64,000 nt of DNA, taken from NCBI GenBank assembly GCA_046566045.1, contig JBKHXL010000039.1:10953-74952 (forward strand), given 5' to 3'. Position numbers and translations under genes: made by a program. Each line of letters opens with the position of its first letter. Within the stretch, counting starts at the first letter, position 1. Origin of the DNA: Candidatus Limnocylindria bacterium. GTDB taxonomy: Bacteria; Chloroflexota; Limnocylindria; Limnocylindrales; CSP1-4. The notes below the pieces were generated by a model, which worked only from the letters and a program-made list of their open reading frames with translations, ran no database searches and had not been told where the DNA came from. This document shows positions 1-64,000 of the stretch, in pieces.

Positions 1-1158
1 TTCGTGATCAATGCCCTGAGCTTCCTCGCGCCGGTCCTCATCCTGTGGACGCTGCCCCCCAACGACCCCCGGAAGGCCGGCGCGGCTGCGACCACGGACG
101 ACCATCCCGGCGCCGACGGCGCGACGGCCACGCCGTCGTCGGCGCCGACGATCACGGCCCGCTCGATCCTGCGACCGTTCGGCGGCCGGGCGGTGCTCGA
201 GGTCGTGAGCGGGTTCCTGTGGGGCGGCCTGAGCGTCGCCCTGGTCATCTTCGCGGTCGATCAGCTCGGCGCCAGCGAGGACGCCACGGGCTACCTCTGG
301 GCGGCGATCGGAGCCGGCGGGGTCCTCGGTGCGGTGGCGTCGAGCTCGATCGTGCTGCGGCCCGACCTCGGGCCCGTGCTGATGCTCGGGACGGTCATCC
401 TCGCGGTCGGGTTCATCGTCCTTGGCGCGGTGGACACGCTCGCCGCGGCGCTGTTCGCGTGCGCGTTCCTGGCCGCCGGCGCGCTGCTCTCGCAGGTCGT
501 CGGCGAAACGGTCCTCCAGCGCGTGGTGCCGGACGCGATCCGCGGTCGCGCCATCGGTACGATGCAGACGCTTGGCACGACGACCTACGCCGCGGGCTCG
601 TTCGCGGTCCCGATCCTGATGACTACCGTCGGCGCCCAGCCGATCCTGACCATCGGCGGAATCGCGATCCTGCTGGCCGGGGTCGTCACGTACGTCCTCG
701 TCGGGTCGCACTTCCAGCGGCCGGAAAGGCTCGAGGCAACGGCCGAGGTCCTCGGGCGCGTGTCGCGCCTGCCGCTGTTCGCCGGCGTCTCGCCGGCCGC
801 CCTCGAGGTGGCGACGAGCCGGCTCGTGCCGGTCGAGGTGTCCGCGGGCACGAGCGTCGTCCGCGAGGGCGACCCGGCCGATCGCTTCTACATCATCGAA
901 TCCGGCGAGTTCGTGGTCGACCAGCGCGACCCGACGACGGGCGAGGATCATCGGCTCCGGACGCTCGGACCGGACGATGTCTTCGGCGAACTCGGGCTGA
1001 TGCACCGGGCACCGCGCAGCGCCACCGTGACCGCCACGTCCGCCGGGCGCCTCCTGGCGCTCGACGGACCGGACTTCCTGCGCCTGCTCGATGCCGAGCC
1101 CGAGGTCTCCGGGCGGATGCTCGATCGCTATCGAGGGGCAGCGGCCCCGCGCGGCTGA
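1..1158 (+). CDS. MFS transporter fused to C-terminal cyclic-nucleotide-binding domain (5' truncated by window edge)
   Basis: Frame open from position 1. Multiple TM segments with MFS motif LQRVVPDAIRGR, then cNMP motifs VVREGDPADRFYIIESG and FGELGLMHRAPRSATV. Confidence 0.85.
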   Translation, partial: FVINALSFLAPVLILWTLPPNDPRKAGAAATTDDHPGADGATATPSSAPTITARSILRPFGGRAVLEVVSGFLWGGLSVALVIFAVDQLGASEDATGYLWAAIGAGGVLGAVASSSIVLRPDLGPVLMLGTVILAVGFIVLGAVDTLAAALFACAFLAAGALLSQVVGETVLQRVVPDAIRGRAIGTMQTLGTTTYAAGSFAVPILMTTVGAQPILTIGGIAILLAGVVTYVLVGSHFQRPERLEATAEVLGRVSRLPLFAGVSPAALEVATSRLVPVEVSAGTSVVREGDPADRFYIIESGEFVVDQRDPTTGEDHRLRTLGPDDVFGELGLMHRAPRSATVTATSAGRLLALDGPDFLRLLDAEPEVSGRMLDRYRGAAAPRG

Positions 1159-1180
1159 GGGCCCACGAGGTCGGGCTGTG

Positions 1181-1376
1181 GCGTGCGTGCCACCCGGGGC
1201 CGGAGGGGCCGGCGGGCGTGCGTGCCACCCGGGGCCGGAGGGGCCGGCGGGCGTGCGGGCCACCCGGGAGACCAGGGGGCGTGCCACCCGGGGAGACCTG
1301 GGGGGCCGGGCGGGCGTGCGTGCCACCCGGGGACCGGAGGGGCCGGTCGTGCCACCCGGGGCCGGAGGAGCCGGTC
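1181..1376. repeat. Degenerate GC-rich tandem repeat, core GTGCCACCCGGGG
   Basis: Core at 1187, 1222, 1257 (variant), 1281, 1320, 1349; spacing 35, 35, 24, 39, 29 bp. Confidence 0.9.
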
Positions 1377-1514
1377 GTGCTTCAGAGACTGCAGGAACGA
1401 GTCGAAGCGGGTCCTGCGCGCTCCTACGACGCCCGCGCGTGCCCAGGATGCACGATGACGCATCGAGGGCCGGATCGCCGGGTCCTGGGCCGATATCTGC
1501 AGCCTCTGAAGCAC
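1377..1514. repeat. 138-bp fold-back element with 18-bp terminal inverted repeats (MITE/REP-like)
   Basis: GTGCTTCAGAGACTGCAG (1377-1394) vs CTGCAGCCTCTGAAGCAC (1497-1514), 17/18 complementary. Inner IR GCCCAGGA (1441-1448)/TCCTGGGC (1483-1490). Confidence 0.75.
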
Positions 1515-1593
1515 AGGTAGCGCCACGCCACGGCGTCCGGGATGATCGGCCCTGGCGTACGGTGCCGACGACGGCCGACGCGCGAGGGACGAG

Positions 1594-2019
1594 ATGCACG
1601 GACAGTCGAACGCTCCCGATCCAGACGCCTACATCGCCGAGCTGGACGACGCGCGGGGTCCCCAGATCGCCGCCATCGACGCGCAGATCCGGAGGGCGGC
1701 GCCGGGCCTCGACCGGCGCATGCAGAGCGGGATGATCGCCTACGGCCACTACTCGTACGGCTACGCGACCGGCCGGACCGGGGAGTGGTTCCTCATCGGG
1801 CTCGCCAGCAACAAGCAGTCCATCTCGCTGTACGTCGGGCCGCTCGCGCTCGAGCCCTACGCCGAGCGCCTGCCGAAGGCGAACCTCGGGCGCGGCTGCA
1901 TCCGGGTCAAGCGCGCCGAGGATCTCGATCCGACCGTCCTCGCGGAGATCGTCACCACCGCGGCCCGCGACGACGGCGCCCACATCGAGACCGATCGGGA
2001 CGGCAACCGCATCGCCTGA
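1594..2019 (+). CDS. DUF1801 (YdhG-like) family protein
   Basis: DPDAYIAEL...MIAYGHYSY...IGLASNKQSISLY...LGRGCIRVK pattern typical of DUF1801; GAGGGA upstream. Confidence 0.75.
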   Translation: MHGQSNAPDPDAYIAELDDARGPQIAAIDAQIRRAAPGLDRRMQSGMIAYGHYSYGYATGRTGEWFLIGLASNKQSISLYVGPLALEPYAERLPKANLGRGCIRVKRAEDLDPTVLAEIVTTAARDDGAHIETDRDGNRIA

Positions 2020-2061
2020 CGTCGGGAGCGCCGGGCCGGGGGTTCCCGTAGGATGCCGGGC

Positions 2062-3030
2062 ATGACCCGCCAGTACATCCCGGACGAGATCCTTGCGGCG
2101 GCCCACGCCCGAGCGGCGGCCCGCGCGGCGCGGGACTGGGTCGAGGCCGACCGCCTGCGCGAGACGATCGAGTCCGCCGGCTGGAAGGTCGTCGACCGGG
2201 GGACGGACTTCGCGCTCAGTCCGGCCGCAGCGCCGGACGTCGCCGACCAGGGGCGCACCCGCCATGGGTCCACGGCCAGCGTCCCGTCCCGTCTCGACGA
2301 GCCGGCGACCGGCCTCGCGACGGTGGTCCTCGTCGCCACCGACTGGCCGGACGACCTGCGCCGAGCCGTGGACGGTCTGCGCCGCCACGCGCCCGCCGGC
2401 ACGAGCATCGCCGTGGTGGCCGACGCGCCGTCCGAGGAGCAGGCACGCGAGCTCGAGGCCCTGGAGGCCGACGCCGCGGACGCCGTTCCCGTCGAGATCA
2501 CCTGGACGAGCGAGCGCCTCGGCCACGCCGCGGCCGTGAACATCGGCATCCGGCGATCGACCGGACCGGTGCTGGTCCTGCTCGACACGAGCCTGGAGCC
2601 GACCGGGGACATCGTCACGCCCCTGGCCCACGCCCTTGACGATCCGACCATCGCCGTGGCCGGCGGGTGGGGCATCACGTCGAGCGACCTGCGCCGGTTC
2701 GAGGACGCCGCCGCGGGCGACGTCGACGCGATCGAGGGGTACTGCCAGGCCTTCCGGCGTGCCGACGCGGTGGCCCGTGGCCCGCTGGACGAGCGCTTCC
2801 GCTTCTACCGCAACCTGGACATCTGGTGGAGCCTGGTCCTGCGCGACGAGGGCGAGGACCAGCCACCGCGCCGGGCCGTCCGACTCGAGGCGCTGCCGAT
2901 CGTCCGCCACGACCACCGTGGCTGGTCGAGCCTCCCGGACGAGGAGCGCGACCGGCAGTCGAAGCGGAACTTCTACCGGATCATCGACCGCTTCGGAACG
3001 CGCCGGGACCTGCTCGTCAGCGCCGGCTGA
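2062..3030 (+). CDS. GT2-type glycosyltransferase with N-terminal CysRS-like anticodon-binding domain
   Basis: GT-A fold motifs ATVVLVA, LGHAAAVNIG, VLVLLDTS, GYCQAFRR, LDERFRFYRNLDIWWS. First ~55 aa align without gaps to the C-terminus of neighbouring CysS. Start placed at ATG 2062 (7 nt after TAGGAT); 2053 is possible. Confidence 0.75.
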   Translation: MTRQYIPDEILAAAHARAAARAARDWVEADRLRETIESAGWKVVDRGTDFALSPAAAPDVADQGRTRHGSTASVPSRLDEPATGLATVVLVATDWPDDLRRAVDGLRRHAPAGTSIAVVADAPSEEQARELEALEADAADAVPVEITWTSERLGHAAAVNIGIRRSTGPVLVLLDTSLEPTGDIVTPLAHALDDPTIAVAGGWGITSSDLRRFEDAAAGDVDAIEGYCQAFRRADAVARGPLDERFRFYRNLDIWWSLVLRDEGEDQPPRRAVRLEALPIVRHDHRGWSSLPDEERDRQSKRNFYRIIDRFGTRRDLLVSAG

Positions 3031-4534
3031 GCCGCTGCCCGTCGGGGCCGTCGATGACGTCCCAGCCCGCAGCGTCCAGGTCGCGGCGCAGCGCGTCGGC
3101 ACGGTCGAAGTCGCGCTGCCCCCGCGCCGCGGCACGCTCGTCGGCCAGGTGCCGGACCTCCTCCGGCAGGGCCTCCTCCGCGTCGGCGGGGCCGGCCCAG
3201 GCGAGATGCAGGTCGAGGCCGAGCACCGCGTCGGCGTCGAGGACCAGCCAGCGGCGCTCGTCGGCGGGGATGTCGGCGCGCAGGATGTCGCGGACCACGG
3301 CGAGGGCGACCGGGGTGTCCAGGTCGTCGTCGAGGGCCGCCGCCACGCGGTCGTGCCACACGCGGCCGGCGGGGGACAGGGGAGCGGCGGGCGCATGGGC
3401 CCGGTCGGGACCGGCCGGGTCGGACGTGCCGATCGCAACCGGACGATCGCCCGCCGCCGGCGCCGCGATCACGCGCGGTCCGGCCCACGGGCCGTCCGTC
3501 GGTGGCGGACCGAGCGCTGCCAGGCGATGTCGCAGCGAGTCGAGGCCCGCCGCGGCGGCCGCCAGTGACGCGTCGGTGTAGTTCAGCTTGCGGCCATAGC
3601 GCGACGTCAGGGCGAGGTAGCGGAAGGCGAGCGGGTCGAGGCCGCGCTCCTCGAGCTCGGTCACGCGCTGGAAGTTGCCGGCCGACTTGGCCATCTTCCG
3701 CCCGCCCATGAGCAGGTGCTCGCCGTGGACCCAGATGCGGGCCGGCGGACCGCCGACGACCGGAGCCGACTGGGCGATCTCATCCTCGTGGTGCGGGAAG
3801 ACGTTGTCGATGCCGCCGGTGTGCAGGTCGAACCGGTCGCCGAGGTAGCGCCGGGCCATCGCCGAGCACTCGAGATGCCAGCCGGGGAAACCCTCCCCCC
3901 AGCGGTCGGTCGGCCACTTGAGCTCGCGGCCGTCGCCCGCTCGCTTCCACAGCGCGAAATCGGCGGGGTCGCGTTTGTCCGGCTCGACCTCGCCCCGATG
4001 GCCGGCCCGCAGGTCGTCCAGGCTGTTGCCGGACAGCGCGCCGTAGCCCTCGAACGCACCGACCGCGTAGTACAGGTTGCCATCGCGCGACTCGTAGGCG
4101 AACCCGGCGTCCTGCAGCTGCTCGGCGAGCCGGACCATGTCGCCGACGTGCTCGGTCGCCCGCGGGAAGACGTGGGCCGGCAGGATGTTGACCGCCGCTT
4201 CGTCCGCGTGGAAGGCCGCCTCGTACGCGTCGGCGATCTCGGCGGTCGTCCGCCCTTCCAGGCCGGCCTGCACCAGCATCCGGTCCTCGCCCCGGTCGAA
4301 CCGCTCGTCGCGCAGGTGTCCGACGTCGGTGATGTTCTTGACGTGCAGGACGGGAAGGCCGTGCCAGACCAGCGTCCGGCGGATGAGGTCGGCCAGGAGG
4401 TACGAGCGCAGGTTGCCGACGTGGGCGTAGCGGTAGACGGTCGGACCGCACGTGTACATCCGGACGGTGGCGCCGTCCATCGGCTCGACCGGTTCGATCG
4501 AGCGGGTCAGGGTGTTGCGCAGGCGGAGGGTCAC
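3017..4534 (-). CDS. cysS: Cysteine--tRNA ligase
   Basis: MYTCGPTVY, HVGN (HIGH), NITDVGH, DFALWK, GFPGWHLECSAM, FPHHEDE, KMAKS. Confidence 0.97.
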   Translation of the reverse strand: MTLRLRNTLTRSIEPVEPMDGATVRMYTCGPTVYRYAHVGNLRSYLLADLIRRTLVWHGLPVLHVKNITDVGHLRDERFDRGEDRMLVQAGLEGRTTAEIADAYEAAFHADEAAVNILPAHVFPRATEHVGDMVRLAEQLQDAGFAYESRDGNLYYAVGAFEGYGALSGNSLDDLRAGHRGEVEPDKRDPADFALWKRAGDGRELKWPTDRWGEGFPGWHLECSAMARRYLGDRFDLHTGGIDNVFPHHEDEIAQSAPVVGGPPARIWVHGEHLLMGGRKMAKSAGNFQRVTELEERGLDPLAFRYLALTSRYGRKLNYTDASLAAAAAGLDSLRHRLAALGPPPTDGPWAGPRVIAAPAAGDRPVAIGTSDPAGPDRAHAPAAPLSPAGRVWHDRVAAALDDDLDTPVALAVVRDILRADIPADERRWLVLDADAVLGLDLHLAWAGPADAEEALPEEVRHLADERAAARGQRDFDRADALRRDLDAAGWDVIDGPDGQRLSRR

Positions 4535-4694
4535 GGTCGAGGCATCCTACCCCCGGTTCGTCCGGCGGCCCGCATCGGATCGGGCGGAGCGAGACGGACG
4601 TCGCTCGCCTGACCGGCCTCGGCACGCCGGGGCCCACCTGGTGCGGCCGCGCACCGGGGCCTAACGTTCGGCGGCGCTGGTCGTTATCGCTACA

Positions 4695-4748
4695 GAGGCC
4701 TCGCGGCACAGACATCGTTCCCCCGGCGGTGTGGTTTCGCGAGGCCTC
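4695..4748. repeat. Perfect 11-bp inverted repeat in the cysS/oppA divergent spacer
   Basis: GAGGCCTCGCG (4695-4705)/CGCGAGGCCTC (4738-4748), 32-nt loop. Confidence 0.6.
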
Positions 4749-4810
4749 ATCACCTGTCCCGCCCGCCCCGTCGGCGAGGTCCACGGCGGGCCGCCCGTAT
4801 ACTCCGCGCG

Positions 4811-6376
4811 ATGCACCGCCGGATGGCCGCGCTCCTGGCCTGTCTCCTCATCGCCGTCGTGGCCGGATGCGGGCAGACTCCGGCCGCCGCCGGCGACGAT
4901 CCCGTCCGGATCCTCCATGGCGAGCCGACGACGCTCGATCCGGCCGCCGCCGGGGACGCCGGCAGCGCGGCGCTCATCGCCCAGCTGTTCGAGACCGTCA
5001 CGACCTTCGACAGCGACCGGGTCCTGCGCCCCGCCATCGCCGAGTCGTGGAGGATCGAGGACGACGGGCGCCGGATCGTCTTTCGCCTGCGCGACGGCCT
5101 GACCTTCTCCGACGGGACACCGCTGGTCGCGGCCGACGTGGTCCGCTCGTGGTTCCGCGTCATCGACCCGGCCCGTCCGTCGCCCCTCGTCTCGCTCATG
5201 AGCGACGTGGCCGGCGCGCTCGCCTATGCACGGGGGCAGGGGAGCGCCGGGGACGTCGGCCTGCGCGCCGACGACGCCGCGAACGAGGTCGTGGTCGAGA
5301 TGGTGCGGCCGAGCGCGGACTTCGTGACCGTCGTCACGAGCCCGACCTTCGCGATCGTCCCGCCGTCGATCGACAGCGACCCGAGCGCGTTCGCACCCGA
5401 CGACGGATTCGTCGCCAGCGGCGGCTACCGGCTGACCGGTTCGACCGCCACGACCCTCGAGCTGTCGGCCAACCCGGCGTACTGGGCCGGCCCGCCGGCT
5501 GTCGCGACGATCACCATCGTCACTGACCTGGGTGGCGCGAGCGCGGTCGAGGCGTTCGAGGACGGCGGCCTCGATTACGCCCCGATCGGGTCGTTCGACG
5601 CGTCCTGGATCGCGTACGACGCCGATCTCGGTCCCGCGCTGCGGAGCGTGCCGTCGCTGTCCACGAACTACTACGGCTTCGACGTCCGCGAGCCCCCGTT
5701 CGACGACGTCCTGGTCCGCCGGGCGTTCGCCTCGGCGGTGGACTGGCGGCGCATCGCCCGCCTGTCCGAGCCCGATCCGGCCGCGGTCGCGACGTCGATG
5801 GTGCCCCCGGGTATCCCGGGGCGGTCGGATGCGGACTTCCTGCCGGCCTACGACCCGGATGCCGCCCGTGCGGCCCTCGCCGACGCCGGCTACCCGGGCG
5901 GCGCGGGCTTCCCGGATGTCGTGCTGCTCACCGGGGGCACGCCGTGGGACGAGGCCATCGTGGTCGAACTGCGACGCGAGCTCGGGATCGACCTGCGCTC
6001 GGAGACGATGGACTTCGGCACGTACTTCGCGCGGCTCGACGACGACCCCCCGGCGATGTGGTCGCTGTCCTGGGTGGCCGACTATCCGGGCCGCAACGAC
6101 TTCCTGGGCGTGCTCCTCGGGACCGGCTCCTCGAACAACTACGGGGGCTGGAGCTCGGCCGAGTTCGACGCCGCGATCGAGGACGCCGCGTCGGCGGCCG
6201 ATCCGGTCACGGCCGCGGCCGCCTACGACCGGGCCGAGGCCATCGTTCGGGACGACGCGCCGGTGATCCCGGTCAGCTACGGCTCCGGCTGGGCGCTGTC
6301 GCGCGAGGGGCTCCTGGGAGCGGGTCAGAACGGCCTGGGCATGCTGCGCATGGCGGGGCTCGCATGGGCGCCCTGA
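4811..6376 (+). CDS. Peptide ABC transporter substrate-binding lipoprotein (family 5, OppA-like)
   Basis: Lipobox VAGC; EPTTLDPA, FRLRDGLTFSDGTPLVAADV, WVADYP. Confidence 0.9.
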   Translation: MHRRMAALLACLLIAVVAGCGQTPAAAGDDPVRILHGEPTTLDPAAAGDAGSAALIAQLFETVTTFDSDRVLRPAIAESWRIEDDGRRIVFRLRDGLTFSDGTPLVAADVVRSWFRVIDPARPSPLVSLMSDVAGALAYARGQGSAGDVGLRADDAANEVVVEMVRPSADFVTVVTSPTFAIVPPSIDSDPSAFAPDDGFVASGGYRLTGSTATTLELSANPAYWAGPPAVATITIVTDLGGASAVEAFEDGGLDYAPIGSFDASWIAYDADLGPALRSVPSLSTNYYGFDVREPPFDDVLVRRAFASAVDWRRIARLSEPDPAAVATSMVPPGIPGRSDADFLPAYDPDAARAALADAGYPGGAGFPDVVLLTGGTPWDEAIVVELRRELGIDLRSETMDFGTYFARLDDDPPAMWSLSWVADYPGRNDFLGVLLGTGSSNNYGGWSSAEFDAAIEDAASAADPVTAAAAYDRAEAIVRDDAPVIPVSYGSGWALSREGLLGAGQNGLGMLRMAGLAWAP

Positions 6377-7749
6377 TGGCCGCCGCGAGGGTGGCCGTGC
6401 TCGTCGCGCTCGTCCTCGCCGGCCTGATCCCGGGCGCCGTCGCCGCCGCCGACGATGTCACCTTCGGCCGACCCACGGCGACGAGCGCGTTCGAGACCGG
6501 CGTCGGGTTCGCGCAACCAGTGACCGTCACGGGCGCCATCGAGCGCGTGGAGCTCCTGTTGACCACGGCCGATGCCATCGGGCCGCACGTCCTGGAGTTG
6601 CCGGTCCCGAGCGGGGCCGGTCCGACCACCCTGCGGGCCACGCTCGATCCGGCGGTCGACGGGCACCTCCTGCCGAACACCCCGATGGCCGCGCGCTGGC
6701 GGGTCACCCTGGCGGATGGGCGAACCGTCGTCGGACCGAGCGTGGCGGTCACCTATCGGGACGATCGGTTCGACTGGCGAACGGTCGAGGGCGACGTCGT
6801 GCGCGTCCACTGGTACGAGGGCGGGACGGCCTTCGGCGAGCGGGCTCTGCGCATCGGCGAGGAGGCGGTCCGCGAGACGACCGACCTGCTCGGCGTGCGT
6901 GAGACCGAGCCCGTGGACTTCTTCATCTACGCCGACCAGCAGGCCTTCTACGACGCGCTCGGACCGGGGGCCCGCGAGAACGTCGGCGGCCAGGCCAATG
7001 CCGGGATCCGGACCCTGTTCGCGCTCATCGGGCCGGGTTCCATCGACGACCCGTGGGTATCGATCGTCGTGCCGCACGAACTCGTCCACCTCGTGTTCGA
7101 CACCGCCGCCGACAATCCGTACCACTTCCCGCCGCGCTGGCTCAACGAGGGCCTCGCGACCTACCTGTCGGAGGGCTACAGCCCGGCTTCGCGCCGCGAC
7201 GTCGAGCGGGCGGCCCGCGCCGGCGAGCTGATCCCGCTCGAGGGTCTGGGCGGCCAGTTCCCGACGACCGCGGACCGCTTCTTCCTGGCCTACGCGGAGA
7301 GCGTCTCGGCGGTCGACTACCTCATCCGGACCCACGGGGAGGACGCGCTCGTCGCGCTCATCCGCTCGTATGCCGATGGCCGGACCGACGACGAGGCGTT
7401 CCAGGCCGCCGTGGGCAGCGACCTCGCGGGGTTCGACGCCGCGTGGCTGGCGGATCTGACCGCGGAGCCGCCGGTGCGCCACGGGCCCCAGCCGGCCCCG
7501 GCCGGACCGGTCCCGGCCGAGTGGTCGGCGTCCCCGGGCGCGTCGCCACCCACCGGCCCGACCGCCGCTCCGAGCGCGGTACCGCCGACGGCCGGGCCCG
7601 TGTCGCCGGGCGGTGGGACGGACGGACCGGCGGGCATCGAGCTGGCCGTCGCGGTCGGGCTGGTGCTCGTCGCCGGGGTCGCTGCCGTGATCGTGTGGCG
7701 CCGCCGTTCGGCCGGCGCACGCTCGCCCCGGGGAGGGCCCTGGACATGA
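6376..7749 (+). CDS. Membrane-anchored gluzincin metallopeptidase (peptidase MA-like)
   Basis: Signal peptide, HELVH...PRWLNEGLA, Pro-rich linker, C-terminal TM + basic tail; ATG overlaps upstream stop (TGATG). Confidence 0.8.
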   Translation: MAAARVAVLVALVLAGLIPGAVAAADDVTFGRPTATSAFETGVGFAQPVTVTGAIERVELLLTTADAIGPHVLELPVPSGAGPTTLRATLDPAVDGHLLPNTPMAARWRVTLADGRTVVGPSVAVTYRDDRFDWRTVEGDVVRVHWYEGGTAFGERALRIGEEAVRETTDLLGVRETEPVDFFIYADQQAFYDALGPGARENVGGQANAGIRTLFALIGPGSIDDPWVSIVVPHELVHLVFDTAADNPYHFPPRWLNEGLATYLSEGYSPASRRDVERAARAGELIPLEGLGGQFPTTADRFFLAYAESVSAVDYLIRTHGEDALVALIRSYADGRTDDEAFQAAVGSDLAGFDAAWLADLTAEPPVRHGPQPAPAGPVPAEWSASPGASPPTGPTAAPSAVPPTAGPVSPGGGTDGPAGIELAVAVGLVLVAGVAAVIVWRRRSAGARSPRGGPWT

Positions 7750-8513
7750 CGTGGCTCGCGACCCGGTTGCGGACGGTCCCGTCGTGGCAGGTGACCCTGT
7801 TCGTCGCCCTGCTGACGCTGGGCTTCCTCGTCGCCGCGCAGCTCGCGACCGAGGCGCCGCGCGTCCGGTATACGACGCAGGAGCGGACACCCCTGGTCGA
7901 GACCGCCTCCGAGCTCCAGGCGCAGCAGGACCAGCTCAAGGCGGCCATCCTCGACCTGCGGGCTCGGATCGCCGCCGAGGAGGGCGCGGGGACCGGCTCG
8001 GCGGCCCTCGTCGCCGAGCTCAACGCCGCGCTGCTCTCGGCACGGACCGCCGCCGGTCTCATCCCGCTCACCGGCACGGGCCTGGTGCTCCAGCTGGAGG
8101 ATTCGCTCGAGCCGGTCGCGCCGGATGCCAACGAGGACGATTACCTCGTCGGTTCGCTCGACCTGCGCATCGTCAACGACGAGCTGTGGGCCGCCGGCGC
8201 GGAGGCCATCGCCATCAACGGCGAGCGGATCACCCCGACCACGGCGATCATCGACATCGGCCCGTCGGTCCTGGTCAACTCGGCCTACCTGGCGCCGCCC
8301 TACCAGGTCACCGCGCTCGGGCCGGCCGACCTGTACGCCCGGCTCAGCGCGTCGCCCGGCTGGACCGACTTCCTGGTGGCCCGCGCGCAGACCTACGGCA
8401 TCCGGATCCAGTTCGCCGAGCCGGAGAGCGTCGACGTCCCCGCCTTCGCCGGCACCGTCACCCTGCGCTACGCACGGCCCGAGCCATCGCCGTCCGCCGA
8501 GCCGGGGGGCTGA
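7746..8513 (+). CDS. DUF881 family protein
   Basis: N-terminal TM, coiled coil, AGLIPLTGTGLVLQLED, NDELWAAGAEAIAINGERI, PPYQVTALG; ATGA overlap. Confidence 0.85.
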   Translation: MTWLATRLRTVPSWQVTLFVALLTLGFLVAAQLATEAPRVRYTTQERTPLVETASELQAQQDQLKAAILDLRARIAAEEGAGTGSAALVAELNAALLSARTAAGLIPLTGTGLVLQLEDSLEPVAPDANEDDYLVGSLDLRIVNDELWAAGAEAIAINGERITPTTAIIDIGPSVLVNSAYLAPPYQVTALGPADLYARLSASPGWTDFLVARAQTYGIRIQFAEPESVDVPAFAGTVTLRYARPEPSPSAEPGG

Positions 8514-8515
8514 CC

Positions 8516-9190
8516 ATGCATCGCGGGCGGAACCAGGCGACCATCGCCATCGTGGCCTTCGTGCTCGGCCTGCTGGTCGTCGTGCAGCTGCGCGCCCAGG
8601 CCGGCGGTGCCGCCTTCGCGGGGCTGTCATCGCAGGAGCTGACGGTCCTCGTGGCCAACCTCAACGCTCGCAACGACACGCTCCGGCGCGAGGTGGCCAC
8701 CCTCGAGCGCGACCTGGCCAACCTGCAGGCCAACTCGGCCCGCGGCGAGGCCTCGATCGACGAGCTGCGGGCCGATCTGCGCCGGGTCCGCCTCTATGCC
8801 GGGCTCGACCCGGCGACGGGTCCCGGGGTGATCATCACCGTCCGCGGCTCGATCGACGGGAGCGGTGTGGACGAGCTGGTCAACGAGCTGCGCAACGCCG
8901 GGGCGGAGGCCCTCGCCATCGAATCCACGCGACTGGTCCCGGGGGTCGTGATCGGGGGCGGACCCGGCGCCGTGGACGTGGACGGCCAGCGCCTGGACGA
9001 GACGTTCGCGATCCACGCGATCGGGGCGCCCGACAAGCTGACCGGCACCCTGACACGGTCAGGCGGGATCATCGCGCAGCTCGCGGCGACCCAGCCGGAC
9101 GTGCTCGTCGAGGTCGTCCCGCTCGACACTGTGCGCGTCCCGGCGACGACCCGCGACCTCGTCCCGGCCAACGGCCGACCACGGCTCTGA
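8516..9190 (+). CDS. DUF881 family protein
   Basis: AGLDPATGPGVIITV, VNELRNAGAEALAI, IHAIGAP. Confidence 0.85.
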   Translation: MHRGRNQATIAIVAFVLGLLVVVQLRAQAGGAAFAGLSSQELTVLVANLNARNDTLRREVATLERDLANLQANSARGEASIDELRADLRRVRLYAGLDPATGPGVIITVRGSIDGSGVDELVNELRNAGAEALAIESTRLVPGVVIGGGPGAVDVDGQRLDETFAIHAIGAPDKLTGTLTRSGGIIAQLAATQPDVLVEVVPLDTVRVPATTRDLVPANGRPRL

Positions 9191-9202
9191 TACCCTCCCG
9201 CC

Positions 9203-9460
9203 GTGCCGGATCGACCCGTCCTCAGGCTGCTCCTTGGCGATGTCGTGCGTCTGCGGCGCGGCCACCCGTGCGGCGGCGACACGTGGCGGATCGACCGTCT
9301 GGGAGCCGACATCGGCCTGCGCTGCACGACCTGCGCCCGCCACGTCCTGCTCGAGCGGCCAGTCCTCGAACGTCGCCTCGCGGCGTTCGTCAGCCGTGGT
9401 GACGCGGCGATGACCGACGCGCTCGAGGGGGCGACCCGATCCGGCCCGGCGCCTTCGTGA
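9203..9460 (+). CDS. DUF951 family protein
   Basis: GDVVRLRRGHPCGGDTWRIDRLGADIGLRCTTC. Confidence 0.85.
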   Translation: MPDRPVLRLLLGDVVRLRRGHPCGGDTWRIDRLGADIGLRCTTCARHVLLERPVLERRLAAFVSRGDAAMTDALEGATRSGPAPS

Positions 9461-10950
9461 GCAACCTTCCGACCGGCATCGAGGCCGAGGGGGCTGTCGT
9501 CCTCGACGCCAGCGGCGCGGGCGCGGTCTTCCGCAACCGGTCCTTCCTGCGCCTGTGGCTGTCCCAGGTCCTGACCCAGATCGGCGGCAACATGGTGCTG
9601 TTCGGGCTGACCGTCATCGTCGCCGAGGGCAACTCCAACACGGCCGTCAGCCTGCTCATCCTGTCGTTCCTGGTGCCGGCCGTGCTGTTCTCGGCCCTGG
9701 CCGGCGTGTACGTGGATCGGTTCGACAAGCGCGTGGTCCTGGTCCTGACCAACGTGCTGCGCGGCATCGCCATCATCGGCCTGTACCTGGTCGGGGCGAA
9801 CTTCGTGCTGCTGCTGCTGCTGAACATCTTCGTCTCGTCGGTGACCGTCTTCTTCGCCCCGGCAGAGCTGGCGATGATCCCGCGCGTCGTACCCCGCTCC
9901 CAGCTGCTGATGGCCAACGGCATCTTCACCCTGACCCTCAATGCCGCGTTCGCCCTCGGCTTCGCGCTGCTCGGCCCGCTCGTCATCAACCTGGCCGGGC
10001 CGCAGGCGGTCATCCTGGTGGTGGCCGTCCTGTACTTCGTCGCGGCGGTCTTCTGCTTCACCCTCCCGTCCGCGCCTCCCGCCCCCGATGCGAGCGAGCC
10101 CGTCCACCCGCTCGGCGAGACCCAGCAGGCCGTCGCCTCGACCGTCGACCAGCTGCGCGAGGGTCTGGGCTACATCCGCGATCACCGCACGATCGGCTGG
10201 TCGTTGTCGTACCTCGGCATCACCGCCTCGCTGGTCGGCGTGCTCGGTGTCCTCGGCCCCGACTTCTCGCGCGAGGCCCTCGGGCTGGCGCCCAAGGACC
10301 TGGCCGTGGTCGTGCTGCCGATGGGCGGCGGCATCGTGATGGGCATCCTGCTGCTCAACGCCTACGGCAAGTACCTGCCCCGCCGGCGCGTCATCGAGGG
10401 CGGGACCATCGCCCTCGGCATCCTGGTCACGGCCCTGTCCGTGGCCGGCCCGCTGTCACGCTTCCTGCAATCGGCCGAGGAGGCCACCGGCCTGCTCGAT
10501 CTGTCCGCCCTGACCTCGCTGCTGGCCATCGTCGTCGTCATCGCCTTCGGCGCCGGCGTGTCCTACGGCCTCGTCGCCATCCCGGCCCAGACCCAGCTCC
10601 AGGAGGATCTCCCGGAGGACGTCCGTGGCCGCGTGTTCGGGGTCCTGAACATGCTGGTGTCGACCTCGTCGTTCCTGCCCATCATCATCGTCGGGCCGAT
10701 CTCCGACCTGATCGGGACCACGACGGTGATCTTCATCGTCGGCATGGCGATCCTTGCCGCGGGCATCGCCAGCGTCCTGTTCCGCGAACAGCCGATCGCA
10801 CAGGCCACGGCCGATCCACATGCCGAGGACCCGATCGCGGCGGCGCTCGGGCACGACCGACCGCTGTGGCGTGCCGACGGCGCCCCGTCGAGTCCGCTGC
10901 CGGGGCCCGGTTCGGCGGCTGGTCCGGCCGACCCGGCCGATCGCGACTGA
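9457..10950 (+). CDS. MFS transporter
   Basis: NRSFLRLWLSQ, GVYVDRFDKR, about 12 TM segments, EDVRGRVFG. Confidence 0.9.
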   Translation: MSNLPTGIEAEGAVVLDASGAGAVFRNRSFLRLWLSQVLTQIGGNMVLFGLTVIVAEGNSNTAVSLLILSFLVPAVLFSALAGVYVDRFDKRVVLVLTNVLRGIAIIGLYLVGANFVLLLLLNIFVSSVTVFFAPAELAMIPRVVPRSQLLMANGIFTLTLNAAFALGFALLGPLVINLAGPQAVILVVAVLYFVAAVFCFTLPSAPPAPDASEPVHPLGETQQAVASTVDQLREGLGYIRDHRTIGWSLSYLGITASLVGVLGVLGPDFSREALGLAPKDLAVVVLPMGGGIVMGILLLNAYGKYLPRRRVIEGGTIALGILVTALSVAGPLSRFLQSAEEATGLLDLSALTSLLAIVVVIAFGAGVSYGLVAIPAQTQLQEDLPEDVRGRVFGVLNMLVSTSSFLPIIIVGPISDLIGTTTVIFIVGMAILAAGIASVLFREQPIAQATADPHAEDPIAAALGHDRPLWRADGAPSSPLPGPGSAAGPADPADRD

Positions 10951-10956
10951 CCGACC

Positions 10957-11949
10957 GTGCGGCCGCTGCCCCGTGTCGCGGTGGTGTTCACCGGCGGGAC
11001 GATCAGCATGCGCCTCGATCCGGCGCTCGGCGGCAACGTCCCCGCCCTCGACGGGGCCGCGATCCTGGCCCGCACGCCGGGGCTGGATGCCCTCGCCGAG
11101 GTCGTGCCGATCGATCACGGCCTGATCCCGGCCAGCCACCTGTCGTTCGACGCGGTCCTGGGGATCGGCTGCGTGGTCCGCGACACGCTCGCACGGGACG
11201 ATGTCGCCGGGGTGGTCGTGGTGCAGGGGACGGATACCATCGAGGAGACGAGCTTCGCCTGGGACCTGGTCCTCGACGGCGAGCGACCGGTCGTCGTCAC
11301 GGGCGCCATGCGTGCACCGCACGAGTCCGGCGACGATGGGCCCGCGAACCTGCGCGACGCGGTGACCGTGGCCGCCGCGGCGGACGCGGCCGGGACCGGC
11401 GTCACGGTCGTGCTGGGCGGCACGATCGAGCCGGCCGACGACGTCCAGAAGACCCATACCACCGCCCTCGACGCCTTCCGCAGCCCCAACGGCGGCTCGC
11501 TCGGGCGCGTCGTGGACGGGAGGGCCCTGCTGCACCGCCCCCGGGGGCCGCGCCGGCACGTGGCCGCGGAGCGGGCCGCCGCGAACGTGCATCTCGTGAC
11601 GGCGGGGCTGGACACGGACGGATCGGTCGTGGACGCGCTCCTTGACCACGGTGCGGCCGGTCTCGTCATCGCCGCGACGGGGTCCGGCAACACCCACCCG
11701 GGGCTGCTGGCGGCGGCCACGGCCGCGATGGCGGCGGACATCCCGGTCGTCCTGGCGTCGCGCTGTCCGGCCGGAGCGGTGGGCGCGGCCTACGCCTTCC
11801 CCGGCGGCGGCGCCACGTGGCTCCGCGCGGGCGCCATCCCGGCCGGCCATCTGTGCGCGATCAAGGCCCGGGTCGCGCTCGCCCTGGGTCTCGGCGCCGG
11901 CCTCTCGCGGGACGCGCTCGCGACGTTGCTGGCCGACCCGCTACCCTGA
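10957..11949 (+). CDS. L-asparaginase family protein
   Basis: FTGGTISM and QGTDTIEET catalytic motifs; KTHT, GSGN. Confidence 0.9.
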   Translation: MRPLPRVAVVFTGGTISMRLDPALGGNVPALDGAAILARTPGLDALAEVVPIDHGLIPASHLSFDAVLGIGCVVRDTLARDDVAGVVVVQGTDTIEETSFAWDLVLDGERPVVVTGAMRAPHESGDDGPANLRDAVTVAAAADAAGTGVTVVLGGTIEPADDVQKTHTTALDAFRSPNGGSLGRVVDGRALLHRPRGPRRHVAAERAAANVHLVTAGLDTDGSVVDALLDHGAAGLVIAATGSGNTHPGLLAAATAAMAADIPVVLASRCPAGAVGAAYAFPGGGATWLRAGAIPAGHLCAIKARVALALGLGAGLSRDALATLLADPLP

Positions 11950-11956
11950 GCGGCGC

Positions 11957-13600
11957 ATGCCCCTCGACGCGCTCATCACCGGCCGCATCGCCACGCTCGC
12001 GGGCAGCCACGGCTTCGGCTGGGTCGAGGCGCTCGGCATCCGCGACGGCCGGGTCGCCTTCGCCGGCTCCGAGGTGGAGCTCGAGACGCGGGCCGACCCG
12101 TTCACGCGGCGTCTCCCTCTCGAGCCCGACCAGGTCGCGATCCCGGGGCTGACCGACGCGCACCTGCACCTCGCCCAGGCGGCCATCTCGCGCCGCCACA
12201 TCGACCTGACCGACGCTGCCACGCTGTCCGTCGGCCTGGAGCGGGTCCGCGCCGCCCATGTCGGCGCGGCGGATCCGGCCGCATGGCTGGAGGGCCACGG
12301 CTGGGACGCCGACCGGTGGGGCGGGTGGCCGACCGCCGACGACCTCGAGCGGGTCGCTCCGGGTCGGCGCGTCGCCCTGTGGGCCCACGACCACCACGCC
12401 CTGTGGGCCAGCCGCGCGGCGCTCGCCCTGGCCGGCTTCGGCGCCGACGACCCGCCGGGTGGCGTCGTCCGGCGCGATGAGCAGGGCATCCCGGAGGGAG
12501 TCGTCCACGAGGCGGCCAGCCGGCTGATCACCATCCACGTCCCGGCGCCCGGTCCCGAGACGCTGGCGGCGGCGCTGGTGGCCACGGCCCGCGACCTGCT
12601 CGCCCTCGGCGTCGTCGCCTGCCACGACCCGGGCGGGGTCGCCCCGGACCCGGACCTGGCCTATGACGTCCCGGCGTATGCGCAGCTGGCCGACCGCGGC
12701 GATCTGCCGGTGCGCGTCCACGTGTGCATCCGTGACGACGCCCTCGAGGCGGCCATCGCCGCGGGCCTGCGGAGCGGTGCGCGACTGGGCGCGGACCCCG
12801 ATGGCCGCGCCGTCGTGGGCTGGCAGAAGTGCTTCGCCGACGGTTCACTCGGGTCGCGGACCGCCGCCTTGCTCGAGGACATCGAGCCCGAGCCCGGGTA
12901 CCCGCTGCCGCCGTCGCTGCGTCGCGGCGTCTGGATGACCGAGCGCGACGGCCTCGCCGCGCGGGTCGCCCGCGCCACCGAGGGCGGCATCACCACCATG
13001 ATCCACGCCATCGGCGATGCGGCGGTGCGGGTCGCCCTCGACGTCCTCGCCGCGGGGGCACCTGACCAGCCCCTGATGCCGCGCATCGAGCACGTCCAGA
13101 TGCTCCACCCGGACGACCGTCCTCGGTTCGCGCGCGACGGCATCGCGGCGAGCGTCCAGCCGGTGCACCTGGGCTCGGACGCGATCGTGGCCCGTCGACT
13201 GTGGGGCGCCCGGGCCGAGGCCGAGGCCTACACCTGGAGGGCGATCGCCGACACCGGAGCGGTCATGCCGTTCGGGACCGACGCCCCGGTCGAATCGTTC
13301 GATCCATGGCCGGGCCTCGCGCTGGCCGTGCGACGCGAGGATGCCCGCTGGCCAGCCGGCACCCCGCCGTTCGCGCCGGAGCAGGCGCTCACGCTCGAGC
13401 GGGCGCTGCGCGCGGCGTGCCTCGACCCGGCGCAGTCGGCGCGCGAGGACGATCGCGGCCGGCTCACCGTCGGCCAGCGGGCCGACCTCGTCGTCATCGA
13501 CGCGGTGGCGCTGGACGAGCCGGTCGAACCGGGCGGCGCGCTGGCCACGACGCGACCGCGGCTGGTCGTGATGAACGGGGAGGTCGTCTACGAACGCTGA
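11957..13600 (+). CDS. Amidohydrolase family 3 (YtcJ-like)
   Basis: PGLTDAHLH, KCFADGSLGSRTA, HAIGD, RIEHVQ, FGTDAPV, G.LTVGQRADLVV. Confidence 0.9.
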   Translation: MPLDALITGRIATLAGSHGFGWVEALGIRDGRVAFAGSEVELETRADPFTRRLPLEPDQVAIPGLTDAHLHLAQAAISRRHIDLTDAATLSVGLERVRAAHVGAADPAAWLEGHGWDADRWGGWPTADDLERVAPGRRVALWAHDHHALWASRAALALAGFGADDPPGGVVRRDEQGIPEGVVHEAASRLITIHVPAPGPETLAAALVATARDLLALGVVACHDPGGVAPDPDLAYDVPAYAQLADRGDLPVRVHVCIRDDALEAAIAAGLRSGARLGADPDGRAVVGWQKCFADGSLGSRTAALLEDIEPEPGYPLPPSLRRGVWMTERDGLAARVARATEGGITTMIHAIGDAAVRVALDVLAAGAPDQPLMPRIEHVQMLHPDDRPRFARDGIAASVQPVHLGSDAIVARRLWGARAEAEAYTWRAIADTGAVMPFGTDAPVESFDPWPGLALAVRREDARWPAGTPPFAPEQALTLERALRAACLDPAQSAREDDRGRLTVGQRADLVVIDAVALDEPVEPGGALATTRPRLVVMNGEVVYER

Positions 13601-14409
13601 TCGCGCTGGCGGCGAGCCTCGTACAACAGGATGGCCGCGCTGACCGAGACGTTGAGGCTGTCCGCGACGCCGCGCATCGGGATCCGGATCGGCTCCACGT
13701 CGGGTGCCAGCCAGGTCTCGCCGAGACCCTCGGCCTCGCTGCCCAGGACGAGCGCGAGCGGGCCGGTCAGGTCCGCGTCGGTGTACGTGCGAGCCCCGTC
13801 AACGCGGGCGGCCACGACCCGGATCCGCCGAGCGCGCAGCCAGTCGAGGACCGCGCCCGGCTCGGCGGCCGCGGTCGGCATGCTGAAGACCGTCCCGGCG
13901 CTGGCCCGGATGACGTTCGGGTTGGCCATGTCGGTCCCGGCTGCGGCCGCGATGACCGCGTCGGCGCCGGCCCCGTCGGCGCTGCGCAGCACGGCGCCCA
14001 CGTTGCCCGGCTTCTCGACGTCCTCGATGACCACGATGAGCGGCTCGGAGCCGAGCGCCACGGCGTCGAGGTCCTGGGGCCGGGACCGGATGACCGCCAC
14101 GAGGCCCTCGTTGCGGTCCCCGAACGCGAGCCGCGCCAGCGCCGCATCGCTGACGCCGACGACGTCCGTGCCGCGCGCGCGCAGGCCTTCGAGCGCCGCC
14201 AGGGCGTCCGGACCGGCCAGGCGCGGCTCGCATACGAACGCCTCGACGACCTCCACCCCGGCGTCCAGGGCACGGCGCAGTTCGCGGGCGCCGTCGACGA
14301 CCGTGGTGCCGGTCCGGACCCGCGCCGCGCGGTCGCGCAGCGCGGCCGCCGCCTTGATGCGGGGATTGCCCGGGCTGGCGATGTCCGGCCGCCAGCCCTG
14401 ATCCGTCAC
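13588..14409 (-). CDS. TrmH/SpoU family RNA methyltransferase
   Basis: EKPGNVGAVLRSA, LGSEAEGL, IPMRGVADSLNVS SPOUT motifs. Confidence 0.92.
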   Translation of the reverse strand: MTDQGWRPDIASPGNPRIKAAAALRDRAARVRTGTTVVDGARELRRALDAGVEVVEAFVCEPRLAGPDALAALEGLRARGTDVVGVSDAALARLAFGDRNEGLVAVIRSRPQDLDAVALGSEPLIVVIEDVEKPGNVGAVLRSADGAGADAVIAAAAGTDMANPNVIRASAGTVFSMPTAAAEPGAVLDWLRARRIRVVAARVDGARTYTDADLTGPLALVLGSEAEGLGETWLAPDVEPIRIPMRGVADSLNVSVSAAILLYEARRQRDQRS

Positions 14410-15254
14410 GATCGGCCATCCCAGGTGGCCGCTGCCCCCAGGCCGAGGACGGCCCCGCTGCGCGCGACCAGCTCGACGTCGGATCCCCGGGTCACGCCGT
14501 GGCGCCCGATCCGGTCGTCGAGGACGTCCTCGAGGTCGGTCGCCGTGATGCCCTCCGTGTGGGCGGACAGCAGGGCGAAGCCATCATCGGCGATGAGCGT
14601 CGCGCACACGTCGAGCAGGGATGGGAGGTCGCGTTCGATCGACCAGGTCCCGGACGCGCCACGGCCCCCGTGGCCGTATGTCGGAGGATCGAGGACGATC
14701 CCGTCGTACCGTCGTCCGCGGCGCCGCTCGCGCTCGGCGAAGCCCAGGGCGTCGTCCACGATCCAGCGGATCGGCCGATCGGCGAGGCCGTTCCGTTCGG
14801 CGTTGCGCCGCGCCCACGCGACCGTCGGCCGGGCGGCGTCCACGTGGGTGACCGTTGCGCCGGCGGCGGCCAGCGCGAGGGTGCCGAGGCCGGTCGCGGC
14901 GAACAGGTGCAGGATGGTGACCGGCCGGTCCGGCACCCCGCGGTCGGCGAGGCGTCCCAGCAGCCAGGGGAGGTGGTCGGCGTGTTCCGGGTAGACCCCC
15001 ACCTGGCCCGCCGCGGTCGGTCGCAACTCGAGTTCGAGACCAGCCAGCTGGACCGTCCAGCCGGCGTCCGCGCGGGTCAGGCCCGGCCCGGACCAGCCGG
15101 TCGTCCGATCGAACCGAAGGTCGGCGTCCGTCCACGCCTCCGGCGCTCGGCGCGCGCTCAGCGCACCCGGCGCCGGACGGTCGGCCACGACGTCGCCGAA
15201 GCGCTCGAGGCGTGCGCCGTCCCCCACGTCGAGCAGGTCGTAGTCGGTGTCCAT
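14406..15254 (-). CDS. Class I SAM-dependent methyltransferase (RlmI/YwbD-like)
   Basis: YDLLDVGDGARLERFG, GVYPEH, LHLFAATG, YDGIVLDPPTYG. Start uncertain (15254/15263/15266). Confidence 0.82.
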   Translation of the reverse strand: MDTDYDLLDVGDGARLERFGDVVADRPAPGALSARRAPEAWTDADLRFDRTTGWSGPGLTRADAGWTVQLAGLELELRPTAAGQVGVYPEHADHLPWLLGRLADRGVPDRPVTILHLFAATGLGTLALAAAGATVTHVDAARPTVAWARRNAERNGLADRPIRWIVDDALGFAERERRRGRRYDGIVLDPPTYGHGGRGASGTWSIERDLPSLLDVCATLIADDGFALLSAHTEGITATDLEDVLDDRIGRHGVTRGSDVELVARSGAVLGLGAAATWDGRS

Positions 15255-15432
15255 CGGCTCCATCATCGCCGAACCAGGGCGGGGGAGCCTCGTTGTCGGT
15301 CGTCGGCGCCCTCTGGTAGGATGCGCGGGCCGCTGGCGACGAGGTCGTTGAGGCTGGATGACTGTCACGGGACGTGGAACACCCCGCGAGCCAACGGTCA
15401 TCGGGTCACGACGATCGAGGGACCGGCGACCC

Positions 15433-15509
15433 GGGCGGCTAGCTCAGCTGGTTAGAGCACTTGCTTGACATGCAAGAGGTCACTGGTTCGAGTCCAGTGT
15501 CGCCCACCA
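15433..15509 (+). tRNA. tRNA-Val(GAC)
   Basis: Acceptor GGGCGGC/GTCGCCC, D-arm TAGCTCAGCTGGTTAGAGC, anticodon stem CTTGC/GCAAG with loop TTGACAT, GGTTCGAGTCC, encoded CCA. Confidence 0.97.
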
Positions 15510-15514
15510 CACAC

Positions 15515-15745
15515 CGCGTCGAGCGGGACACGCCGATCCGTCCCCGCGATCCAAGAGAGCCAGGGCCGTGGCTGGAAGCCCAGGCGATCGTCCGGACCGG
15601 CACCACCCGTGAGTGATCGGCGAACCGATCCGGGCGTCGCCCGTTAGCGCGACCACGAGGGCGCCGGCGCGGCAGCGTGACGGCGAACGCAGGTGGGACC
15701 GCGGGAGCAGACCTCTCGTCCTGACGACGGACGGGGGGTCTCGTG
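15515..15745 (+). promoter_or_regulatory. T-box riboswitch (Thr specifier) controlling thrS
   Basis: AGAGA bulge and GGCTGGAA distal loop, specifier ACC at 15602-15604, T-box motif AGGTGGGACCGCG (15691-15703), downstream hairpin 15709-15741. Confidence 0.88.
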
Positions 15746-15766
15746 ATTCCAGTGGAGGACGACGGC

Positions 15767-17605
15767 ATGGCAGACGACGAGGGGATCGAGCTCGAGGAGC
15801 TCCTGCCCGAGGTCGCCGAGCGCGGTTCGGCGAGCGAACTCATGGACCACGGCGCGGCCGGCGACGCGCTCGGGCCGATGCGCCACAGCGCGGCGCACGT
15901 GCTGGCCGAGGCCGTCCTCGACCTGTTCCCGGGCACGCAGCTCGGCATCGGTCCGGTCATCGCCGACGGGTTCTACTACGACTTCCTGCTGCCGCGGCCG
16001 CTGACCCCGGACGACCTGCCGGCCATCGAGGCGCGCATGCGCGAGTCGATCGCCGCCGACCACCCGTTCGAGGTCTCGGAGGAGACCCCCGAGGCGGCCC
16101 GCGCCGCGCTGGTCGAGCGCGGCCAGCCGTTCAAGGTCGAGATCGTGGACGACCTGGCCGCGGCGGCCGAGCGCGACGGGACGCCCATGCCGCCGACCAC
16201 CTTCTACCGGCAGGGCCCGTTCATCGACCTGTGCCGCGGGCCGCACGTGGCGAGCACGGGTCGGATCGGCCCATTCGCGCTGCTCGGGACCGCCGGGGCG
16301 TACTGGCGCGGGGATGAGACCCGTCCCATGCTCCAGCGCGTGTACGGCACCGCCTGGACGACCCAGGAGGAGCTCGACGCCTACCTGTGGCGGCGCGCGG
16401 AGGCCAGGAAACGCGATCACCGCCGGCTCGGCGTGGAGCTCGACCTGTTCTCGTTCCACGACGTGTCGCCCGGGTCGGCCTTCTGGCACCCCAAGGGCCA
16501 GCGCATCTGGCGCACGCTGGAGACCGCCATGCGCGAGCTCCAGGAGCGACGCGGCTACGAGGAGGTCAGCACGCCGATCCTCGTCAGCGAGCGCCTGTGG
16601 CGCCAGTCCGGGCACTGGGACCACTACGCCGACAACATGTTCGTGGTCGAGTCCGAGAAGCAGCTGTTCAGCCTCAAGCCGATGAACTGCCCGGAGTCGA
16701 CGTTCATCTACCGCAGTCACCTTCGCTCGTATCGCGACCTGCCGCTGCGCTTCAGCGAGTTCGGGCGGCTCCACCGCAACGAGCGGTCCGGCTCGCTCAG
16801 CGGCCTGACCCGCGTGCGTCAATTCATCCAGGACGACGCGCACGTCTACGTCCGGCCCGACCAGCTCAGCGGTGAGCTGGAGGCCCTGCTCGGCGAGGTC
16901 ACCGAGGCGTACGGCTGGTTCGGTCTGACGCCGCGCTACGCCTTCGCGACCCGGCCGGACAAGGCGATCGGCGACCCGGCGCTGTGGGACCGGGCCGAGG
17001 GCATCATCCGGGACACCCTCGACCGGACCGGGGCGCCGTACGTCACCAAGCCCAGGGACGGCACGTTCTACGCGCCGAAGATCGACATCTACATCGACGA
17101 TGCGCTCGGCCGCGAGTGGCAGATGGCCACCATCCAGGTGGACCTGACGATGCTGCCCGAGCGGTTCGACCTGACCTACATCGACGAGGCCGGACAGCCC
17201 CAGCGCCCGATGGCCATCCATCGGGCCATCTACGGCTCGCTGGAGCGCTTCATCGGCATCCTCGTCGAGCACTTCGCTGGGGCCTTCCCGCTGTGGATCG
17301 CGCCGGTCCAGGCCGTCGTCATCCCGATCGCCGATCGGCACCTCGAGGCGGCCGGGGAGCTCGCCGTCCTCCTCCGCTCGCGGGGCCTGCGCGTCGAGGT
17401 GGACGGCTCGTCGAACTGGATGCAGTACAAGATCCGGGCCGCCCAGGGCCAGAAGGTGCCCTACATGGTCGTCCTCGGCGACCGCGAGATCGAGGCCCGG
17501 ACCGCATCGCCCCGGACTCGCAACGGTGAACAGCAGGAGCCGCAGGACTGGGAGGCGTTCGCCGACCGGCTGGCCGCCGAGAGCGCCGCACGGGGTGTCG
17601 CCTGA
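15767..17605 (+). CDS. thrS: Threonine--tRNA ligase
   Basis: RHSAAH, DLCRGPHV, RDHRRLG, LKPMNCP, HRAIYGSLERF; GGAGGA RBS before ATG 15767. Confidence 0.97.
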   Translation: MADDEGIELEELLPEVAERGSASELMDHGAAGDALGPMRHSAAHVLAEAVLDLFPGTQLGIGPVIADGFYYDFLLPRPLTPDDLPAIEARMRESIAADHPFEVSEETPEAARAALVERGQPFKVEIVDDLAAAAERDGTPMPPTTFYRQGPFIDLCRGPHVASTGRIGPFALLGTAGAYWRGDETRPMLQRVYGTAWTTQEELDAYLWRRAEARKRDHRRLGVELDLFSFHDVSPGSAFWHPKGQRIWRTLETAMRELQERRGYEEVSTPILVSERLWRQSGHWDHYADNMFVVESEKQLFSLKPMNCPESTFIYRSHLRSYRDLPLRFSEFGRLHRNERSGSLSGLTRVRQFIQDDAHVYVRPDQLSGELEALLGEVTEAYGWFGLTPRYAFATRPDKAIGDPALWDRAEGIIRDTLDRTGAPYVTKPRDGTFYAPKIDIYIDDALGREWQMATIQVDLTMLPERFDLTYIDEAGQPQRPMAIHRAIYGSLERFIGILVEHFAGAFPLWIAPVQAVVIPIADRHLEAAGELAVLLRSRGLRVEVDGSSNWMQYKIRAAQGQKVPYMVVLGDREIEARTASPRTRNGEQQEPQDWEAFADRLAAESAARGVA

Positions 17606-17722
17606 GACCGGTCCGCGGCGGCGACTGACTCGGGCGGTGTGCTATCCTGCCCGCTCGGCCGAGCGTGGTCGCATGTCCGCGCGCCGGTCGGTCCCGACCG
17701 TCCGTAGTCCAAGGGGTGAACC

Positions 17723-18394
17723 ATCAGCCGAGACCTGCGCGTCAACCAGATGATCCGGATCCCTCAGGTCCGGGTGGTCGATGAAGAGGGTGCACAGCTG
17801 GGCGTGATGCCGACGCCACGCGCTCTCGAGATGGCACAGGAGCGGGGCTATGACCTCGTCGAGGTAGCGCCGCTGGCGTCGCCGCCGGTGGTCAAGTTCC
17901 TGGACTTCGGGCAGTACAAGTACGAACTCACCAAGCGCGAGAAGGAAGCCAAGCGCAAGCAGCGTTCGGTCACCTTCAAGGAGGTCCGCCTCACCCCGAA
18001 GATCGGGGTCGGCGACTTCGACACCAAGGTCAATCGAGCGATCGAGTTCCTGGAGGATGGTGACCGGATCAAGGTCACGGTCCGCTTCCGTGGTCGAGAG
18101 CTCACGCACCCGGAGATCGGACGGGGTCTGATCGCCCGGTTCATCGATCGAGTCAAGGACCACGGGGTCGCGGAACGGACGCCGTTGCTGGAAGGCAAGT
18201 CGATGCACATCACGATGGCATCGCTCCACAAGCCCAAGAGCCACGACGCCCCGGATCGCAAGCACGCGGTGGACGCCGTCCCGGCCGACGCCGTGACGGA
18301 GACCCCGCAGGAGCCCGAGGAACGCACCGCCATCACGACGGAACCGGCAGCCGCGCCCGCGGCGATCCCGGCGCCGGCGTCGCAAGGAGAGTAG
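17723..18394 (+). CDS. infC: Translation initiation factor IF-3 (ATC start)
   Basis: ISRDLRVNQMIR...DLVEVAP...KVTVRFRGRE. RBS AAGGGG and an in-frame TGA at 17717 just before ATC. Confidence 0.95.
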   Translation: MSRDLRVNQMIRIPQVRVVDEEGAQLGVMPTPRALEMAQERGYDLVEVAPLASPPVVKFLDFGQYKYELTKREKEAKRKQRSVTFKEVRLTPKIGVGDFDTKVNRAIEFLEDGDRIKVTVRFRGRELTHPEIGRGLIARFIDRVKDHGVAERTPLLEGKSMHITMASLHKPKSHDAPDRKHAVDAVPADAVTETPQEPEERTAITTEPAAAPAAIPAPASQGE

Positions 18395-18400
18395 GCCACC

Positions 18401-18598
18401 GTGCCCAAGATCAAGAGCCACAAGGCGGCCCAGAAGCGCATCGGCGTGACGGGCTCCGGGAAGTTCATCCGGGTCAACGCCTGGCGTGGCCACCACCTCG
18501 AGATCAAGTCCTCCCGCCGGACCCGCCGGTACGCCGGCAAGTCCGTGATCGGGCCCGAGCACGCCCGGCAGGTCCGGCGCCTGCTGCCGTACCTCTAG
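18401..18598 (+). CDS. rpmI: 50S ribosomal protein L35
   Basis: MPKIKSHKAAQKR...RLLPY; between infC and rplT. Confidence 0.95.
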   Translation: MPKIKSHKAAQKRIGVTGSGKFIRVNAWRGHHLEIKSSRRTRRYAGKSVIGPEHARQVRRLLPYL

Positions 18599-18611
18599 GA
18601 GCCGACCGACC

Positions 18612-18962
18612 ATGGCACGAGTCAAGCGTGGCGTCACCGCCCACAAGCGCCACAAGCGCCTCCTGAACGCGGCCGAGGGCCGCAAGGGGGCCAAGTCGCG
18701 ACTGATCAAGCCGGCCCGTGAGGCGCTGCTCCACGCGCTGGCGTACGCGACCCGGGACCGCAAGCAGCGCAAGCGCCAGATGCGCCAGCTGTGGGTCATC
18801 CGGATCAACGCCGCCGCCCGCCAGCACGACCTGACCTACGGGCAGTTCATCAGCGGCCTCAAGCGCGCCGACGTCCAGCTCGACCGCAAGATCCTGGCCG
18901 ACCTCGCCATCCGCGATGCCGGCACCTTCGGTCGGATCGCCGAGCTCGCCAAGGGCGCCTGA
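18612..18962 (+). CDS. rplT: 50S ribosomal protein L20
   Basis: MARVKRGV, RDRKQRKR, LWVIRINAAAR, LDRKILADLA. Confidence 0.97.
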   Translation: MARVKRGVTAHKRHKRLLNAAEGRKGAKSRLIKPAREALLHALAYATRDRKQRKRQMRQLWVIRINAAARQHDLTYGQFISGLKRADVQLDRKILADLAIRDAGTFGRIAELAKGA

Positions 18963-18996
18963 CCAGGCCGCCGCCGGCTCGCACGGACCGTCGATC

Positions 18997-19031
18997 GGAC
19001 CCTCGACCCGCCCAACGACGGTCGAGGGTTC
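18997..19031 (+). terminator. Hairpin between rplT and pheS (probable terminator/attenuator)
   Basis: ACCCTCGACC (18999-19008)/GGTCGAGGGT (19020-19029), perfect 10-bp stem with a weak U tail. Confidence 0.5.
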
Positions 19032-19065
19032 GTGATTCACCGGCCACCGCCGTCCAAGGAGGACC

Positions 19066-20106
19066 GTGGACCTCGCTGACCTGACCCGCGATCTCGAGGC
19101 CCTCCGGGCCGACGCGCTCGGCGCCATCGACGCGGCGCCGGACGTCGCCACGCTCGACGCCCTGGAGCTCGACGTCCTGGGCCGGAAGGGCCGGCTGACC
19201 GGCGTGCTGCGCGGGATCGGCAGCCTGGCGCCGGAGGAGCGCCCGCAGGTCGGCGCCATCGCCAATGCCGTCCGCGGCGACATCGAGGCCGCCCTCGCGG
19301 CCCGCGGCACGGCCCTGCGCGGGTCGGAGCTCGCGGTCCGCCTGTCGGCCGAGACGCTCGACGTCACGATGCCCGGCCGGCCGTTCCCGCGTGGCGGCCG
19401 CCACCCGATCCCGGAGACCATCGCCGAGATCGCCGAGATCTTCGGCCGCTTCGGGTTCGTCATCCACGAGAGCCCCGAGATCGAGGACGACCTCAGGAAC
19501 TTCCAGATGCTCAACATCGCGCCCGACCACCCGGCGCGCGACCTGTGGGACACGATGTACGTGGACGTCGAGGGCCACCTGCTGCGAACCCACACGTCAC
19601 CGGGCCAGATCCGGGTCATGCACGCGCAGGCGCCGCCCATCCGCGCCCTGCTCCCTGGCCGCTGCTATCGCTATGAGGCGGTCGACGCCAGCCATGCCTC
19701 GGAGTTCTTCCAGGTCGAGGGGCTGATGGTCGACGAGGGCACGACCATGGCCGATCTGAAGGGCCTGCTCGACCAGTTCGCCAAGGCGATGTACGGGGCC
19801 GACAAGCGGACCCGCTTCCGCCCCGGCTACTACCCGTTCACCGAGCCGTCGGTCGCCTTCGACGTCGAGTGCCTGGTGTGCGGCGGGTCGGGCTGCCCGG
19901 CCTGCTCGCGCAGCGGCTGGATGACCATCCTGGGCGCCGGCATGGTCCACCCGGTCGTCCTCCAGTACGGCGGCCTGGACCCGGAGCGCTACCAGGGCTT
20001 CGCCTTCGGCATGGGCGTCGAGCGCATCGCCAACCTGCGCCACGGCGTCGCGGACCTGCGCCTGTACCTCGAGAACGATCTGCGCTTCCTCGAGCAGTTC
20101 GCATGA
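19066..20106 (+). CDS. pheS: Phenylalanine--tRNA ligase alpha subunit
   Basis: HPARD, LLRTHTSPGQ, YYPFTEPS, CxxC-x4-CxxC insert, GFAFGMGVER. Confidence 0.97.
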   Translation: MDLADLTRDLEALRADALGAIDAAPDVATLDALELDVLGRKGRLTGVLRGIGSLAPEERPQVGAIANAVRGDIEAALAARGTALRGSELAVRLSAETLDVTMPGRPFPRGGRHPIPETIAEIAEIFGRFGFVIHESPEIEDDLRNFQMLNIAPDHPARDLWDTMYVDVEGHLLRTHTSPGQIRVMHAQAPPIRALLPGRCYRYEAVDASHASEFFQVEGLMVDEGTTMADLKGLLDQFAKAMYGADKRTRFRPGYYPFTEPSVAFDVECLVCGGSGCPACSRSGWMTILGAGMVHPVVLQYGGLDPERYQGFAFGMGVERIANLRHGVADLRLYLENDLRFLEQFA

Positions 20107-22580
20107 GGGTCCCGCTGTCGTGGCTGCGCGACTATGTCGACATCGACCTCGAGCCCGAGGCGCTGGCCGAGCGGTTGACCCTGCTCGGGATGGAGGTCAA
20201 GGGGATCGAGCGCTGGGGCGCCGACTGGCGGAACGTCGTCGTCGGGGAGCTGCTCACCGTCGAGCGCCATCCGCAGGCCGACCGCCTGTCGCTCACGACC
20301 GTGACCCTCGGGTCCGGGGAACCGCTCGAGATCGTGTGCGGCGCCACGAACATCGCTCCGGGCCAGCGTGTCCCGGTGGCCCTGCCCGGAGCCGTCCTGC
20401 CGGGCGACCGACGCATCGAGCGCACCCGCAAGATGGGCGTCGTCAGCAACGGCATGCTGTGCTCGGGCGATGAGCTGCGCCTGACCGCCGATGGCGACGG
20501 CATCCTCATCCTCGATGCGGCGGCGCCGCTCGGGGCGCCGCTCGCGGACCTCTACGGCGACGTCGTCCTGGACGTGGACGTCAAGCCGAATCGCGGCGAC
20601 GCGCTGAGCCTGGTCGGGCTCGCCCGCGAGGTGTCCGCGGTGACGGGCGCCCCGCTGCGCTTCCCGCCGACGGATCCGCCCGAGACCGGCGCCGACATCG
20701 CCGGCCTGCTGTCGGTGGTCGTGGAGGATGCCGAGGGCTGCCCGCGCTTCGTCGGTCGGCACGTCCGGGGCGTCACCGTCGGACCCTCGCCGGACCGCGT
20801 CCAGATGCGCCTGATCGCCGCGGGACAGCGGCCGGTCAGCAACGTCGTGGACGTGAGCAATTATGTGATGCTCGAGCTCGGCAAGCCGATCCACACGTTC
20901 GACGCCGCCGCGGTGCGCGACGGCCGGATCATCGTGCGCCGGGCTCGCGCCGGCGAGACCATCGAGACGCTGGATCACGTGATGCGCGAGCTCGACCCCG
21001 ACACGCTGCTCATCGCCGACCCGGACGGGCCGCTGGCCATCGCCGGGGTGATGGGCGGGGCAACGTCGGAGATCGGCCCGACCACCACCGACGTCGTGGT
21101 CGAGTCGGCGATCTTCGATCCCGTCGCGATCCGCCGGACCGCGTTCCGCCACGCCCTCCGCTCGGAGGCGAGCCTGCGCTTCGAGAAGGGGCAGGAGCAT
21201 CGCCTGGCGCGGCTCGGGGCGGATCGCACGGCTCGCCTCATCGCCGAGTGGGCGGGCGGCGACGTGGCGCGCGGCGACGTCGACTCGGCGCCGCGCGAAC
21301 CGGCAGCTGCGACCGTCGCGTTCCGGCCGGGCCGGGTGGAACGGCTGCTCGGCACGGCCGTGCCGGTCGAGGAGCAGCGTGCCGTGCTCGAGCGCGTCGG
21401 CGTCACCACCGAGCCGGCACCCCCGGGGACGCCCGTGGTCGTCTCGGGGGACCCCCGGCCGTTGACCGTCGACCCCGGGACGGCCGCGGTCCTGCTGGCT
21501 ACCGTCCCGTCGTGGCGGCGCGACCTGCTGATCGAGGCCGACATCACCGAGGAGGTGGCCCGCGTCCGCGGCTACGACACCATCCCGGGGATCCTGCCGC
21601 ACACGCCCATGCCGGTCTACCAGCCGTCGCCGCTGCGCCTGCGCGACCGGGTCCGCGAGATCCTCGTCGGCGCCGGGCTCCACGAGGTCGTCGGCTACGC
21701 CCTGCTCGCGCCGGCCACCGGGGAGCGCTTCGCCGGTCACGACGACAGCGCCGTCGAGGGGGAGGGCGTCGCCACCGGCCGGGCCATCGTGGTGACCAAC
21801 CCGCTGGCATCGCAGCACAGCGTCGTTCGCCAGGAGCTGCTGGGCGGGCTGCTCGACGTGGTCGGCGACAACCAGCGCCGCGGCCGGTCGGACGTGGCCA
21901 TCTTCGAGATCGGCACCGGCTACGGCGCCACCGACGACGGGGTCGTCCACGAGTGGTGGCGCCTGGCGTTCGCCCTGGTGGGCCCCAGCCGGCCGTCCTC
22001 GTGGGATCGCACCGCGCCGGACTGGGATGTCGCCGATGCCCGCGGGCTGGTCGACGGCCTGGCCGCCGCCGTCCGGCTCGGCGACGTCGTCGCGACCCCG
22101 CTCCTCGACGATCCGCGGCTTCACCCCGGCCGCGCCGCCCGCGTGCGCGCCCCCGGCGGCCTCGAGGGACGCATCGGGGAGCTCCACCCGACGCTCGCCG
22201 AGGCGCTCGACCTGCGCGGGCGCGTCGTCGTCGGCCAGCTCGCGGTCGCCGGACTGTCGGCGGGCTCGCCGCCCGTTCCGGCCGGTCGCACCCCGTCGCG
22301 CTATCCGACCGTCGCCCGCGACCTGGCCGTCGTGGTCGCCGACGATCGCCCCGCGGCCGAGGTGGAGGCGGCGCTCCGACGCCACGGTGGGGATCGGCTG
22401 GCCTCGGTCACCCTCTTCGACGTCTACCGTGGCCGGCCGCTCGCCGACGACCAGCGCAGCCTGGCGTACCGACTGGTCTTCGCCGCCGACCGGACCCTGA
22501 CCGAGGAGGAGGTCGATTCGGCGATGGCGGCCATCGCCGCCGGATTGGCCGGCGACGTGGGCGGCGCCATCCGCTCCTGA
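20103..22580 (+). CDS. pheT: Phenylalanine--tRNA ligase beta subunit
   Basis: MRVPLSWLRDY, IVCGATN, PNRGDALS, SLRFEKG, LFDVYRG; ATGA overlap with pheS. Confidence 0.96.
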   Translation: MRVPLSWLRDYVDIDLEPEALAERLTLLGMEVKGIERWGADWRNVVVGELLTVERHPQADRLSLTTVTLGSGEPLEIVCGATNIAPGQRVPVALPGAVLPGDRRIERTRKMGVVSNGMLCSGDELRLTADGDGILILDAAAPLGAPLADLYGDVVLDVDVKPNRGDALSLVGLAREVSAVTGAPLRFPPTDPPETGADIAGLLSVVVEDAEGCPRFVGRHVRGVTVGPSPDRVQMRLIAAGQRPVSNVVDVSNYVMLELGKPIHTFDAAAVRDGRIIVRRARAGETIETLDHVMRELDPDTLLIADPDGPLAIAGVMGGATSEIGPTTTDVVVESAIFDPVAIRRTAFRHALRSEASLRFEKGQEHRLARLGADRTARLIAEWAGGDVARGDVDSAPREPAAATVAFRPGRVERLLGTAVPVEEQRAVLERVGVTTEPAPPGTPVVVSGDPRPLTVDPGTAAVLLATVPSWRRDLLIEADITEEVARVRGYDTIPGILPHTPMPVYQPSPLRLRDRVREILVGAGLHEVVGYALLAPATGERFAGHDDSAVEGEGVATGRAIVVTNPLASQHSVVRQELLGGLLDVVGDNQRRGRSDVAIFEIGTGYGATDDGVVHEWWRLAFALVGPSRPSSWDRTAPDWDVADARGLVDGLAAAVRLGDVVATPLLDDPRLHPGRAARVRAPGGLEGRIGELHPTLAEALDLRGRVVVGQLAVAGLSAGSPPVPAGRTPSRYPTVARDLAVVVADDRPAAEVEAALRRHGGDRLASVTLFDVYRGRPLADDQRSLAYRLVFAADRTLTEEEVDSAMAAIAAGLAGDVGGAIRS

Positions 22581-22690
22581 CCGACGGGCGGACGATGCCG
22601 TGACCGCATCGTCCGCTTGCGACGCCGCGAGGCACGCTGCTACCCTTGCGCCGCCTCGGACGCGCGGCCGGGGCCGGCAGGGCAGGAGGC

Positions 22691-23287
22691 ATGGTGGACA
22701 TCGGGGCATTCCTGGGCGGGTTCGCGGCGATCGACCTCGTCCTCGTCCTGTACTTCATGGCCTTCTTCGTGCTGGGCTTCGCCCAGGGCGCGATCCGCCG
22801 CCTGATCGGCCTGGCCGCGATCCTGTTCTCGTTCTTCTTCGCGGCCAACCTGGCCGACCCGCTCGGCGAGTTCCTCGGAGCGAACTGGACGCAGTTCCCC
22901 AAGGCGTATAGCTACATGGTCGGCTTCGGCACCGTGTTCGTGGCCGCCGCCCTCGCGTTCGCGCTGGTCGTGCAGGGGTTCTACCGACCGCAGCCGCTGT
23001 TCGTGAAGGCCCGCTTCCTCGACGAGCTCCTCGGCGCGCTGCTGGGCATCGTCCAGGCCGGCGTCATCCTCGGCGCGACGGTCATCATCCTGGACACGTT
23101 CTTCCGCATCCCGGGCATCCCGCCCGACCCGCAGGAGCTGCCGTTCCTGCGCGACCTGTGGACCGCCCTCGACGGCTCGCAGATCGTGCGTGCCTTCCGC
23201 GAGACGATCATCCCGGGATTCTTCGCACTGACCGGGTTCCTCATCCCGGAGAGCATCGAGGCCCTCTTCCCGCGGGCGGGGAGCTGA
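22691..23287 (+). CDS. CvpA (colicin V production) family membrane protein
   Basis: IDLVL...GFAQGAIRRL, LDELLGALLG, 4-5 TM segments; AGGAGG RBS; cvpA-mutS2 linkage is familiar. Confidence 0.78.
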   Translation: MVDIGAFLGGFAAIDLVLVLYFMAFFVLGFAQGAIRRLIGLAAILFSFFFAANLADPLGEFLGANWTQFPKAYSYMVGFGTVFVAAALAFALVVQGFYRPQPLFVKARFLDELLGALLGIVQAGVILGATVIILDTFFRIPGIPPDPQELPFLRDLWTALDGSQIVRAFRETIIPGFFALTGFLIPESIEALFPRAGS

Positions 23288-24006
23288 GCGGCACCCGTCC
23301 GCCCGGCTCCGCCTTCCCGCGCGAGCGGCTGCTGACCGACCCGCTGACCGCCGCGCGCGCCCTCCTCGGCGCCACGCTGGTGCGCGATGACGGGACGGGC
23401 CGGCGCGCCGCGACGATCGTCGAGGTCGAGGCCTACGGGGGCCCGGAGGACCGCGCGTCCCACGCTCGATCGGGACCGACGCGCCGGAACAGGGCCATGT
23501 TCGGACCGGCCGGCCACACCTACGTGTACCGTGTCTACGGGATGCATGACTGCCTGAACGTGGTGACCGGCGATGCGGGGACGGCGAGTGCCGTGCTCGT
23601 CCGGGCGGCGATGCCCGTGGAGGGCATCGAGGCGATGCGGCTGGCCCGCCTCGCGTCCGCCGCTCGACGGCGGGTCGGACGCACGCGCGAGGGCGCCGAG
23701 CGTGCGGCACGGTCGCTCGAGCGCACCCCGGACGCCCGCGTCGCCAGCGGCCCGGGTCGCGTCGCGTCGGCCTTCGGTCTCGACACGGGCTGGGACGGCA
23801 TCGACCTGTGCGACGCGGCCTCGCCCCTCCGCCTGGAGCCTTCGGCCCGGCGCATCGGCCACGTCGAAAGCGGTCCGCGGATCGGTGTCGCCTACGCCGG
23901 ACCGGACTGGGCGGGCCGGCCGTGGCGCCTGTGGCTGGCCGGCCATCCGGCCGTGTCGGGTCCGGCGGGATCCACGTCGGCCGCGGCGGCGTCGGTCGAC
24001 GCCTGA
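23284..24006 (+). CDS. mpg: DNA-3-methyladenine glycosylase (MPG/AAG family)
   Basis: ARALLG, IVEVEAYGG, MFGPAGHTYVYRVYGMH, AVLVRA, GPRIGV. Start inferred at CTG overlapping the upstream stop. Confidence 0.88.
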   Translation: MSGTRPPGSAFPRERLLTDPLTAARALLGATLVRDDGTGRRAATIVEVEAYGGPEDRASHARSGPTRRNRAMFGPAGHTYVYRVYGMHDCLNVVTGDAGTASAVLVRAAMPVEGIEAMRLARLASAARRRVGRTREGAERAARSLERTPDARVASGPGRVASAFGLDTGWDGIDLCDAASPLRLEPSARRIGHVESGPRIGVAYAGPDWAGRPWRLWLAGHPAVSGPAGSTSAAAASVDA

Positions 24007-24020
24007 CCGACGCCCGCCGG

Positions 24021-26384
24021 ATGGACGCCCGCTCGCAGGTCCTGCTCGAGTTCCCGTCGATCCGTGCCCGGCTGGCCGAAGCCACCTCGTTCCCGCCGTC
24101 GCGCCGAGCGGCCGAGCAGCTCGAGCCATCGGCCGACCCGGTCATCGTCGCGCGCCGGCTCGACGAGACGGACCAGGTTCGGGCCCTGCTCGAGGAGCGC
24201 TCCGGGGTCGGCATCGGCGGCGCCCACGACATCGGCCCGTGGGTCGAGCGCGCCGCGCGCGGCGGTCGGCTCGACCCCGTCGAGTTCGTGGCGATCGCCG
24301 ACACCCTCGACGCCGCCGCCCGGCTGGCCACCAGCCTGGCCGACGACCGGCGGCCCCTGCTCCACGCCCTGGCCCGGGACCTGCACGGGCTGCCCGCGCT
24401 GCGCGCCAGCCTCGCCCGCAGCTTCGATCCGACCGGTGAGCTGCTCGACACGGCGTCGCCGCGGCTGGGGCCGCTGCGCGCCGCCGTCCGGGTCGCGTAC
24501 GACCGACTTCGACGGCGCCTGGACGCCCTGGTCGGGGCGGAGCTCGGGAACGCCCTCCAGGAGCCGATCGTCACCTTGCGCAACGGCCGCTACGTGGTCC
24601 CGGTCAAGGCTGAAGCCCGTTCGAAGGTCAAGGGCATCGTCCACGACGCGTCGGGCAGCGGTCAGACGCTGTTCATCGAGCCGCTCGTCGCGGTCGAGCT
24701 CGGGAACGCCTGGCGCGAGGCCCAGGTGGCCGAGCAGGAGGAGATCGCGCGTATCCTCGACGAGCTGTCGGCGTTCGTCGCGGCCAACGCGGTCGCCCTG
24801 CGCGAGACGCTCGACGCCCTGACCCGGTTCGACCTGTGGGCCGCGCGGGCGAGCCTCGCTGCGGACATGGACGCGACCCGCGCGGACACCGCCGATCGGC
24901 CCGAGGTCGTGCTCCTGTCCGCCCGCCACCCGGGGCTGCGCGGCACGGTCGTCCCGATCGACGTGCGGATCGGCGACGGCTACACGGCGCTCGTGGTGAC
25001 CGGACCGAACACCGGCGGCAAGACCGTCACGCTGCGCACACTCGGGCTGCTCAGCCTGATGCACCAGTCCGGGCTGCACATCCCGGCCGCCGCCGGGAGT
25101 CGCCTGCCGATCTGGACCGATGTCTTCGCCGACATCGGCGACGAGCAGTCGGTGGCGCAGTCGCTGTCGACGTTCTCCGGGCACCTGCGGCGGATCACCA
25201 CGATCGTCGATGCCGCCGGGCCCGGGACCCTCGTCCTGCTCGACGAGCTCGGGGCCGGGACCGACCCGACCGAGGGCTCGGCCCTCGCCCAGGCCCTGCT
25301 CGACCACTTCATCCGGGCCGGGGCCATCGTGGCCGCGACCACCCACTACGCCGAACTGAAGGCCTACGCCCATACCACGCCCGGGGCGCGCAATGCCGCG
25401 GTCGAGTTCGACCTGGAGTCGCTCAGCCCGACCTACCGCCTGACCATCGGCCTGCCCGGTGGCAGCCAGGCGTTCGCCATCGCCGAGCGGCTGGGGTTGC
25501 CGGAGCCGATCGTGGCCGACGCGCGTTCGCGCCTGACCGAGGCCCAGCGCTCGTTCGAGGCGACCCTCGCCTCGATCCGGGCGACCGAGGGCGAGACGGC
25601 CGATGCGCTCGAGGCGGCCAGAGCGGCCGAGGTGCGGGCCCGCGACACCCTGCGCGCGGCCGACGAGGAGCGGCGGCGCGCCCGGCGTGAGCGCGACGAA
25701 GCCGTGCGGGCCGCCAGGACGGACGCGGAGGCGCTCCTCGAGGCCTTGCGCGCGGAGCTCGCGACCATCCGGGGATCCCTGCGCCGGGAGACCGTCACGG
25801 CGACGTCGCTGGACGCGGCCCTGGCGCGGGCCGAGTCGATCGTGGAGCGGTTACCCGCCGTCGACGATGACGACGGGCCGGCCGTCGCCGCGCCGATCGA
25901 GCCGGACCGCGAGTGGCGAGTGGGCGAGCGGGCGCGCAGCCGGCGCGGCGGGTGGGAGGGGCGGATCGCCTCGCTCGACCGCGACGGGCGCCGCGCGACG
26001 CTCGAATCGGGCGGCATGCGGGTCGTGGTGGAGGTGGCGGACCTGGGTCCGGCTGCCGTCGGCGCTCGGGCCGCAGGCAGCGGCGCCGGGCCGCCTCGCG
26101 ATCCGTCGAGTGTGGCGGCGATCCGGTCCGAGCGAGCCCGCTCGGTGGCGTCCTCGCTCGACCTGCGCGGAGCCCGCGTGGAGGAGGCGCTCGACGCCCT
26201 GGAACGGTACCTCGAGGATGCGGCGCTGGCCGGGATGCCGTCGGTCACCGTCATCCACGGCCTCGGGACCGGCGCCCTGCGCGACGCGGTGCGCAGCGCG
26301 GCCGGGGCCCATCCGCTTGTCTCGTCGACCCGCCCGGGTGGGCGAGGCGAGGGCGGGGACGGGGCGACGATCGTCGCGTTCTGA
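24021..26384 (+). CDS. mutS2: Endonuclease MutS2
   Basis: TGPNTGGKT, DIGDEQS...SLSTFS, LLDELGAGTDP, C-terminal Smr domain LDLRG...IHGLGTG. Confidence 0.95.
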   Translation: MDARSQVLLEFPSIRARLAEATSFPPSRRAAEQLEPSADPVIVARRLDETDQVRALLEERSGVGIGGAHDIGPWVERAARGGRLDPVEFVAIADTLDAAARLATSLADDRRPLLHALARDLHGLPALRASLARSFDPTGELLDTASPRLGPLRAAVRVAYDRLRRRLDALVGAELGNALQEPIVTLRNGRYVVPVKAEARSKVKGIVHDASGSGQTLFIEPLVAVELGNAWREAQVAEQEEIARILDELSAFVAANAVALRETLDALTRFDLWAARASLAADMDATRADTADRPEVVLLSARHPGLRGTVVPIDVRIGDGYTALVVTGPNTGGKTVTLRTLGLLSLMHQSGLHIPAAAGSRLPIWTDVFADIGDEQSVAQSLSTFSGHLRRITTIVDAAGPGTLVLLDELGAGTDPTEGSALAQALLDHFIRAGAIVAATTHYAELKAYAHTTPGARNAAVEFDLESLSPTYRLTIGLPGGSQAFAIAERLGLPEPIVADARSRLTEAQRSFEATLASIRATEGETADALEAARAAEVRARDTLRAADEERRRARRERDEAVRAARTDAEALLEALRAELATIRGSLRRETVTATSLDAALARAESIVERLPAVDDDDGPAVAAPIEPDREWRVGERARSRRGGWEGRIASLDRDGRRATLESGGMRVVVEVADLGPAAVGARAAGSGAGPPRDPSSVAAIRSERARSVASSLDLRGARVEEALDALERYLEDAALAGMPSVTVIHGLGTGALRDAVRSAAGAHPLVSSTRPGGRGEGGDGATIVAF

Positions 26385-26398
26385 TCCTCGCCCGACGG

Positions 26399-29152
26399 TC
26401 AGGGCGGGCCGCCCCCACCGCCACCACCGCCGCCGCCTCCGCCCCCACCACCGCCGCCGCCTCCGGGATCGGTGGGCTCGGGCGTGGGGGTCGGGCACGG
26501 GATCGGGGTCGGCGCGGGCAGCTCGTCCGAGGGATCCGGGTCCTCCGGCTGCACGCCGCACGGGGGTGGTGCCAGCGGACACTGCGCCTTCGGCGCGAAC
26601 GGCGCCCCCCACGTCCGGCCGAACGGCGCGAACGCGTTGCTGTAGAAGTACGACGTGCGCGTCCCCTCGGGCCCGCCACGGACGCCGGTCCCCTTGGCGG
26701 CGCGCGCAGCCCAATTGGCGTTGGCCTTCTGCCAGGCCGGGAAGTTCGTCTCGACCTCGGTCAGGTCGAAGAAGCCGCGCGTCTCGCGTGGCCCGACGCA
26801 GCCCTCGCGCCAGCGCAGCCCGGAGGCGGCGTCGATCTGCAACGCCACCCGGACCGACTCCTCCTGGGTCGGGACCGTGCCCGGCAGGAAGTACTCGGTC
26901 ACGGTGCGCGTCGTGAACGGTCCGGGCTTGAGGCCCGTATAGGCGTCGACCTTGGCCCGCTCGAGGCCCTCCGGGGCCTTGAACGAGCGGATGTCGAGGT
27001 CCTTCGAGACCGCGGTCAGGATGGCCGACCAGAGCGGCGCCGATGAGTCGAGTGACAGGCTGCCCTTGTTGGGCTCGTTGTTGCTGTTGCCCATCCAGAC
27101 GCCCACCGCGAGCGCGGGCTCCGCGTCGTCGGCCGGGGGCGCCAGGTACCCGTAGGCGTGCACGTCGCGGTTGTTGCTGGTGGTCCCGGTCTTGTACGCG
27201 GCGGGGCGGCGCTTGCCCCCGTCATAGATGGCCCATTCGCCCCAGTACGGGTTGACCTTGGGGTCCGTGTTCCCGGCCAGGATGTCGGTGACGATGAAGG
27301 CGGCGCCCTCGGACACGACGCGGCTGCCGGCCGGCGCGTCGCCGATCGGCCAGAGGACGCGCCCGTCCTCGTCCGCGATCGACATGATCGTCTGGCGCGG
27401 CATCCTGACGCCGCCATTGGCGATGGTGCCGTACGCGCCGAGCAGATCCATCGGGCGCACTTCCAGCGTGCCGATGCCCATCGAGACGACCGGGATCGCG
27501 GTGCTCTGGTAGGTCAGGCCGAAGTCGCCGGTCCGCTCGAAGACGTGCTCGAGACCGCTGATGACCGTGGCCTTGATGGCCGGCACGTTGAGCGAGAACT
27601 GCAGGGCGGGACGGAGGCGGACGGGCCCGCGCTCAAGGCCGTCGGCCTGGGTCGGCGTGAAGCCGCCGCCGAAGTCGGTCACGACGTCCATGAGCATCGA
27701 GCTCGCCGTCAGGGTCTTGTCGTCGATGCCGATGACGTACTGGACCGGCTTGATCGCCGACCCCGGCTGGCGGAAGCCGGTGGACAGGACGTCGTACTGG
27801 GGCTGGAACTTCTTGGTGCCCTTGGCCGTGTACGAGGCGCTGCCGACGTAGGCCAGGACCTCGCCGGTCCGGTAGTCGATGACCGCCGACGCCGCGTTGT
27901 GGATGTTCCTGCCGCGCAGGTTGAGGATCCAGCTCCATTCCGACTCCGGGATCTTGCGGCTGCGCAGGACGGCCCGTGGGTCCTCCGCCTGCGGAGCCCG
28001 AGCGGCCGCGTACACGTAGCGCTCGACGATCTTCTGCATCTCCCAGTCGAGCGAGGTCGTCACCCGGTAGCCTCCGGTGTCCACCTCGGGGCAGTCGGCG
28101 GGATCCTCCGGGCACAGGATGGCGGCGAGTTCCGTGCGGACCTGCCACACGAAGTGCGGAGCGCGCCACGTCGCCGACACCTGCGGGACGAGATCGAGCG
28201 GCTCTTCCTTGGCCGCTTCGTAGTCGTCCTCGTCGTAGCGCGTGCCCGACAGCGGGCTGCGCGACTTCATCAGCTCCAGGATGTAGTTGCGCCGGACTAC
28301 GACCTCGGTGTTCATCGGGACGGTGAGGCCGACCTTCTGGCACTCCACGGCCTCGCTCCCGAGCGGCGGTTCGTCGTCGATGCAGACCTCGACCGCGTTC
28401 TTGACCAGGTCGAACTTCGTGGGCGACTGGGGGATCGCCGCCAGGGCGGCGTGCTGGGCGAGCGTGAGTTCCTCGAGCGGCTTGCCGAAGTAGCCCTTGG
28501 CCGCCGCCTTCACGCCGTACAGGTTGTTGCCGCAGAAGTTCTGGTTCAGGTACGCGGTGATGATCTCCTGCTTGCCGGCGTCGCCCGGGTACGCCTCGGT
28601 CAGGCGGATCGACTGGATGATCTCGCGGACCTTGCGCTCGTAGGTCGAGCCCTCGAACGCCTCGGGCGGCAGGAGCCGGGCGCGGACGAGCTGCTGGGTG
28701 ATGGTCGACGCGCCGCGGGGTCGCCCATCGAGGGTATCGAGGAAGGCGCTGACGATGGCGCCCGGATCGAAGCCGGGATTGATCCAGAAGTTCTGGTCCT
28801 CGATCGCCGTGGTGGCATCGAGCGCCTCGTCCGGGATCTGGCCGAAGGTGACGACCTCGCGCTTGAGCGTGCCGAGGCGGGCGAGCTCGACCTGGCCGGT
28901 CCGGTCGTAGACGAGGGTCTGCTGGTCGAACTCGAGGTCGGTCAGGGCCTCGCGAGGGTCGGGCAGGCCCGCGGCGTAATGGTTGTAGGCGGCCACCGTG
29001 AAGAGGGCGCCGCTGGCCCCGACGAGCAGGCCGAGCAGGACCAGGACGATGGGGATGGCGATGAGGAGGCGCCGGACGATGCTGCCGCGAGGCGCCGCCC
29101 GCCGGGCGGCGGCGCGCTTCCGGCGCTGTCGCCGCGCGAGGGATGTCTGCAT
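26399..29152 (-). CDS. Class A penicillin-binding protein (transglycosylase/transpeptidase)
   Basis: AIEDQNF, GASTITQQL, RKVRE, SAIK (SxxK), SLN, KTGT; poly-Gly tail. Start 29152 or 29164. Confidence 0.93.
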   Translation of the reverse strand: MQTSLARRQRRKRAAARRAAPRGSIVRRLLIAIPIVLVLLGLLVGASGALFTVAAYNHYAAGLPDPREALTDLEFDQQTLVYDRTGQVELARLGTLKREVVTFGQIPDEALDATTAIEDQNFWINPGFDPGAIVSAFLDTLDGRPRGASTITQQLVRARLLPPEAFEGSTYERKVREIIQSIRLTEAYPGDAGKQEIITAYLNQNFCGNNLYGVKAAAKGYFGKPLEELTLAQHAALAAIPQSPTKFDLVKNAVEVCIDDEPPLGSEAVECQKVGLTVPMNTEVVVRRNYILELMKSRSPLSGTRYDEDDYEAAKEEPLDLVPQVSATWRAPHFVWQVRTELAAILCPEDPADCPEVDTGGYRVTTSLDWEMQKIVERYVYAAARAPQAEDPRAVLRSRKIPESEWSWILNLRGRNIHNAASAVIDYRTGEVLAYVGSASYTAKGTKKFQPQYDVLSTGFRQPGSAIKPVQYVIGIDDKTLTASSMLMDVVTDFGGGFTPTQADGLERGPVRLRPALQFSLNVPAIKATVISGLEHVFERTGDFGLTYQSTAIPVVSMGIGTLEVRPMDLLGAYGTIANGGVRMPRQTIMSIADEDGRVLWPIGDAPAGSRVVSEGAAFIVTDILAGNTDPKVNPYWGEWAIYDGGKRRPAAYKTGTTSNNRDVHAYGYLAPPADDAEPALAVGVWMGNSNNEPNKGSLSLDSSAPLWSAILTAVSKDLDIRSFKAPEGLERAKVDAYTGLKPGPFTTRTVTEYFLPGTVPTQEESVRVALQIDAASGLRWREGCVGPRETRGFFDLTEVETNFPAWQKANANWAARAAKGTGVRGGPEGTRTSYFYSNAFAPFGRTWGAPFAPKAQCPLAPPPCGVQPEDPDPSDELPAPTPIPCPTPTPEPTDPGGGGGGGGGGGGGGGGGGGPP

Positions 29153-29235
29153 CTGAGTCCGCACGATAGCATAGGGTCCGTGAACGACGGTTCGCCGGCG
29201 ACCCGCCGGACCAAGACGCCCCGGGGGCGGCCGCT

Positions 29236-30552
29236 GTGACGTCGGACGCCTCCGGCGCGCCCGATATCCCCGCCGACGGCCTGCTCGGCGAGCTGGCCTG
29301 GCGGGGCATCCTCCACGCCGCGACGCCAGGCCTGGCGGCGCGACTGGCCACGGGCCGGCCGATCGCCGGCTACAACGGCTTCGACCCGACCGCCCCGACC
29401 CTGCACATCGGTCACCTGATCCCGATCTTCGGGCTGCTGCGCCTGCAGCGCCACGGCGGCCGGCCGGTCGCCCTGGTCGGCGGGGGCACGGGCATGATCG
29501 GCGACCCGTCCGGGCGTTCGTCCGAGCGGAACCTGCTCGACCGCGACACGCTCGCCGCGAACGTGGCGGCCATCGGCGGGCAGCTGGAGCGGTTCCTGGA
29601 CTTCTCCCCGGGCGAGCGCGGCGCGGTCATGGTCGACAACCTCGACTGGCTCGGCGAACTCCGCTTGATCGACTTCCTGCGCGACACCGGGAAGCACTTC
29701 ACGGTGCCGTACATGCTGTCCAAGGACTCCGTCCAGACCCGCCTCGCGCGCGGCCTGTCGTTCACCGAGTTCAGCTACATGCTCCTCCAGTCGTACGACT
29801 TCTGGCATCTCCACCGGACGATGGACGTCGAGCTCCAGATGGGCGGCGCCGACCAGTGGGGCAACATCACGGCCGGCCTGGAGCTCATCCGCCGCCGGGC
29901 CGGCGTCGACGAGGACGCGCCCGACCAGCCCGCGCACGGCCTGTCGTACCGGCTGCTGCTGTCGCCGTCGGGCACCAAGTTCGGCAAGTCCGAGAGCGGC
30001 GACACGATCTGGCTCGACGCCGCTCGGACGAGCCCGTTCGCGTTCCACCAGCACTGGTTGAACACGGACGACCGCGACGTGGTCACGTACCTGCGCTGGT
30101 TCACCGAGTTCGACCGGGCCGAGATCGAGGCGCTCGAGGCGGCCCTGGCCGCGCGACCCGAGGCACGCGAGGCACAGCGCGCCCTGGCGCGCGACATCAC
30201 GACCCGGACCCACGGCGCCGAGGCGGCCCTGGCGGCCGAGCGGGACGCCGCGGCCCTGTTCTCCAGCGCGCCGATCGTCGATCCGGCCGTGCTCGCGTCG
30301 CTCCATGCCGGGACCGGCGGGTTCACGTTCGACCCCGGCCAGCTGGCCGGGGGCGTGGCGGCGCTCCTCGCCGATACGGGCCTGCTGGCGTCGCGCGGCG
30401 AGGCGCGCCGGATGATCAGCGGCGGCGCGGTGACCGTCAACGGCGTGCGCATCGCCGATCCGGCGGCGGCCGTCCCCGAACCCATCGCCGGGGAGTGGCT
30501 CGAGGTCCGCCTCGGGAAGCGCCGGCGCGAGATCGGCCGCCGCGCGGGCTGA
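29236..30552 (+). CDS. tyrS: Tyrosine--tRNA ligase
   Basis: GFDPTAPTLHIGH, SFTEFSY, GGADQWGNI, KFGKS, C-terminal S4-like domain. Confidence 0.97.
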   Translation: MTSDASGAPDIPADGLLGELAWRGILHAATPGLAARLATGRPIAGYNGFDPTAPTLHIGHLIPIFGLLRLQRHGGRPVALVGGGTGMIGDPSGRSSERNLLDRDTLAANVAAIGGQLERFLDFSPGERGAVMVDNLDWLGELRLIDFLRDTGKHFTVPYMLSKDSVQTRLARGLSFTEFSYMLLQSYDFWHLHRTMDVELQMGGADQWGNITAGLELIRRRAGVDEDAPDQPAHGLSYRLLLSPSGTKFGKSESGDTIWLDAARTSPFAFHQHWLNTDDRDVVTYLRWFTEFDRAEIEALEAALAARPEAREAQRALARDITTRTHGAEAALAAERDAAALFSSAPIVDPAVLASLHAGTGGFTFDPGQLAGGVAALLADTGLLASRGEARRMISGGAVTVNGVRIADPAAAVPEPIAGEWLEVRLGKRRREIGRRAG

Positions 30553-30554
30553 CC

Positions 30555-31196
30555 TCAGGCGCGGTGGCGGGCGCGCAGCGTGTCGATGACGGCGGATGGT
30601 GCCAGGTCGCGCTGCGCGAGCAGCACGAGGGCGTGATAGAGCAGGTCGGCGGCCTCGCCGGCGAGGGCGTCACGCGTGGCGTCGGTCGAGCCCACGGCAT
30701 CGTCCTTGGCGGCCAGCAGCACCTCGGTCGCCTCCTCGGTCACCTTGCGCGCGACGGCATCGACGCCGCCGTCGAGCAGGGACGTCGTGTACGACCCGGC
30801 CGGGCGCGTCGCGACCCGCTGCGCGATCGTCGCCCAGAGCGACTCGAGCCAGGCGAAGCCCTGCGTCCGGCGCTCCGCCGGGTCGTCGATCGGGTCGAAG
30901 CACGAGCGGGTCCCGCGGTGACACGTCGGACCGACCGGATCGGCCGTGACCAGCAGCGCGTCCGCGTCGCAGTCCGTCGCGAGGTCGACCAGTCGGAGGA
31001 CGTTGCCGCTCTGCTCGCCCTTGCGCCACAGGCGACCCCGCGAGCGCGAGTGGAAGTGGACCTGTCCGGTCTCGAGCGTGGCCGCCAGCGCCTCGGCATC
31101 CATCCACGCGAGCATCAGGACCCGTCCGTCGGTCGCGTCCTGGACCACGGCCGGGACGAGGCCGTCCGGCCCGAAGCGGACGTCGGGCGCGGTCAT
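30555..31196 (-). CDS. hisIE: Phosphoribosyl-AMP cyclohydrolase / phosphoribosyl-ATP pyrophosphatase
   Basis: SRSRGRLWRKGEQSG, DCDADAL, CHRGTRSCF, KVTEEATE, EAADLLYH. Confidence 0.95.
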   Translation of the reverse strand: MTAPDVRFGPDGLVPAVVQDATDGRVLMLAWMDAEALAATLETGQVHFHSRSRGRLWRKGEQSGNVLRLVDLATDCDADALLVTADPVGPTCHRGTRSCFDPIDDPAERRTQGFAWLESLWATIAQRVATRPAGSYTTSLLDGGVDAVARKVTEEATEVLLAAKDDAVGSTDATRDALAGEAADLLYHALVLLAQRDLAPSAVIDTLRARHRA

Positions 31197-31984
31197 GCGA
31201 CCGCCTCGGCGACGCGCCGGACGGGGATGCCGGCGTCCTCCATCGCGGCCTTGACCGCGTCGATGGCGTGGATGCGGCGGTGGAAGATGGACGCGGCGAG
31301 GACCGCGTCCGCGCCACCGACCTGGACCGCCGTCACGAAGTCGGCCGGACCCGCGGCCCCGCCCGAGGCGATGACCGGGACCTCGACCCGGGAGGTGACC
31401 GCCCGCAGCAGGTCCGTGTCGAAGCCCTCGCCGGTCCCGTCCCGGTCCATCGAGGTGACCAGCAGCTCGCCCGCCCCCAGGGCGACGGCCCGCTGCGACC
31501 AGGTCACCGCATCGAGTCCGGTCGGGGTCCGCCCACCCTGGACGACGACCTCCCATGCCGGCCCGCCCTCGCCCTGCTCGGGCCGTCGACGGGCATCCAC
31601 GGCGACGACCACGGCCTGGCGTCCGAAGCGCACCGCACAGCGCGCGATCAGGTCCGGGTCCGCCACCGCGGCCGTGTTCAGCGAGACCTTGTCCGCGCCG
31701 GCCCGGAGCACGTCGCGCATCTCCTCGACCGAGCGCACCCCGCCGCCGACGGTCAGCGGGATGAACGCTCGCCGCGCCGTCCGCTCGACGATGTCGAGGA
31801 GCGTGCCGCGACCCGCCGGGGCCGCGCTGATGTCCAGGAAGCAGATCTCGTCGGCGCCCTCGCGGGCGTAGCGTTCGGCGAGCTCGGGCGGGTCGCCCTC
31901 GTCGACCAGGTCGACGAAGCGGGTGCCCTTGACCACCCGGCCGTCGGCGACGTCGAGGCAGGGGATGATCCGGCGGCGCAGCAT
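31193..31984 (-). CDS. hisF: Imidazole glycerol phosphate synthase subunit HisF
   Basis: RIIPCLDV, PLTVGGGVRS, TSMDRDGT, LAASIFH. Confidence 0.96.
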   Translation of the reverse strand: MLRRRIIPCLDVADGRVVKGTRFVDLVDEGDPPELAERYAREGADEICFLDISAAPAGRGTLLDIVERTARRAFIPLTVGGGVRSVEEMRDVLRAGADKVSLNTAAVADPDLIARCAVRFGRQAVVVAVDARRRPEQGEGGPAWEVVVQGGRTPTGLDAVTWSQRAVALGAGELLVTSMDRDGTGEGFDTDLLRAVTSRVEVPVIASGGAAGPADFVTAVQVGGADAVLAASIFHRRIHAIDAVKAAMEDAGIPVRRVAEAVA

Positions 31985-32619
31985 CAGGCGGCCTCGGCCA
32001 CGAGCCTGGTGAAGTTGGCCAGCAGGCGCAGGCCGTCGTCGCCGCTCCGCTCGGGATGGAACTGGACGCCCAGCAGGGTGTCGCGGGCGACCGCCGACAC
32101 GAACGCGCCGCCATGGTCCGTCGTGGCGGCGACCACCGCCGGATCGGTCGGCGCCCCGACATACGAGTGCACGAAGTAGAAGTCGGCATCCGGCTCGATG
32201 CCGTCGAACAGCGGCTGCGTCCCGGTCCGCCGCACCTGGTTCCAGCCGATGTGGGGAAGGGTCGGCGCGTCGGCCAGGCGGACGGTCCGGCCGCCGAGCA
32301 CGCCCAGCGTCGACGCGCCGTCCTCGTCGCTCGCCTCGAACAGCAGCTGCAGGCCGAGGCAGATGCCGAGGAACGGGCGCCCATCCGCGATCCACGCCCG
32401 GATGGGCTCGACCAGGCCGGCCGCGGCCAGGCGCTCCATGGCCGGGGCGGCGGCACCCACGCCGGGCACGATGAGTGCGTCCGCGCCGGCGATGTCGTCC
32501 GGTCCGCTGGCGATGATCACGCGCGCGCCGACATGGGTCAGCGCCTGGTCGATGCTGACGAGGTTGCCCGCGCCGTAGTCCGCGACGGCGATACGCGGCC
32601 CCGTGCCGCCGCCGCTCAT
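31984..32619 (-). CDS. hisH: Imidazole glycerol phosphate synthase subunit HisH
   Basis: DYGAGNL, PGVG, GICLGLQ, YFVHSY, QFHPERS. Confidence 0.96.
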   Translation of the reverse strand: MSGGGTGPRIAVADYGAGNLVSIDQALTHVGARVIIASGPDDIAGADALIVPGVGAAAPAMERLAAAGLVEPIRAWIADGRPFLGICLGLQLLFEASDEDGASTLGVLGGRTVRLADAPTLPHIGWNQVRRTGTQPLFDGIEPDADFYFVHSYVGAPTDPAVVAATTDHGGAFVSAVARDTLLGVQFHPERSGDDGLRLLANFTRLVAEAA

Positions 32620-33248
32620 CCGAGGGAGCCCTTCGTCGAGGCCACGCCGGAGCGTCGCGGGTCCGGCTCGCAGGCGATCCGCATCGCCCGGGCGAGGGCC
32701 TTGATGGCGGCCTCGGCCAGGTGGTGGTCGTTGCGCCCGCTGCCACGCAGGTGCAGCGTGGTGCCGGACGTGCCCGCGAACGACTCCAGCGCGTGCTCGA
32801 TGAGCTGGAGCGGCAACTCCCCGACGCGCTCGCCGCGGAACGGCAGGTCGATGACCGCGTACGGACGACCACCGACGTCGACCACGGCCGTGGCGAGGGA
32901 TTCGTCCATCGGGACCGCGGCGTCGCCGAAGCGTCGGATCCCCGCCCGATCGCCGAGGGCCGCGGCGAAGGCGGCCCCCAGGACGAGCGCGACGTCCTCG
33001 ACGGTGTGATGCTCGTCGACCTGGAGGTCGCCCTCGGCCTCGACGCTGAGGTCGAACAGGCCGTGGTGCGCGAACGACGTCAGGAGGTGGTCGTAGAAGC
33101 CGACACCGGTCCGGATGTCGGCCGTGCCGCGGCCATCGATGGCGAGCGTGATCGTGACCCGGGTCTCGCGCGTCTCGCGGGCGATCGTCACGCGCCGGGC
33201 GGCGGCATCCTGGTCGGTCGTGACGAGGGATCCGAGGGGCGTGGTCAT
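32616..33248 (-). CDS. hisB: Imidazoleglycerol-phosphate dehydratase
   Basis: RETRET, DEHHTVED, NDHHLAEA, STKGSL. Confidence 0.96.
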   Translation of the reverse strand: MTTPLGSLVTTDQDAAARRVTIARETRETRVTITLAIDGRGTADIRTGVGFYDHLLTSFAHHGLFDLSVEAEGDLQVDEHHTVEDVALVLGAAFAAALGDRAGIRRFGDAAVPMDESLATAVVDVGGRPYAVIDLPFRGERVGELPLQLIEHALESFAGTSGTTLHLRGSGRNDHHLAEAAIKALARAMRIACEPDPRRSGVASTKGSLG

Positions 33249-34426
33249 GCGGGCATCTCCGGCTGGGCGGGCTGGCTCGGCAGGGTCGGGGTGATGGCGC
33301 GCGCCGCCTCGATCAGGCGATCGTTCTCGTGCGCGGCGCGGACGGTCACGCGCAGGTGATCGGCGAGCGGATGGCCGGCCCCGAACGTGCGCGGCACGAG
33401 GCCGTGCCCGAGCAGCGCTTCGGCGGCCGCGGCCGAGCGTTCGACCGACCCGAAGTCCACCAGCAGGAAGTTCGTCACGGACCGCCCGGCCGACCAGCCC
33501 GCGGCGATGAGGCCGTCGCGCAGGCGATCGCGCTCCCGCTCGACGCGCGCGACGTTGGCCGCGGCCGCGCCGCCGTCCCGCATCGCCTCGGCCACGAGGG
33601 TCGCGGACACCGTCGAGATGCTGGCGGGAGAGCGGTATGGGTTGAGCAGTCTGATGACCTGCGGCCTGGCGACGGCGAATCCGACCCGCAGTCCGGCCAG
33701 GGCGTACGCCTTGCTCGCGGTGCGGACGACGATGAGGCGCGGGTAGTCGGCACGCAGTCGGAGGAGCGATTCGCCCACGAACTCGGCGTACGCCTCGTCG
33801 AGGACGACGATCGGGGCCGGCCGGCCGTCGGCGGCGGCATCGCTGGCCAGCTGGCCCAGCAGGTTCCCGATCGTGCCCGGCGGCTCGGGCAGCCCGGTCG
33901 GGTTGTTCGGACTGCACAGCCAGACGACGGCCGCCGAGCGAGCGGCGACACGGACCGCGGCGAGGTCCAGGGCGTAGTCGGCCTCCCGTCCCAGGCGCGG
34001 CACGGCGACGACCCGCGCTCCCCGCTGCTCGGTGATGACCCGGTACATCGCGTACGTCGGCGTCGGCACGACGGCCGTCGCCCCCTCGGGCAGGAAGACC
34101 TTGCCGATGATGTCGAGGACCTCGTCCGCGCCGGCTCCGACCATCAGCTCGTCGGTGCCGACCTCGAAGCGCGCGGCGGCCGCCGCGACGAGCCGCCGGT
34201 AGTCGGCGGGCGGGTATTCGGACAGGGGCGTCTCGAACCGGCCGGCGGCCAGCAGCGACGCGATCAGCTCGGGCGGGGTCGGAGACGTGTTGAGGTCGAA
34301 GCGCACGATCCGGTCGAGCGGGACGCCGTAGCGCGCGGCGACCTCCTCGTCGGTGGCCTCCCAGGTGTACGACGCCGGAGCGGTGGGGGACTGGAACGTC
34401 ATCGGGGTCATCCTCGCCGGGATCAC
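33245..34426 (-). CDS. hisC: Histidinol-phosphate aminotransferase
   Basis: CSPNNPTG, DEAYAEF, RTASKAYALAGLRVG. Start GTG 34426 (GTGA overlap) or a nearby ATG. Confidence 0.93.
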   Translation of the reverse strand: MIPARMTPMTFQSPTAPASYTWEATDEEVAARYGVPLDRIVRFDLNTSPTPPELIASLLAAGRFETPLSEYPPADYRRLVAAAAARFEVGTDELMVGAGADEVLDIIGKVFLPEGATAVVPTPTYAMYRVITEQRGARVVAVPRLGREADYALDLAAVRVAARSAAVVWLCSPNNPTGLPEPPGTIGNLLGQLASDAAADGRPAPIVVLDEAYAEFVGESLLRLRADYPRLIVVRTASKAYALAGLRVGFAVARPQVIRLLNPYRSPASISTVSATLVAEAMRDGGAAAANVARVERERDRLRDGLIAAGWSAGRSVTNFLLVDFGSVERSAAAAEALLGHGLVPRTFGAGHPLADHLRVTVRAAHENDRLIEAARAITPTLPSQPAQPEMPA

Positions 34427-35766
34427 GCGCCGGCATCCCGGAAGCGCTCGAGCACGGCGTCCCGGTGGGCGAGCAGGCCCTCGGCCTCGGCCAGGGTGGT
34501 CACCGCGTCGGCGATGCCGGCCAGCCCCTCGCGGGTGATGCGCTGGACCTGCAGGTACTTGCCGTACGCCTCGACGGCGAGGCCGCCGGAGGAGCGAGCC
34601 AGGCCGCCGGTCGGCAGTACATGGTTCGCGCCGGTCGCGTAGTCGCCGGCCGACTCGGGCGCCCACGGCCCGACGAACACCGATCCCGCGTTGCGGATCC
34701 GGGCGACGGTCGCCTCGAGCGGCTCGATGTCGACGGACAGGTGCTCGGGTCCGTAGTCGTTGACGAACGCAATCGCGTCGTCGAGCGACGGCGCGAGCAC
34801 GATCCGGCCGTGCTCGCCGCGCGAGCGGACCAGGATGTCGCGCCGCGCGGCGCGCCGCAGCAGGCCGTCCACCGCGCGCTCGACGGCGTCGGCGAAGGCC
34901 GCGTCGGTCGTCACCAGCAGGGCGGGGGAGTCGGGGCCGTGCTCGGCCTGGGTGATCAGATCCAGCGCGACCCGGCGGGCATCGGCCGGCGGCGTCGCCA
35001 GGACGACGCCCTCCGACGGCCCGGCCGGCAGGTCGATCCCGACCTCGCCGCAGACCTCGATCTTGGCCGCCGTGACCCACGCGTTGCCGGGCCCGACGAT
35101 GCGGTCCACGGGCTCGAGGTCGTGGTCGGGCAGACCGAAGGCGAGGGCCCCGATCGCCTGGGCGCCGCCCGCGACGACAAGGGCATCGACCTCGAGCAGG
35201 CCGGCGGCGCCGAGCAGGACCTGGTCGATCCCGCCGTCGGCCGCGGCCGGTGAGGCCACCACGATGCGCGCCACGCCGGCGACGCGGGCCGGGACGACGG
35301 TCATGACGAGCGAGCTCGGATACGGCGCCGAGCCTCCAGGCACGTAACAGCCGACGGACGACAGCGGCTCCCAGCGTCGCTCGATGTCGATCCCCGGGGC
35401 GATGGTCGTGCTGGTCGCGACCGGTCGCTGGGTCTCGGCGAAGCGCCGCACGTTGGCGATCGCCTGGTCGAGCGCACGCCGGATGTCGGGCGCCAGCCGG
35501 TCGCGGGCGTCGCGCAGCTCCGCCGCGTCGATGACCAGCCGGCCGTCGGGGCGTCCGCCGCCCACGCGCGCGTTCACGTCGCGCACCGCTGCGCCACCGC
35601 GCGCGCGGACGTCGTCGAGGGTCGCCCGGACGGCGTCCCGGACCGCCGCGTCGCCGACCGCGCCGCGGCGGACGAGCGCCCGGCGATGGGCCAGCGCGTC
35701 CTCGTCGCCGGCGGCCGCGGCCGCAAGGTCGAGGCGAGCGAGGCGCAGCTCCGTGGGGGTGCTCAC
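34423..35766 (-). CDS. hisD: Histidinol dehydrogenase
   Basis: GCYVPGG, GGAQAI, GPGNAWV, AGPSE, QAEH, GANHVLPT. Confidence 0.96.
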   Translation of the reverse strand: MSTPTELRLARLDLAAAAAGDEDALAHRRALVRRGAVGDAAVRDAVRATLDDVRARGGAAVRDVNARVGGGRPDGRLVIDAAELRDARDRLAPDIRRALDQAIANVRRFAETQRPVATSTTIAPGIDIERRWEPLSSVGCYVPGGSAPYPSSLVMTVVPARVAGVARIVVASPAAADGGIDQVLLGAAGLLEVDALVVAGGAQAIGALAFGLPDHDLEPVDRIVGPGNAWVTAAKIEVCGEVGIDLPAGPSEGVVLATPPADARRVALDLITQAEHGPDSPALLVTTDAAFADAVERAVDGLLRRAARRDILVRSRGEHGRIVLAPSLDDAIAFVNDYGPEHLSVDIEPLEATVARIRNAGSVFVGPWAPESAGDYATGANHVLPTGGLARSSGGLAVEAYGKYLQVQRITREGLAGIADAVTTLAEAEGLLAHRDAVLERFRDAGA

Positions 35767-36623
35767 GGAACGATCTTCTCGATGGGGAGGACGAGGATGC
35801 CCGATGCGCCGGCCGCCTTGAGGCGGGGGAGCAGACCCCACACCTCGTCCGCGCCGACGACCGTGTGGATGGCCACCATGCCCTCGTGCGCCAGCGGGAT
35901 GATGGTCGGCGACTCGAGGGCCGGCAGGACGCTCTCGAGCTCGGCCAGGTGCGCGGCCGGGGCGTTCATCATCAGGTACTTGCGCCCGCGGGCGGCGATG
36001 ACCGCGCCGAGCATCGTGTCGATGGCGGCCAGCTCGTCGGCGCGGTCGCGCTCGGAGGTCGGGTTGGCGATGAGGATCGCCTCGGACGCCAGCACGTCGC
36101 CGATCTGGCGCAGGCCGTTCATGACGAGGGTGGAGCCCGTCGACACGAGGTCGACGATGGCCTCGGCCAGGCCGAGGCGCGGCGCCACCTCGACGGCGCC
36201 CGAGATGGGCACGATGTCGACCGGGATGCCGGCCTGGTCGAAGAAGCGTCGGGCGCTGTTGGGGTGGGCCGTGGCGACGCGCAGGCCGGCCAGATCCTCG
36301 ACCGAGCGGTAGGGGCTGTCATTTGGGACCGCCGCGGCCAGGCGACAGCGCCCGTAGCCCAGGTCGCGGACGCGCGGCAGCTCGGCCCCGGTCTCGCTCA
36401 GGAGGTCGATGCCGGTGATCCCCAGGTCGGCCACGCCGTCACCGACGAACTCGATGATGTCGTTCGTGCGCACGAACAGGATGTCGAGGTCGAAGTTCTG
36501 GACCCGCGCGACGAGCGAGCGGTCGTGCTCGTCGAAGATCAGCCCCGCGTCGTGGAGGAGGCGCAGGGTCGGCTCGACCAGCCGGCCCTTGTTCGGCACG
36601 GCCAGGCGCAGGCGGGTCGTCAT
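35763..36623 (-). CDS. hisG: ATP phosphoribosyltransferase (long form)
   Basis: LAVPNKGRL, DLGITG, GAVEVAP, IVDLVSTGSTL, C-terminal regulatory domain. Confidence 0.96.
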   Translation of the reverse strand: MTTRLRLAVPNKGRLVEPTLRLLHDAGLIFDEHDRSLVARVQNFDLDILFVRTNDIIEFVGDGVADLGITGIDLLSETGAELPRVRDLGYGRCRLAAAVPNDSPYRSVEDLAGLRVATAHPNSARRFFDQAGIPVDIVPISGAVEVAPRLGLAEAIVDLVSTGSTLVMNGLRQIGDVLASEAILIANPTSERDRADELAAIDTMLGAVIAARGRKYLMMNAPAAHLAELESVLPALESPTIIPLAHEGMVAIHTVVGADEVWGLLPRLKAAGASGILVLPIEKIVP

Positions 36624-36916
36624 CGGGCCGCGCCGTCGAGACGCGCCAGCATGTCGCGATACCCGCCCTCGCCGTGGTGGAGCCACGACGCGATGCGGGT
36701 GATGGTGGCCGTGCTGGCCCCGGTCTCGCGCGAGATCTCGGCGTAGTGCTTGCCCTGGTCGAGCAGTCGGACCACCGCCCAGCGCTGACTCATGTCGCGC
36801 AACTCCGAGAGCGTGCACAGGTCGCGGAAGAAGCGCTCCGTCTCCTCGAGCGTGTCGAGCGAGCGGATCGCCTCGAAGAGGGCCTCGGCGGCGGGGGTGC
36901 GCCAGTCATCTGCCAT
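36620..36916 (-). CDS. TrpR-like (YerC/YecD) repressor, probable histidine regulon regulator
   Basis: FFRDLCTLSEL, QRWAV, TGASTATITR, GEGGY; first gene of the his operon. Confidence 0.88.
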   Translation of the reverse strand: MADDWRTPAAEALFEAIRSLDTLEETERFFRDLCTLSELRDMSQRWAVVRLLDQGKHYAEISRETGASTATITRIASWLHHGEGGYRDMLARLDGAAR

Positions 36917-36970
36917 GGGGGGTGTCCTGCCGTGCTCCGTCGGGCGATCCCGTTCTGTTTTCCGGGGTCA

Positions 36971-37010
36971 CCCGTGCTATCGTTGTAACGTGCTAAAACG
37001 CTACCACGGT
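36971..37010. promoter_or_regulatory. Putative operator for the TrpR-like repressor, overlapping divergent his promoters
   Basis: 40-bp imperfect palindrome (30/40 symmetric) with TA every 8 bp; contains extended -10 TGcTATCGT. Confidence 0.65.
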
Positions 37011-37754
37011 GAACCGCCATCCGCAAGCGACGGATTCGCCCTGCTTCCCGCGATCGACCTGCGGGGCGGCCGGGTCGTCCGGCTCGTCCAGGGCGACTTC
37101 GACCGCGAGACGGCCTTCGCCGACGATCCGGTCGCGGTCGCGCGCCGCTTCGCCGATTCGGGGGCGGCCTGGCTTCACGTCGTGGATTTGGATGCCGCGC
37201 GAGGCGATGGGTCCGACAACGGGTCCATCGTGCGGGCCATCGTCGACGCGGTGGGGGAGCGCGTGGCCGTCGAAGTCGCGGGTGGGCTGCGCTCCGCCGC
37301 GGCCGCCGCGGCCGTCCTGTCGCTCGGCGCGCGGCGCGTGGTGGTGGGCACCGCCGCGTTGGCCGATCCCGGTTTCGCGCGGCGGCTCGTGGACGCCCAC
37401 GGCCCAGGAGCCATCGCGGCGGCACTCGACGTGCGGGCCGGGCAGGCGGTCGGCCACGGCTGGCGGTCAGGAGCTCCCGGGGTCGCCGTCGATGAGGCGC
37501 TTGACGCGCTGGCGGACGCCGGCGTCTCCGTGTTCGAGGTCACCGCCATCGACCGCGACGGCACGCTCGGCGGACCGGACCTGGTCCTGTACCAGCGACT
37601 GGTGGGTCGGCGACGCGGTCACATCGTCGCCTCGGCGGGCGTTGCGACCGTCGCCGACCTGCGCGCCCTGCGGGCGATCGGCTGCGCGGGCGCGATCGTC
37701 GGCCGGGCGCTGTACGACGGGCGTCTGACGATCGAGGATGCCCTGGGCGCCTGA
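36990..37754 (+). CDS. hisA: ProFAR isomerase HisA
   Basis: LPAIDLRGGRVVRLVQGD, LHVVDLDAA, GGLRS, TAIDRDGT, AIVGRALY. Leaderless GTG start inferred. Confidence 0.93.
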   Translation: MLKRYHGEPPSASDGFALLPAIDLRGGRVVRLVQGDFDRETAFADDPVAVARRFADSGAAWLHVVDLDAARGDGSDNGSIVRAIVDAVGERVAVEVAGGLRSAAAAAAVLSLGARRVVVGTAALADPGFARRLVDAHGPGAIAAALDVRAGQAVGHGWRSGAPGVAVDEALDALADAGVSVFEVTAIDRDGTLGGPDLVLYQRLVGRRRGHIVASAGVATVADLRALRAIGCAGAIVGRALYDGRLTIEDALGA

Positions 37755-37874
37755 CCGGCGAAACGGCGATGCGGCCTCGGCCACGCCACGGGGCCTCGGT
37801 TCGGGGCCGACGGGCCCCGGCGCGTTTCGGGCTCCCGGCCGCTGGCCCCGGCCCAGCCGCTGGCCCAGGCCTTG

Positions 37875-38052
37875 GGTTCCTGGCCCCGGCGCCCCGGTTC
37901 CGGGCCCCGGCGGGCCCGGTTCCTGGCCCCGGCGGCCCCGGTTCACGGCCGGCGGGCCCCGGCGCGTGCCTGGGTTCCTGGCCCTGGCGGCCTCGGTTCC
38001 GGGACCCGGCGGCCTCTGTTCCGGGCCGGCGGGCCCCGGCGGGCCCGGTTCC
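37875..38052. repeat. Degenerate ~22-bp tandem repeat GGTTCC(T/G)GGCCCCGGCGG
   Basis: Units at 37875, 37896, 37918, 37940, 37973, 37995, 38017, 38047. Confidence 0.85.
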
Positions 38053-38207
38053 TCCCATATGCCAGCCAGGTGGGCATTAGACCGAGCGTTGTGCCCATCT
38101 GTCGTCCTGAGTGGCGGATGACACAGACGGGGCGGTCCATCACGCATGTCGGACGTGCCGCCACGACCCAGTCGCCTGTCTAGTGCCGCCGCCGCTGGCG
38201 TATGGGA
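38053..38207. repeat. 155-bp fold-back element with nested terminal inverted repeats
   Basis: TCCCATATGCCAGC (38053-66)/GCTGGCGTATGGGA (38194-207) and GGCATTAGAC (38073-82)/GTCTAGTGCC (38178-87), each with one G-T pair. Confidence 0.75.
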
Positions 38208-38208
38208 A

Positions 38209-38328
38209 AGTCAGGGCCCGGATCAGCGCGGGCTCCAGCGGCCGGGCTCCGGCGCCCGAGGAGTCAGGGCCCGGATCAGCGCGGGCTCCAGCGGCCGGGC
38301 TCCGGCGCCCGAGGAGTCAGGGCCCGGA
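38209..38328. repeat. 53-bp direct repeat, 2 full copies + partial third
   Basis: AGTCAGGGCCCGGATCAGCGCGGG... at 38209, 38262, 38315. Confidence 0.9.
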
Positions 38329-38417
38329 CCCCGGGGGAGCTGACGGCCGGGACTCCAGGACCCGGCTGGGGGACCCAGCGCCCGAGAGGCCAGGGCCCAA
38401 GACCTTGGCCCGGAGTC

Positions 38418-38513
38418 GGCGCCCCGAGAGGCCGGCGCCCCGAGAGGCCGGCGCCCCGAGAGGCCGGCGCCCCGAGAGGCCGGCGCCCCGAGAGGCCGGC
38501 GCCCCGAAGGGCC
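38418..38513. repeat. 16-bp tandem repeat GGCGCCCCGAGAGGCC x5 + 1 variant
   Basis: Units at 38418, 38434, 38450, 38466, 38482, 38498. Confidence 0.95.
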
Positions 38514-38664
38514 GGCGCCCGGAGCCGGCGCCCGGGCGCCGCGCCGGGACCAGCGGCCCGGACCCCGCTCGCCCGACCCAGCGGCCGGGGGGCCCGGACA
38601 CGCGTGGCGCAGCAGACCGTCTCGCGGATCGCAGCGCCGCTCGGTCGGTGGGCACGCCGCTCGG

Positions 38665-40761
38665 TCAGTGGCCGCCGCCGTGGCCGCCGGCCGCCTCGAG
38701 TTCCTTGCGGTGCGCCTCGATGACCTTCTCGGCGATGTGGGAGGGCACGTCCTCGTAGTGGTCGAAGGTCATGGTGAACGAGCCGCGACCGTGGGCCAGC
38801 GAGCGGAGCTCGGTGGCGTACGAGAACAGCTCCGCCTGTGGGACGTGTGCCGTGATGACCTGCATGCCGTCCTGGACGTCCACGCCGAGGACCCTGCCGC
38901 GCCGGCCGTTCAGGTCGCGGTTGACCTCGCCCAGGTACGCCTCGGGCACACGGATCTCGACCGCCATGATCGGCTCCATCAGGGCCGGCTTCGCCTGGTG
39001 GACCCCGTCCTTGAGGGCCATCGATGCGGCGATCTTGAACGACAGCTCGTTCGAGTCGACCGGATGGAACGATCCGTCGTAGAGCGTCGCCTTGATGTCG
39101 GACAGCGGGTAGCCGGCGACGACACCCTCGGCCGCGGCCTCGCGGATGCCCTTCTCGACGCCGGCGAAGAAGCCCTTGGGCACGGCCCCGCCGACGACGC
39201 GCTCGGCGAACTCGACCCCGCCATCAGGGTTCGGGGCGAGCTCCAGCCACACGTCGCCGAACATGCCGTGGCCGCCGGTCTGCTTCTTGTAGCGGCCGTG
39301 GACCTGGGTCGTCCCGCGGATCGTCTCCTTGTACGGCACCTTGGGCGTGTGGGTGGCGACGGCCGCCCCGAACTTGCGCTTGAGGCGCTCGATGATGACC
39401 TGGGTGTGGGCCTCGCCCATGGTCACGAGGACCTGCTCGCCCAGCGCGGTGCGCTCCAGCCGCACGGTCGGCTCCTCCTCGAGCATGCGCTGGAGGGCCG
39501 GCCCCATCTTGTCCAGGTCCTGCTTCGAGACGGGCTCGATGGCGACGACGAGCGAGGGCTCCGGGAATGCCATGTCGGGCAGGCACAGCCAGCGCTCCTT
39601 GCTGGCCAGCGTGTCGCCGGTCTCGGTCACGGTCAGCTTGGCGACGGCGCCGATCTCGCCGGCCTTGAGCTCGCCGATCGGCTCCTGCTCCTTGCCGTGC
39701 AGCAGGAGCAGCTGGCCGATGCGCTCGTCCTCGTCGCGCGACGTGTTCCACACGTGGGCCTGCGAGCGGAGCGTGCCCGACAGGACGCGCAGGTAGGTCA
39801 GCCGGCCGACGAACGGGTCGGCCGTGGTCTTGAACACGCGGACGACGAGCGGACCGTCCTCGCTGGGCGGGACATCGACCGCCGCCCCGGTCCTGTCCAG
39901 CGCGCGCACCGGGGGCTCGTCCGCCGGCGAGGGGAGGTAGCGGACGATCGCGTCGAGCAGGCCGCGCAGCTCGATCCCCTTGGCCGCCGAACCCACGAGG
40001 ACCGGGGCGAGGACGCTGTCCTTCACCCCCTTGCGCAGGCAGACCTCGAGCTCCTGGTCGGAGATCTCCTCGCCCTCGAGGTACTTGGTCATGACGTCGT
40101 CGTCGGCCTCCGACGCCGCCTCGAGCAGCTCGTCGCGCCGGCGCGCCACCTCGTCCGCCATGTCGTCCGGGATGGGGATCTCGACCTCGTCGCGGCCGTC
40201 CCAGCGATAGGCCTTGCGGTGGACCAGGTCGACGTAGCCGCTGAACGAGTCGGCCGCCCCGATGGCCAGCTGGATGGCGGCGATCTTGGTGCCGAACGTC
40301 GTTCGCAGGGCGTCCAGCGCAGCCGTCGGATCGGCATGCTCCCGATCGCACTTGTTGATGAAGAAGCACGCGGCGGTGCCGGTCGAGCGGCCCAGCCGGA
40401 CCGCCTGCTCGAGCCCGGCCTCGACCCCGCCCGAGGCGTCCATCACGAACAGCGCGCCGTCGGCCGCGGCGAAGCCCTCGATGACGTCGGCGATGAAGTC
40501 CGGGTAGCCGGGCGTGTCGACCAGCGAGATGCGGGTGCCGTCGTACTCGAACGTGCCGACCGCGAGGCTGAGCGACTCGCGCCGCTTCTGCTCCTCGGGC
40601 TCGAAGTCCAGGTGGGCCGTGCCGTCGTCCACGCGACCCAGTCGCGGGATGGCTCCTGCCTTGTACATGAGCTGCTCGGCGAGCGTCGTCTTGCCGGCCC
40701 CGACATGGCCCGCGAGGACGACGCTGCGAAGGTGGGGCAGGTCGACGGTCTTCATCGTCAT
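38665..40761 (-). CDS. Elongation factor G paralogue (EF-G2-like)
   Basis: GHVGAGKTT, DTPGY, NKCD, YKKQTGGHG, DGSFHPVDS. Switch I RRESL replaces RGITI; not in an rpsL-rpsG operon. Confidence 0.9.
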   Translation of the reverse strand: MTMKTVDLPHLRSVVLAGHVGAGKTTLAEQLMYKAGAIPRLGRVDDGTAHLDFEPEEQKRRESLSLAVGTFEYDGTRISLVDTPGYPDFIADVIEGFAAADGALFVMDASGGVEAGLEQAVRLGRSTGTAACFFINKCDREHADPTAALDALRTTFGTKIAAIQLAIGAADSFSGYVDLVHRKAYRWDGRDEVEIPIPDDMADEVARRRDELLEAASEADDDVMTKYLEGEEISDQELEVCLRKGVKDSVLAPVLVGSAAKGIELRGLLDAIVRYLPSPADEPPVRALDRTGAAVDVPPSEDGPLVVRVFKTTADPFVGRLTYLRVLSGTLRSQAHVWNTSRDEDERIGQLLLLHGKEQEPIGELKAGEIGAVAKLTVTETGDTLASKERWLCLPDMAFPEPSLVVAIEPVSKQDLDKMGPALQRMLEEEPTVRLERTALGEQVLVTMGEAHTQVIIERLKRKFGAAVATHTPKVPYKETIRGTTQVHGRYKKQTGGHGMFGDVWLELAPNPDGGVEFAERVVGGAVPKGFFAGVEKGIREAAAEGVVAGYPLSDIKATLYDGSFHPVDSNELSFKIAASMALKDGVHQAKPALMEPIMAVEIRVPEAYLGEVNRDLNGRRGRVLGVDVQDGMQVITAHVPQAELFSYATELRSLAHGRGSFTMTFDHYEDVPSHIAEKVIEAHRKELEAAGGHGGGH

Positions 40762-40835
40762 CGGCGTGAACGGTCCTCCTCTGGAACGTTGCGACCGGGG
40801 TCCGGCCATGATAGTCGGCTATACTCCCGCCCGCG

Positions 40836-41588
40836 ATGTCCGGTCACTCCAAGTGGTCCACGATCAAGCGCCAGAAGGGCGCCAACGACGCCAAGCGCGG
40901 CGCCCTGTTCACCAAGGTCGCGCGCGAGATCAGCGTCGCCGCGCGCCAGGGGGGCGGCGACCCCGACGCCAACTACCGGCTGCGTCTGGCGATCGAGAAG
41001 GCGCGCTCGGTCAACATGCCCGCCGACAACATCAAGCGCACGATCGACAAGGCGACCGGCGGCGGCGACGCCGAGGAGTACGAGGAGATCGTGTACGAGG
41101 GCTACGGCCCGGGCGGCGTCGCCATCCTCGTCGAGGCCCAGACCGACAACCGCAACCGGACGGCGGCCGAGGTCCGCTCGATGTTCACCAAGAGCGGCGG
41201 CCAGCTGGCCGGCAGCGGCGCCGTGGCCTGGCAGTTCGAGCCACGCGGCCTCATCGCGGTCGCGCGCGACGGCGTCGACGCCGACGAGGTGGCGCTGGCC
41301 GCCATCGATGCCGGCGCGGAGGACGTGGACACCGACGACGACGAGACGATCGAGATCTACACCTCGCCCGGTGACCTCGAGGCCGTTCGGCAGGCGCTCG
41401 AGACGTCGGGCGTCCCGGTCGAGTCGGCGGAGCAGACGATGGTCGCCAGGCAGACCGTCGAGCTCGATTCGACCAGGGCCCGCCAGGCGCTCCGCCTGGT
41501 CGAGCTGCTCGAGGACCTCGACGACGTGTCGCGCGTCACCGCCAACTTCGACATCCCCGAGGACGTCTACGCCGAGGTCGCCGGGTGA
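40836..41588 (+). CDS. yebC: YebC/PmpR family protein
   Basis: [30 protein letters not shown]. Confidence 0.96.
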
Positions 41589-42205
41589 GGGTCCTCGGGA
41601 TCGACCCGGGGACCGCAGCGCTGGGCTACGGCATCGTCGAGGTGACCCGCGGCGGATTGCGCGAGGTCGATCACGGCTGCCTGGTGACGAGTCCCGACGA
41701 CGGCCTGCCCCAGCGCCTGCTGGCCATCCACGCCGTCGTCGACGATCTGCTCGCCCTCCACCAGCCGGAGATCGTGGCCGTGGAGCGACTGTTCTTCTCG
41801 CGCAACGTGCAGACCGCGCTCGGCGTCGGGCAGGCGCGCGGGGTCGTGCTGCTGGCCGCGGCCCAGCACGGCGTGCCGATCCGCGAGGCCACTCCCAACG
41901 AGGTCAAGTCGGCGATCGCCGGGTACGGAGCCGCCGACAAGGCCCAGGTCCAGCGGATGGTCCAGGTCGTGCTCGGGATGGACGCGCTGCCCACGCCGGA
42001 CGACGCGGCCGACGCCCTGGCCATCGCCGTCTGGTGCGCCAACACCATGACCTCCGCGGTCGGGGCCGCCACGGCCGGCGTGCTCGATCGCGCGGCCGCC
42101 GCGCCGATCACCCGCGGGAGCTCGTCGTACGAGCGGGCCGTGCACGACGCCATCGCCCGTGAGCGGTCCGGCGGCGCGCGCTCAGGCCGGCGTCCCGCCT
42201 CGTGA
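41585..42205 (+). CDS. ruvC: Holliday junction resolvase
   Basis: [31 protein letters not shown]. Confidence 0.96.
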
Positions 42206-42795
42206 TCGCCTCGGTCGAGGGCGTCGTCGGGGCCATCGCCGCCGATTCGCTGGTCATCGAGGTCGGCGGCATCGGCTATCGCGTGTTCGCCGCCCCGGCG
42301 ATCCTCGCCACGGCGACCCAGGGTGGCCGGCTCAAGCTGCACACGTACCACCTCGTGCGCGAGGACCAGCAGGCGCTCTACGGCTTCCGGACCGCGGAGG
42401 AGCTCGGCTTCTTCAACCTGCTCCTGACCGTCACCGGGGTCGGGCCCAAGGTGGCCCTCGCCATCGTCGGCTCGCGACCGACGGCCGACCTGCAGCTGGC
42501 GATCATGACCGGCGATCAGGCCGTGCTGGTGAGCATCCCGGGCATCGGCAAGAAGCTGGCCGAGCGGGTCATCTTCGAGCTCAAGGAGAAGGTCGCGGCC
42601 GCGGGCGTCGCCGCGAGCGGGAGCGTGACCGGGGTCGGTGCCGCGGAGAGCGAGGTCGTGGCCGCGCTCCAGGCCCTCGGCTACTCCCTCGGCGAGGCGC
42701 GCGACGCGTCGCGAACCGCACTGGCCGATGCGACCATCGGCGGCACGCTGGAGGACCGGGTCAAGGCCGCGCTTCGGACGCTCCTGCGCGACTGA
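42202..42795 (+). CDS. ruvA: Holliday junction branch migration protein RuvA
   Basis: [43 protein letters not shown]. Confidence 0.96.
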
Positions 42796-42808
42796 CCGGG
42801 GACCGGGG

Positions 42809-43285
42809 TCAGGGCCGCCGGCCGGCCAGAGCGTCGGCGTGCAGCCCGCGTGGGTCGATCGACGCTCGGCCCGTCCGCGCGGCGAGGTCGCGCAGGGTCT
42901 CCCTGTCGAGGATGGCGAGCATCGCATCACGCACGTCGATCATCACGTCGCGCAGCGGACAGACAGCCTCGTCTAGGCACGAGCACGACTCGTAGTAGCG
43001 CAGCGACACGCAGGGCAGGGGAGCGAGCGCCCCGTCGAGGAGCCGCACCACCCGGCCGATGGACACCGTCCCGGGATCGGTCGCGATGGCGTACCCACCG
43101 TGCGCGCCGAGGGTCGTCCGGACGATCCCGCCGTGCTTGAGCGTGGCCATGATCTGCTCCAGGAACTTCTGGGGCAGGTTGTTGCGCTGGGCCAGGGCGG
43201 CGAGCGGGATCGGCCCGGAGCCGTCGTGACGGACGAGGTCCACGAGGGCGCGCAGGCCATACTCGGAGCGGCGGGACAGGCGCAT
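42809..43285 (-). CDS. Rrf2 family transcriptional regulator (Cys-bearing)
   Basis: MRLSRRSEYGLRAL, FLEQIMATLK, GAHGGY, PCVS...CSC...VCPL. Confidence 0.92.
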   Translation of the reverse strand: MRLSRRSEYGLRALVDLVRHDGSGPIPLAALAQRNNLPQKFLEQIMATLKHGGIVRTTLGAHGGYAIATDPGTVSIGRVVRLLDGALAPLPCVSLRYYESCSCLDEAVCPLRDVMIDVRDAMLAILDRETLRDLAARTGRASIDPRGLHADALAGRRP

Positions 43286-43385
43286 GCCGGGCATCGTAGT
43301 CGGGAATGCCTAGTCGTGTGGTGGCCATTCGACACGGGCCGCATCCGCTCGCGCGGGACGTCGCCGCTCGCGCGCGACCGATTCA

Positions 43386-43397
43386 GAACACGCGTGC
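43386..43397 (+). promoter_or_regulatory. Possible LexA (SOS) box upstream of ruvB
   Basis: GAAC-ACGC-GTGC, one mismatch from GAAC-N4-GTTC, at the -35 position relative to TACCAT 43417-43422. Confidence 0.4.
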
Positions 43398-43430
43398 GAT
43401 ATGGCCCGACGCGTGCTACCATCCGTCGCG

Positions 43431-44522
43431 ATGGTCGACGACATCTCGCGCATCGTCTCCGCGGGTCCCGACGAGGTCGACGGGGTGGTCGAGGGCAGCC
43501 TGCGGCCGACCAGCCTGGCCGAGTACATCGGGCAGCACGAGGTCAAATCGAATCTGGCCGTCCTGCTCCAGGCCGCGCGCCAGCGCGAGGAGGCCGCCGA
43601 CCACATCCTGCTGTACGGGCCGCCGGGCCTGGGCAAGACGACGCTGGCCACGATCGTGGCGCGCGAGCTGGGCGTCAACGTCCGCTACACGTCCGGCCCG
43701 GCCATCGAGCGGGCAGGGGACCTGGCCGCGATCCTGACCTCGCTGGACGAGCGCGACGTCCTGTTCATCGACGAGGTCCATCGCCTGAACCGGGCGGTCG
43801 AGGAGATCCTGTACCCGGCGATGGAGGACTACGCCCTCGACGTCATGATCGGCAAGGGCCCGTCGGCGCGCAGCCTGCGGCTCAGCCTCAAGCCGTTCAC
43901 CGTCGTCGGGGCCACGACGCGGGCCGGACGGATCAGCTCGCCGCTGCGCGACCGTTTCGGGGCGACCTATCGGCTCGACTTCTACACCGAGGGCGAGCTG
44001 ACCGAGATCGTCGAGCGCTCGGCCGACATCCTCGGTGTCCAGATCGATCCGGCCGCCTCGCGCGCGATCGCCCGTCGGGGCCGAGGCACGCCGCGCATCG
44101 TCAACCGGCTGCTCAAGCGGGTGCGCGACCACGCGGAAGTGCATGGCGACGGGCGCGTGGACGAGCGGACCGCGACCGAGGCGATGCGCCGGATGGAGAT
44201 CGACGACGAAGGCCTCGACTCGGCCGACCGGAAGCTGCTGGCGGCCATCGTCCAGAAGTTCGGTTCCGGGCCCGTCGGCGTGGCCGCCCTAGCGGCCGTC
44301 CTGGCCGAGGAGGTGGACACCATCGAGGACGTCCACGAGCCGTTCATGCTCCGCCTCGGGTTCATGGACCGCACCCCGCAGGGACGGATCGTGACCGACC
44401 TCGGACGGGCACACCTGTCCGCCCTCGGGTACGAGATCCCGCCGCCGCGCCGGACCGACACCGGGTTGCCTGGCCTGTGGGACGAGCCCCCGGCGGCCGA
44501 ACCGCCCGCGGACGCCTCGTGA
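43431..44522 (+). CDS. ruvB: Holliday junction branch migration ATPase RuvB
   Basis: [36 protein letters not shown]. Confidence 0.97.
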
Positions 44523-45694
44523 CCGCGGCCTTCGCTTCCACGGCGGCCCGCTACGAGGTCACCGTGCCGCCCCCGGCCGACGGCTCCACCCGGGCCCGCG
44601 CGGGGGTCCTGCACCTGCGCCACGGCACGGTCGAGACCCCGCAGTTCATGCCGGTCGGGACGAACGCCACGGTCAAGGCGCTGACGCCGGCGGAGATCCG
44701 CGAGACCGGCGCCTCGATCATCCTGGCGAATACCTACCACCTCTACCTGCGCCCCGGCCACGAGCGCATCGAGCGACTCGGCGGCCTCCACCGGTTCATG
44801 GACTGGGACGGCCCGATCCTGACCGACTCCGGCGGGTTCCAGGTCGTGTCACTCGGCGACCTGCGGGTGGTGGACGAGGACGGCGTGACGTTCCGATCGC
44901 ACATCGACGGCTCCGTCCATCGCTTCACCGCCGAGCGCGCCATCGCCGTCCAGGAGGCGCTCGGGTCGGACGTGGCCGTCGCCTTCGACCAGCCGGTCTT
45001 CCCGAGCTCGCCGCGCGCGGTCGTCGCCGACGCCACCGAGCGCACCCAGCGCTGGGCCGAGCGCTCGCTGGCCGCCCATACGCGGTCGGACCAGGCCCTG
45101 TTCGGGATCGTCCAGGGCGGCCTCGATCCCGAGCTGCGGGCGGCCTCGACCCGGGCCATCGCCGCGCTGCCGTTCGACGGGATCTGCATCGGTGGGCTGG
45201 CGGGCGATGAGACCGCGGACGAGCGCGCCGCCGCCCTCGACGTCGCGGTGCCCCTCCTGGCCGCCGACCCCCGGGTGCGCTACCTCATGGGCCTCGGTTC
45301 GCCGGCCGACCTGCTCGACGCGGTCCATCGCGGCATCGACGTGTTCGACAGCGTGCTGCCGGCCCGCGTCGCCCGCAACGGGCAGCTGTGGGTCCCGGGC
45401 GGCCGTCTCAACATCCGGAACCAGCGCTTCCTGGACGACGGGGCGCCGGTCCAGGAGGACTGTCCGTGCCTCCTCTGCCGCCACTTCTCGAGGGCGTACC
45501 TGGCCCACCTGTTCCGCGCCCGGGAGCTGCTCGCGTACCGGCTCGCGACTTGTCACAACCTGACCTTCACCCTAGACTTCATGGTCAGGATCCGTGCTTC
45601 CATCCGGGCCGGAACGTTCCCCGCCGACATGTCCGAACTGCGCGTTCGCGCGGGCCGGATACGCGGCGGTGCAGCGACCGAGAAGTCCGCGTGA
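44519..45694 (+). CDS. tgt: tRNA-guanine transglycosylase
   Basis: [39 protein letters not shown]...HNL zinc site. Confidence 0.95.
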
Positions 45695-45736
45695 AGGCCC
45701 GGCCGTCAGGCTGCATGTCACATCGGAGGCGACGCG

Positions 45737-45901
45737 ATGGGCTCGCGGGATCGACCCAGCAAGGAAGCCAAGAAGAAGCCGAAGGCCAAGCTCGGCCAGC
45801 CGAGCCTGTCGCCGCTGTCGGAGCCGCCCCAGAACGTGGAGCTGATCCGGAAGCCGCGAAAGGAACGGCGCGTCGTCGAGGAAGAGACCGAAGAGGGCTG
45901 A
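45737..45901 (+). CDS. Small charged hypothetical protein (54 aa), absent from the ORF track
   Basis: GGAGG RBS at 45725; MGSRDRPSKEAKKKPKAKLGQPSLSPLSEPPQNVELIRKPRKERRVVEEETEEG; G/C-ending codons. Confidence 0.7.
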   Translation: MGSRDRPSKEAKKKPKAKLGQPSLSPLSEPPQNVELIRKPRKERRVVEEETEEG

Positions 45902-45970
45902 TCGCCCGGTCGGATGCCGTCGTGGCCCGCGCCGCCGATCGAGCCGATCGATGAGGAGCGTGAGGAACGG

Positions 45971-47026
45971 ATGGCGATGACCGACGAGAAGGCCGCCGAG
46001 CGGGCGGTCGCGGAGCGCAGCAAGGCGGTCGACGTCGCGCTGCTGGCGATCGAGAAGCAATTCGGCCGCGGGGCCATCATGAAGCTCGGGTCGTCCGAGC
46101 GGCAGGCGGTGGACTCCATCCCGACCGGCTCGATCGCGCTCGACCTGGCGCTCGGCGTCGGGGGCATCCCGCGCGGCCGCATCACCGAGATCTTCGGCCC
46201 CGAGTCGTCGGGCAAGACGACCGTCTGCCAGCACGTCCTCGCCGAGGCCCAGGCGCGCGGCGGCGTGGTCGCGTTCATCGATGTCGAGCACGCGCTCGAT
46301 CCGGCCTACGCCCGCGCGTGCGGCGTCAACGTCGACGAGCTCCTCGTGTCGCAGCCGGACACCGGCGAGCAGGCCCTCGAGATCACCGAGACCCTCATCC
46401 GCTCCGGCGGCATCGACTGCGTCGTCGTGGACTCCGTCGCGGCGCTCGTGCCGCGGGCCGAGATCGAGGGCGAGATGGGTGACTCGTTCGTCGGCATCCA
46501 GGCCCGGCTCATGAGCCAGGCCCTGCGCAAGCTGACCGGCGCCGTGTCGCGCAGCAACACCGCGCTCATCTTCACGAACCAGCTGCGCGAGAAGATCGGG
46601 GTCATGTTCGGGAACCCGGAGACCACCCCGGGCGGCCGCGCCCTGAAGTTCTACGCCTCGGTACGCCTCGACATCCGCCGTGTGGAGACGATCAAGACCG
46701 GGACGGAGTCGGTCGGCAACCGGGCCCGCGTCAAGGTCGTGAAGAACAAGGTCGCGGCGCCGTTCCGGGTGGCCGAGTTCGACATCATGTACGGCGAGGG
46801 CATCTCCAAGGAGGGCGGCCTGCTCGACGTCGGCGTGGCGATGGACGTCGTGTCGAAGACGGGGGCCTGGTTCAACTTCGGCGACGTCCGGCTCGGCCAG
46901 GGTCGCGAGGCGTCCAAGGAGTTCCTCAAGGGCAGCCCGGCCATCGCCGCCGACATCGATCGCCGCATCCGGGGCAAGATCACCGAGGTCGCCATCCCGG
47001 TGGAGGGCATCGAGGAAGCCGAGTAG
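45971..47026 (+). CDS. recA: Recombinase RecA
   Basis: [38 protein letters not shown]. Confidence 0.98.
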
Positions 47027-47032
47027 GCCGGC

Positions 47033-47644
47033 GTGGCGGGCCGACGCCGCGAGTCGTTCGCCGAGGCCCGCGCTCGCCGCGGCGCCGTCGATGACCCGGC
47101 CGTCGTGCTCGAGGCGGCCGCCCGGTTCCTGGAGGCACGCTCACGGTCGGTCCAGGAGGTCCGCCGGCGCCTGACCGGTGCCGGCTACCGGCCGGAGCTC
47201 GTCGAGGCTGCGATCGGCCGGCTGACCGAGCTCGGCATGCTCGACGACGCCGTCTTCGCCCAGGCCTGGGTGGAGTCGCGCGACCGGGCTCGACCGCGAG
47301 GCGAGCGCGCCATCCGCGAGGAACTGCGCACCAGGGGGATCGACCGGTCGGTGGTCGATGACGTCCTCGACGCGCGCCGGGTCGCTGCGTTCGACCAGAC
47401 CGCCGACGAGGACGACCGGCGTGCCCCGGTGTCGGCCGATCGGGCTGCCGCGGAGCGGCTCTTGGCCCGCCACGCCAGGACCCTGGCCCGGATCGACGAT
47501 GTCCGCCGCCGGCGGCAGCGCGCGTACGCCCTGCTCGCCCGCAACGGCTTCGATCCCGAGACGTGCCGCGAGGCGGCGGCGACGGTCATCGGCGCGGCGG
47601 ACGAGCCGGCGGACGAGCCGGCGGACGAGGGAGATGAGGCCTGA
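47033..47644 (+). CDS. recX: Regulatory protein RecX
   Basis: RSRSVQEVRRRL, LDDAVFA, ELRTRGI, LARNGF; follows recA. Confidence 0.88.
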   Translation: MAGRRRESFAEARARRGAVDDPAVVLEAAARFLEARSRSVQEVRRRLTGAGYRPELVEAAIGRLTELGMLDDAVFAQAWVESRDRARPRGERAIREELRTRGIDRSVVDDVLDARRVAAFDQTADEDDRRAPVSADRAAAERLLARHARTLARIDDVRRRRQRAYALLARNGFDPETCREAAATVIGAADEPADEPADEGDEA

Positions 47645-47689
47645 GCGGACCCGCGATGCGACCGACGGGCACCGTCGCGCAACCGTTGG

Positions 47690-47718
47690 TTGACCCTCCG
47701 CCCCCTCGGCCCTAGGCT
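47690..47718 (+). promoter_or_regulatory. Sigma70-type promoter upstream of rny
   Basis: TTGACC-17 bp-TAGGCT. Confidence 0.7.
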
Positions 47719-47933
47719 ACCGACAGACCGAAGCGCGCCGCCAGCGAGGCGGCGCACCCGACCCAGCCTGGCGCTCGATCGCGGCCCTCCAGGGGGATCT
47801 GCCGTCAGCCAGGCGGGATGCTGGCCGGTCCTCGCACGGGCGAGGCCGCTCCGTCGCTCCCGCCGCGCGATCCGCGCCGCTCAGTGCATCGACACGTCCG
47901 GCCGCACGAATCGGTCCGGGCGGGAGGAGCCGA

Positions 47934-49463
47934 ATGGACAACCTCATCATCCTGGCTGTGGCCGTCGTGGCCGCGGCCGGCGGAGCCCTACTCGGCGCCC
48001 TGCTCCGCAGCATGTGGGCCTCCCAGACGATGAAGGCCGCCCAGGCCGAGGCCCGCCGCATCGAGGCCGAGGCCCGCGCGCGCCAGAAGGAGCTCATCCT
48101 CGAGGCCAAGGACGAGAAGCTCCGGCTCGGTCGGGAGGCCGAGGAGGAGGCCCGGGCTCGGCGCAACGAGCTCAACGCCCAGGAGCGCCGTCTGGTCGCC
48201 CGGGACGAGCAACTCGACCAGCGCGCCGAGACGCTCGAGGCGCGCGACCGCAAGCTGATCGAGCGCGAGCGCGACCTGGAGAAGACGCGCGACGAGCTGG
48301 CCCGCGCCCAGCAGGACCACATCGCCGCCCTGGAGCGCGTGTCGGGGATGTCGGCCGACGACGCCAAGGCCGTGCTGCTCGAGGCCGTCCGGGCCGAGGC
48401 CGAGCACGACGCCGTCAAGCTCGCCCGGGCCATCGAGCGGGCCGCCCGCGAGGACGCCCAGGACCGCGCCCGGGACATCGTCATCACCGCCATGCAGCGG
48501 GTCGCCGCGGACCACACGGCCGAGCACACCGTGAGCGTCGTCCACCTGCCGAGCGACGAGATGAAGGGCCGGATCATCGGCCGCGAGGGACGCAACATCC
48601 GGGCTCTCGAGCAGGCCACGGGCGTGGACCTGATCATCGACGACACACCCGAGACGGTCGTCCTGTCCGGCTTCGACCCGGTCCGCCGCGAGGTGGCCCG
48701 CATCTCGATCACCAAGCTCATCGCCGACGGCCGCATCCACCCGGGTCGCATCGAGGAGGTCGTCGCCAAGGCCCGCGCCGAGGTCGACCTGACGATGCGC
48801 CAGGCCGGCGAGCAGGCGGCCTACGACGCGGGCGTGCCGGGGCTCCCGGCCGAGATCATCAAGCTCCTCGGCAGGCTCAAGTACCGGACCAGCTACGGCC
48901 AGAACGTGCTCAACCACTCGATCGAGACGAGCAACCTGGCCGCGGTCATCGCGGCCGAGATCGGTGCCGACGTGCAGATCGCCAAGATGGGCGGCCTGCT
49001 CCACGACATCGGCAAGGCCGTGGACCACGAGGTGGAGGGCCCGCACGCCGCCATCGGCGCCCAGATCGCCCAGCGCCACAACCTGCCGTTCAAGGTCATC
49101 AACGGCATCGCCGCGCACCACCAGGAGGTCGAATACGCCTGCCTGGAGGCGCCGATCGTCCAGGTGGCCGACGCGATCAGCGCGTCGCGGCCGGGTGCCC
49201 GCGGCGAGGCGATGGATACCTACGTCAAGCGACTCGAGGACCTGCAGGCGATCGCCGAGAGCTTCACCGGCGTGGAGCGCTCGTTCGCCGTCCAGGCCGG
49301 GCGCGAGGTGCGCATCCTCGTCCGCCCCGAGGAGATCGACGATCTGACGGCCAGCCGCCTGGCCCGCGACATCGTCAAGAAGATCGAGGAACAGCTGACC
49401 TACCCGGGCCAGATCAAGGTGACGGTCATCCGCGAGACGCGGGCCGTGGAGTACGCGAAGTAG
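47934..49463 (+). CDS. rny: Ribonuclease Y
   Basis: N-terminal TM, coiled coil, KH domain [15 protein letters not shown] domain [18 protein letters not shown]. Confidence 0.97.
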
Positions 49464-49576
49464 GCGGCTCCCGGACGGCCGGCGAGGACGAGGGCCAGGG
49501 CCCGATCGGCCGCACCCGACTCGGGAATCCGGCCAACGGCGATGCGCCGCGGCCGAGGGGCGCCTGCCGCGTCCTG

Positions 49577-50362
49577 ATGATCGGCGACCTGATCGGCAAG
49601 CCCGGACGCGTCGCCGTCGAGCGCATCCTGCCCGCGCTCCGCGAGGAGCGTGGGATCGACTTCGTGACCGCCAACGGCGAGAACGTGGCCGGTGGGATGG
49701 GCCTGACCGCCTCGACCGCCGAGGCCATCCTGGCGTCCGGCGTCGACGTCATCACCAGCGGCAACCACATCTGGGACAAGCGCGAGATCTACCCGTACCT
49801 CGACGCCAGCGAGCGGGTGCTGCGACCGCACAACTACGGCAGCCACGGCGTGCCCGGGCGCGGCTTCGGCGTGTACGACGCGCTGGACGGCAGCCAGGTC
49901 GCCGTCATCAACCTGCAGGGCCGGACCTTCATGCAGCCCATCGACAACCCGTTCACCGACGCCGACGCCCTGCTCGACGAGACGTCGTCGCCCGAGCCGC
50001 TGCCGCCGATCCGGCTGGTCGACTTCCACTGCGAGCTGACGTCGGAGAAGAACGCCATGGGCCTGCATCTCGACGGCCGGGTCAGCGCCGTCGTCGGCAC
50101 GCACACCCACATCGTGACCGGCGACGAGCGGATCCTCCCCGGGGGCACCGCCTACCAGACCGACCTCGGCATGACCGGCCCGGTCTGGAGCGTGATCGGG
50201 TTCGAGCCGCGGACCGTGCTCCCGCGGTTCATCAACGCGCTTCCGACGCGTTTCGAGGTCGGGAGTGGTCCGGTCGTGTTCAACGCGGCGCAGATCGACA
50301 TCGACCCGGCGACGGGTCGGACGCTCGCCATCGAGCGCATCCAGCGGCTCGTCGAGGTGTGA
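49577..50362 (+). CDS. ymdB: YmdB-family metallophosphoesterase (TIGR00282-like); true start possibly upstream
   Basis: IGDLIGKPG, NGEN, TSGNH, DFHCELTSEK, GTHTH, TDLGMTG; follows rny. Confidence 0.9.
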   Translation: MIGDLIGKPGRVAVERILPALREERGIDFVTANGENVAGGMGLTASTAEAILASGVDVITSGNHIWDKREIYPYLDASERVLRPHNYGSHGVPGRGFGVYDALDGSQVAVINLQGRTFMQPIDNPFTDADALLDETSSPEPLPPIRLVDFHCELTSEKNAMGLHLDGRVSAVVGTHTHIVTGDERILPGGTAYQTDLGMTGPVWSVIGFEPRTVLPRFINALPTRFEVGSGPVVFNAAQIDIDPATGRTLAIERIQRLVEV

Positions 50363-51375
50363 CCGGGGCACCCGGGGAGCGGCCGCCGAGGACCGGTCGT
50401 CACGCTCCCGCCCGATCCGCGGATCCCCACCGGGTCGTCCCCCCGGCGCCGGCGACGATCGACCTGCACACCCACACGCTGCGCTCGGACGGCATCCTGA
50501 CGCCGGCCGAGCTCGTCACGGCGGCGGTCGATGCCGGGGTCCGGACCCTGGCCATCACCGACCACGACACCCTGGCGGCGTACCGCGAGCTGATCGCGGC
50601 CGGTCGGGTGCCCGGATCGCTCCAGCTCGTGCCCGGGGTCGAGATCAACGCCCTGGTCAACCGCGACCTCGGCCTGTGGGAAGGGGAACTGCACATCCTC
50701 GGGTTCGGCATGGACCCGGACGACGAGGCGTTCGAGGCCGCGCTCGCGGCCCAGCGCGGCGAGCGTCGCACCCGCTTCATCCGGACGGTCGAGCGCCTGC
50801 GCGACATCGGCCTGCCCATCGATGCCCAGCTCGCGCCCGTGGTCAGCGGGAACGACGACGCGCTCGGGCGGCCGACCATCGCCCGGGCCCTGGTGGCGGC
50901 CGGCCACGCCGCCAGCGTCGAGGACGCGTTCGACCGGATCATCGGCCACGGAAAGCCCGGCTACGTCCGCCGCGGCGGGCTCGGGCCGGAGGCGGCCATC
51001 GCGGCCATCCGGGCGGCCGGCGGGGTCCCGGTCCTGGCCCACTTTCGCGAGGCCCCGACCCGGCCCGACATCCTGCGCGACCTGATCTCGGTCGGGCTGG
51101 CCGGACTGGAGGTCCACTACCGCACGTTCGACGCACCGACGACCGAGGCGGTCGCCGCGGTGGCGGCCGACCTGCGCCTGCTGGGCACCGGTGGCACCGA
51201 CTACCACGGCGACCTGGGACCGTACGCGGCGGCGCATGCCGAGCTGTGGGTCCCGCCGGCGGTGGGTGGGGCGCTGGCCTCGGCGATCGAGCTCGCCCGT
51301 CGGGCCTGGCGGTCGGGCCGCGCGTCGCCGCACGCCCCGCGTCGCCGCACGCCCGGGGGACGCGGCGCGGCGTGA
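50359..51375 (+). CDS. PHP domain protein (TrpH/YciV-like)
   Basis: DLHTHTLRSDG, AITDHD, GVEI, GRPTIARAL, TGGTDYHG. Confidence 0.88.
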   Translation: MTGAPGERPPRTGRHAPARSADPHRVVPPAPATIDLHTHTLRSDGILTPAELVTAAVDAGVRTLAITDHDTLAAYRELIAAGRVPGSLQLVPGVEINALVNRDLGLWEGELHILGFGMDPDDEAFEAALAAQRGERRTRFIRTVERLRDIGLPIDAQLAPVVSGNDDALGRPTIARALVAAGHAASVEDAFDRIIGHGKPGYVRRGGLGPEAAIAAIRAAGGVPVLAHFREAPTRPDILRDLISVGLAGLEVHYRTFDAPTTEAVAAVAADLRLLGTGGTDYHGDLGPYAAAHAELWVPPAVGGALASAIELARRAWRSGRASPHAPRRRTPGGRGAA

Positions 51376-51385
51376 CGGCGCGCGA

Positions 51386-52153
51386 TCAGGGGATCGGCGC
51401 GTCCTCGGGCAGCCGTTCCTTGACGAACGTCGGGCGCAGGCGGACGGACCTGCGATTCGCCGAGCGGCGCAGGTTGAGCGCCTCGACGAACACGCTGAAG
51501 CCCATCGCCGCGTAGATGTAGGCCTTGTCGATGTGCACCCCGAACCCGTCGGCGACGAGCGTGACCCCGATGAGCAGCAGGAACGAGAGGGCCAGCATCT
51601 TGACCGACGGGTGGGCCTGGACGAAGCGCGCCAGGGGACCCGAGGCGATGAGCATCACGGCCACGGCGATGACCACCGCCGCGATCATGATCGGCAGCTC
51701 GTCGACGAGGCCGACCGCGGTCAGGACGGAGTCGAGCGAGAAGACGATGTCGAGGAGGACGATCTGGACGAGCACGGCCCCGAAGGTCGCCGTCCCCGAC
51801 GCGGTCCGCTCGTGACCCTCCTCCCCCTCGAGCGATTCGTGGATCTCGGTGGTCGCCTTCCAGAGCAGGAACAGGCCGCCGCCGATAAGGATCAGGTCGC
51901 GCGCGGAGAACTCCCGCCACAGGGTGAACATCGGGGCCGTCAGGCCGATGATCCAGGAGATGGTCAGCAGCAGGGCGATGCGCATCCCCATCGCCAGGCC
52001 GATGCCGATCAGGCGCGCCCGGTCACGATCCTCCGCCGGCAGCCGCTGGACCAGGATCGAGATGAAGATGATGTTGTCGATGCCCAGGACGATCTCGAGG
52101 ACCGCGAGGGTGGCCAGGGCGATCCACGTCTCGGGGTTGGTCAGCAGCTCCAT
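51386..52153 (-). CDS. TerC family membrane protein
   Basis: LEIVLGIDNIIFI, DIVFSLDSV, KMLALSFL, YIYAAMGFS. Confidence 0.92.
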   Translation of the reverse strand: MELLTNPETWIALATLAVLEIVLGIDNIIFISILVQRLPAEDRDRARLIGIGLAMGMRIALLLTISWIIGLTAPMFTLWREFSARDLILIGGGLFLLWKATTEIHESLEGEEGHERTASGTATFGAVLVQIVLLDIVFSLDSVLTAVGLVDELPIMIAAVVIAVAVMLIASGPLARFVQAHPSVKMLALSFLLLIGVTLVADGFGVHIDKAYIYAAMGFSVFVEALNLRRSANRRSVRLRPTFVKERLPEDAPIP

Positions 52154-52205
52154 CGCGGGCAGCATAGCGGGTCGCCGCCGTGCATCGAAGTACCATGGGC
52201 CCGCT

Positions 52206-53864
52206 GTGAGTGACGACCGCGCGACGATCCGAGGCCTGCCCGTGCTCGACGTGTTCGACGCGCCACCGGGTGGCGGCGCGCCGGTCGGGCCGCGCCGACC
52301 CGCCGACCCGCGGGACGCACGCGTCGGCGAGTACCTGCCCGACGTCGCCAGCCTGCCGCGCTTCCACGTCTGGACGCTCGGCTGCCAGATGAACCGGAGC
52401 GACTCCGAGGAGATGGCCGGCCGCCTGCTGGCGGTGGGCTGCGAGGAGGCACCGTCGATGGACGCCGCCGACCTCGTCGTCATCAACACCTGCGCCATCC
52501 GCGAGGGCGCCGAGCAGAAGGTCATCGGGCGACAGGGCCACCTCGCCCGACTCAAGGCCGCCCGCCCCGGGATGCGCGTCGTCCTGACCGGATGCTCCGT
52601 GCGCGAGGCGGAACGCGACGGTCTTGCTCGCCGCTACCCGGCGGTGGATGTCTTCCTCCGCCCCGACGAGGAACCGGAGCTGGTGGATCGCCTGGGGCTG
52701 GCCTCCGCCCAGGGCGCGATCGGCCGGACCGGGGCGATCGGCACGACCACGACGGTCGGGCGGACGGTCGTCGGCGCCGCCGACCGGCTGCCGGCCAGCC
52801 GGTCCGATGCGGTCGGGCAGGGGAGCGTGGCCCGCGCCTCCACGGTCAGCGCCTGGCTCCCGATCATCTACGGCTGCGACAAGACGTGCACCTACTGCAT
52901 CGTCCCGTTCAGTCGCGGCCCGGAGCGCAGCCGACCGTTCGACGACATCGTCGACGAGGCCCGCCAGCTCGCCGCGGCCGGGTATCGCGAGGTGACATTG
53001 CTCGGGCAGAACGTGAACTCGTACGGGCACGACCTGGCGCCGGAGGCCCGCTTCGCCCACGTGGATGCCGAGCGATGGGCGGGGCGACAGCTCGACCTGC
53101 GCGGGCGCCCGGACCTGGCCGAACTCATCCGCGCCATCGACGGGCTGCGAACGGCGGACGGCGTACCCGCGATCCCGCGCCTGCGCTTCGTGACGTCCCA
53201 CCCATGGGATCTGTCCGACCGACTGATCGCCGCCCTGGCCGACTGCCCGAGCGTGTGCGAGCACCTCCACCTGCCGGTCCAGTCGGGCGATGACGGCGTG
53301 CTCCGGCGGATGGGCCGCCAGTACACCGTCGAGCACTACCAGGAGCGCCTCGCCCGCATCCGCGCGGCCGTGCCGGGCATCACCGTCAGCACCGACGTCA
53401 TCGTCGGCTTCTGCGGCGAGAGCGATGCCCAGTTCCGCTCGACCCTGGCCCTGCTCGAGGCCGTCCGCTACGACCAGGTCTTCGCGGCCGCCTACTCGCC
53501 GCGCCCGGGGACGCCGGCCACGCGCCTGCCCGACGACGTCCCGGCCTCGGTCAAGCGCGAGCGCCTCAACGAGCTGCTTGCCGTCCAGGAGGCGATCGGC
53601 CTCGAGCGAAACCAGGCCTGGCGGGGCCGGACGGTCGAGGTGCTGGTGGACACGATCGGCACACGCCGGGCCCACGACCACGGTGGCGCCGAGCGAGCCC
53701 ATCCCGACGGTTTCGACGCCGGCCTCGCCCTCGCCGGGCGGACCCGCGGCAACAAGCTCGTCCACCTCACCGGACCGTCGAGCCTGGTCGGTCGGGAGGT
53801 CACGGTCAGGGTCGACCACGCCGGTCCGTACGCCCTGCGCGGGACGCTGGTCGCCACCGCCTGA
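52206..53864 (+). CDS. miaB: tRNA-2-methylthio-N6-dimethylallyladenosine synthase
   Basis: TLGCQMN, NTCAIRE, GCDKTCTYCIVP, LLGQNVNSYG, HLPVQSG, TRAM domain. Confidence 0.94.
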   Translation: MSDDRATIRGLPVLDVFDAPPGGGAPVGPRRPADPRDARVGEYLPDVASLPRFHVWTLGCQMNRSDSEEMAGRLLAVGCEEAPSMDAADLVVINTCAIREGAEQKVIGRQGHLARLKAARPGMRVVLTGCSVREAERDGLARRYPAVDVFLRPDEEPELVDRLGLASAQGAIGRTGAIGTTTTVGRTVVGAADRLPASRSDAVGQGSVARASTVSAWLPIIYGCDKTCTYCIVPFSRGPERSRPFDDIVDEARQLAAAGYREVTLLGQNVNSYGHDLAPEARFAHVDAERWAGRQLDLRGRPDLAELIRAIDGLRTADGVPAIPRLRFVTSHPWDLSDRLIAALADCPSVCEHLHLPVQSGDDGVLRRMGRQYTVEHYQERLARIRAAVPGITVSTDVIVGFCGESDAQFRSTLALLEAVRYDQVFAAAYSPRPGTPATRLPDDVPASVKRERLNELLAVQEAIGLERNQAWRGRTVEVLVDTIGTRRAHDHGGAERAHPDGFDAGLALAGRTRGNKLVHLTGPSSLVGREVTVRVDHAGPYALRGTLVATA

Positions 53865-53898
53865 CGCGGGCTCGCGGAACGGTCACGAGAGCGCATGA

Positions 53899-53946
53899 CC
53901 ACGATGTGGCGCAGCGTTGACAGTCCGAAGAGCCCGCGGGTACCGT
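53899..53946 (+). promoter_or_regulatory. ABC operon promoter with upstream palindromic operator
   Basis: CCACGATGTGG (53899-53909); TTGACA (53917)-18 bp-TACCGT (53941). Confidence 0.65.
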
Positions 53947-54061
53947 TCGCCAACAGTCCACGGGGTCCCGTGGGCGGGACGCGCATGGCCGAGGAGGAGT
54001 CATCGGGCCATACGTCGTGTGGCGATCCAGTCGTGCACCACATCGAAAGGATCAGAGGACC

Positions 54062-55753
54062 ATGGACTATTCCCGTTTGGATCCGATCCGCCGACGTGCG
54101 TCGGCGCAGGAGCTCGACCTCGTCGAGTCCTTCGCGCGCGGCCGGATCACCCGCCGCTCGTTCATCAAGCGCGCCACCATCCTCGGCCTCTCGCTGCCGA
54201 CCATCAGCGCCATCATCGCGGCGTGCACCGAACCGGCAGGCACCGTCGCGCCGTCGGCCACCGCCGGCGGCGGCGGGGCGACCCCCGGCCCGGCCGGTGG
54301 CACGATCCGGGTGGCCACCCAGCGTCCCGCCGGTCCGCTCGACCCGGTCGGCATGCAGGACCTGGGCGCCTACGGCCTGATCGCCCAATCGTTCGAGTTC
54401 CTCGCGGCGCTCGACGCCGCCACCGGCGACATCGGCCCCGGCCTGGCCGAGTCGTGGGCCCCGAACGACGACAACAGCGTGTGGACGTTCAAGATCCGCC
54501 AGGGCGTGACCTGGCAGGACGGCTCACCGTTCACCGGCGAGGACGTCGTCGAGTCCATGAAGCGCCTGGTCGCGGCCGGCAATGCCGGGCTCAAGGGCGT
54601 CATCGACGAGAACTCGACCACCGTCGTGAACGAGAGCACCGTGCAGTTCGAGCTGGTCAGCGCCAACGGCAACTTCCCGTACCTCGTCTCGGTGTTCAAC
54701 GCCCAGACGGTCATCACCCCGGCCGCGTACGCCACCGGGACGACCCTGGACGGGATGCCCAACGGCACGGGCGCCTGGAAGCTCGATAGCTACGACCCGG
54801 CGACCGGGGCGAAGTTCTCGCGCAACGACGCGTGGTGGGGCGGCCCGACGCCGCTCGACTCGGTCGAGTACGTGTTCTTCGACGAGACCGGCCCGATGGT
54901 CACCGCCTACCAGGGCGGCCAGATCGACGCTATCGTCCAGTTCGACGTGTTCTCGGGCACCGCGCTGTTCAACGACCCGAACTTCACGGTCAACGAGGCG
55001 CAGACGACCAACCACCGCCAGATCTGGATGCGCGTCGACACCGGCCAGTTCACGGACAAGCGCGTGCGCCAGGCCGTCGCCCTGAGCCTCGATCGCGAGG
55101 CGATGGTCCAGCAGCTGTTCAAGGGCAAGGGCCAGGTCGCCAACGACCACGTCATCTTCTCGCTGTTCCCGTACTTCGACGACTCCGTGCCGCAGCGGAC
55201 CCGCGACGTGGACGCCGCCAAGGCGCTCCTCGCCGACGCCGGGGCCGAGGGTCTGTCGGCCGTGCTGCACGTGGCCGAGCTGCAGGAGATCCCCGACCTG
55301 GCCGTGCTCATCCAGAGCCAGGCCGCCGAGGCCGGCATGACCCTGACGCCGCAGGTCGAGAGCCTCGACACGTTCTACAGCGCGCAGTGGTGCCCGGCCG
55401 AGCCGGCCGACCCGCCCTGCTCCGGCGCCGCCGAGCTGGGCATCGTGGACTACGGCCACCGCTCCACGCCCGACGTGTTCCTCAACTCCGCACTCAAGAC
55501 CAACGGCGTGTGGAATTCCTCGCAGTACGCCTCGGCGGACTTCGACGCCGCGTTCGCCGAGTTCCAGGCGGCGGTCGGCGTGGATGCCCAGCGCGCGGCC
55601 TGCAAGAAGATCCAGACCATCCTCAACGACGACGTCCCGATCGCCGTCCCGTACACGTACTCGTTCCTGTCCGGCAACTCGAACGCCTTCACCGGGGTCT
55701 ACTCGAGCGCGCTCGGGCAGATGTTCGTGTCGAGCGCCTCGAAGGTCGGCTGA
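54062..55753 (+). CDS. ABC transporter substrate-binding protein family 5 (Tat lipoprotein)
   Basis: TRRSFIK twin-arginine motif, IAAC lipobox, FKIRQGVTWQDGSPFT, DKRVRQA. Confidence 0.9.
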   Translation: MDYSRLDPIRRRASAQELDLVESFARGRITRRSFIKRATILGLSLPTISAIIAACTEPAGTVAPSATAGGGGATPGPAGGTIRVATQRPAGPLDPVGMQDLGAYGLIAQSFEFLAALDAATGDIGPGLAESWAPNDDNSVWTFKIRQGVTWQDGSPFTGEDVVESMKRLVAAGNAGLKGVIDENSTTVVNESTVQFELVSANGNFPYLVSVFNAQTVITPAAYATGTTLDGMPNGTGAWKLDSYDPATGAKFSRNDAWWGGPTPLDSVEYVFFDETGPMVTAYQGGQIDAIVQFDVFSGTALFNDPNFTVNEAQTTNHRQIWMRVDTGQFTDKRVRQAVALSLDREAMVQQLFKGKGQVANDHVIFSLFPYFDDSVPQRTRDVDAAKALLADAGAEGLSAVLHVAELQEIPDLAVLIQSQAAEAGMTLTPQVESLDTFYSAQWCPAEPADPPCSGAAELGIVDYGHRSTPDVFLNSALKTNGVWNSSQYASADFDAAFAEFQAAVGVDAQRAACKKIQTILNDDVPIAVPYTYSFLSGNSNAFTGVYSSALGQMFVSSASKVG

Positions 55754-55843
55754 CCCCGTCGTGCACCACGCGGTCGGAGCCTGCCGAGGGGCGGGTTCCG
55801 ACCGTGACCGTCACAGCGATCATCGGCGGAGGGGCTGGATGCA

Positions 55844-56797
55844 GTGAGGCGGTTCATCCTGCGGCGGGTGTTCCTGTCGCTCATCACGTTGTGGCTGCTG
55901 GCCACGATCGTGTTCGTGATCGCGAACGTGCTGCCCAACGACGTGGGTCGCACCATCCTGGGCCCGTTCGCGCCGCAGGAGAGCGTCGACGCCCTCAACG
56001 AGCGGCTCGGCACCAACGACCCGTTGCCCGAGCAGTACGCCCGGGCGATGACCCGGCTGGTCACCCTCGACTTCGGTGAATCGTTCCAGTCCGGCCAGCC
56101 GGTCGGGCCGCTCCTCGTCGCCGCCATCGGTCGATCCGCCAAGCTCGCGGGCCTGGCCCTCCTCCTGACCATCCCCATCGCGATCGTGGCGGGCCTGTTC
56201 GCGGCGCGACGCCGGGACAAGCGCTCCGACCGAGCCATCGTGCTGGCCGGCGTCACGCTGTCGTCGATCCCCGAGTTCGTCGTCGCGACCTTCCTGGTGG
56301 TCGTCATCGGCGTCCAGTTCCGGCTGCTGCCCGTCCTGGCCACACCGCCCAGTGACGCGGACATCCCGACCCAGGTGTACTTCCTGCTCATGCCGGCCCT
56401 GGCCATGGCCGTCGTGTACTTCGGCTACATCGCCAGGATGACCCGCGCGGGGGCGATCGAGGTCCTGGAGTCCGACTACGTCCGCACGGCCACGATGAAG
56501 GGGCTCACGACCGGACAGGTCATGCGCCGCCACGTGCTGCGCAACGCGCTCATCCCGACCGTGGCGGTCATCGGCGTCCAGATCGGCTACCTGTTCGGCG
56601 GCATCATCGGGGTCGAGAAGATCTTCAACTACAACGGGATGGGGCAGCTCATGCTGTTCGCCGCCCAGCGCAAGGACATCCCGGTCCTCCAGGCCGGTGC
56701 GCTCGTCATCGGCATCGTGTACATGGTCGCGACCCTCGTCGCCGACCTGATCATCGCCTGGATGAACCCGCGCATCCGCTCGGAGATGGGCAACTGA
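55844..56797 (+). CDS. Peptide/nickel-type ABC permease (DppB-like)
   Basis: LDFGES, SIPEF, DYVRTATMKGL, HVLRNAL, NPRIR. Confidence 0.92.
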   Translation: MRRFILRRVFLSLITLWLLATIVFVIANVLPNDVGRTILGPFAPQESVDALNERLGTNDPLPEQYARAMTRLVTLDFGESFQSGQPVGPLLVAAIGRSAKLAGLALLLTIPIAIVAGLFAARRRDKRSDRAIVLAGVTLSSIPEFVVATFLVVVIGVQFRLLPVLATPPSDADIPTQVYFLLMPALAMAVVYFGYIARMTRAGAIEVLESDYVRTATMKGLTTGQVMRRHVLRNALIPTVAVIGVQIGYLFGGIIGVEKIFNYNGMGQLMLFAAQRKDIPVLQAGALVIGIVYMVATLVADLIIAWMNPRIRSEMGN

Positions 56798-57672
56798 TGG
56801 CGGCCACCAGCCCGCCCGTCGTCGCCGCCGCGAGCCCCGGGTCGGAGCGGGCCCAGGCACGCCGCGAGACCATCCGCCAGCTGCTCCGTCGCCCGGGCTT
56901 CCTGATCGGCAACGTGATCATCGGCTTCTGGGTGTTCTGCGCGATCTTCCAGCTGGCCCCGTACGACGCCTTCAACGACTTCGACACCGGCCACGCCCCG
57001 CCCTCACCCGAGCACATCTTCGGCACGGACCGGCTCGGTCGCGACGTCTTCTCGCGGGTGGTGGTCGGGGCGCGGGACGTCTTCATCGTGGCCCCCCTGG
57101 CCGCCATGCTGGGCGTGGTCGCCGGGACCATCCTGGGGCTGATCATGGGCTTCTACCGCGGGATCGTGGACGACGTCATCAGCCGGATCGTCGAGGCGTT
57201 CCTGTCGCTGCCGGTCATCCTCATCGCCCTGCTGACGCTGGTCGTGCTCGGCTCGTCGACCCTCGTCGTCGTCCTCGTCGTCGGCATCCTGTTCACGCCG
57301 ATCGTCGCCCGGACGGTCCGCTCGGCGGTCCAGGCCGAGCGCCAGCTCGACTACGTGACCGCAGCCAGGCTGCGCGGCGAATCGGGGCCGTTCATCATGC
57401 TGCGCGAGATCTTCCCGAACATCCTGCCGCCGATCGTCGTCGAGATGACCGTGCGCTTCGGCTACGCCATCTTCACCGTGGCCACGCTGTCGTTCCTCGG
57501 CGTCGGCATCCAGCCGCCCTCGCCCGACTGGGGCCTGAGCGTGAGCGAGGAGTACAGCAACATGATCGGCGGCGTGTGGTGGCCGACGCTCTTCCCGGCG
57601 CTCGCCATCGCCACCACCGTGATCGCCATCAACCTCATCGCCGATGCCCTCCAGTCCGTGACCAGCGAATGA
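56797..57672 (+). CDS. Peptide/nickel-type ABC permease (DppC-like)
   Basis: FGTDRLGRDVFSR, DYVTAARLRGE, LSFLGVGIQPPSPDWG. Confidence 0.92.
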   Translation: MAATSPPVVAAASPGSERAQARRETIRQLLRRPGFLIGNVIIGFWVFCAIFQLAPYDAFNDFDTGHAPPSPEHIFGTDRLGRDVFSRVVVGARDVFIVAPLAAMLGVVAGTILGLIMGFYRGIVDDVISRIVEAFLSLPVILIALLTLVVLGSSTLVVVLVVGILFTPIVARTVRSAVQAERQLDYVTAARLRGESGPFIMLREIFPNILPPIVVEMTVRFGYAIFTVATLSFLGVGIQPPSPDWGLSVSEEYSNMIGGVWWPTLFPALAIATTVIAINLIADALQSVTSE

Positions 57673-59783
57673 CCGCCACGCTCGTCCCCGGCGCCGGTCC
57701 CGCCCCGGCCGCCGCCCCGGCCGCGCTCAAGGCCGAGGACCTGTCGCTGGCCTACATCGTGCGCGGCATCCCGCGCCCGGTCCTGCGCGGCGTCACGTTC
57801 GAGATCCGGCCCGGACAGTCGTACGGCCTCGTCGGGGAGTCGGGCTGCGGCAAGTCCACCACGGCGTACGCCGCCGTGCGCTACCTGCCGCGCAACGCGC
57901 GCATCACCGGCGGGCGGATCCTCGTCGCGGGCGAGGACATCACCGCGATGTCGGCCGACCAGGTCCGCCGCTTCCGGATGCACCACGCGTCGATGGTCTA
58001 CCAGGATCCGGGCGGCGCCCTGAACCCGACGACCAAGATCGGGCCGCAGGTGGTCGAGGCCTTCACCATCCTCGGCCAGGGACGCGAGGAGGCCCGCGAG
58101 AGCGCACTGGCGGCCTTCCGGCGGGTCCAGATCGCCGATCCGTCGCGCGTCTTCGACCGCTATCCGTACCAGCTGTCGGGCGGCATGCAGCAGCGCGTGG
58201 TCATCGCCATGGCCCTCGCCTCCGACCCGCAGCTGCTGGTCCTCGACGAGCCGACCACCGGCCTCGACGCGACCGTCGAGGCGACCATCCTCGACCTCGT
58301 CCGGGAGCTCCAGGCCGAGATGAATGCGGCGGTCCTGCTGATCGCCCACAACCTCGGCGTCGTGCGCACGATGTGCGAGCGGGTCGGGGTCATGTACGCG
58401 GGCAAGATCGTCGAGGAGGGCGACGCGACCCGCGTCTTCGATGCACCCCAGCATCCGTACACCGTGGGTCTGCTCCAGTCGCTCCCGCGGCGCGGCGTGC
58501 GCAAGTCCGAGCGCGCGCTGGCGACCATCCCGGGCACGCTGCCCCAGATCGGGACGCCGCTCCCGACGTGCGTGTTCGTCGATCGCTGCCCGCTGGCCGA
58601 CGAGCTGTGCCGGACGGTCGTGCCGCCGGTCGTCGAGGTGGGGGACGGCCAGTGGACCCGCTGCCACCATCGCGAGCGGATCGGCGAGCTGCTGGACCGC
58701 ATCTCCGGGGGTGGCCAGCAGAACGCGACCGGCGACACGAACCTGACCCTCACCAACGTGTCCAAGACGTTCCACCAGAGCGGCCACGACGTCCCGGCCC
58801 TGGTCGGCGTCGAGCTGGATCTGCGCGACGGCGAGACCCTCGGCCTGGTCGGCGAGAGCGGATCGGGCAAGTCCACCCTGGCCAGGACGATCCTCGGCAT
58901 CGAGAGCCCCGACGAGGGCGGCACGATCGAGCTCGATCGGCACCAGCTCGGATCGCGCGCGTCGGACCGGCCGACCGAGGACAAGCGCTCGATCCAGATG
59001 GTCTTCCAGAACCCGGATTCGGCGCTCAACCGCGGCTGGAGCGTGCGCAGCATCCTGTCCCGCTCCGTTCGCAAGTTGACCGGCCTGTCGGGTCGCGCCG
59101 CGGACGAGCGGGTGGACCGCCTGGCCGAGGACCTGCGCCTGACCCAGCGGCACCTGGACCTCAAGCCGCGCCAGCTGTCGGGCGGGCTCAAGCAGCGCGT
59201 GGCGATCGCCCGCGCCTTCGCCGGCGATCCGCGCATCGTCGTCGCCGACGAGCCGACGAGCGCCCTCGACGTGTCGGTCCAGGCCGCCATCCTCAACGTC
59301 CTGTCCGACCTCCAGAGCGAGAGCAGGACGAGCTACCTGCTGATCAGTCACGACATGGGCGTCATCCGCTATCTCGCCGACCGGATCGCCGTCATGTACC
59401 TCGGCCGGATCATGGAGGTCGGTGACTCGGAGACCGTCTTCGCCGGCCCGAACCATCCGTACACCGAGGCGCTCCTGTCGGCCGTGCCCAGCGTGGACGG
59501 CGAGGAGCGCACGCGCATCCGGCTCGAGGGCGACATCCCGAGCCCGGCCGATCCGCCGTCGGGCTGCGTCTTCCACACCCGCTGCCACCGCTTCATCGAG
59601 GGCCTGTGCGAGGTGACCGAGCCGCCCCTCATCGAAGTCGAGCCGGGGCACATGATGAAGTGCCACATCCCGATCGACGAGCTGCGTGCGCTGCAGGCCC
59701 GTGACGCCGTCTCGGGCGCCGTGCTGACCTCGGTCGTCGCGGGCGCCCATCGCGGCGCCAGCGAGGACCCGCCACCGGCCTGA
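57669..59783 (+). CDS. Fused double ABC ATPase (DppD/DppF-like)
   Basis: Two Walker A motifs (GESGCGKS, GESGSGKS), two LSGG signatures, HPYT and Cys-rich tails. Confidence 0.93.
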   Translation: MTATLVPGAGPAPAAAPAALKAEDLSLAYIVRGIPRPVLRGVTFEIRPGQSYGLVGESGCGKSTTAYAAVRYLPRNARITGGRILVAGEDITAMSADQVRRFRMHHASMVYQDPGGALNPTTKIGPQVVEAFTILGQGREEARESALAAFRRVQIADPSRVFDRYPYQLSGGMQQRVVIAMALASDPQLLVLDEPTTGLDATVEATILDLVRELQAEMNAAVLLIAHNLGVVRTMCERVGVMYAGKIVEEGDATRVFDAPQHPYTVGLLQSLPRRGVRKSERALATIPGTLPQIGTPLPTCVFVDRCPLADELCRTVVPPVVEVGDGQWTRCHHRERIGELLDRISGGGQQNATGDTNLTLTNVSKTFHQSGHDVPALVGVELDLRDGETLGLVGESGSGKSTLARTILGIESPDEGGTIELDRHQLGSRASDRPTEDKRSIQMVFQNPDSALNRGWSVRSILSRSVRKLTGLSGRAADERVDRLAEDLRLTQRHLDLKPRQLSGGLKQRVAIARAFAGDPRIVVADEPTSALDVSVQAAILNVLSDLQSESRTSYLLISHDMGVIRYLADRIAVMYLGRIMEVGDSETVFAGPNHPYTEALLSAVPSVDGEERTRIRLEGDIPSPADPPSGCVFHTRCHRFIEGLCEVTEPPLIEVEPGHMMKCHIPIDELRALQARDAVSGAVLTSVVAGAHRGASEDPPPA

Positions 59784-59798
59784 CCCGCCCGGACCGTC

Positions 59799-60548
59799 TC
59801 AGCCCGCCAGGCGCGCGGCCGAGAAGCGTGCCGCGGCGCTCCGCACCGCGTTCCCGATCCGCTCGGCCTCGCGCGGCGGCGGGAAGCGATACGTCGGCCC
59901 GTGGACGGTGATCGTGCCGACCAGCCGGCCGTGCCCGTCGTGGACGGGCGCCGCGACCGAGCTCAGGCCCTCGGCGAACTCCTCGTGGATCCAGGCGTAG
60001 CCGTCGCGCCGGATCCGCTCGAGGCGTACCCGGATGCGGTCCGGATCGGTCACGCTGGCCGGGGTGTTGCGCTCGAGCGGCCGGACCAGGTAGCGGGCCA
60101 GCTCGGCCTCCGGCCACTCGGCCATCACGCACAGGCCGGCGGGCGAGACGTGCATCGGCGCCGACGTACCCGAGTAGTCGCGGACCTGCACGGGGCGCGG
60201 GCTGTCCACCTGCACCAGGTAGTGGATGGCGTACCCCTCCGGCACGGAGAATCCCGCGGCCTCGCCGATCGCCGCCGACAGATGGGCGAGGTGCGGCTTG
60301 ATGGCCACCACCAGGGCCGTCGTGAAGTCGGTCGGGGCGGCGAGCTGGGCCAGGCCCTCGCCGATCCGGTAGGCCTGGCTGTCCCCGTCGCGCTCGACCG
60401 CGCCGACCAGCTCGAGCGTGACCAGCATCCGCGCCACGGTCGACTTGGGCAGACCGACGAGGGTGGCCAGGTCGGAGATCCGCGCCGGCCGGATGGCGAG
60501 GGCCCGCAGGATGGCGAACGCGCGCTCGAGCGACTGGATGATGACCAT
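59799..60548 (-). CDS. IclR family transcriptional regulator
   Basis: IQSLERAFAIL, GLPKSTVARML, IRRDGYA...EEFAEGLSSVAAPV. Confidence 0.92.
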   Translation of the reverse strand: MVIIQSLERAFAILRALAIRPARISDLATLVGLPKSTVARMLVTLELVGAVERDGDSQAYRIGEGLAQLAAPTDFTTALVVAIKPHLAHLSAAIGEAAGFSVPEGYAIHYLVQVDSPRPVQVRDYSGTSAPMHVSPAGLCVMAEWPEAELARYLVRPLERNTPASVTDPDRIRVRLERIRRDGYAWIHEEFAEGLSSVAAPVHDGHGRLVGTITVHGPTYRFPPPREAERIGNAVRSAAARFSAARLAG

Positions 60549-60557
60549 CGACGCGGC

Positions 60558-62093
60558 TCAGACGTCGGAATCGGGGAAGCTGGCGCGCCGCCGCTCGATC
60601 CAGTCGACGAGGGCCTCGTGGATCCCCGCGTCGAGGGGCGGCGGTTCGTACGCCGCCAGGCGCGCCTTCCAGCGTCGATTGGCCCGCTGCGCGGCGTCCA
60701 GGCCGCCGTCCAGCTGCCACTGCTCGAAGCTGTCGTTGTTCGCCAGCTCCGATCGCCAGAACGCGGTCTCGAAGTTGGCCAGCGTGTGCGGCGAGCCGAG
60801 GAAGTGCTGGCCCGGGCCGCCCTCGAGCATGGCCTCGAGCGCATACCCGTTGGCGGTGGTGTCCACGCCGGCCAGGTACGCCCCGGCCATCGAGGCCTGG
60901 TCCTCGTCGAGCACGAACTTCTCGTAGCCGATGGCCAGGCCGCCCTCGAGCCAGCCCGCCGTGTGCAGGTTGAAGTTCACGCCCGCCTGCATCGTGGCCA
61001 TGAAGCTCACGGCGCTCTCGTAGGCGGCCTGGTAGTCGGGCACCTTGGAGGCCGTGAAGTTGCCGCCGCTGCGGAAGGGTACGCCCAGCCGGCGGGCCAG
61101 GGAGGCCAGCACGAACAGGACGAGCTGGGGTTCGGGCGTCCCGAACGTCGGCGCCCCGGTCTGCATCGACATCGACGAGGCGAACGAGCCGAAGATGACC
61201 GGCGCCCCGGGCCGCACGATCTGGCAGAAGGCCATGCCGGCCAGCGCCTCGGCCAACGTCTGGGTGGCCTGCGCCGCGACGGTCACCGGGGCCATCGCAC
61301 CGCCCAGGATGAACGGGGTGATGAGCATGATCTGGTTGGCCTCGGCGTAGGCCCTGGCCGAGCCGAGCATGTTGAAGTCCCACGACATCGGGGAGTTCGC
61401 GTTGGCCAGACCCATGATCACGTGCTCGCGCTCGAGGGTCTCGGCGCCGAACACGATGCGCGCCATCTCGACCGAATCCGCCGCCCGCGACGGATGGGTC
61501 ACCGAGCCCATGAACGCCTTGTCGCTGTAGCGGATGTGGCTGTAGACCATCTCCAGGTGGCGCTTGTTGACCGGCAGGTCCACCGGCTCACACAGCGTGC
61601 CGCCGCCGTGGTGGAGCACGGTCGACTCGTAGGTCAGCTTCACGAAGTTGCGGAAGTCCTCGATCGTGGCGTAGCGCCGGCCACCGTCGAGGTCGTGGAC
61701 GAACGGCGAGCCGTAGGTCGGCACGAGGACCATGTGCGGATCCCCGATGACCACGCTGCGCTCCGGGTTGCGCGCGCGCTGGGTGAATACGCGCGGCGCG
61801 CTGGCCGTGACGAGCGACCGGCACAGGCCGCGCGGGAAGCGGACCCGCTGACCGTCCACCTCGGCCCCGGCGCCGCGGTAGATGTCGACCGCCTCCGGGT
61901 AGTTGACGATCTCGATGCCGACCCGCTCGAGCAGCGTGTCCGCGTTGTGCTCGATCTGCTCGAGCCCCTCGGTCGACACGACCTCGACCGGCGCGAGGCG
62001 GCGGGTGAGGTAGGGGAGGTGCTCCATCGACTGGGCGAGTCGAGCGGCCTGGCGGGCAGCGCGCCCTCGGCGCGCGGGATCCCCGGTCGTCAC
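60558..62093 (-). CDS. MttB-superfamily (trimethylamine/quaternary amine):corrinoid methyltransferase, no pyrrolysine codon
   Basis: YGSPFV, NANSPM, TPFILGGAMAPVT, GAPTFGTPE, RSGG, SKVPDYQA, HTAGWLEGG, HFLG; RBS AGGAG before GTG 62093. Confidence 0.88.
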   Translation of the reverse strand: MTTGDPARRGRAARQAARLAQSMEHLPYLTRRLAPVEVVSTEGLEQIEHNADTLLERVGIEIVNYPEAVDIYRGAGAEVDGQRVRFPRGLCRSLVTASAPRVFTQRARNPERSVVIGDPHMVLVPTYGSPFVHDLDGGRRYATIEDFRNFVKLTYESTVLHHGGGTLCEPVDLPVNKRHLEMVYSHIRYSDKAFMGSVTHPSRAADSVEMARIVFGAETLEREHVIMGLANANSPMSWDFNMLGSARAYAEANQIMLITPFILGGAMAPVTVAAQATQTLAEALAGMAFCQIVRPGAPVIFGSFASSMSMQTGAPTFGTPEPQLVLFVLASLARRLGVPFRSGGNFTASKVPDYQAAYESAVSFMATMQAGVNFNLHTAGWLEGGLAIGYEKFVLDEDQASMAGAYLAGVDTTANGYALEAMLEGGPGQHFLGSPHTLANFETAFWRSELANNDSFEQWQLDGGLDAAQRANRRWKARLAAYEPPPLDAGIHEALVDWIERRRASFPDSDV

Positions 62094-62141
62094 GGTCGGG
62101 CTCCTGTTCGTCCGGTGCGTGGACCACACCATGGTACCGAG

Positions 62142-62152
62142 CCACGATGTGG
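62142..62152. promoter_or_regulatory. Second copy of palindrome CCACGATGTGG in the mttB-family promoter
   Basis: Identical to 53899-53909; just upstream of the minus-strand -10 TACCAT (62131-62136). Confidence 0.6.
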
Positions 62153-62191
62153 GCGCGCACGTCGGCGACGCCATGCCGCACCATGGCGGGC

Positions 62192-63130
62192 ATGGTCGGC
62201 TCCACGCGCCAGCCGCCGCTCATCGTGGTCGCCGGTTCGACCGCGACCGGCAAGACCGCGCTCGGCATCCGGCTCGCCGAGGCGATCGCTGCGACCGGGC
62301 GGCCGGCCGAGATCATCAGCGCCGATTCGCGCCAGGTCTACCGGGGACTCGACATCGGGACGGCCAAGGTGGGGGACGCCGAGCGCGCCCGGGTCCGGCA
62401 CCACGGTCTCGACCTGGTCGATCCCGACCGACCGTTCAGCGTGGCCGACTTCGCGCGGCATGCGGCGGGCGTCCTGGACGCCCTGGCCGCGGGCGGCGGC
62501 GTCGCGCTGCTCGTCGGCGGCACCGGCCTGTACCAGCGGGTGGTCGCGCGCGGGATCGCGACGGAAGAGCTGCCCAGCGACCCGGACCTGCGCGCGACGC
62601 TCGAGGCCTCCCTGCTGCGCGACGGCCCGGGGCCGCTGGTGGATCGGTTGCGCCGGGAGGCCCCGGTCCTGGCCGGCGCCACCGACCTGGCCAACCCGCG
62701 ACGGGTGGTGCGGGCCCTGGAGATCGCCACGCTGGTCGGCGACGGGCCGCGCCCGCAGCCGCGCGGGTACGGCGGTCCGGTCGTGTGGCTGGGCCTGGCC
62801 GTCGAGGCGGTCGAGCACGCGCGGCGGATCCATCGCCGCGCGCGTGCCCAGTTCGGGTCCGGCCTGCTCGAGGAGGCCCGCGGCCTGCGCGAGCGGTTCG
62901 ATCCGGGCCTGCCGGCGTTCAGCGCGATCGGCTATCGGGAGGCGTGGAGCGTGCTCGACGGCCGGTCCACGCTGGAGGCCGCCATCGAGCTCGATGCCGG
63001 CCGCAACGTCGCGTTCGCGAAGCGCCAGCGGACGTGGTATCGCTCCGAGCCCGGGGTCACGTGGCTGGACGCGACCGACGAGCTTCCCGTCGACGATGCG
63101 CTGGCGCTGGTGCGACCAGCCCTCGACTGA
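62192..63130 (+). CDS. miaA: tRNA dimethylallyltransferase
   Basis: GSTATGKT, SADSRQVYRGLDIGTAK, VGGTGLY, AIGYRE, AKRQRTW. Start 62192 or 62183. Confidence 0.95.
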   Translation: MVGSTRQPPLIVVAGSTATGKTALGIRLAEAIAATGRPAEIISADSRQVYRGLDIGTAKVGDAERARVRHHGLDLVDPDRPFSVADFARHAAGVLDALAAGGGVALLVGGTGLYQRVVARGIATEELPSDPDLRATLEASLLRDGPGPLVDRLRREAPVLAGATDLANPRRVVRALEIATLVGDGPRPQPRGYGGPVVWLGLAVEAVEHARRIHRRARAQFGSGLLEEARGLRERFDPGLPAFSAIGYREAWSVLDGRSTLEAAIELDAGRNVAFAKRQRTWYRSEPGVTWLDATDELPVDDALALVRPALD

Positions 63131-63153
63131 GCGATGCCCACTATCATCGGGCG

Positions 63154-64000
63154 ATGCCGAAGCCCGACCGCACCATCGACCTCGAGACACCCGTCGAGAA
63201 GGTCTTCCTCGTCGCCGTGGACACGGGCGAGGGCGACGGCTGGACGGCTCAGGAGTCCCTCGCCGAGCTGGCCAGTCTGGCCGACACCGCGGGCGTCGAG
63301 GTCGTCGGCGCCGAGTGGCAGAACCGCCGCCACGTCGACCCCAACTGGTACGTCGGCAAGGGCAAGGCGGAGGAGCTCGCGGCGGCGAAGCGCGAGACCG
63401 GGTTCGACGTCCTGATCGCCGACGACGAGCTGTCGCCGTCGCAGCAGCGCTCGCTCGAGAGCCTGCTCGAGGTCAAGGTCATCGACCGCAGCCGGCTGAT
63501 CCTCGACATCTTCGCGCTCCACGCCCAGACCCACGAGGGCCGGCTCCAGGTCGAGCTGGCCCAGCTCGAGTACCAGCTGCCGCGGCTGACCCGCCTGTGG
63601 ACCCACCTGTCGCGGACCGGCGGCGGGATCGGGACGCGGGGGCCGGGTGAGAGCCAGCTGGAGACGGACCGGCGGCTCATCCGGACGCGCATCAGCAAGA
63701 TGAAGGAACGCGTCGAGCAGGTCCGTCAGCAGCGGTCCACGGCCGCCCGAGGCCGCGACCGCCGGCTGTGGCCGACGGTGGGCATCGTCGGCTACACGAA
63801 TGCCGGCAAGTCCACCCTGCTCAACAGCCTCGTCGGCTCCGAGGTGGCGCGTGCCGAGGACCGCCTGTTCGCCACGCTCGATCCCACCTCGCGCCAGGTC
63901 AAGCTCGGCGACGGCCAGACGGCCATCGTGACCGACACGGTCGGCTTCATCCACAAGCTGCCGCACCAGCTCGTGGACGCCTTCCGGGCGACGCTCGAGG
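63154..64000 (+). CDS. hflX: GTPase HflX (3' truncated by window edge)
   Basis: LILDIFA, LQVELAQL, GTRGPGE, GYTNAGKSTL, FATLDPT, DTVGFI. Confidence 0.96.
   Translation, partial: MPKPDRTIDLETPVEKVFLVAVDTGEGDGWTAQESLAELASLADTAGVEVVGAEWQNRRHVDPNWYVGKGKAEELAAAKRETGFDVLIADDELSPSQQRSLESLLEVKVIDRSRLILDIFALHAQTHEGRLQVELAQLEYQLPRLTRLWTHLSRTGGGIGTRGPGESQLETDRRLIRTRISKMKERVEQVRQQRSTAARGRDRRLWPTVGIVGYTNAGKSTLLNSLVGSEVARAEDRLFATLDPTSRQVKLGDGQTAIVTDTVGFIHKLPHQLVDAFRATLE

Follow-up and report, generated by a model that had tools for sequence, protein, structure and literature searches.

A putative GT2-like glycosyltransferase with a CysRS-type anticodon-binding domain, encoded next to cysS in Chloroflexota: a candidate tRNA-Cys-directed enzyme

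INTRODUCTION

A gene from a soil Chloroflexota genome raises the question of why a glycosyltransferase would carry an anticodon reader. The gene lies next to cysS in a 64,000-nucleotide stretch of contig JBKHXL010000039.1 (hereafter, the window). Its product, ABD-GT, joins an anticodon-binding domain (ABD) of the cysteinyl-tRNA synthetase (CysRS) type to a glycosyltransferase (GT) domain, and an initial annotation made from the sequence alone proposed that it acts on or through tRNA-Cys. Literature searches returned no description of a CysRS-glycosyltransferase link. New here are the whole CysRS::GT2 fusions as the source of ABD-GT, the fusion-type clade of the neighboring cysS, and the repeated loss of the GT signature.

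RESULTS

The features of the locus are listed in Table 1. Two in-frame ATG codons precede the coding region of ABD-GT; the methionine at 2062 is the conserved start in homologues and the start of the stored database protein, and residue numbers are counted from the ATG at 2053. The ORF list and the sequence agree with the initial annotation that the gene and cysS are convergent and overlap by 14 bp, an arrangement in which ABD-GT is not co-transcribed with cysS. A scan of positions 1100 to 5000 for promoters and terminators found nothing. A Pfam scan gave no match to a membrane or carbohydrate-binding module in the protein, and we tentatively regard it as a soluble GT-A (GT2-like) glycosyltransferase with a CysRS-type ABD at its N terminus and a putative GT activity.

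Table 1. Coordinates of ABD-GT, cysS, and their parts in the window
Feature	Position	Strand	Details
ABD-GT gene	2062..3030	+	322 aa from the ATG at 2062 (ORF list, sequence)
Alternative in-frame ATG of the ABD-GT gene	2053	+	would yield 325 aa
CysRS-type anticodon-binding domain (ABD), residues 9-56	2077..2220	+	R20, R24, W29, D33, R36, D48; two helices and a beta hairpin
Conserved linker, residues 57-88	2221..2316	+	motif G72...V77-P78-S79, consensus RYGxSxxVPSRLxEP
GT-A (GT2-like) domain, residues 89-325	2317..3027	+	Pfam PF00535, AF2, Foldseek
D178-T179-S180, DxD counterpart	2584..2592	+	aligns with D-A-D of PcManGT (6yv7)
D256 in YRNLDIWW, putative catalytic base	2818..2820	+	conserved in fusions and close relatives
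H286-D287-H288 in VRHDHRGW, candidate metal-binding pair	2908..2916	+	conserved in fusions and close relatives
cysS, 505 aa, only CysRS-family gene of the genome	3017..4534	-	Pfam tRNA-synt_1e, E = 7.5e-87; NCBIfam TIGR00435, 358 bits (cutoff 340)
CysS ABD, residues 456-503, paralogue of GT residues 9-56	3026..3169	-	Pfam, BLASTP, shuffles
Tail-to-tail overlap of the ABD-GT gene and cysS, 14 bp	3017..3030		two stop codons

The start of the GT protein had been aligned by hand to the end of CysS without gaps, and this match holds: GT residues 9 to 56 pair with CysS residues 456 to 503 at 21/48 identities. The BLOSUM62 score of the match is 99; when the GT segment was shuffled 500 times and each version was compared with all of CysS, no score came this high (best shuffle, 49). 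BLASTP of ABD-GT against the neighboring CysS returned 20/47 identities (E = 1e-7). The residue spacing R20-x3-R24-x4-W29-x3-D33-x2-R36-x11-D48 is also as initially described, as is the Trp at position 29, where the BLASTP alignment places a Phe in CysS. With the first 66 residues alone as the query, a PDB search gave a weak match (3tqo, E = 0.83), and significance was reached only with a family profile. This profile, built from 76 members, matches CysRS structure 3tqo (E = 3.7e-7), and its positions 8 to 48 match residues 414 to 454 of Escherichia coli CysRS (1li5; E = 4.9e-4), so that the E. coli number equals the GT number plus 403. R20, R24, W29, D33, R36, and D48 accordingly land exactly on E. 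coli R423, R427, W432, D436, R439, and D451, the last of which we take to be an anticodon contact.

In E. coli CysRS, R427 and D436 are reported to hydrogen-bond to G34, W432 to stack on G34, R423 to be part of a water network, and R439 to lie within the anticodon site (PMC12684709, PMC13449415). The GT has counterparts of the G34-contacting R427, D436, W432, and R423 in R24, D33, W29, and R20. Pfam CysS_C stays below its cutoff of 23 bits in ABD-GT, both for the protein itself (residues 18 to 51, 17.2 bits) and in a genome scan (21.7 bits); the window's genuine CysS scores little better (18.4 bits, and 23.6 in the genome scan), and these two proteins are the only CysS_C matches in the whole genome. 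The E. coli ABD (residues ~403 to 461, PDB 1U0B/1LI5; CysS_C, PF23493) is in the same register as that of ABD-GT, with all six residues matched. Its helix-helix-hairpin secondary structure is likewise predicted for ABD-GT by AF2 (helices 11 to 25 and 29 to 41, strands 44 to 49 and 52 to 57, pLDDT above 95). The two differ in place, the domain being N-terminal to a glycosyltransferase in ABD-GT and at the C terminus of the synthetase in CysRS. At the level of sequence, true homology to the CysRS anticodon-binding domain extends over the N-terminal ~56 residues of ABD-GT.

The predicted contact residues were followed through four sets of sequences. Among 76 stand-alone representatives (alignment A1), R20, R24, D33, and D48 are each present in 76/76, position 29 is aromatic in 76/76, and position 36 is Arg or Lys in 72/76. 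The six positions are kept, in order, in 25, 27, 26 (aromatic), 26, 27, and 27 of 27 CysRS::GT2 fusions, and all six residues occur in 119/119 close relatives of the window protein and in 30/30 Limnocylindria genomes. Each of these sets shows the six putative anticodon-contact positions as invariant or conservatively substituted, and they are the most conserved residues of the whole ABD-GT family. Averaged over A1, identity to the query is 0.57 in the ABD versus 0.36 in the N-terminal half of the GT domain, and by this measure no other part of the protein is as well conserved as the ABD. The homologue survey proposed in the initial annotation thus found the ABD kept in orthologues (76, 27, 119, and 30 sequences), neither lost nor degraded, and decay of the N-terminal domain therefore cannot be held against a tRNA-directed enzyme. 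The linker is conserved as well (G72 in 70/76, V77 in 73/76, P78 in 71/76, and S79 in 70/76 of the A1 representatives), and a linker-like stretch, SSSxDxPxxLxEP, is present in the aligned fusions.

Full CysRS::GT2 fusions (CysRS catalytic body, ABD, and GT2; 720 to 880 aa) occur in many Chloroflexota families. They were found in 14 of 20 loci picked for diversity and form Atlas clusters of 61 to 216 members, and the family is present in 108 of 401 Chloroflexota genomes at E ≤ 1e-20; its spread into Actinomycetota is a lead from Atlas rows only. In these proteins, which are annotated "cysteine--tRNA ligase" (e.g., MBI2886497.1 and PKB60553.1), the ABD, linker, and GT are homologous to those of the window protein and stand in the same order. 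Identity over the GT region (residues 61 to 325) is 31 to 44%, ABD-GT residues 4 to 325 align to the fusions at TM 0.78 to 0.81 in Atlas structural rows, and the D-x-S/Asp/H-x-H signature is common to both. Unlike the window protein, the fusions carry a whole CysRS catalytic body and a D-N-G-S-T-D motif, and the ~800-aa forms also have a His-rich tail. They have HIGH-like and KMSKS-like motifs and Cys/Cys/His/Glu positions, invariant in 26 sequences, and from their motifs both enzymes of the fusions look intact. Two further CysRS-family genes were present in 5/5 fusion genomes checked, and fusion genomes carry ABD-less CysRS paralogues of ~400 aa. The fusions in these genomes are extra paralogues, which resembles by analogy the aminoacyl-tRNA synthetase (aaRS) paralogues whose product feeds a fused enzyme. 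BLAST of five fusion genomes found one tRNA-Cys(GCA) in each and no second tRNA-Cys, although a divergent copy could escape this search, and the anticodon loop is identical across all six tRNA-Cys sequences compared.

The window's CysS, which has a Pro/Ala-rich insertion at approximately residues 340 to 395, falls inside the fusion-type (PRK14536-like) CysRS clade in a tree, with support of 100/98. Since the window's only CysRS belongs to this clade, ABD-GT and cysS look like two halves of a split fusion, and on the comparisons above ABD-GT is a stand-alone split derivative of CysRS::GT2 fusions. Linkage to cysS, which the initial annotation had suggested surveying, extends beyond the window: of 80 related loci, 74 have cysS downstream in convergent orientation, and the gap is within 100 bp in 33 of the 68 in which it could be measured. 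In a comparison of 20 loci taken from diverse families, nothing recurred beyond the gene itself and shadow ORFs; there was no conserved operon partner and no pathway pointer, and no tRNA gene stood beside ABD-GT in 20 loci. A complex prediction for CysS and the GT protein (score 0.00, mark 0.32) says nothing either way, and an inverted repeat between the two ABD-coding segments, a single 30-nt pair of 70% complementarity (2124-2153 and 3102-3131) among 61 GC-rich pairs, is uninformative.

For the remainder of the protein, a GT2-like catalytic fold with atypical motifs had been proposed, and both parts of this proposal are borne out. Pfam Glycos_transf_2 (PF00535) matches residues 91 to 215 above its cutoff (38.1 versus 23.3 bits, E = 2e-9), the AF2 model (pLDDT 95.8, pTM 0.92) is compact with a GT-A fold, and the best Foldseek matches are ppGalNAc-transferases, SpsA, PcManGT, and K4CP (probability 1.00, TM ~0.5 to 0.6). 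The ppGalNAc-transferases (6s24, 2ffu), SpsA (1qg8), PcManGT (6yv7), and DPMS (5mlz) share the GT-A fold with ABD-GT at Foldseek probability 1.00, and the family profile matches 6yv7 at E = 2.6e-14. These solved GT-A enzymes have only 12 to 18% identity to ABD-GT, lack an ABD, and differ in motif details. D178-T179-S180, taken initially as the DxD counterpart within LLDTS, does align with the D-A-D of 6yv7, the second acidic residue of the canonical motif being Ser (S180) in the window protein; D-T-S is also the conserved form of the motif in the 27 fusions. The Asp of the atypical YRNLDIWW stretch is D256, a conserved putative base, presumably at the position of the "ED" motif of GT2 enzymes. 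The window protein has lost the Asp that opens the nucleotide-sugar motif D-N-G-S-T-D of the fusions and reads A123-D124; A123 is found in 118/119 close relatives and Asp or Glu at the matching site in 27/27 fusions. D124 may substitute for the lost first Asp of the D-x-x-S-x-D stretch. The C-terminal half of the GT domain contains invariant or near-invariant arginines (R167, R235, R236, R264, R305, R309, and R317).

The putative GT signature (D-x-S, Asp256, and H-x-H) is retained in the fusions and in close relatives of the window protein: D178 in 27/27 and 119/119, S180 in 23/27 and 116/119, D256 in 27/27 and 119/119, and H286 and H288 each in 27/27 and 118/119, respectively. Among the stand-alone representatives, D178 is present in only 31/76 and D256 in 39/76, and 25/76 have no acidic residue at either position. 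Of 20 genomes from the taxonomic family of the window, 13 lack one or both histidines of H-x-H, 4 lack D256, and only 7 combine D-x-S, D256, and H-x-H; the signature varies even inside the window's genus. All 20 genomes of this family have an intact ORF and a full ABD, and a sister family (f3) keeps the signature in 10/10 genomes. From these alignments, the signature has decayed repeatedly in other stand-alone lineages. Because it decays while the ABD stays, catalysis would be dispensable in some lineages and the ABD would not; in such lineages, the protein could have a role in binding tRNA without catalysis.

DISCUSSION

From the homology, architecture, origin, fold, and conservation described above, we infer RNA binding, donor, acceptor, and chemistry for ABD-GT. 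Our best reading, held at somewhat less than even confidence, is that the protein is a tRNA-Cys-directed glycosyltransferase, with an ABD that recognizes the GCA anticodon and a GT domain that has tRNA-Cys or Cys-tRNA-Cys as its target. The ABD would engage G34-C35-A36 through its CysRS-like Arg/Arg/Trp/Asp/Arg/Asp set, placing the rigidly attached GT domain, with its putative donor site (D178-x-S180, D256, and H286-x-H288), on tRNA-Cys; a sugar would then be moved from a nucleotide sugar to the tRNA or to the cysteine of Cys-tRNA-Cys. The abutting cysS would stem from the same ancestral fusion as ABD-GT. Since CysS and the GT protein share the same anticodon reader, the split forms should bind tRNA-Cys one at a time. 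An ABD at the anticodon cannot alone tell charged from uncharged tRNA, which counts against this reading. Also against it are the CysS_C scores below cutoff, the loss of the first Asp of the D-N-G-S-T-D motif, the decay of the signature in stand-alone relatives, the lack of conserved neighbor genes across families, the convergent arrangement with cysS, and the failure of BLAST to find a second tRNA-Cys in five fusion genomes.

Known systems offer partial parallels. LysX of Mycobacterium tuberculosis is a LysRS paralogue fused to an MprF-type lysyl-transferase; it shares with the fusions described here an extra aaRS paralogue joined to an enzyme beside a housekeeping synthetase, a logic that the fusions may follow. 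The enzyme fused in LysX is a membrane aminoacyl-transferase with Lys-tRNA as the donor, whereas the partner in ABD-GT is a putative soluble GT-A enzyme. SunS and ThuS, GT2-family glycocin S-glycosyltransferases that place a sugar on a cysteine thiol, provide a GT2/GT-A precedent for one candidate reaction; unlike ABD-GT, they are peptide-modifying enzymes not known to contain a tRNA-binding domain. The vertebrate queuosine-tRNA glycosyltransferases QTGAL (B3GNTL1) and QTMAN (GTDC1) have an anticodon-loop nucleoside of tRNA as the acceptor. They are set apart in being eukaryotic, in having no known aaRS-derived domain, and in targeting Q34, which is not known to occur in tRNA-Cys(GCA). Mycothiol synthesis also brings a glycosyltransferase (MshA, GT4) and a CysRS paralogue (MshC) into one pathway, but MshA is of the GT-B type and MshC has no ABD; the window's CysS scores 199 bits against the MshC model (cutoff 485). 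ABD-GT departs from thiol glycosyltransferases of the MshA/BshA type (GT4, GT-B) in its GT-A fold (Foldseek) and in the lack of an NCBIfam MshA/BshA match.

We weighed several other readings. In the one we consider least improbable, though unlikely, the acceptor of the glycosyltransferase is not a tRNA but a glycan, lipid, small molecule, or protein; ABD-bound tRNA-Cys would serve only as a regulator or sensor, or the ABD would be an inherited remnant that keeps the enzyme close to CysRS or to the translation machinery. In sequence and fold, the nearest relatives are indeed ordinary GT2/GT27 enzymes acting on lipids, glycans, and peptides, and GCN2, a kinase with a HisRS-like domain as its tRNA sensor, is a precedent for the sensor role. 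However, an anticodon-only ABD has no means of sensing charging, six RNA-contact residues would not have stayed invariant in a remnant through the 76, 27, 119, and 30 sequences, and the protein matches no membrane or carbohydrate-binding module. Somewhat less probable still is a non-catalytic tRNA-Cys-binding protein, in which the GT-A domain is an (emerging) pseudo-enzyme scaffold and the ABD binds, holds, delivers, or buffers tRNA-Cys, perhaps to assist the fusion-type CysRS in trans. The invariance of the ABD contacts while GT motifs decay (25/76 in A1; 13/20 and 4/20 in the window's family, with ORF and ABD intact in 20/20) argues for such a protein, as do the many invariant or near-invariant arginines toward the C terminus of the GT domain (its second half). 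Against it, the site kept by the 119 close relatives points to purifying selection on a catalytic site in the clade of the window protein, and the signature is kept in the sister family (10/10) and in the fusions (n = 27).

Two further readings have only a slim chance of being correct. In a tRNA-dependent step of low-molecular-weight thiol synthesis, the CysRS half would make Cys-tRNA-Cys, the GT-A half would bind a sugar nucleotide or core, and cysteine and sugar would be joined (mycothiol- or bacillithiol-like), replacing the MshC/BshC ligase. The genome does encode an MshA-like GT4 (221 bits) and Mca/MshB-like deacetylase matches (203 and 193 bits), all below cutoff; neither an MshC-like gene nor BshC was found in it (95% complete), and the ~400-aa ABD-less CysRS paralogues of the fusion genomes would fit. 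Yet Mca/MshB-like genes do not specifically co-occur with ABD-GT, being present in 262/401 Chloroflexota genomes, including the ABD-GT-free families f8 (16/17), f10 (22/24), and f14 (25/25), and absent from the fusion-bearing f4 (0/2). There are no thiol genes beside the ABD-GT locus, and GT-A is not a known aminoacyl-transfer fold. About as improbable is an N-terminal domain that has lost RNA binding and now mediates protein-protein contacts or dimerization. Its small size (two helices and a hairpin) and its tight packing against the GT domain in the model (pTM 0.92) would fit such a module, but the invariant positions of the ABD are the polar G34-contacting residues of E. coli CysRS, not core residues only.

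Returning to a tRNA-Cys-directed glycosyltransferase, the strongest form of this reading, a new bacterial enzyme class in which a glycosyltransferase is aimed at one tRNA by a borrowed anticodon reader and places a sugar on an anticodon-arm nucleoside of tRNA-Cys or on the cysteine of Cys-tRNA-Cys, is doubtful at present. In this form, the ancestral fusions would have charged the tRNA with their CysRS half and passed it on to the GT half while the anticodon stayed bound. Given the six conserved residues, the D-x-S/Asp/H-x-H signature, and the single tRNA-Cys gene, the hypothesis is open to direct tests in vitro. With fused, split-and-active, and split-and-decayed members, the family also offers a natural series in which to follow the reuse of a synthetase domain as a portable tRNA address label and the change of an enzyme into a binding protein. 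If the reading is true, bacteria would have a first example of tRNA-specific, aaRS-coupled glycosylation, and Chloroflexota, possibly also Actinomycetota, would have a previously unknown reaction of a sugar-transferring enzyme on tRNA-Cys or Cys-tRNA-Cys, which could be a new tRNA modification, a new extra-translational use of aminoacyl-tRNA, or a new route to cysteine-sugar compounds.

Gene pair and its domains

The first gene of the pair encodes a protein, here called ABD-GT, in which a CysRS-type anticodon-binding domain (ABD, residues 9 to 56, counted from the ATG at 2053) is followed by a linker (57 to 88) and a GT2-like glycosyltransferase (GT) domain (89 to 325). Translation from its conserved start, the ATG at 2062, yields a protein of 322 residues. 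As the initial annotation described, the genes are convergent, their stop-codon ends overlapping by 14 bp, and its 48-residue gap-free alignment proved exact: ABD-GT residues 9 to 56 match CysS residues 456 to 503 with 21/48 identities. When the ABD-GT segment was shuffled 500 times and each version was scanned along the whole of CysS, the observed score of 99 was never reached (best shuffle, 49), and BLASTP of ABD-GT against the neighboring CysS gave an E value of 1e-7. In Pfam, Glycos_transf_2 matches residues 91 to 215 (38.1 bits), and CysS_C matches residues 18 to 51 with 17.2 bits, under the cut-off of 23. The CysS_C model is weak on this lineage, since the genuine CysS of the window itself scores only 18.4 bits. 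The genome (2.89 Mb, 95% complete) holds one CysRS-family gene, two CysS_C matches (CysS and ABD-GT), one tRNA-Cys(GCA), and one tRNA-Sec(UCA) (C17:18401-18497); a tRNA-Ile whose anticodon is UAU is also among its 46 tRNA genes.

Features of the window and of other contigs (C) of the same genome
Feature	Location	Strand	Remarks
MFS transporter, C-terminal part, fused to cyclic-nucleotide-binding domain	4..1158		Pfam MFS_1 + cNMP_binding, E 6e-21; continues past left window edge
GC-rich tandem repeats, intergenic	1180-1380		Periods ~28-35 and 63 nt, 2-6 copies, 71-94% matches
DUF1801 gene	1594..2019
ABD-GT gene	2053..3030	+	Longest ORF, 325 aa (ORF list)
cysS	3017..4534	-	505 aa (ORF list)
Mca/MshB-like deacetylase gene	C37:12511-13428		203 and 193 bits, below cut-off
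MshA-like GT4 gene	C24:2876-4102		221 bits, below cut-off
MshD-like gene	C1:6047-6955		Weak, 72 bits, below cut-off

Conservation of the anticodon-binding domain

A profile of 76 stand-alone ABD-GT representatives (alignment A1) matches Coxiella CysRS (3tqo, residues 415 to 456; E 3.7e-7) and E. coli CysRS (1li5, residues 414 to 454; E 4.9e-4). Its register upholds the six anticodon positions proposed earlier, setting R20, R24, W29, D33, R36, and D48 of ABD-GT on E. coli R423, R427, W432, D436, R439, and D451, the last of which we take to be an anticodon-reading residue. According to two papers (PMC12684709, PMC13449415), R427 and D436 of E. coli CysRS form hydrogen bonds to G34, W432 stacks on it, a water network on G34 is held in place by R423 together with D436, and R427, W432, D436, and R439 are the residues that were mutated in order to change anticodon specificity. 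Conservation of the six residues among homologues was borne out in all four sequence sets.

Residues conserved in stand-alone proteins, CysRS::GT2 fusions, and relatives (number of sequences)
Position	Stand-alone, A1 (n=76)	Fusions (n=27)	Close relatives (n=119)	Limnocylindria genomes (n=30)
R20	76	25	119	30
R24	76	27	119	30
29	Aromatic 76 (W 58, F 14, Y 4)	Aromatic 26	119	Aromatic 30
D33	76	26	119	30
36	R/K 72	27	119	R/K 30
D48	76	27	119	30
123 (first Asp of D-N-G-S-T-D)	A 49	D/E 27	A 118
D178	31	27	119
S180	18	23	116
D256	39	27	119
H286	14	27	118
H288	11	27	118
W291		27	W 48, Y 65, F 6

Within A1, identity to the query averages 0.57 over the ABD, compared with 0.48 over the linker and 0.36 and 0.47 over the N- and C-terminal halves of the GT domain; by this measure, no other segment of the protein is as well conserved as the ABD. 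Loss or degradation of the N-terminal domain in orthologues, named at the outset as evidence that would weigh against a tRNA-directed enzyme, was not seen: an intact ORF with a full ABD is present in 30/30 Limnocylindria genomes. At the level of sequence, these data directly support the ABD as a portable reader of the tRNA-Cys anticodon that is strongly selected, and we consider it likely that the ABD of ABD-GT binds tRNA-Cys.

Catalytic signature of the GT domain

The AF2 model of ABD-GT is compact and of very high confidence (pLDDT 95.8, pTM 0.92), and the GT2-like fold first assigned to it was confirmed by its Foldseek neighbors, GT-A enzymes that include ppGalNAc-transferases, SpsA, PcManGT, and chondroitin polymerase. 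PcManGT (6yv7) is also the closest sequence relative with a solved structure (E 2.6e-14). A rigid connection between the ABD and the GT-A domain is directly supported by the data.

The window protein retains D178-T-S180, D256, H286-D-H288, and W291, with A123-D124 as its first motif, and because these residues are kept, its clade is probably active. The sequence counts directly support selection on the catalytic site, both in the fusions and in the clade of the window protein. Elsewhere the site has eroded. No acidic residue is present at either 178 or 256 in 25 of the 76 stand-alone representatives, and the whole signature (D-x-S, D256, and H-x-H) is found in 10/10 genomes of the sister family f3 versus only 7/20 of the window's own family f1 among the 30 Limnocylindria genomes. 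It varies even within the window's genus, where one genome (G124) has DAG, A, and DPT. Of all the results, this repeated decay of the GT site while the ABD stays intact speaks most strongly against a function that is enzymatic only, and it supports a non-catalytic tRNA-binding role for ABD-GT in the lineages with a decayed site.

A family of fused and stand-alone proteins

An exhaustive search for the ABD-GT family returned 953 clusters (defined at 50% identity) at E <= 1e-3 and 256 at E <= 1e-30, most of them covering the N-terminus. The pairing was indeed already in databases, uncharacterized, as the initial annotation had allowed, under the names "glycosyltransferase," "cysteinyl-tRNA synthetase," and "hypothetical protein." A full-text literature search, judged from abstracts, turned up no description of a CysRS-glycosyltransferase protein or of CysS_C in other enzymes.

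By Pfam, one representative of 736 aa (P0229) shows the whole arrangement, with CysRS catalytic domain, CysS_C, and GT2, and two others (P0253 and P0243) are N-truncated pieces of this architecture. At least 10 further fusions, of 673 to 810 aa, came from a search aimed at longer proteins; their sources name them "cysteine--tRNA ligase" of Chloroflexota. A His-rich tail with H-x-H repeats (e.g., HTHxHxHWPDHxHEHxH) occupies the C-terminal ~50 to 60 residues of the ~800-aa fusions P0282 and P0284-P0290; its composition suggests metal binding.

At E <= 1e-20, the family is present in 108 of 401 sampled Chloroflexota genomes, a tally that includes one unpublished genome (G344). It occurs in 22/23 genomes of f1, 12/16 of f3, and 28/28 of family f24, and was not found at this threshold in several large families (e.g., f10, 0/24; f14, 0/25; f21, 0/25). 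Two matches per genome occur in 12 of the 28 f24 genomes; the two of these that were fetched (G225 and G289) each have one fusion and one stand-alone copy. Twenty fetched loci, a non-random sample chosen for family diversity and frame length, comprised 14 true fusions of 720 to 880 aa and 6 stand-alone proteins. Several profile matches in four genomes of families f23 and f27 (G392, G240, G248, and G264) contain one in-frame TAG, and two of these begin only at profile position 75 to 82; the TAG-bearing matches may be broken or ABD-less copies. In the Atlas, fusion clusters of 61 to 216 members are mostly from Chloroflexota, and the few classified members of some stand-alone clusters are Actinomycetota, which we treat only as a lead to spread into that phylum.

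Origin of the gene pair

Three CysRS-family genes were found in each of the five fusion genomes checked (G287, G027, G225, G289, and G325): the fusion, a free full-length CysRS, and a ~400-aa paralogue. The free CysRS is canonical in G287 and G027 (TIGR00435, ~500 bits) and PRK14536-like in the other three. The ABD-less paralogues (~390 to 410 aa; loci L135, L137, L138, L140, and L142) score 337 to 397 bits with the MshC model (cut-off, 485) and, from these scores, may be cysteine ligases.

In a tree of 25 sequences, the window's sole CysS falls inside the fusion CysRS clade (support 100/98), with canonical CysRS and the short paralogues outside it; branching within that clade is poorly resolved. 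Since the source of the ABD can only be CysRS, and since fused and stand-alone forms have the ABD, linker, and GT in collinear order, the sequences indicate that stand-alone ABD-GT must descend from a CysRS::GT2 fusion. The fused form persists in the window's class (G325, family f4), and the split form is found in f1 and f3. One inversion of the ABD-GT segment, together with duplication of the ABD-coding piece, would yield the tail-to-tail layout with one ABD per gene, and the window pair may have arisen in this way. The linkage to cysS extends well beyond the window: cysS is convergent and downstream in 74 of 80 related loci, and 4 of the 6 loci without it have <1.2 kb of downstream flank. 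Among 68 measurable gaps, 33 are <=100 bp, 21 are 101 to 1000 bp, and 14 are longer. We hold the statements on homology and on origin from a fusion with high confidence. As a separate feature, CysS of the window carries a Pro/Ala/Gly-rich insertion of ~55 residues (residues ~340 to 395) where the catalytic domain passes into the helical bundle, common to the 20 aligned Limnocylindria CysS orthologues and represented by gaps in the aligned fusions.

Possible functions

Because the ABD is selected and rigidly joined to a GT-A domain with a selected catalytic site, we rank a tRNA-Cys-directed glycosyltransferase first, holding the full mechanism tentatively, at somewhat below even confidence. LysX-type aaRS-transferase fusions are a precedent for use of the aminoacyl-tRNA product, and GT2 enzymes that act on cysteine thiols exist (SunS-type). 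The HIGH-like and KMSKS-like motifs do not vary among 26 fusion sequences, nor do the Cys/Cys/His/Glu positions; that these extra paralogues keep an intact CysRS active site favors, by analogy, a reaction that would consume their product, Cys-tRNA-Cys. In a second sub-reading, the acceptor may instead be the anticodon arm, which would be the nearest part of the tRNA because the GT is attached directly to the ABD and the protein, at 325 aa, is compact. The model of a 746-aa fusion (pLDDT 83.7, pTM 0.72) has low-confidence residues directly after the ABD (493 to 500), so in the fused form the GT may swing relative to the rest. In the split form, CysS and ABD-GT carry the same reader, and tRNA-Cys would be expected to be bound by one of them at a time.

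The window's genome also has Mca/MshB-, MshA-, and MshD-like genes, and neither an MshC-like gene nor BshC was found in this 95% complete assembly. It may encode a mycothiol-like pathway with a cysteine-adding step of another kind; gene co-occurrence across Chloroflexota genomes gave no specific support for a thiol-pathway reading of ABD-GT. The window protein belongs to a large uncharacterized family whose architecture is new and whose evolutionary origin is clear.
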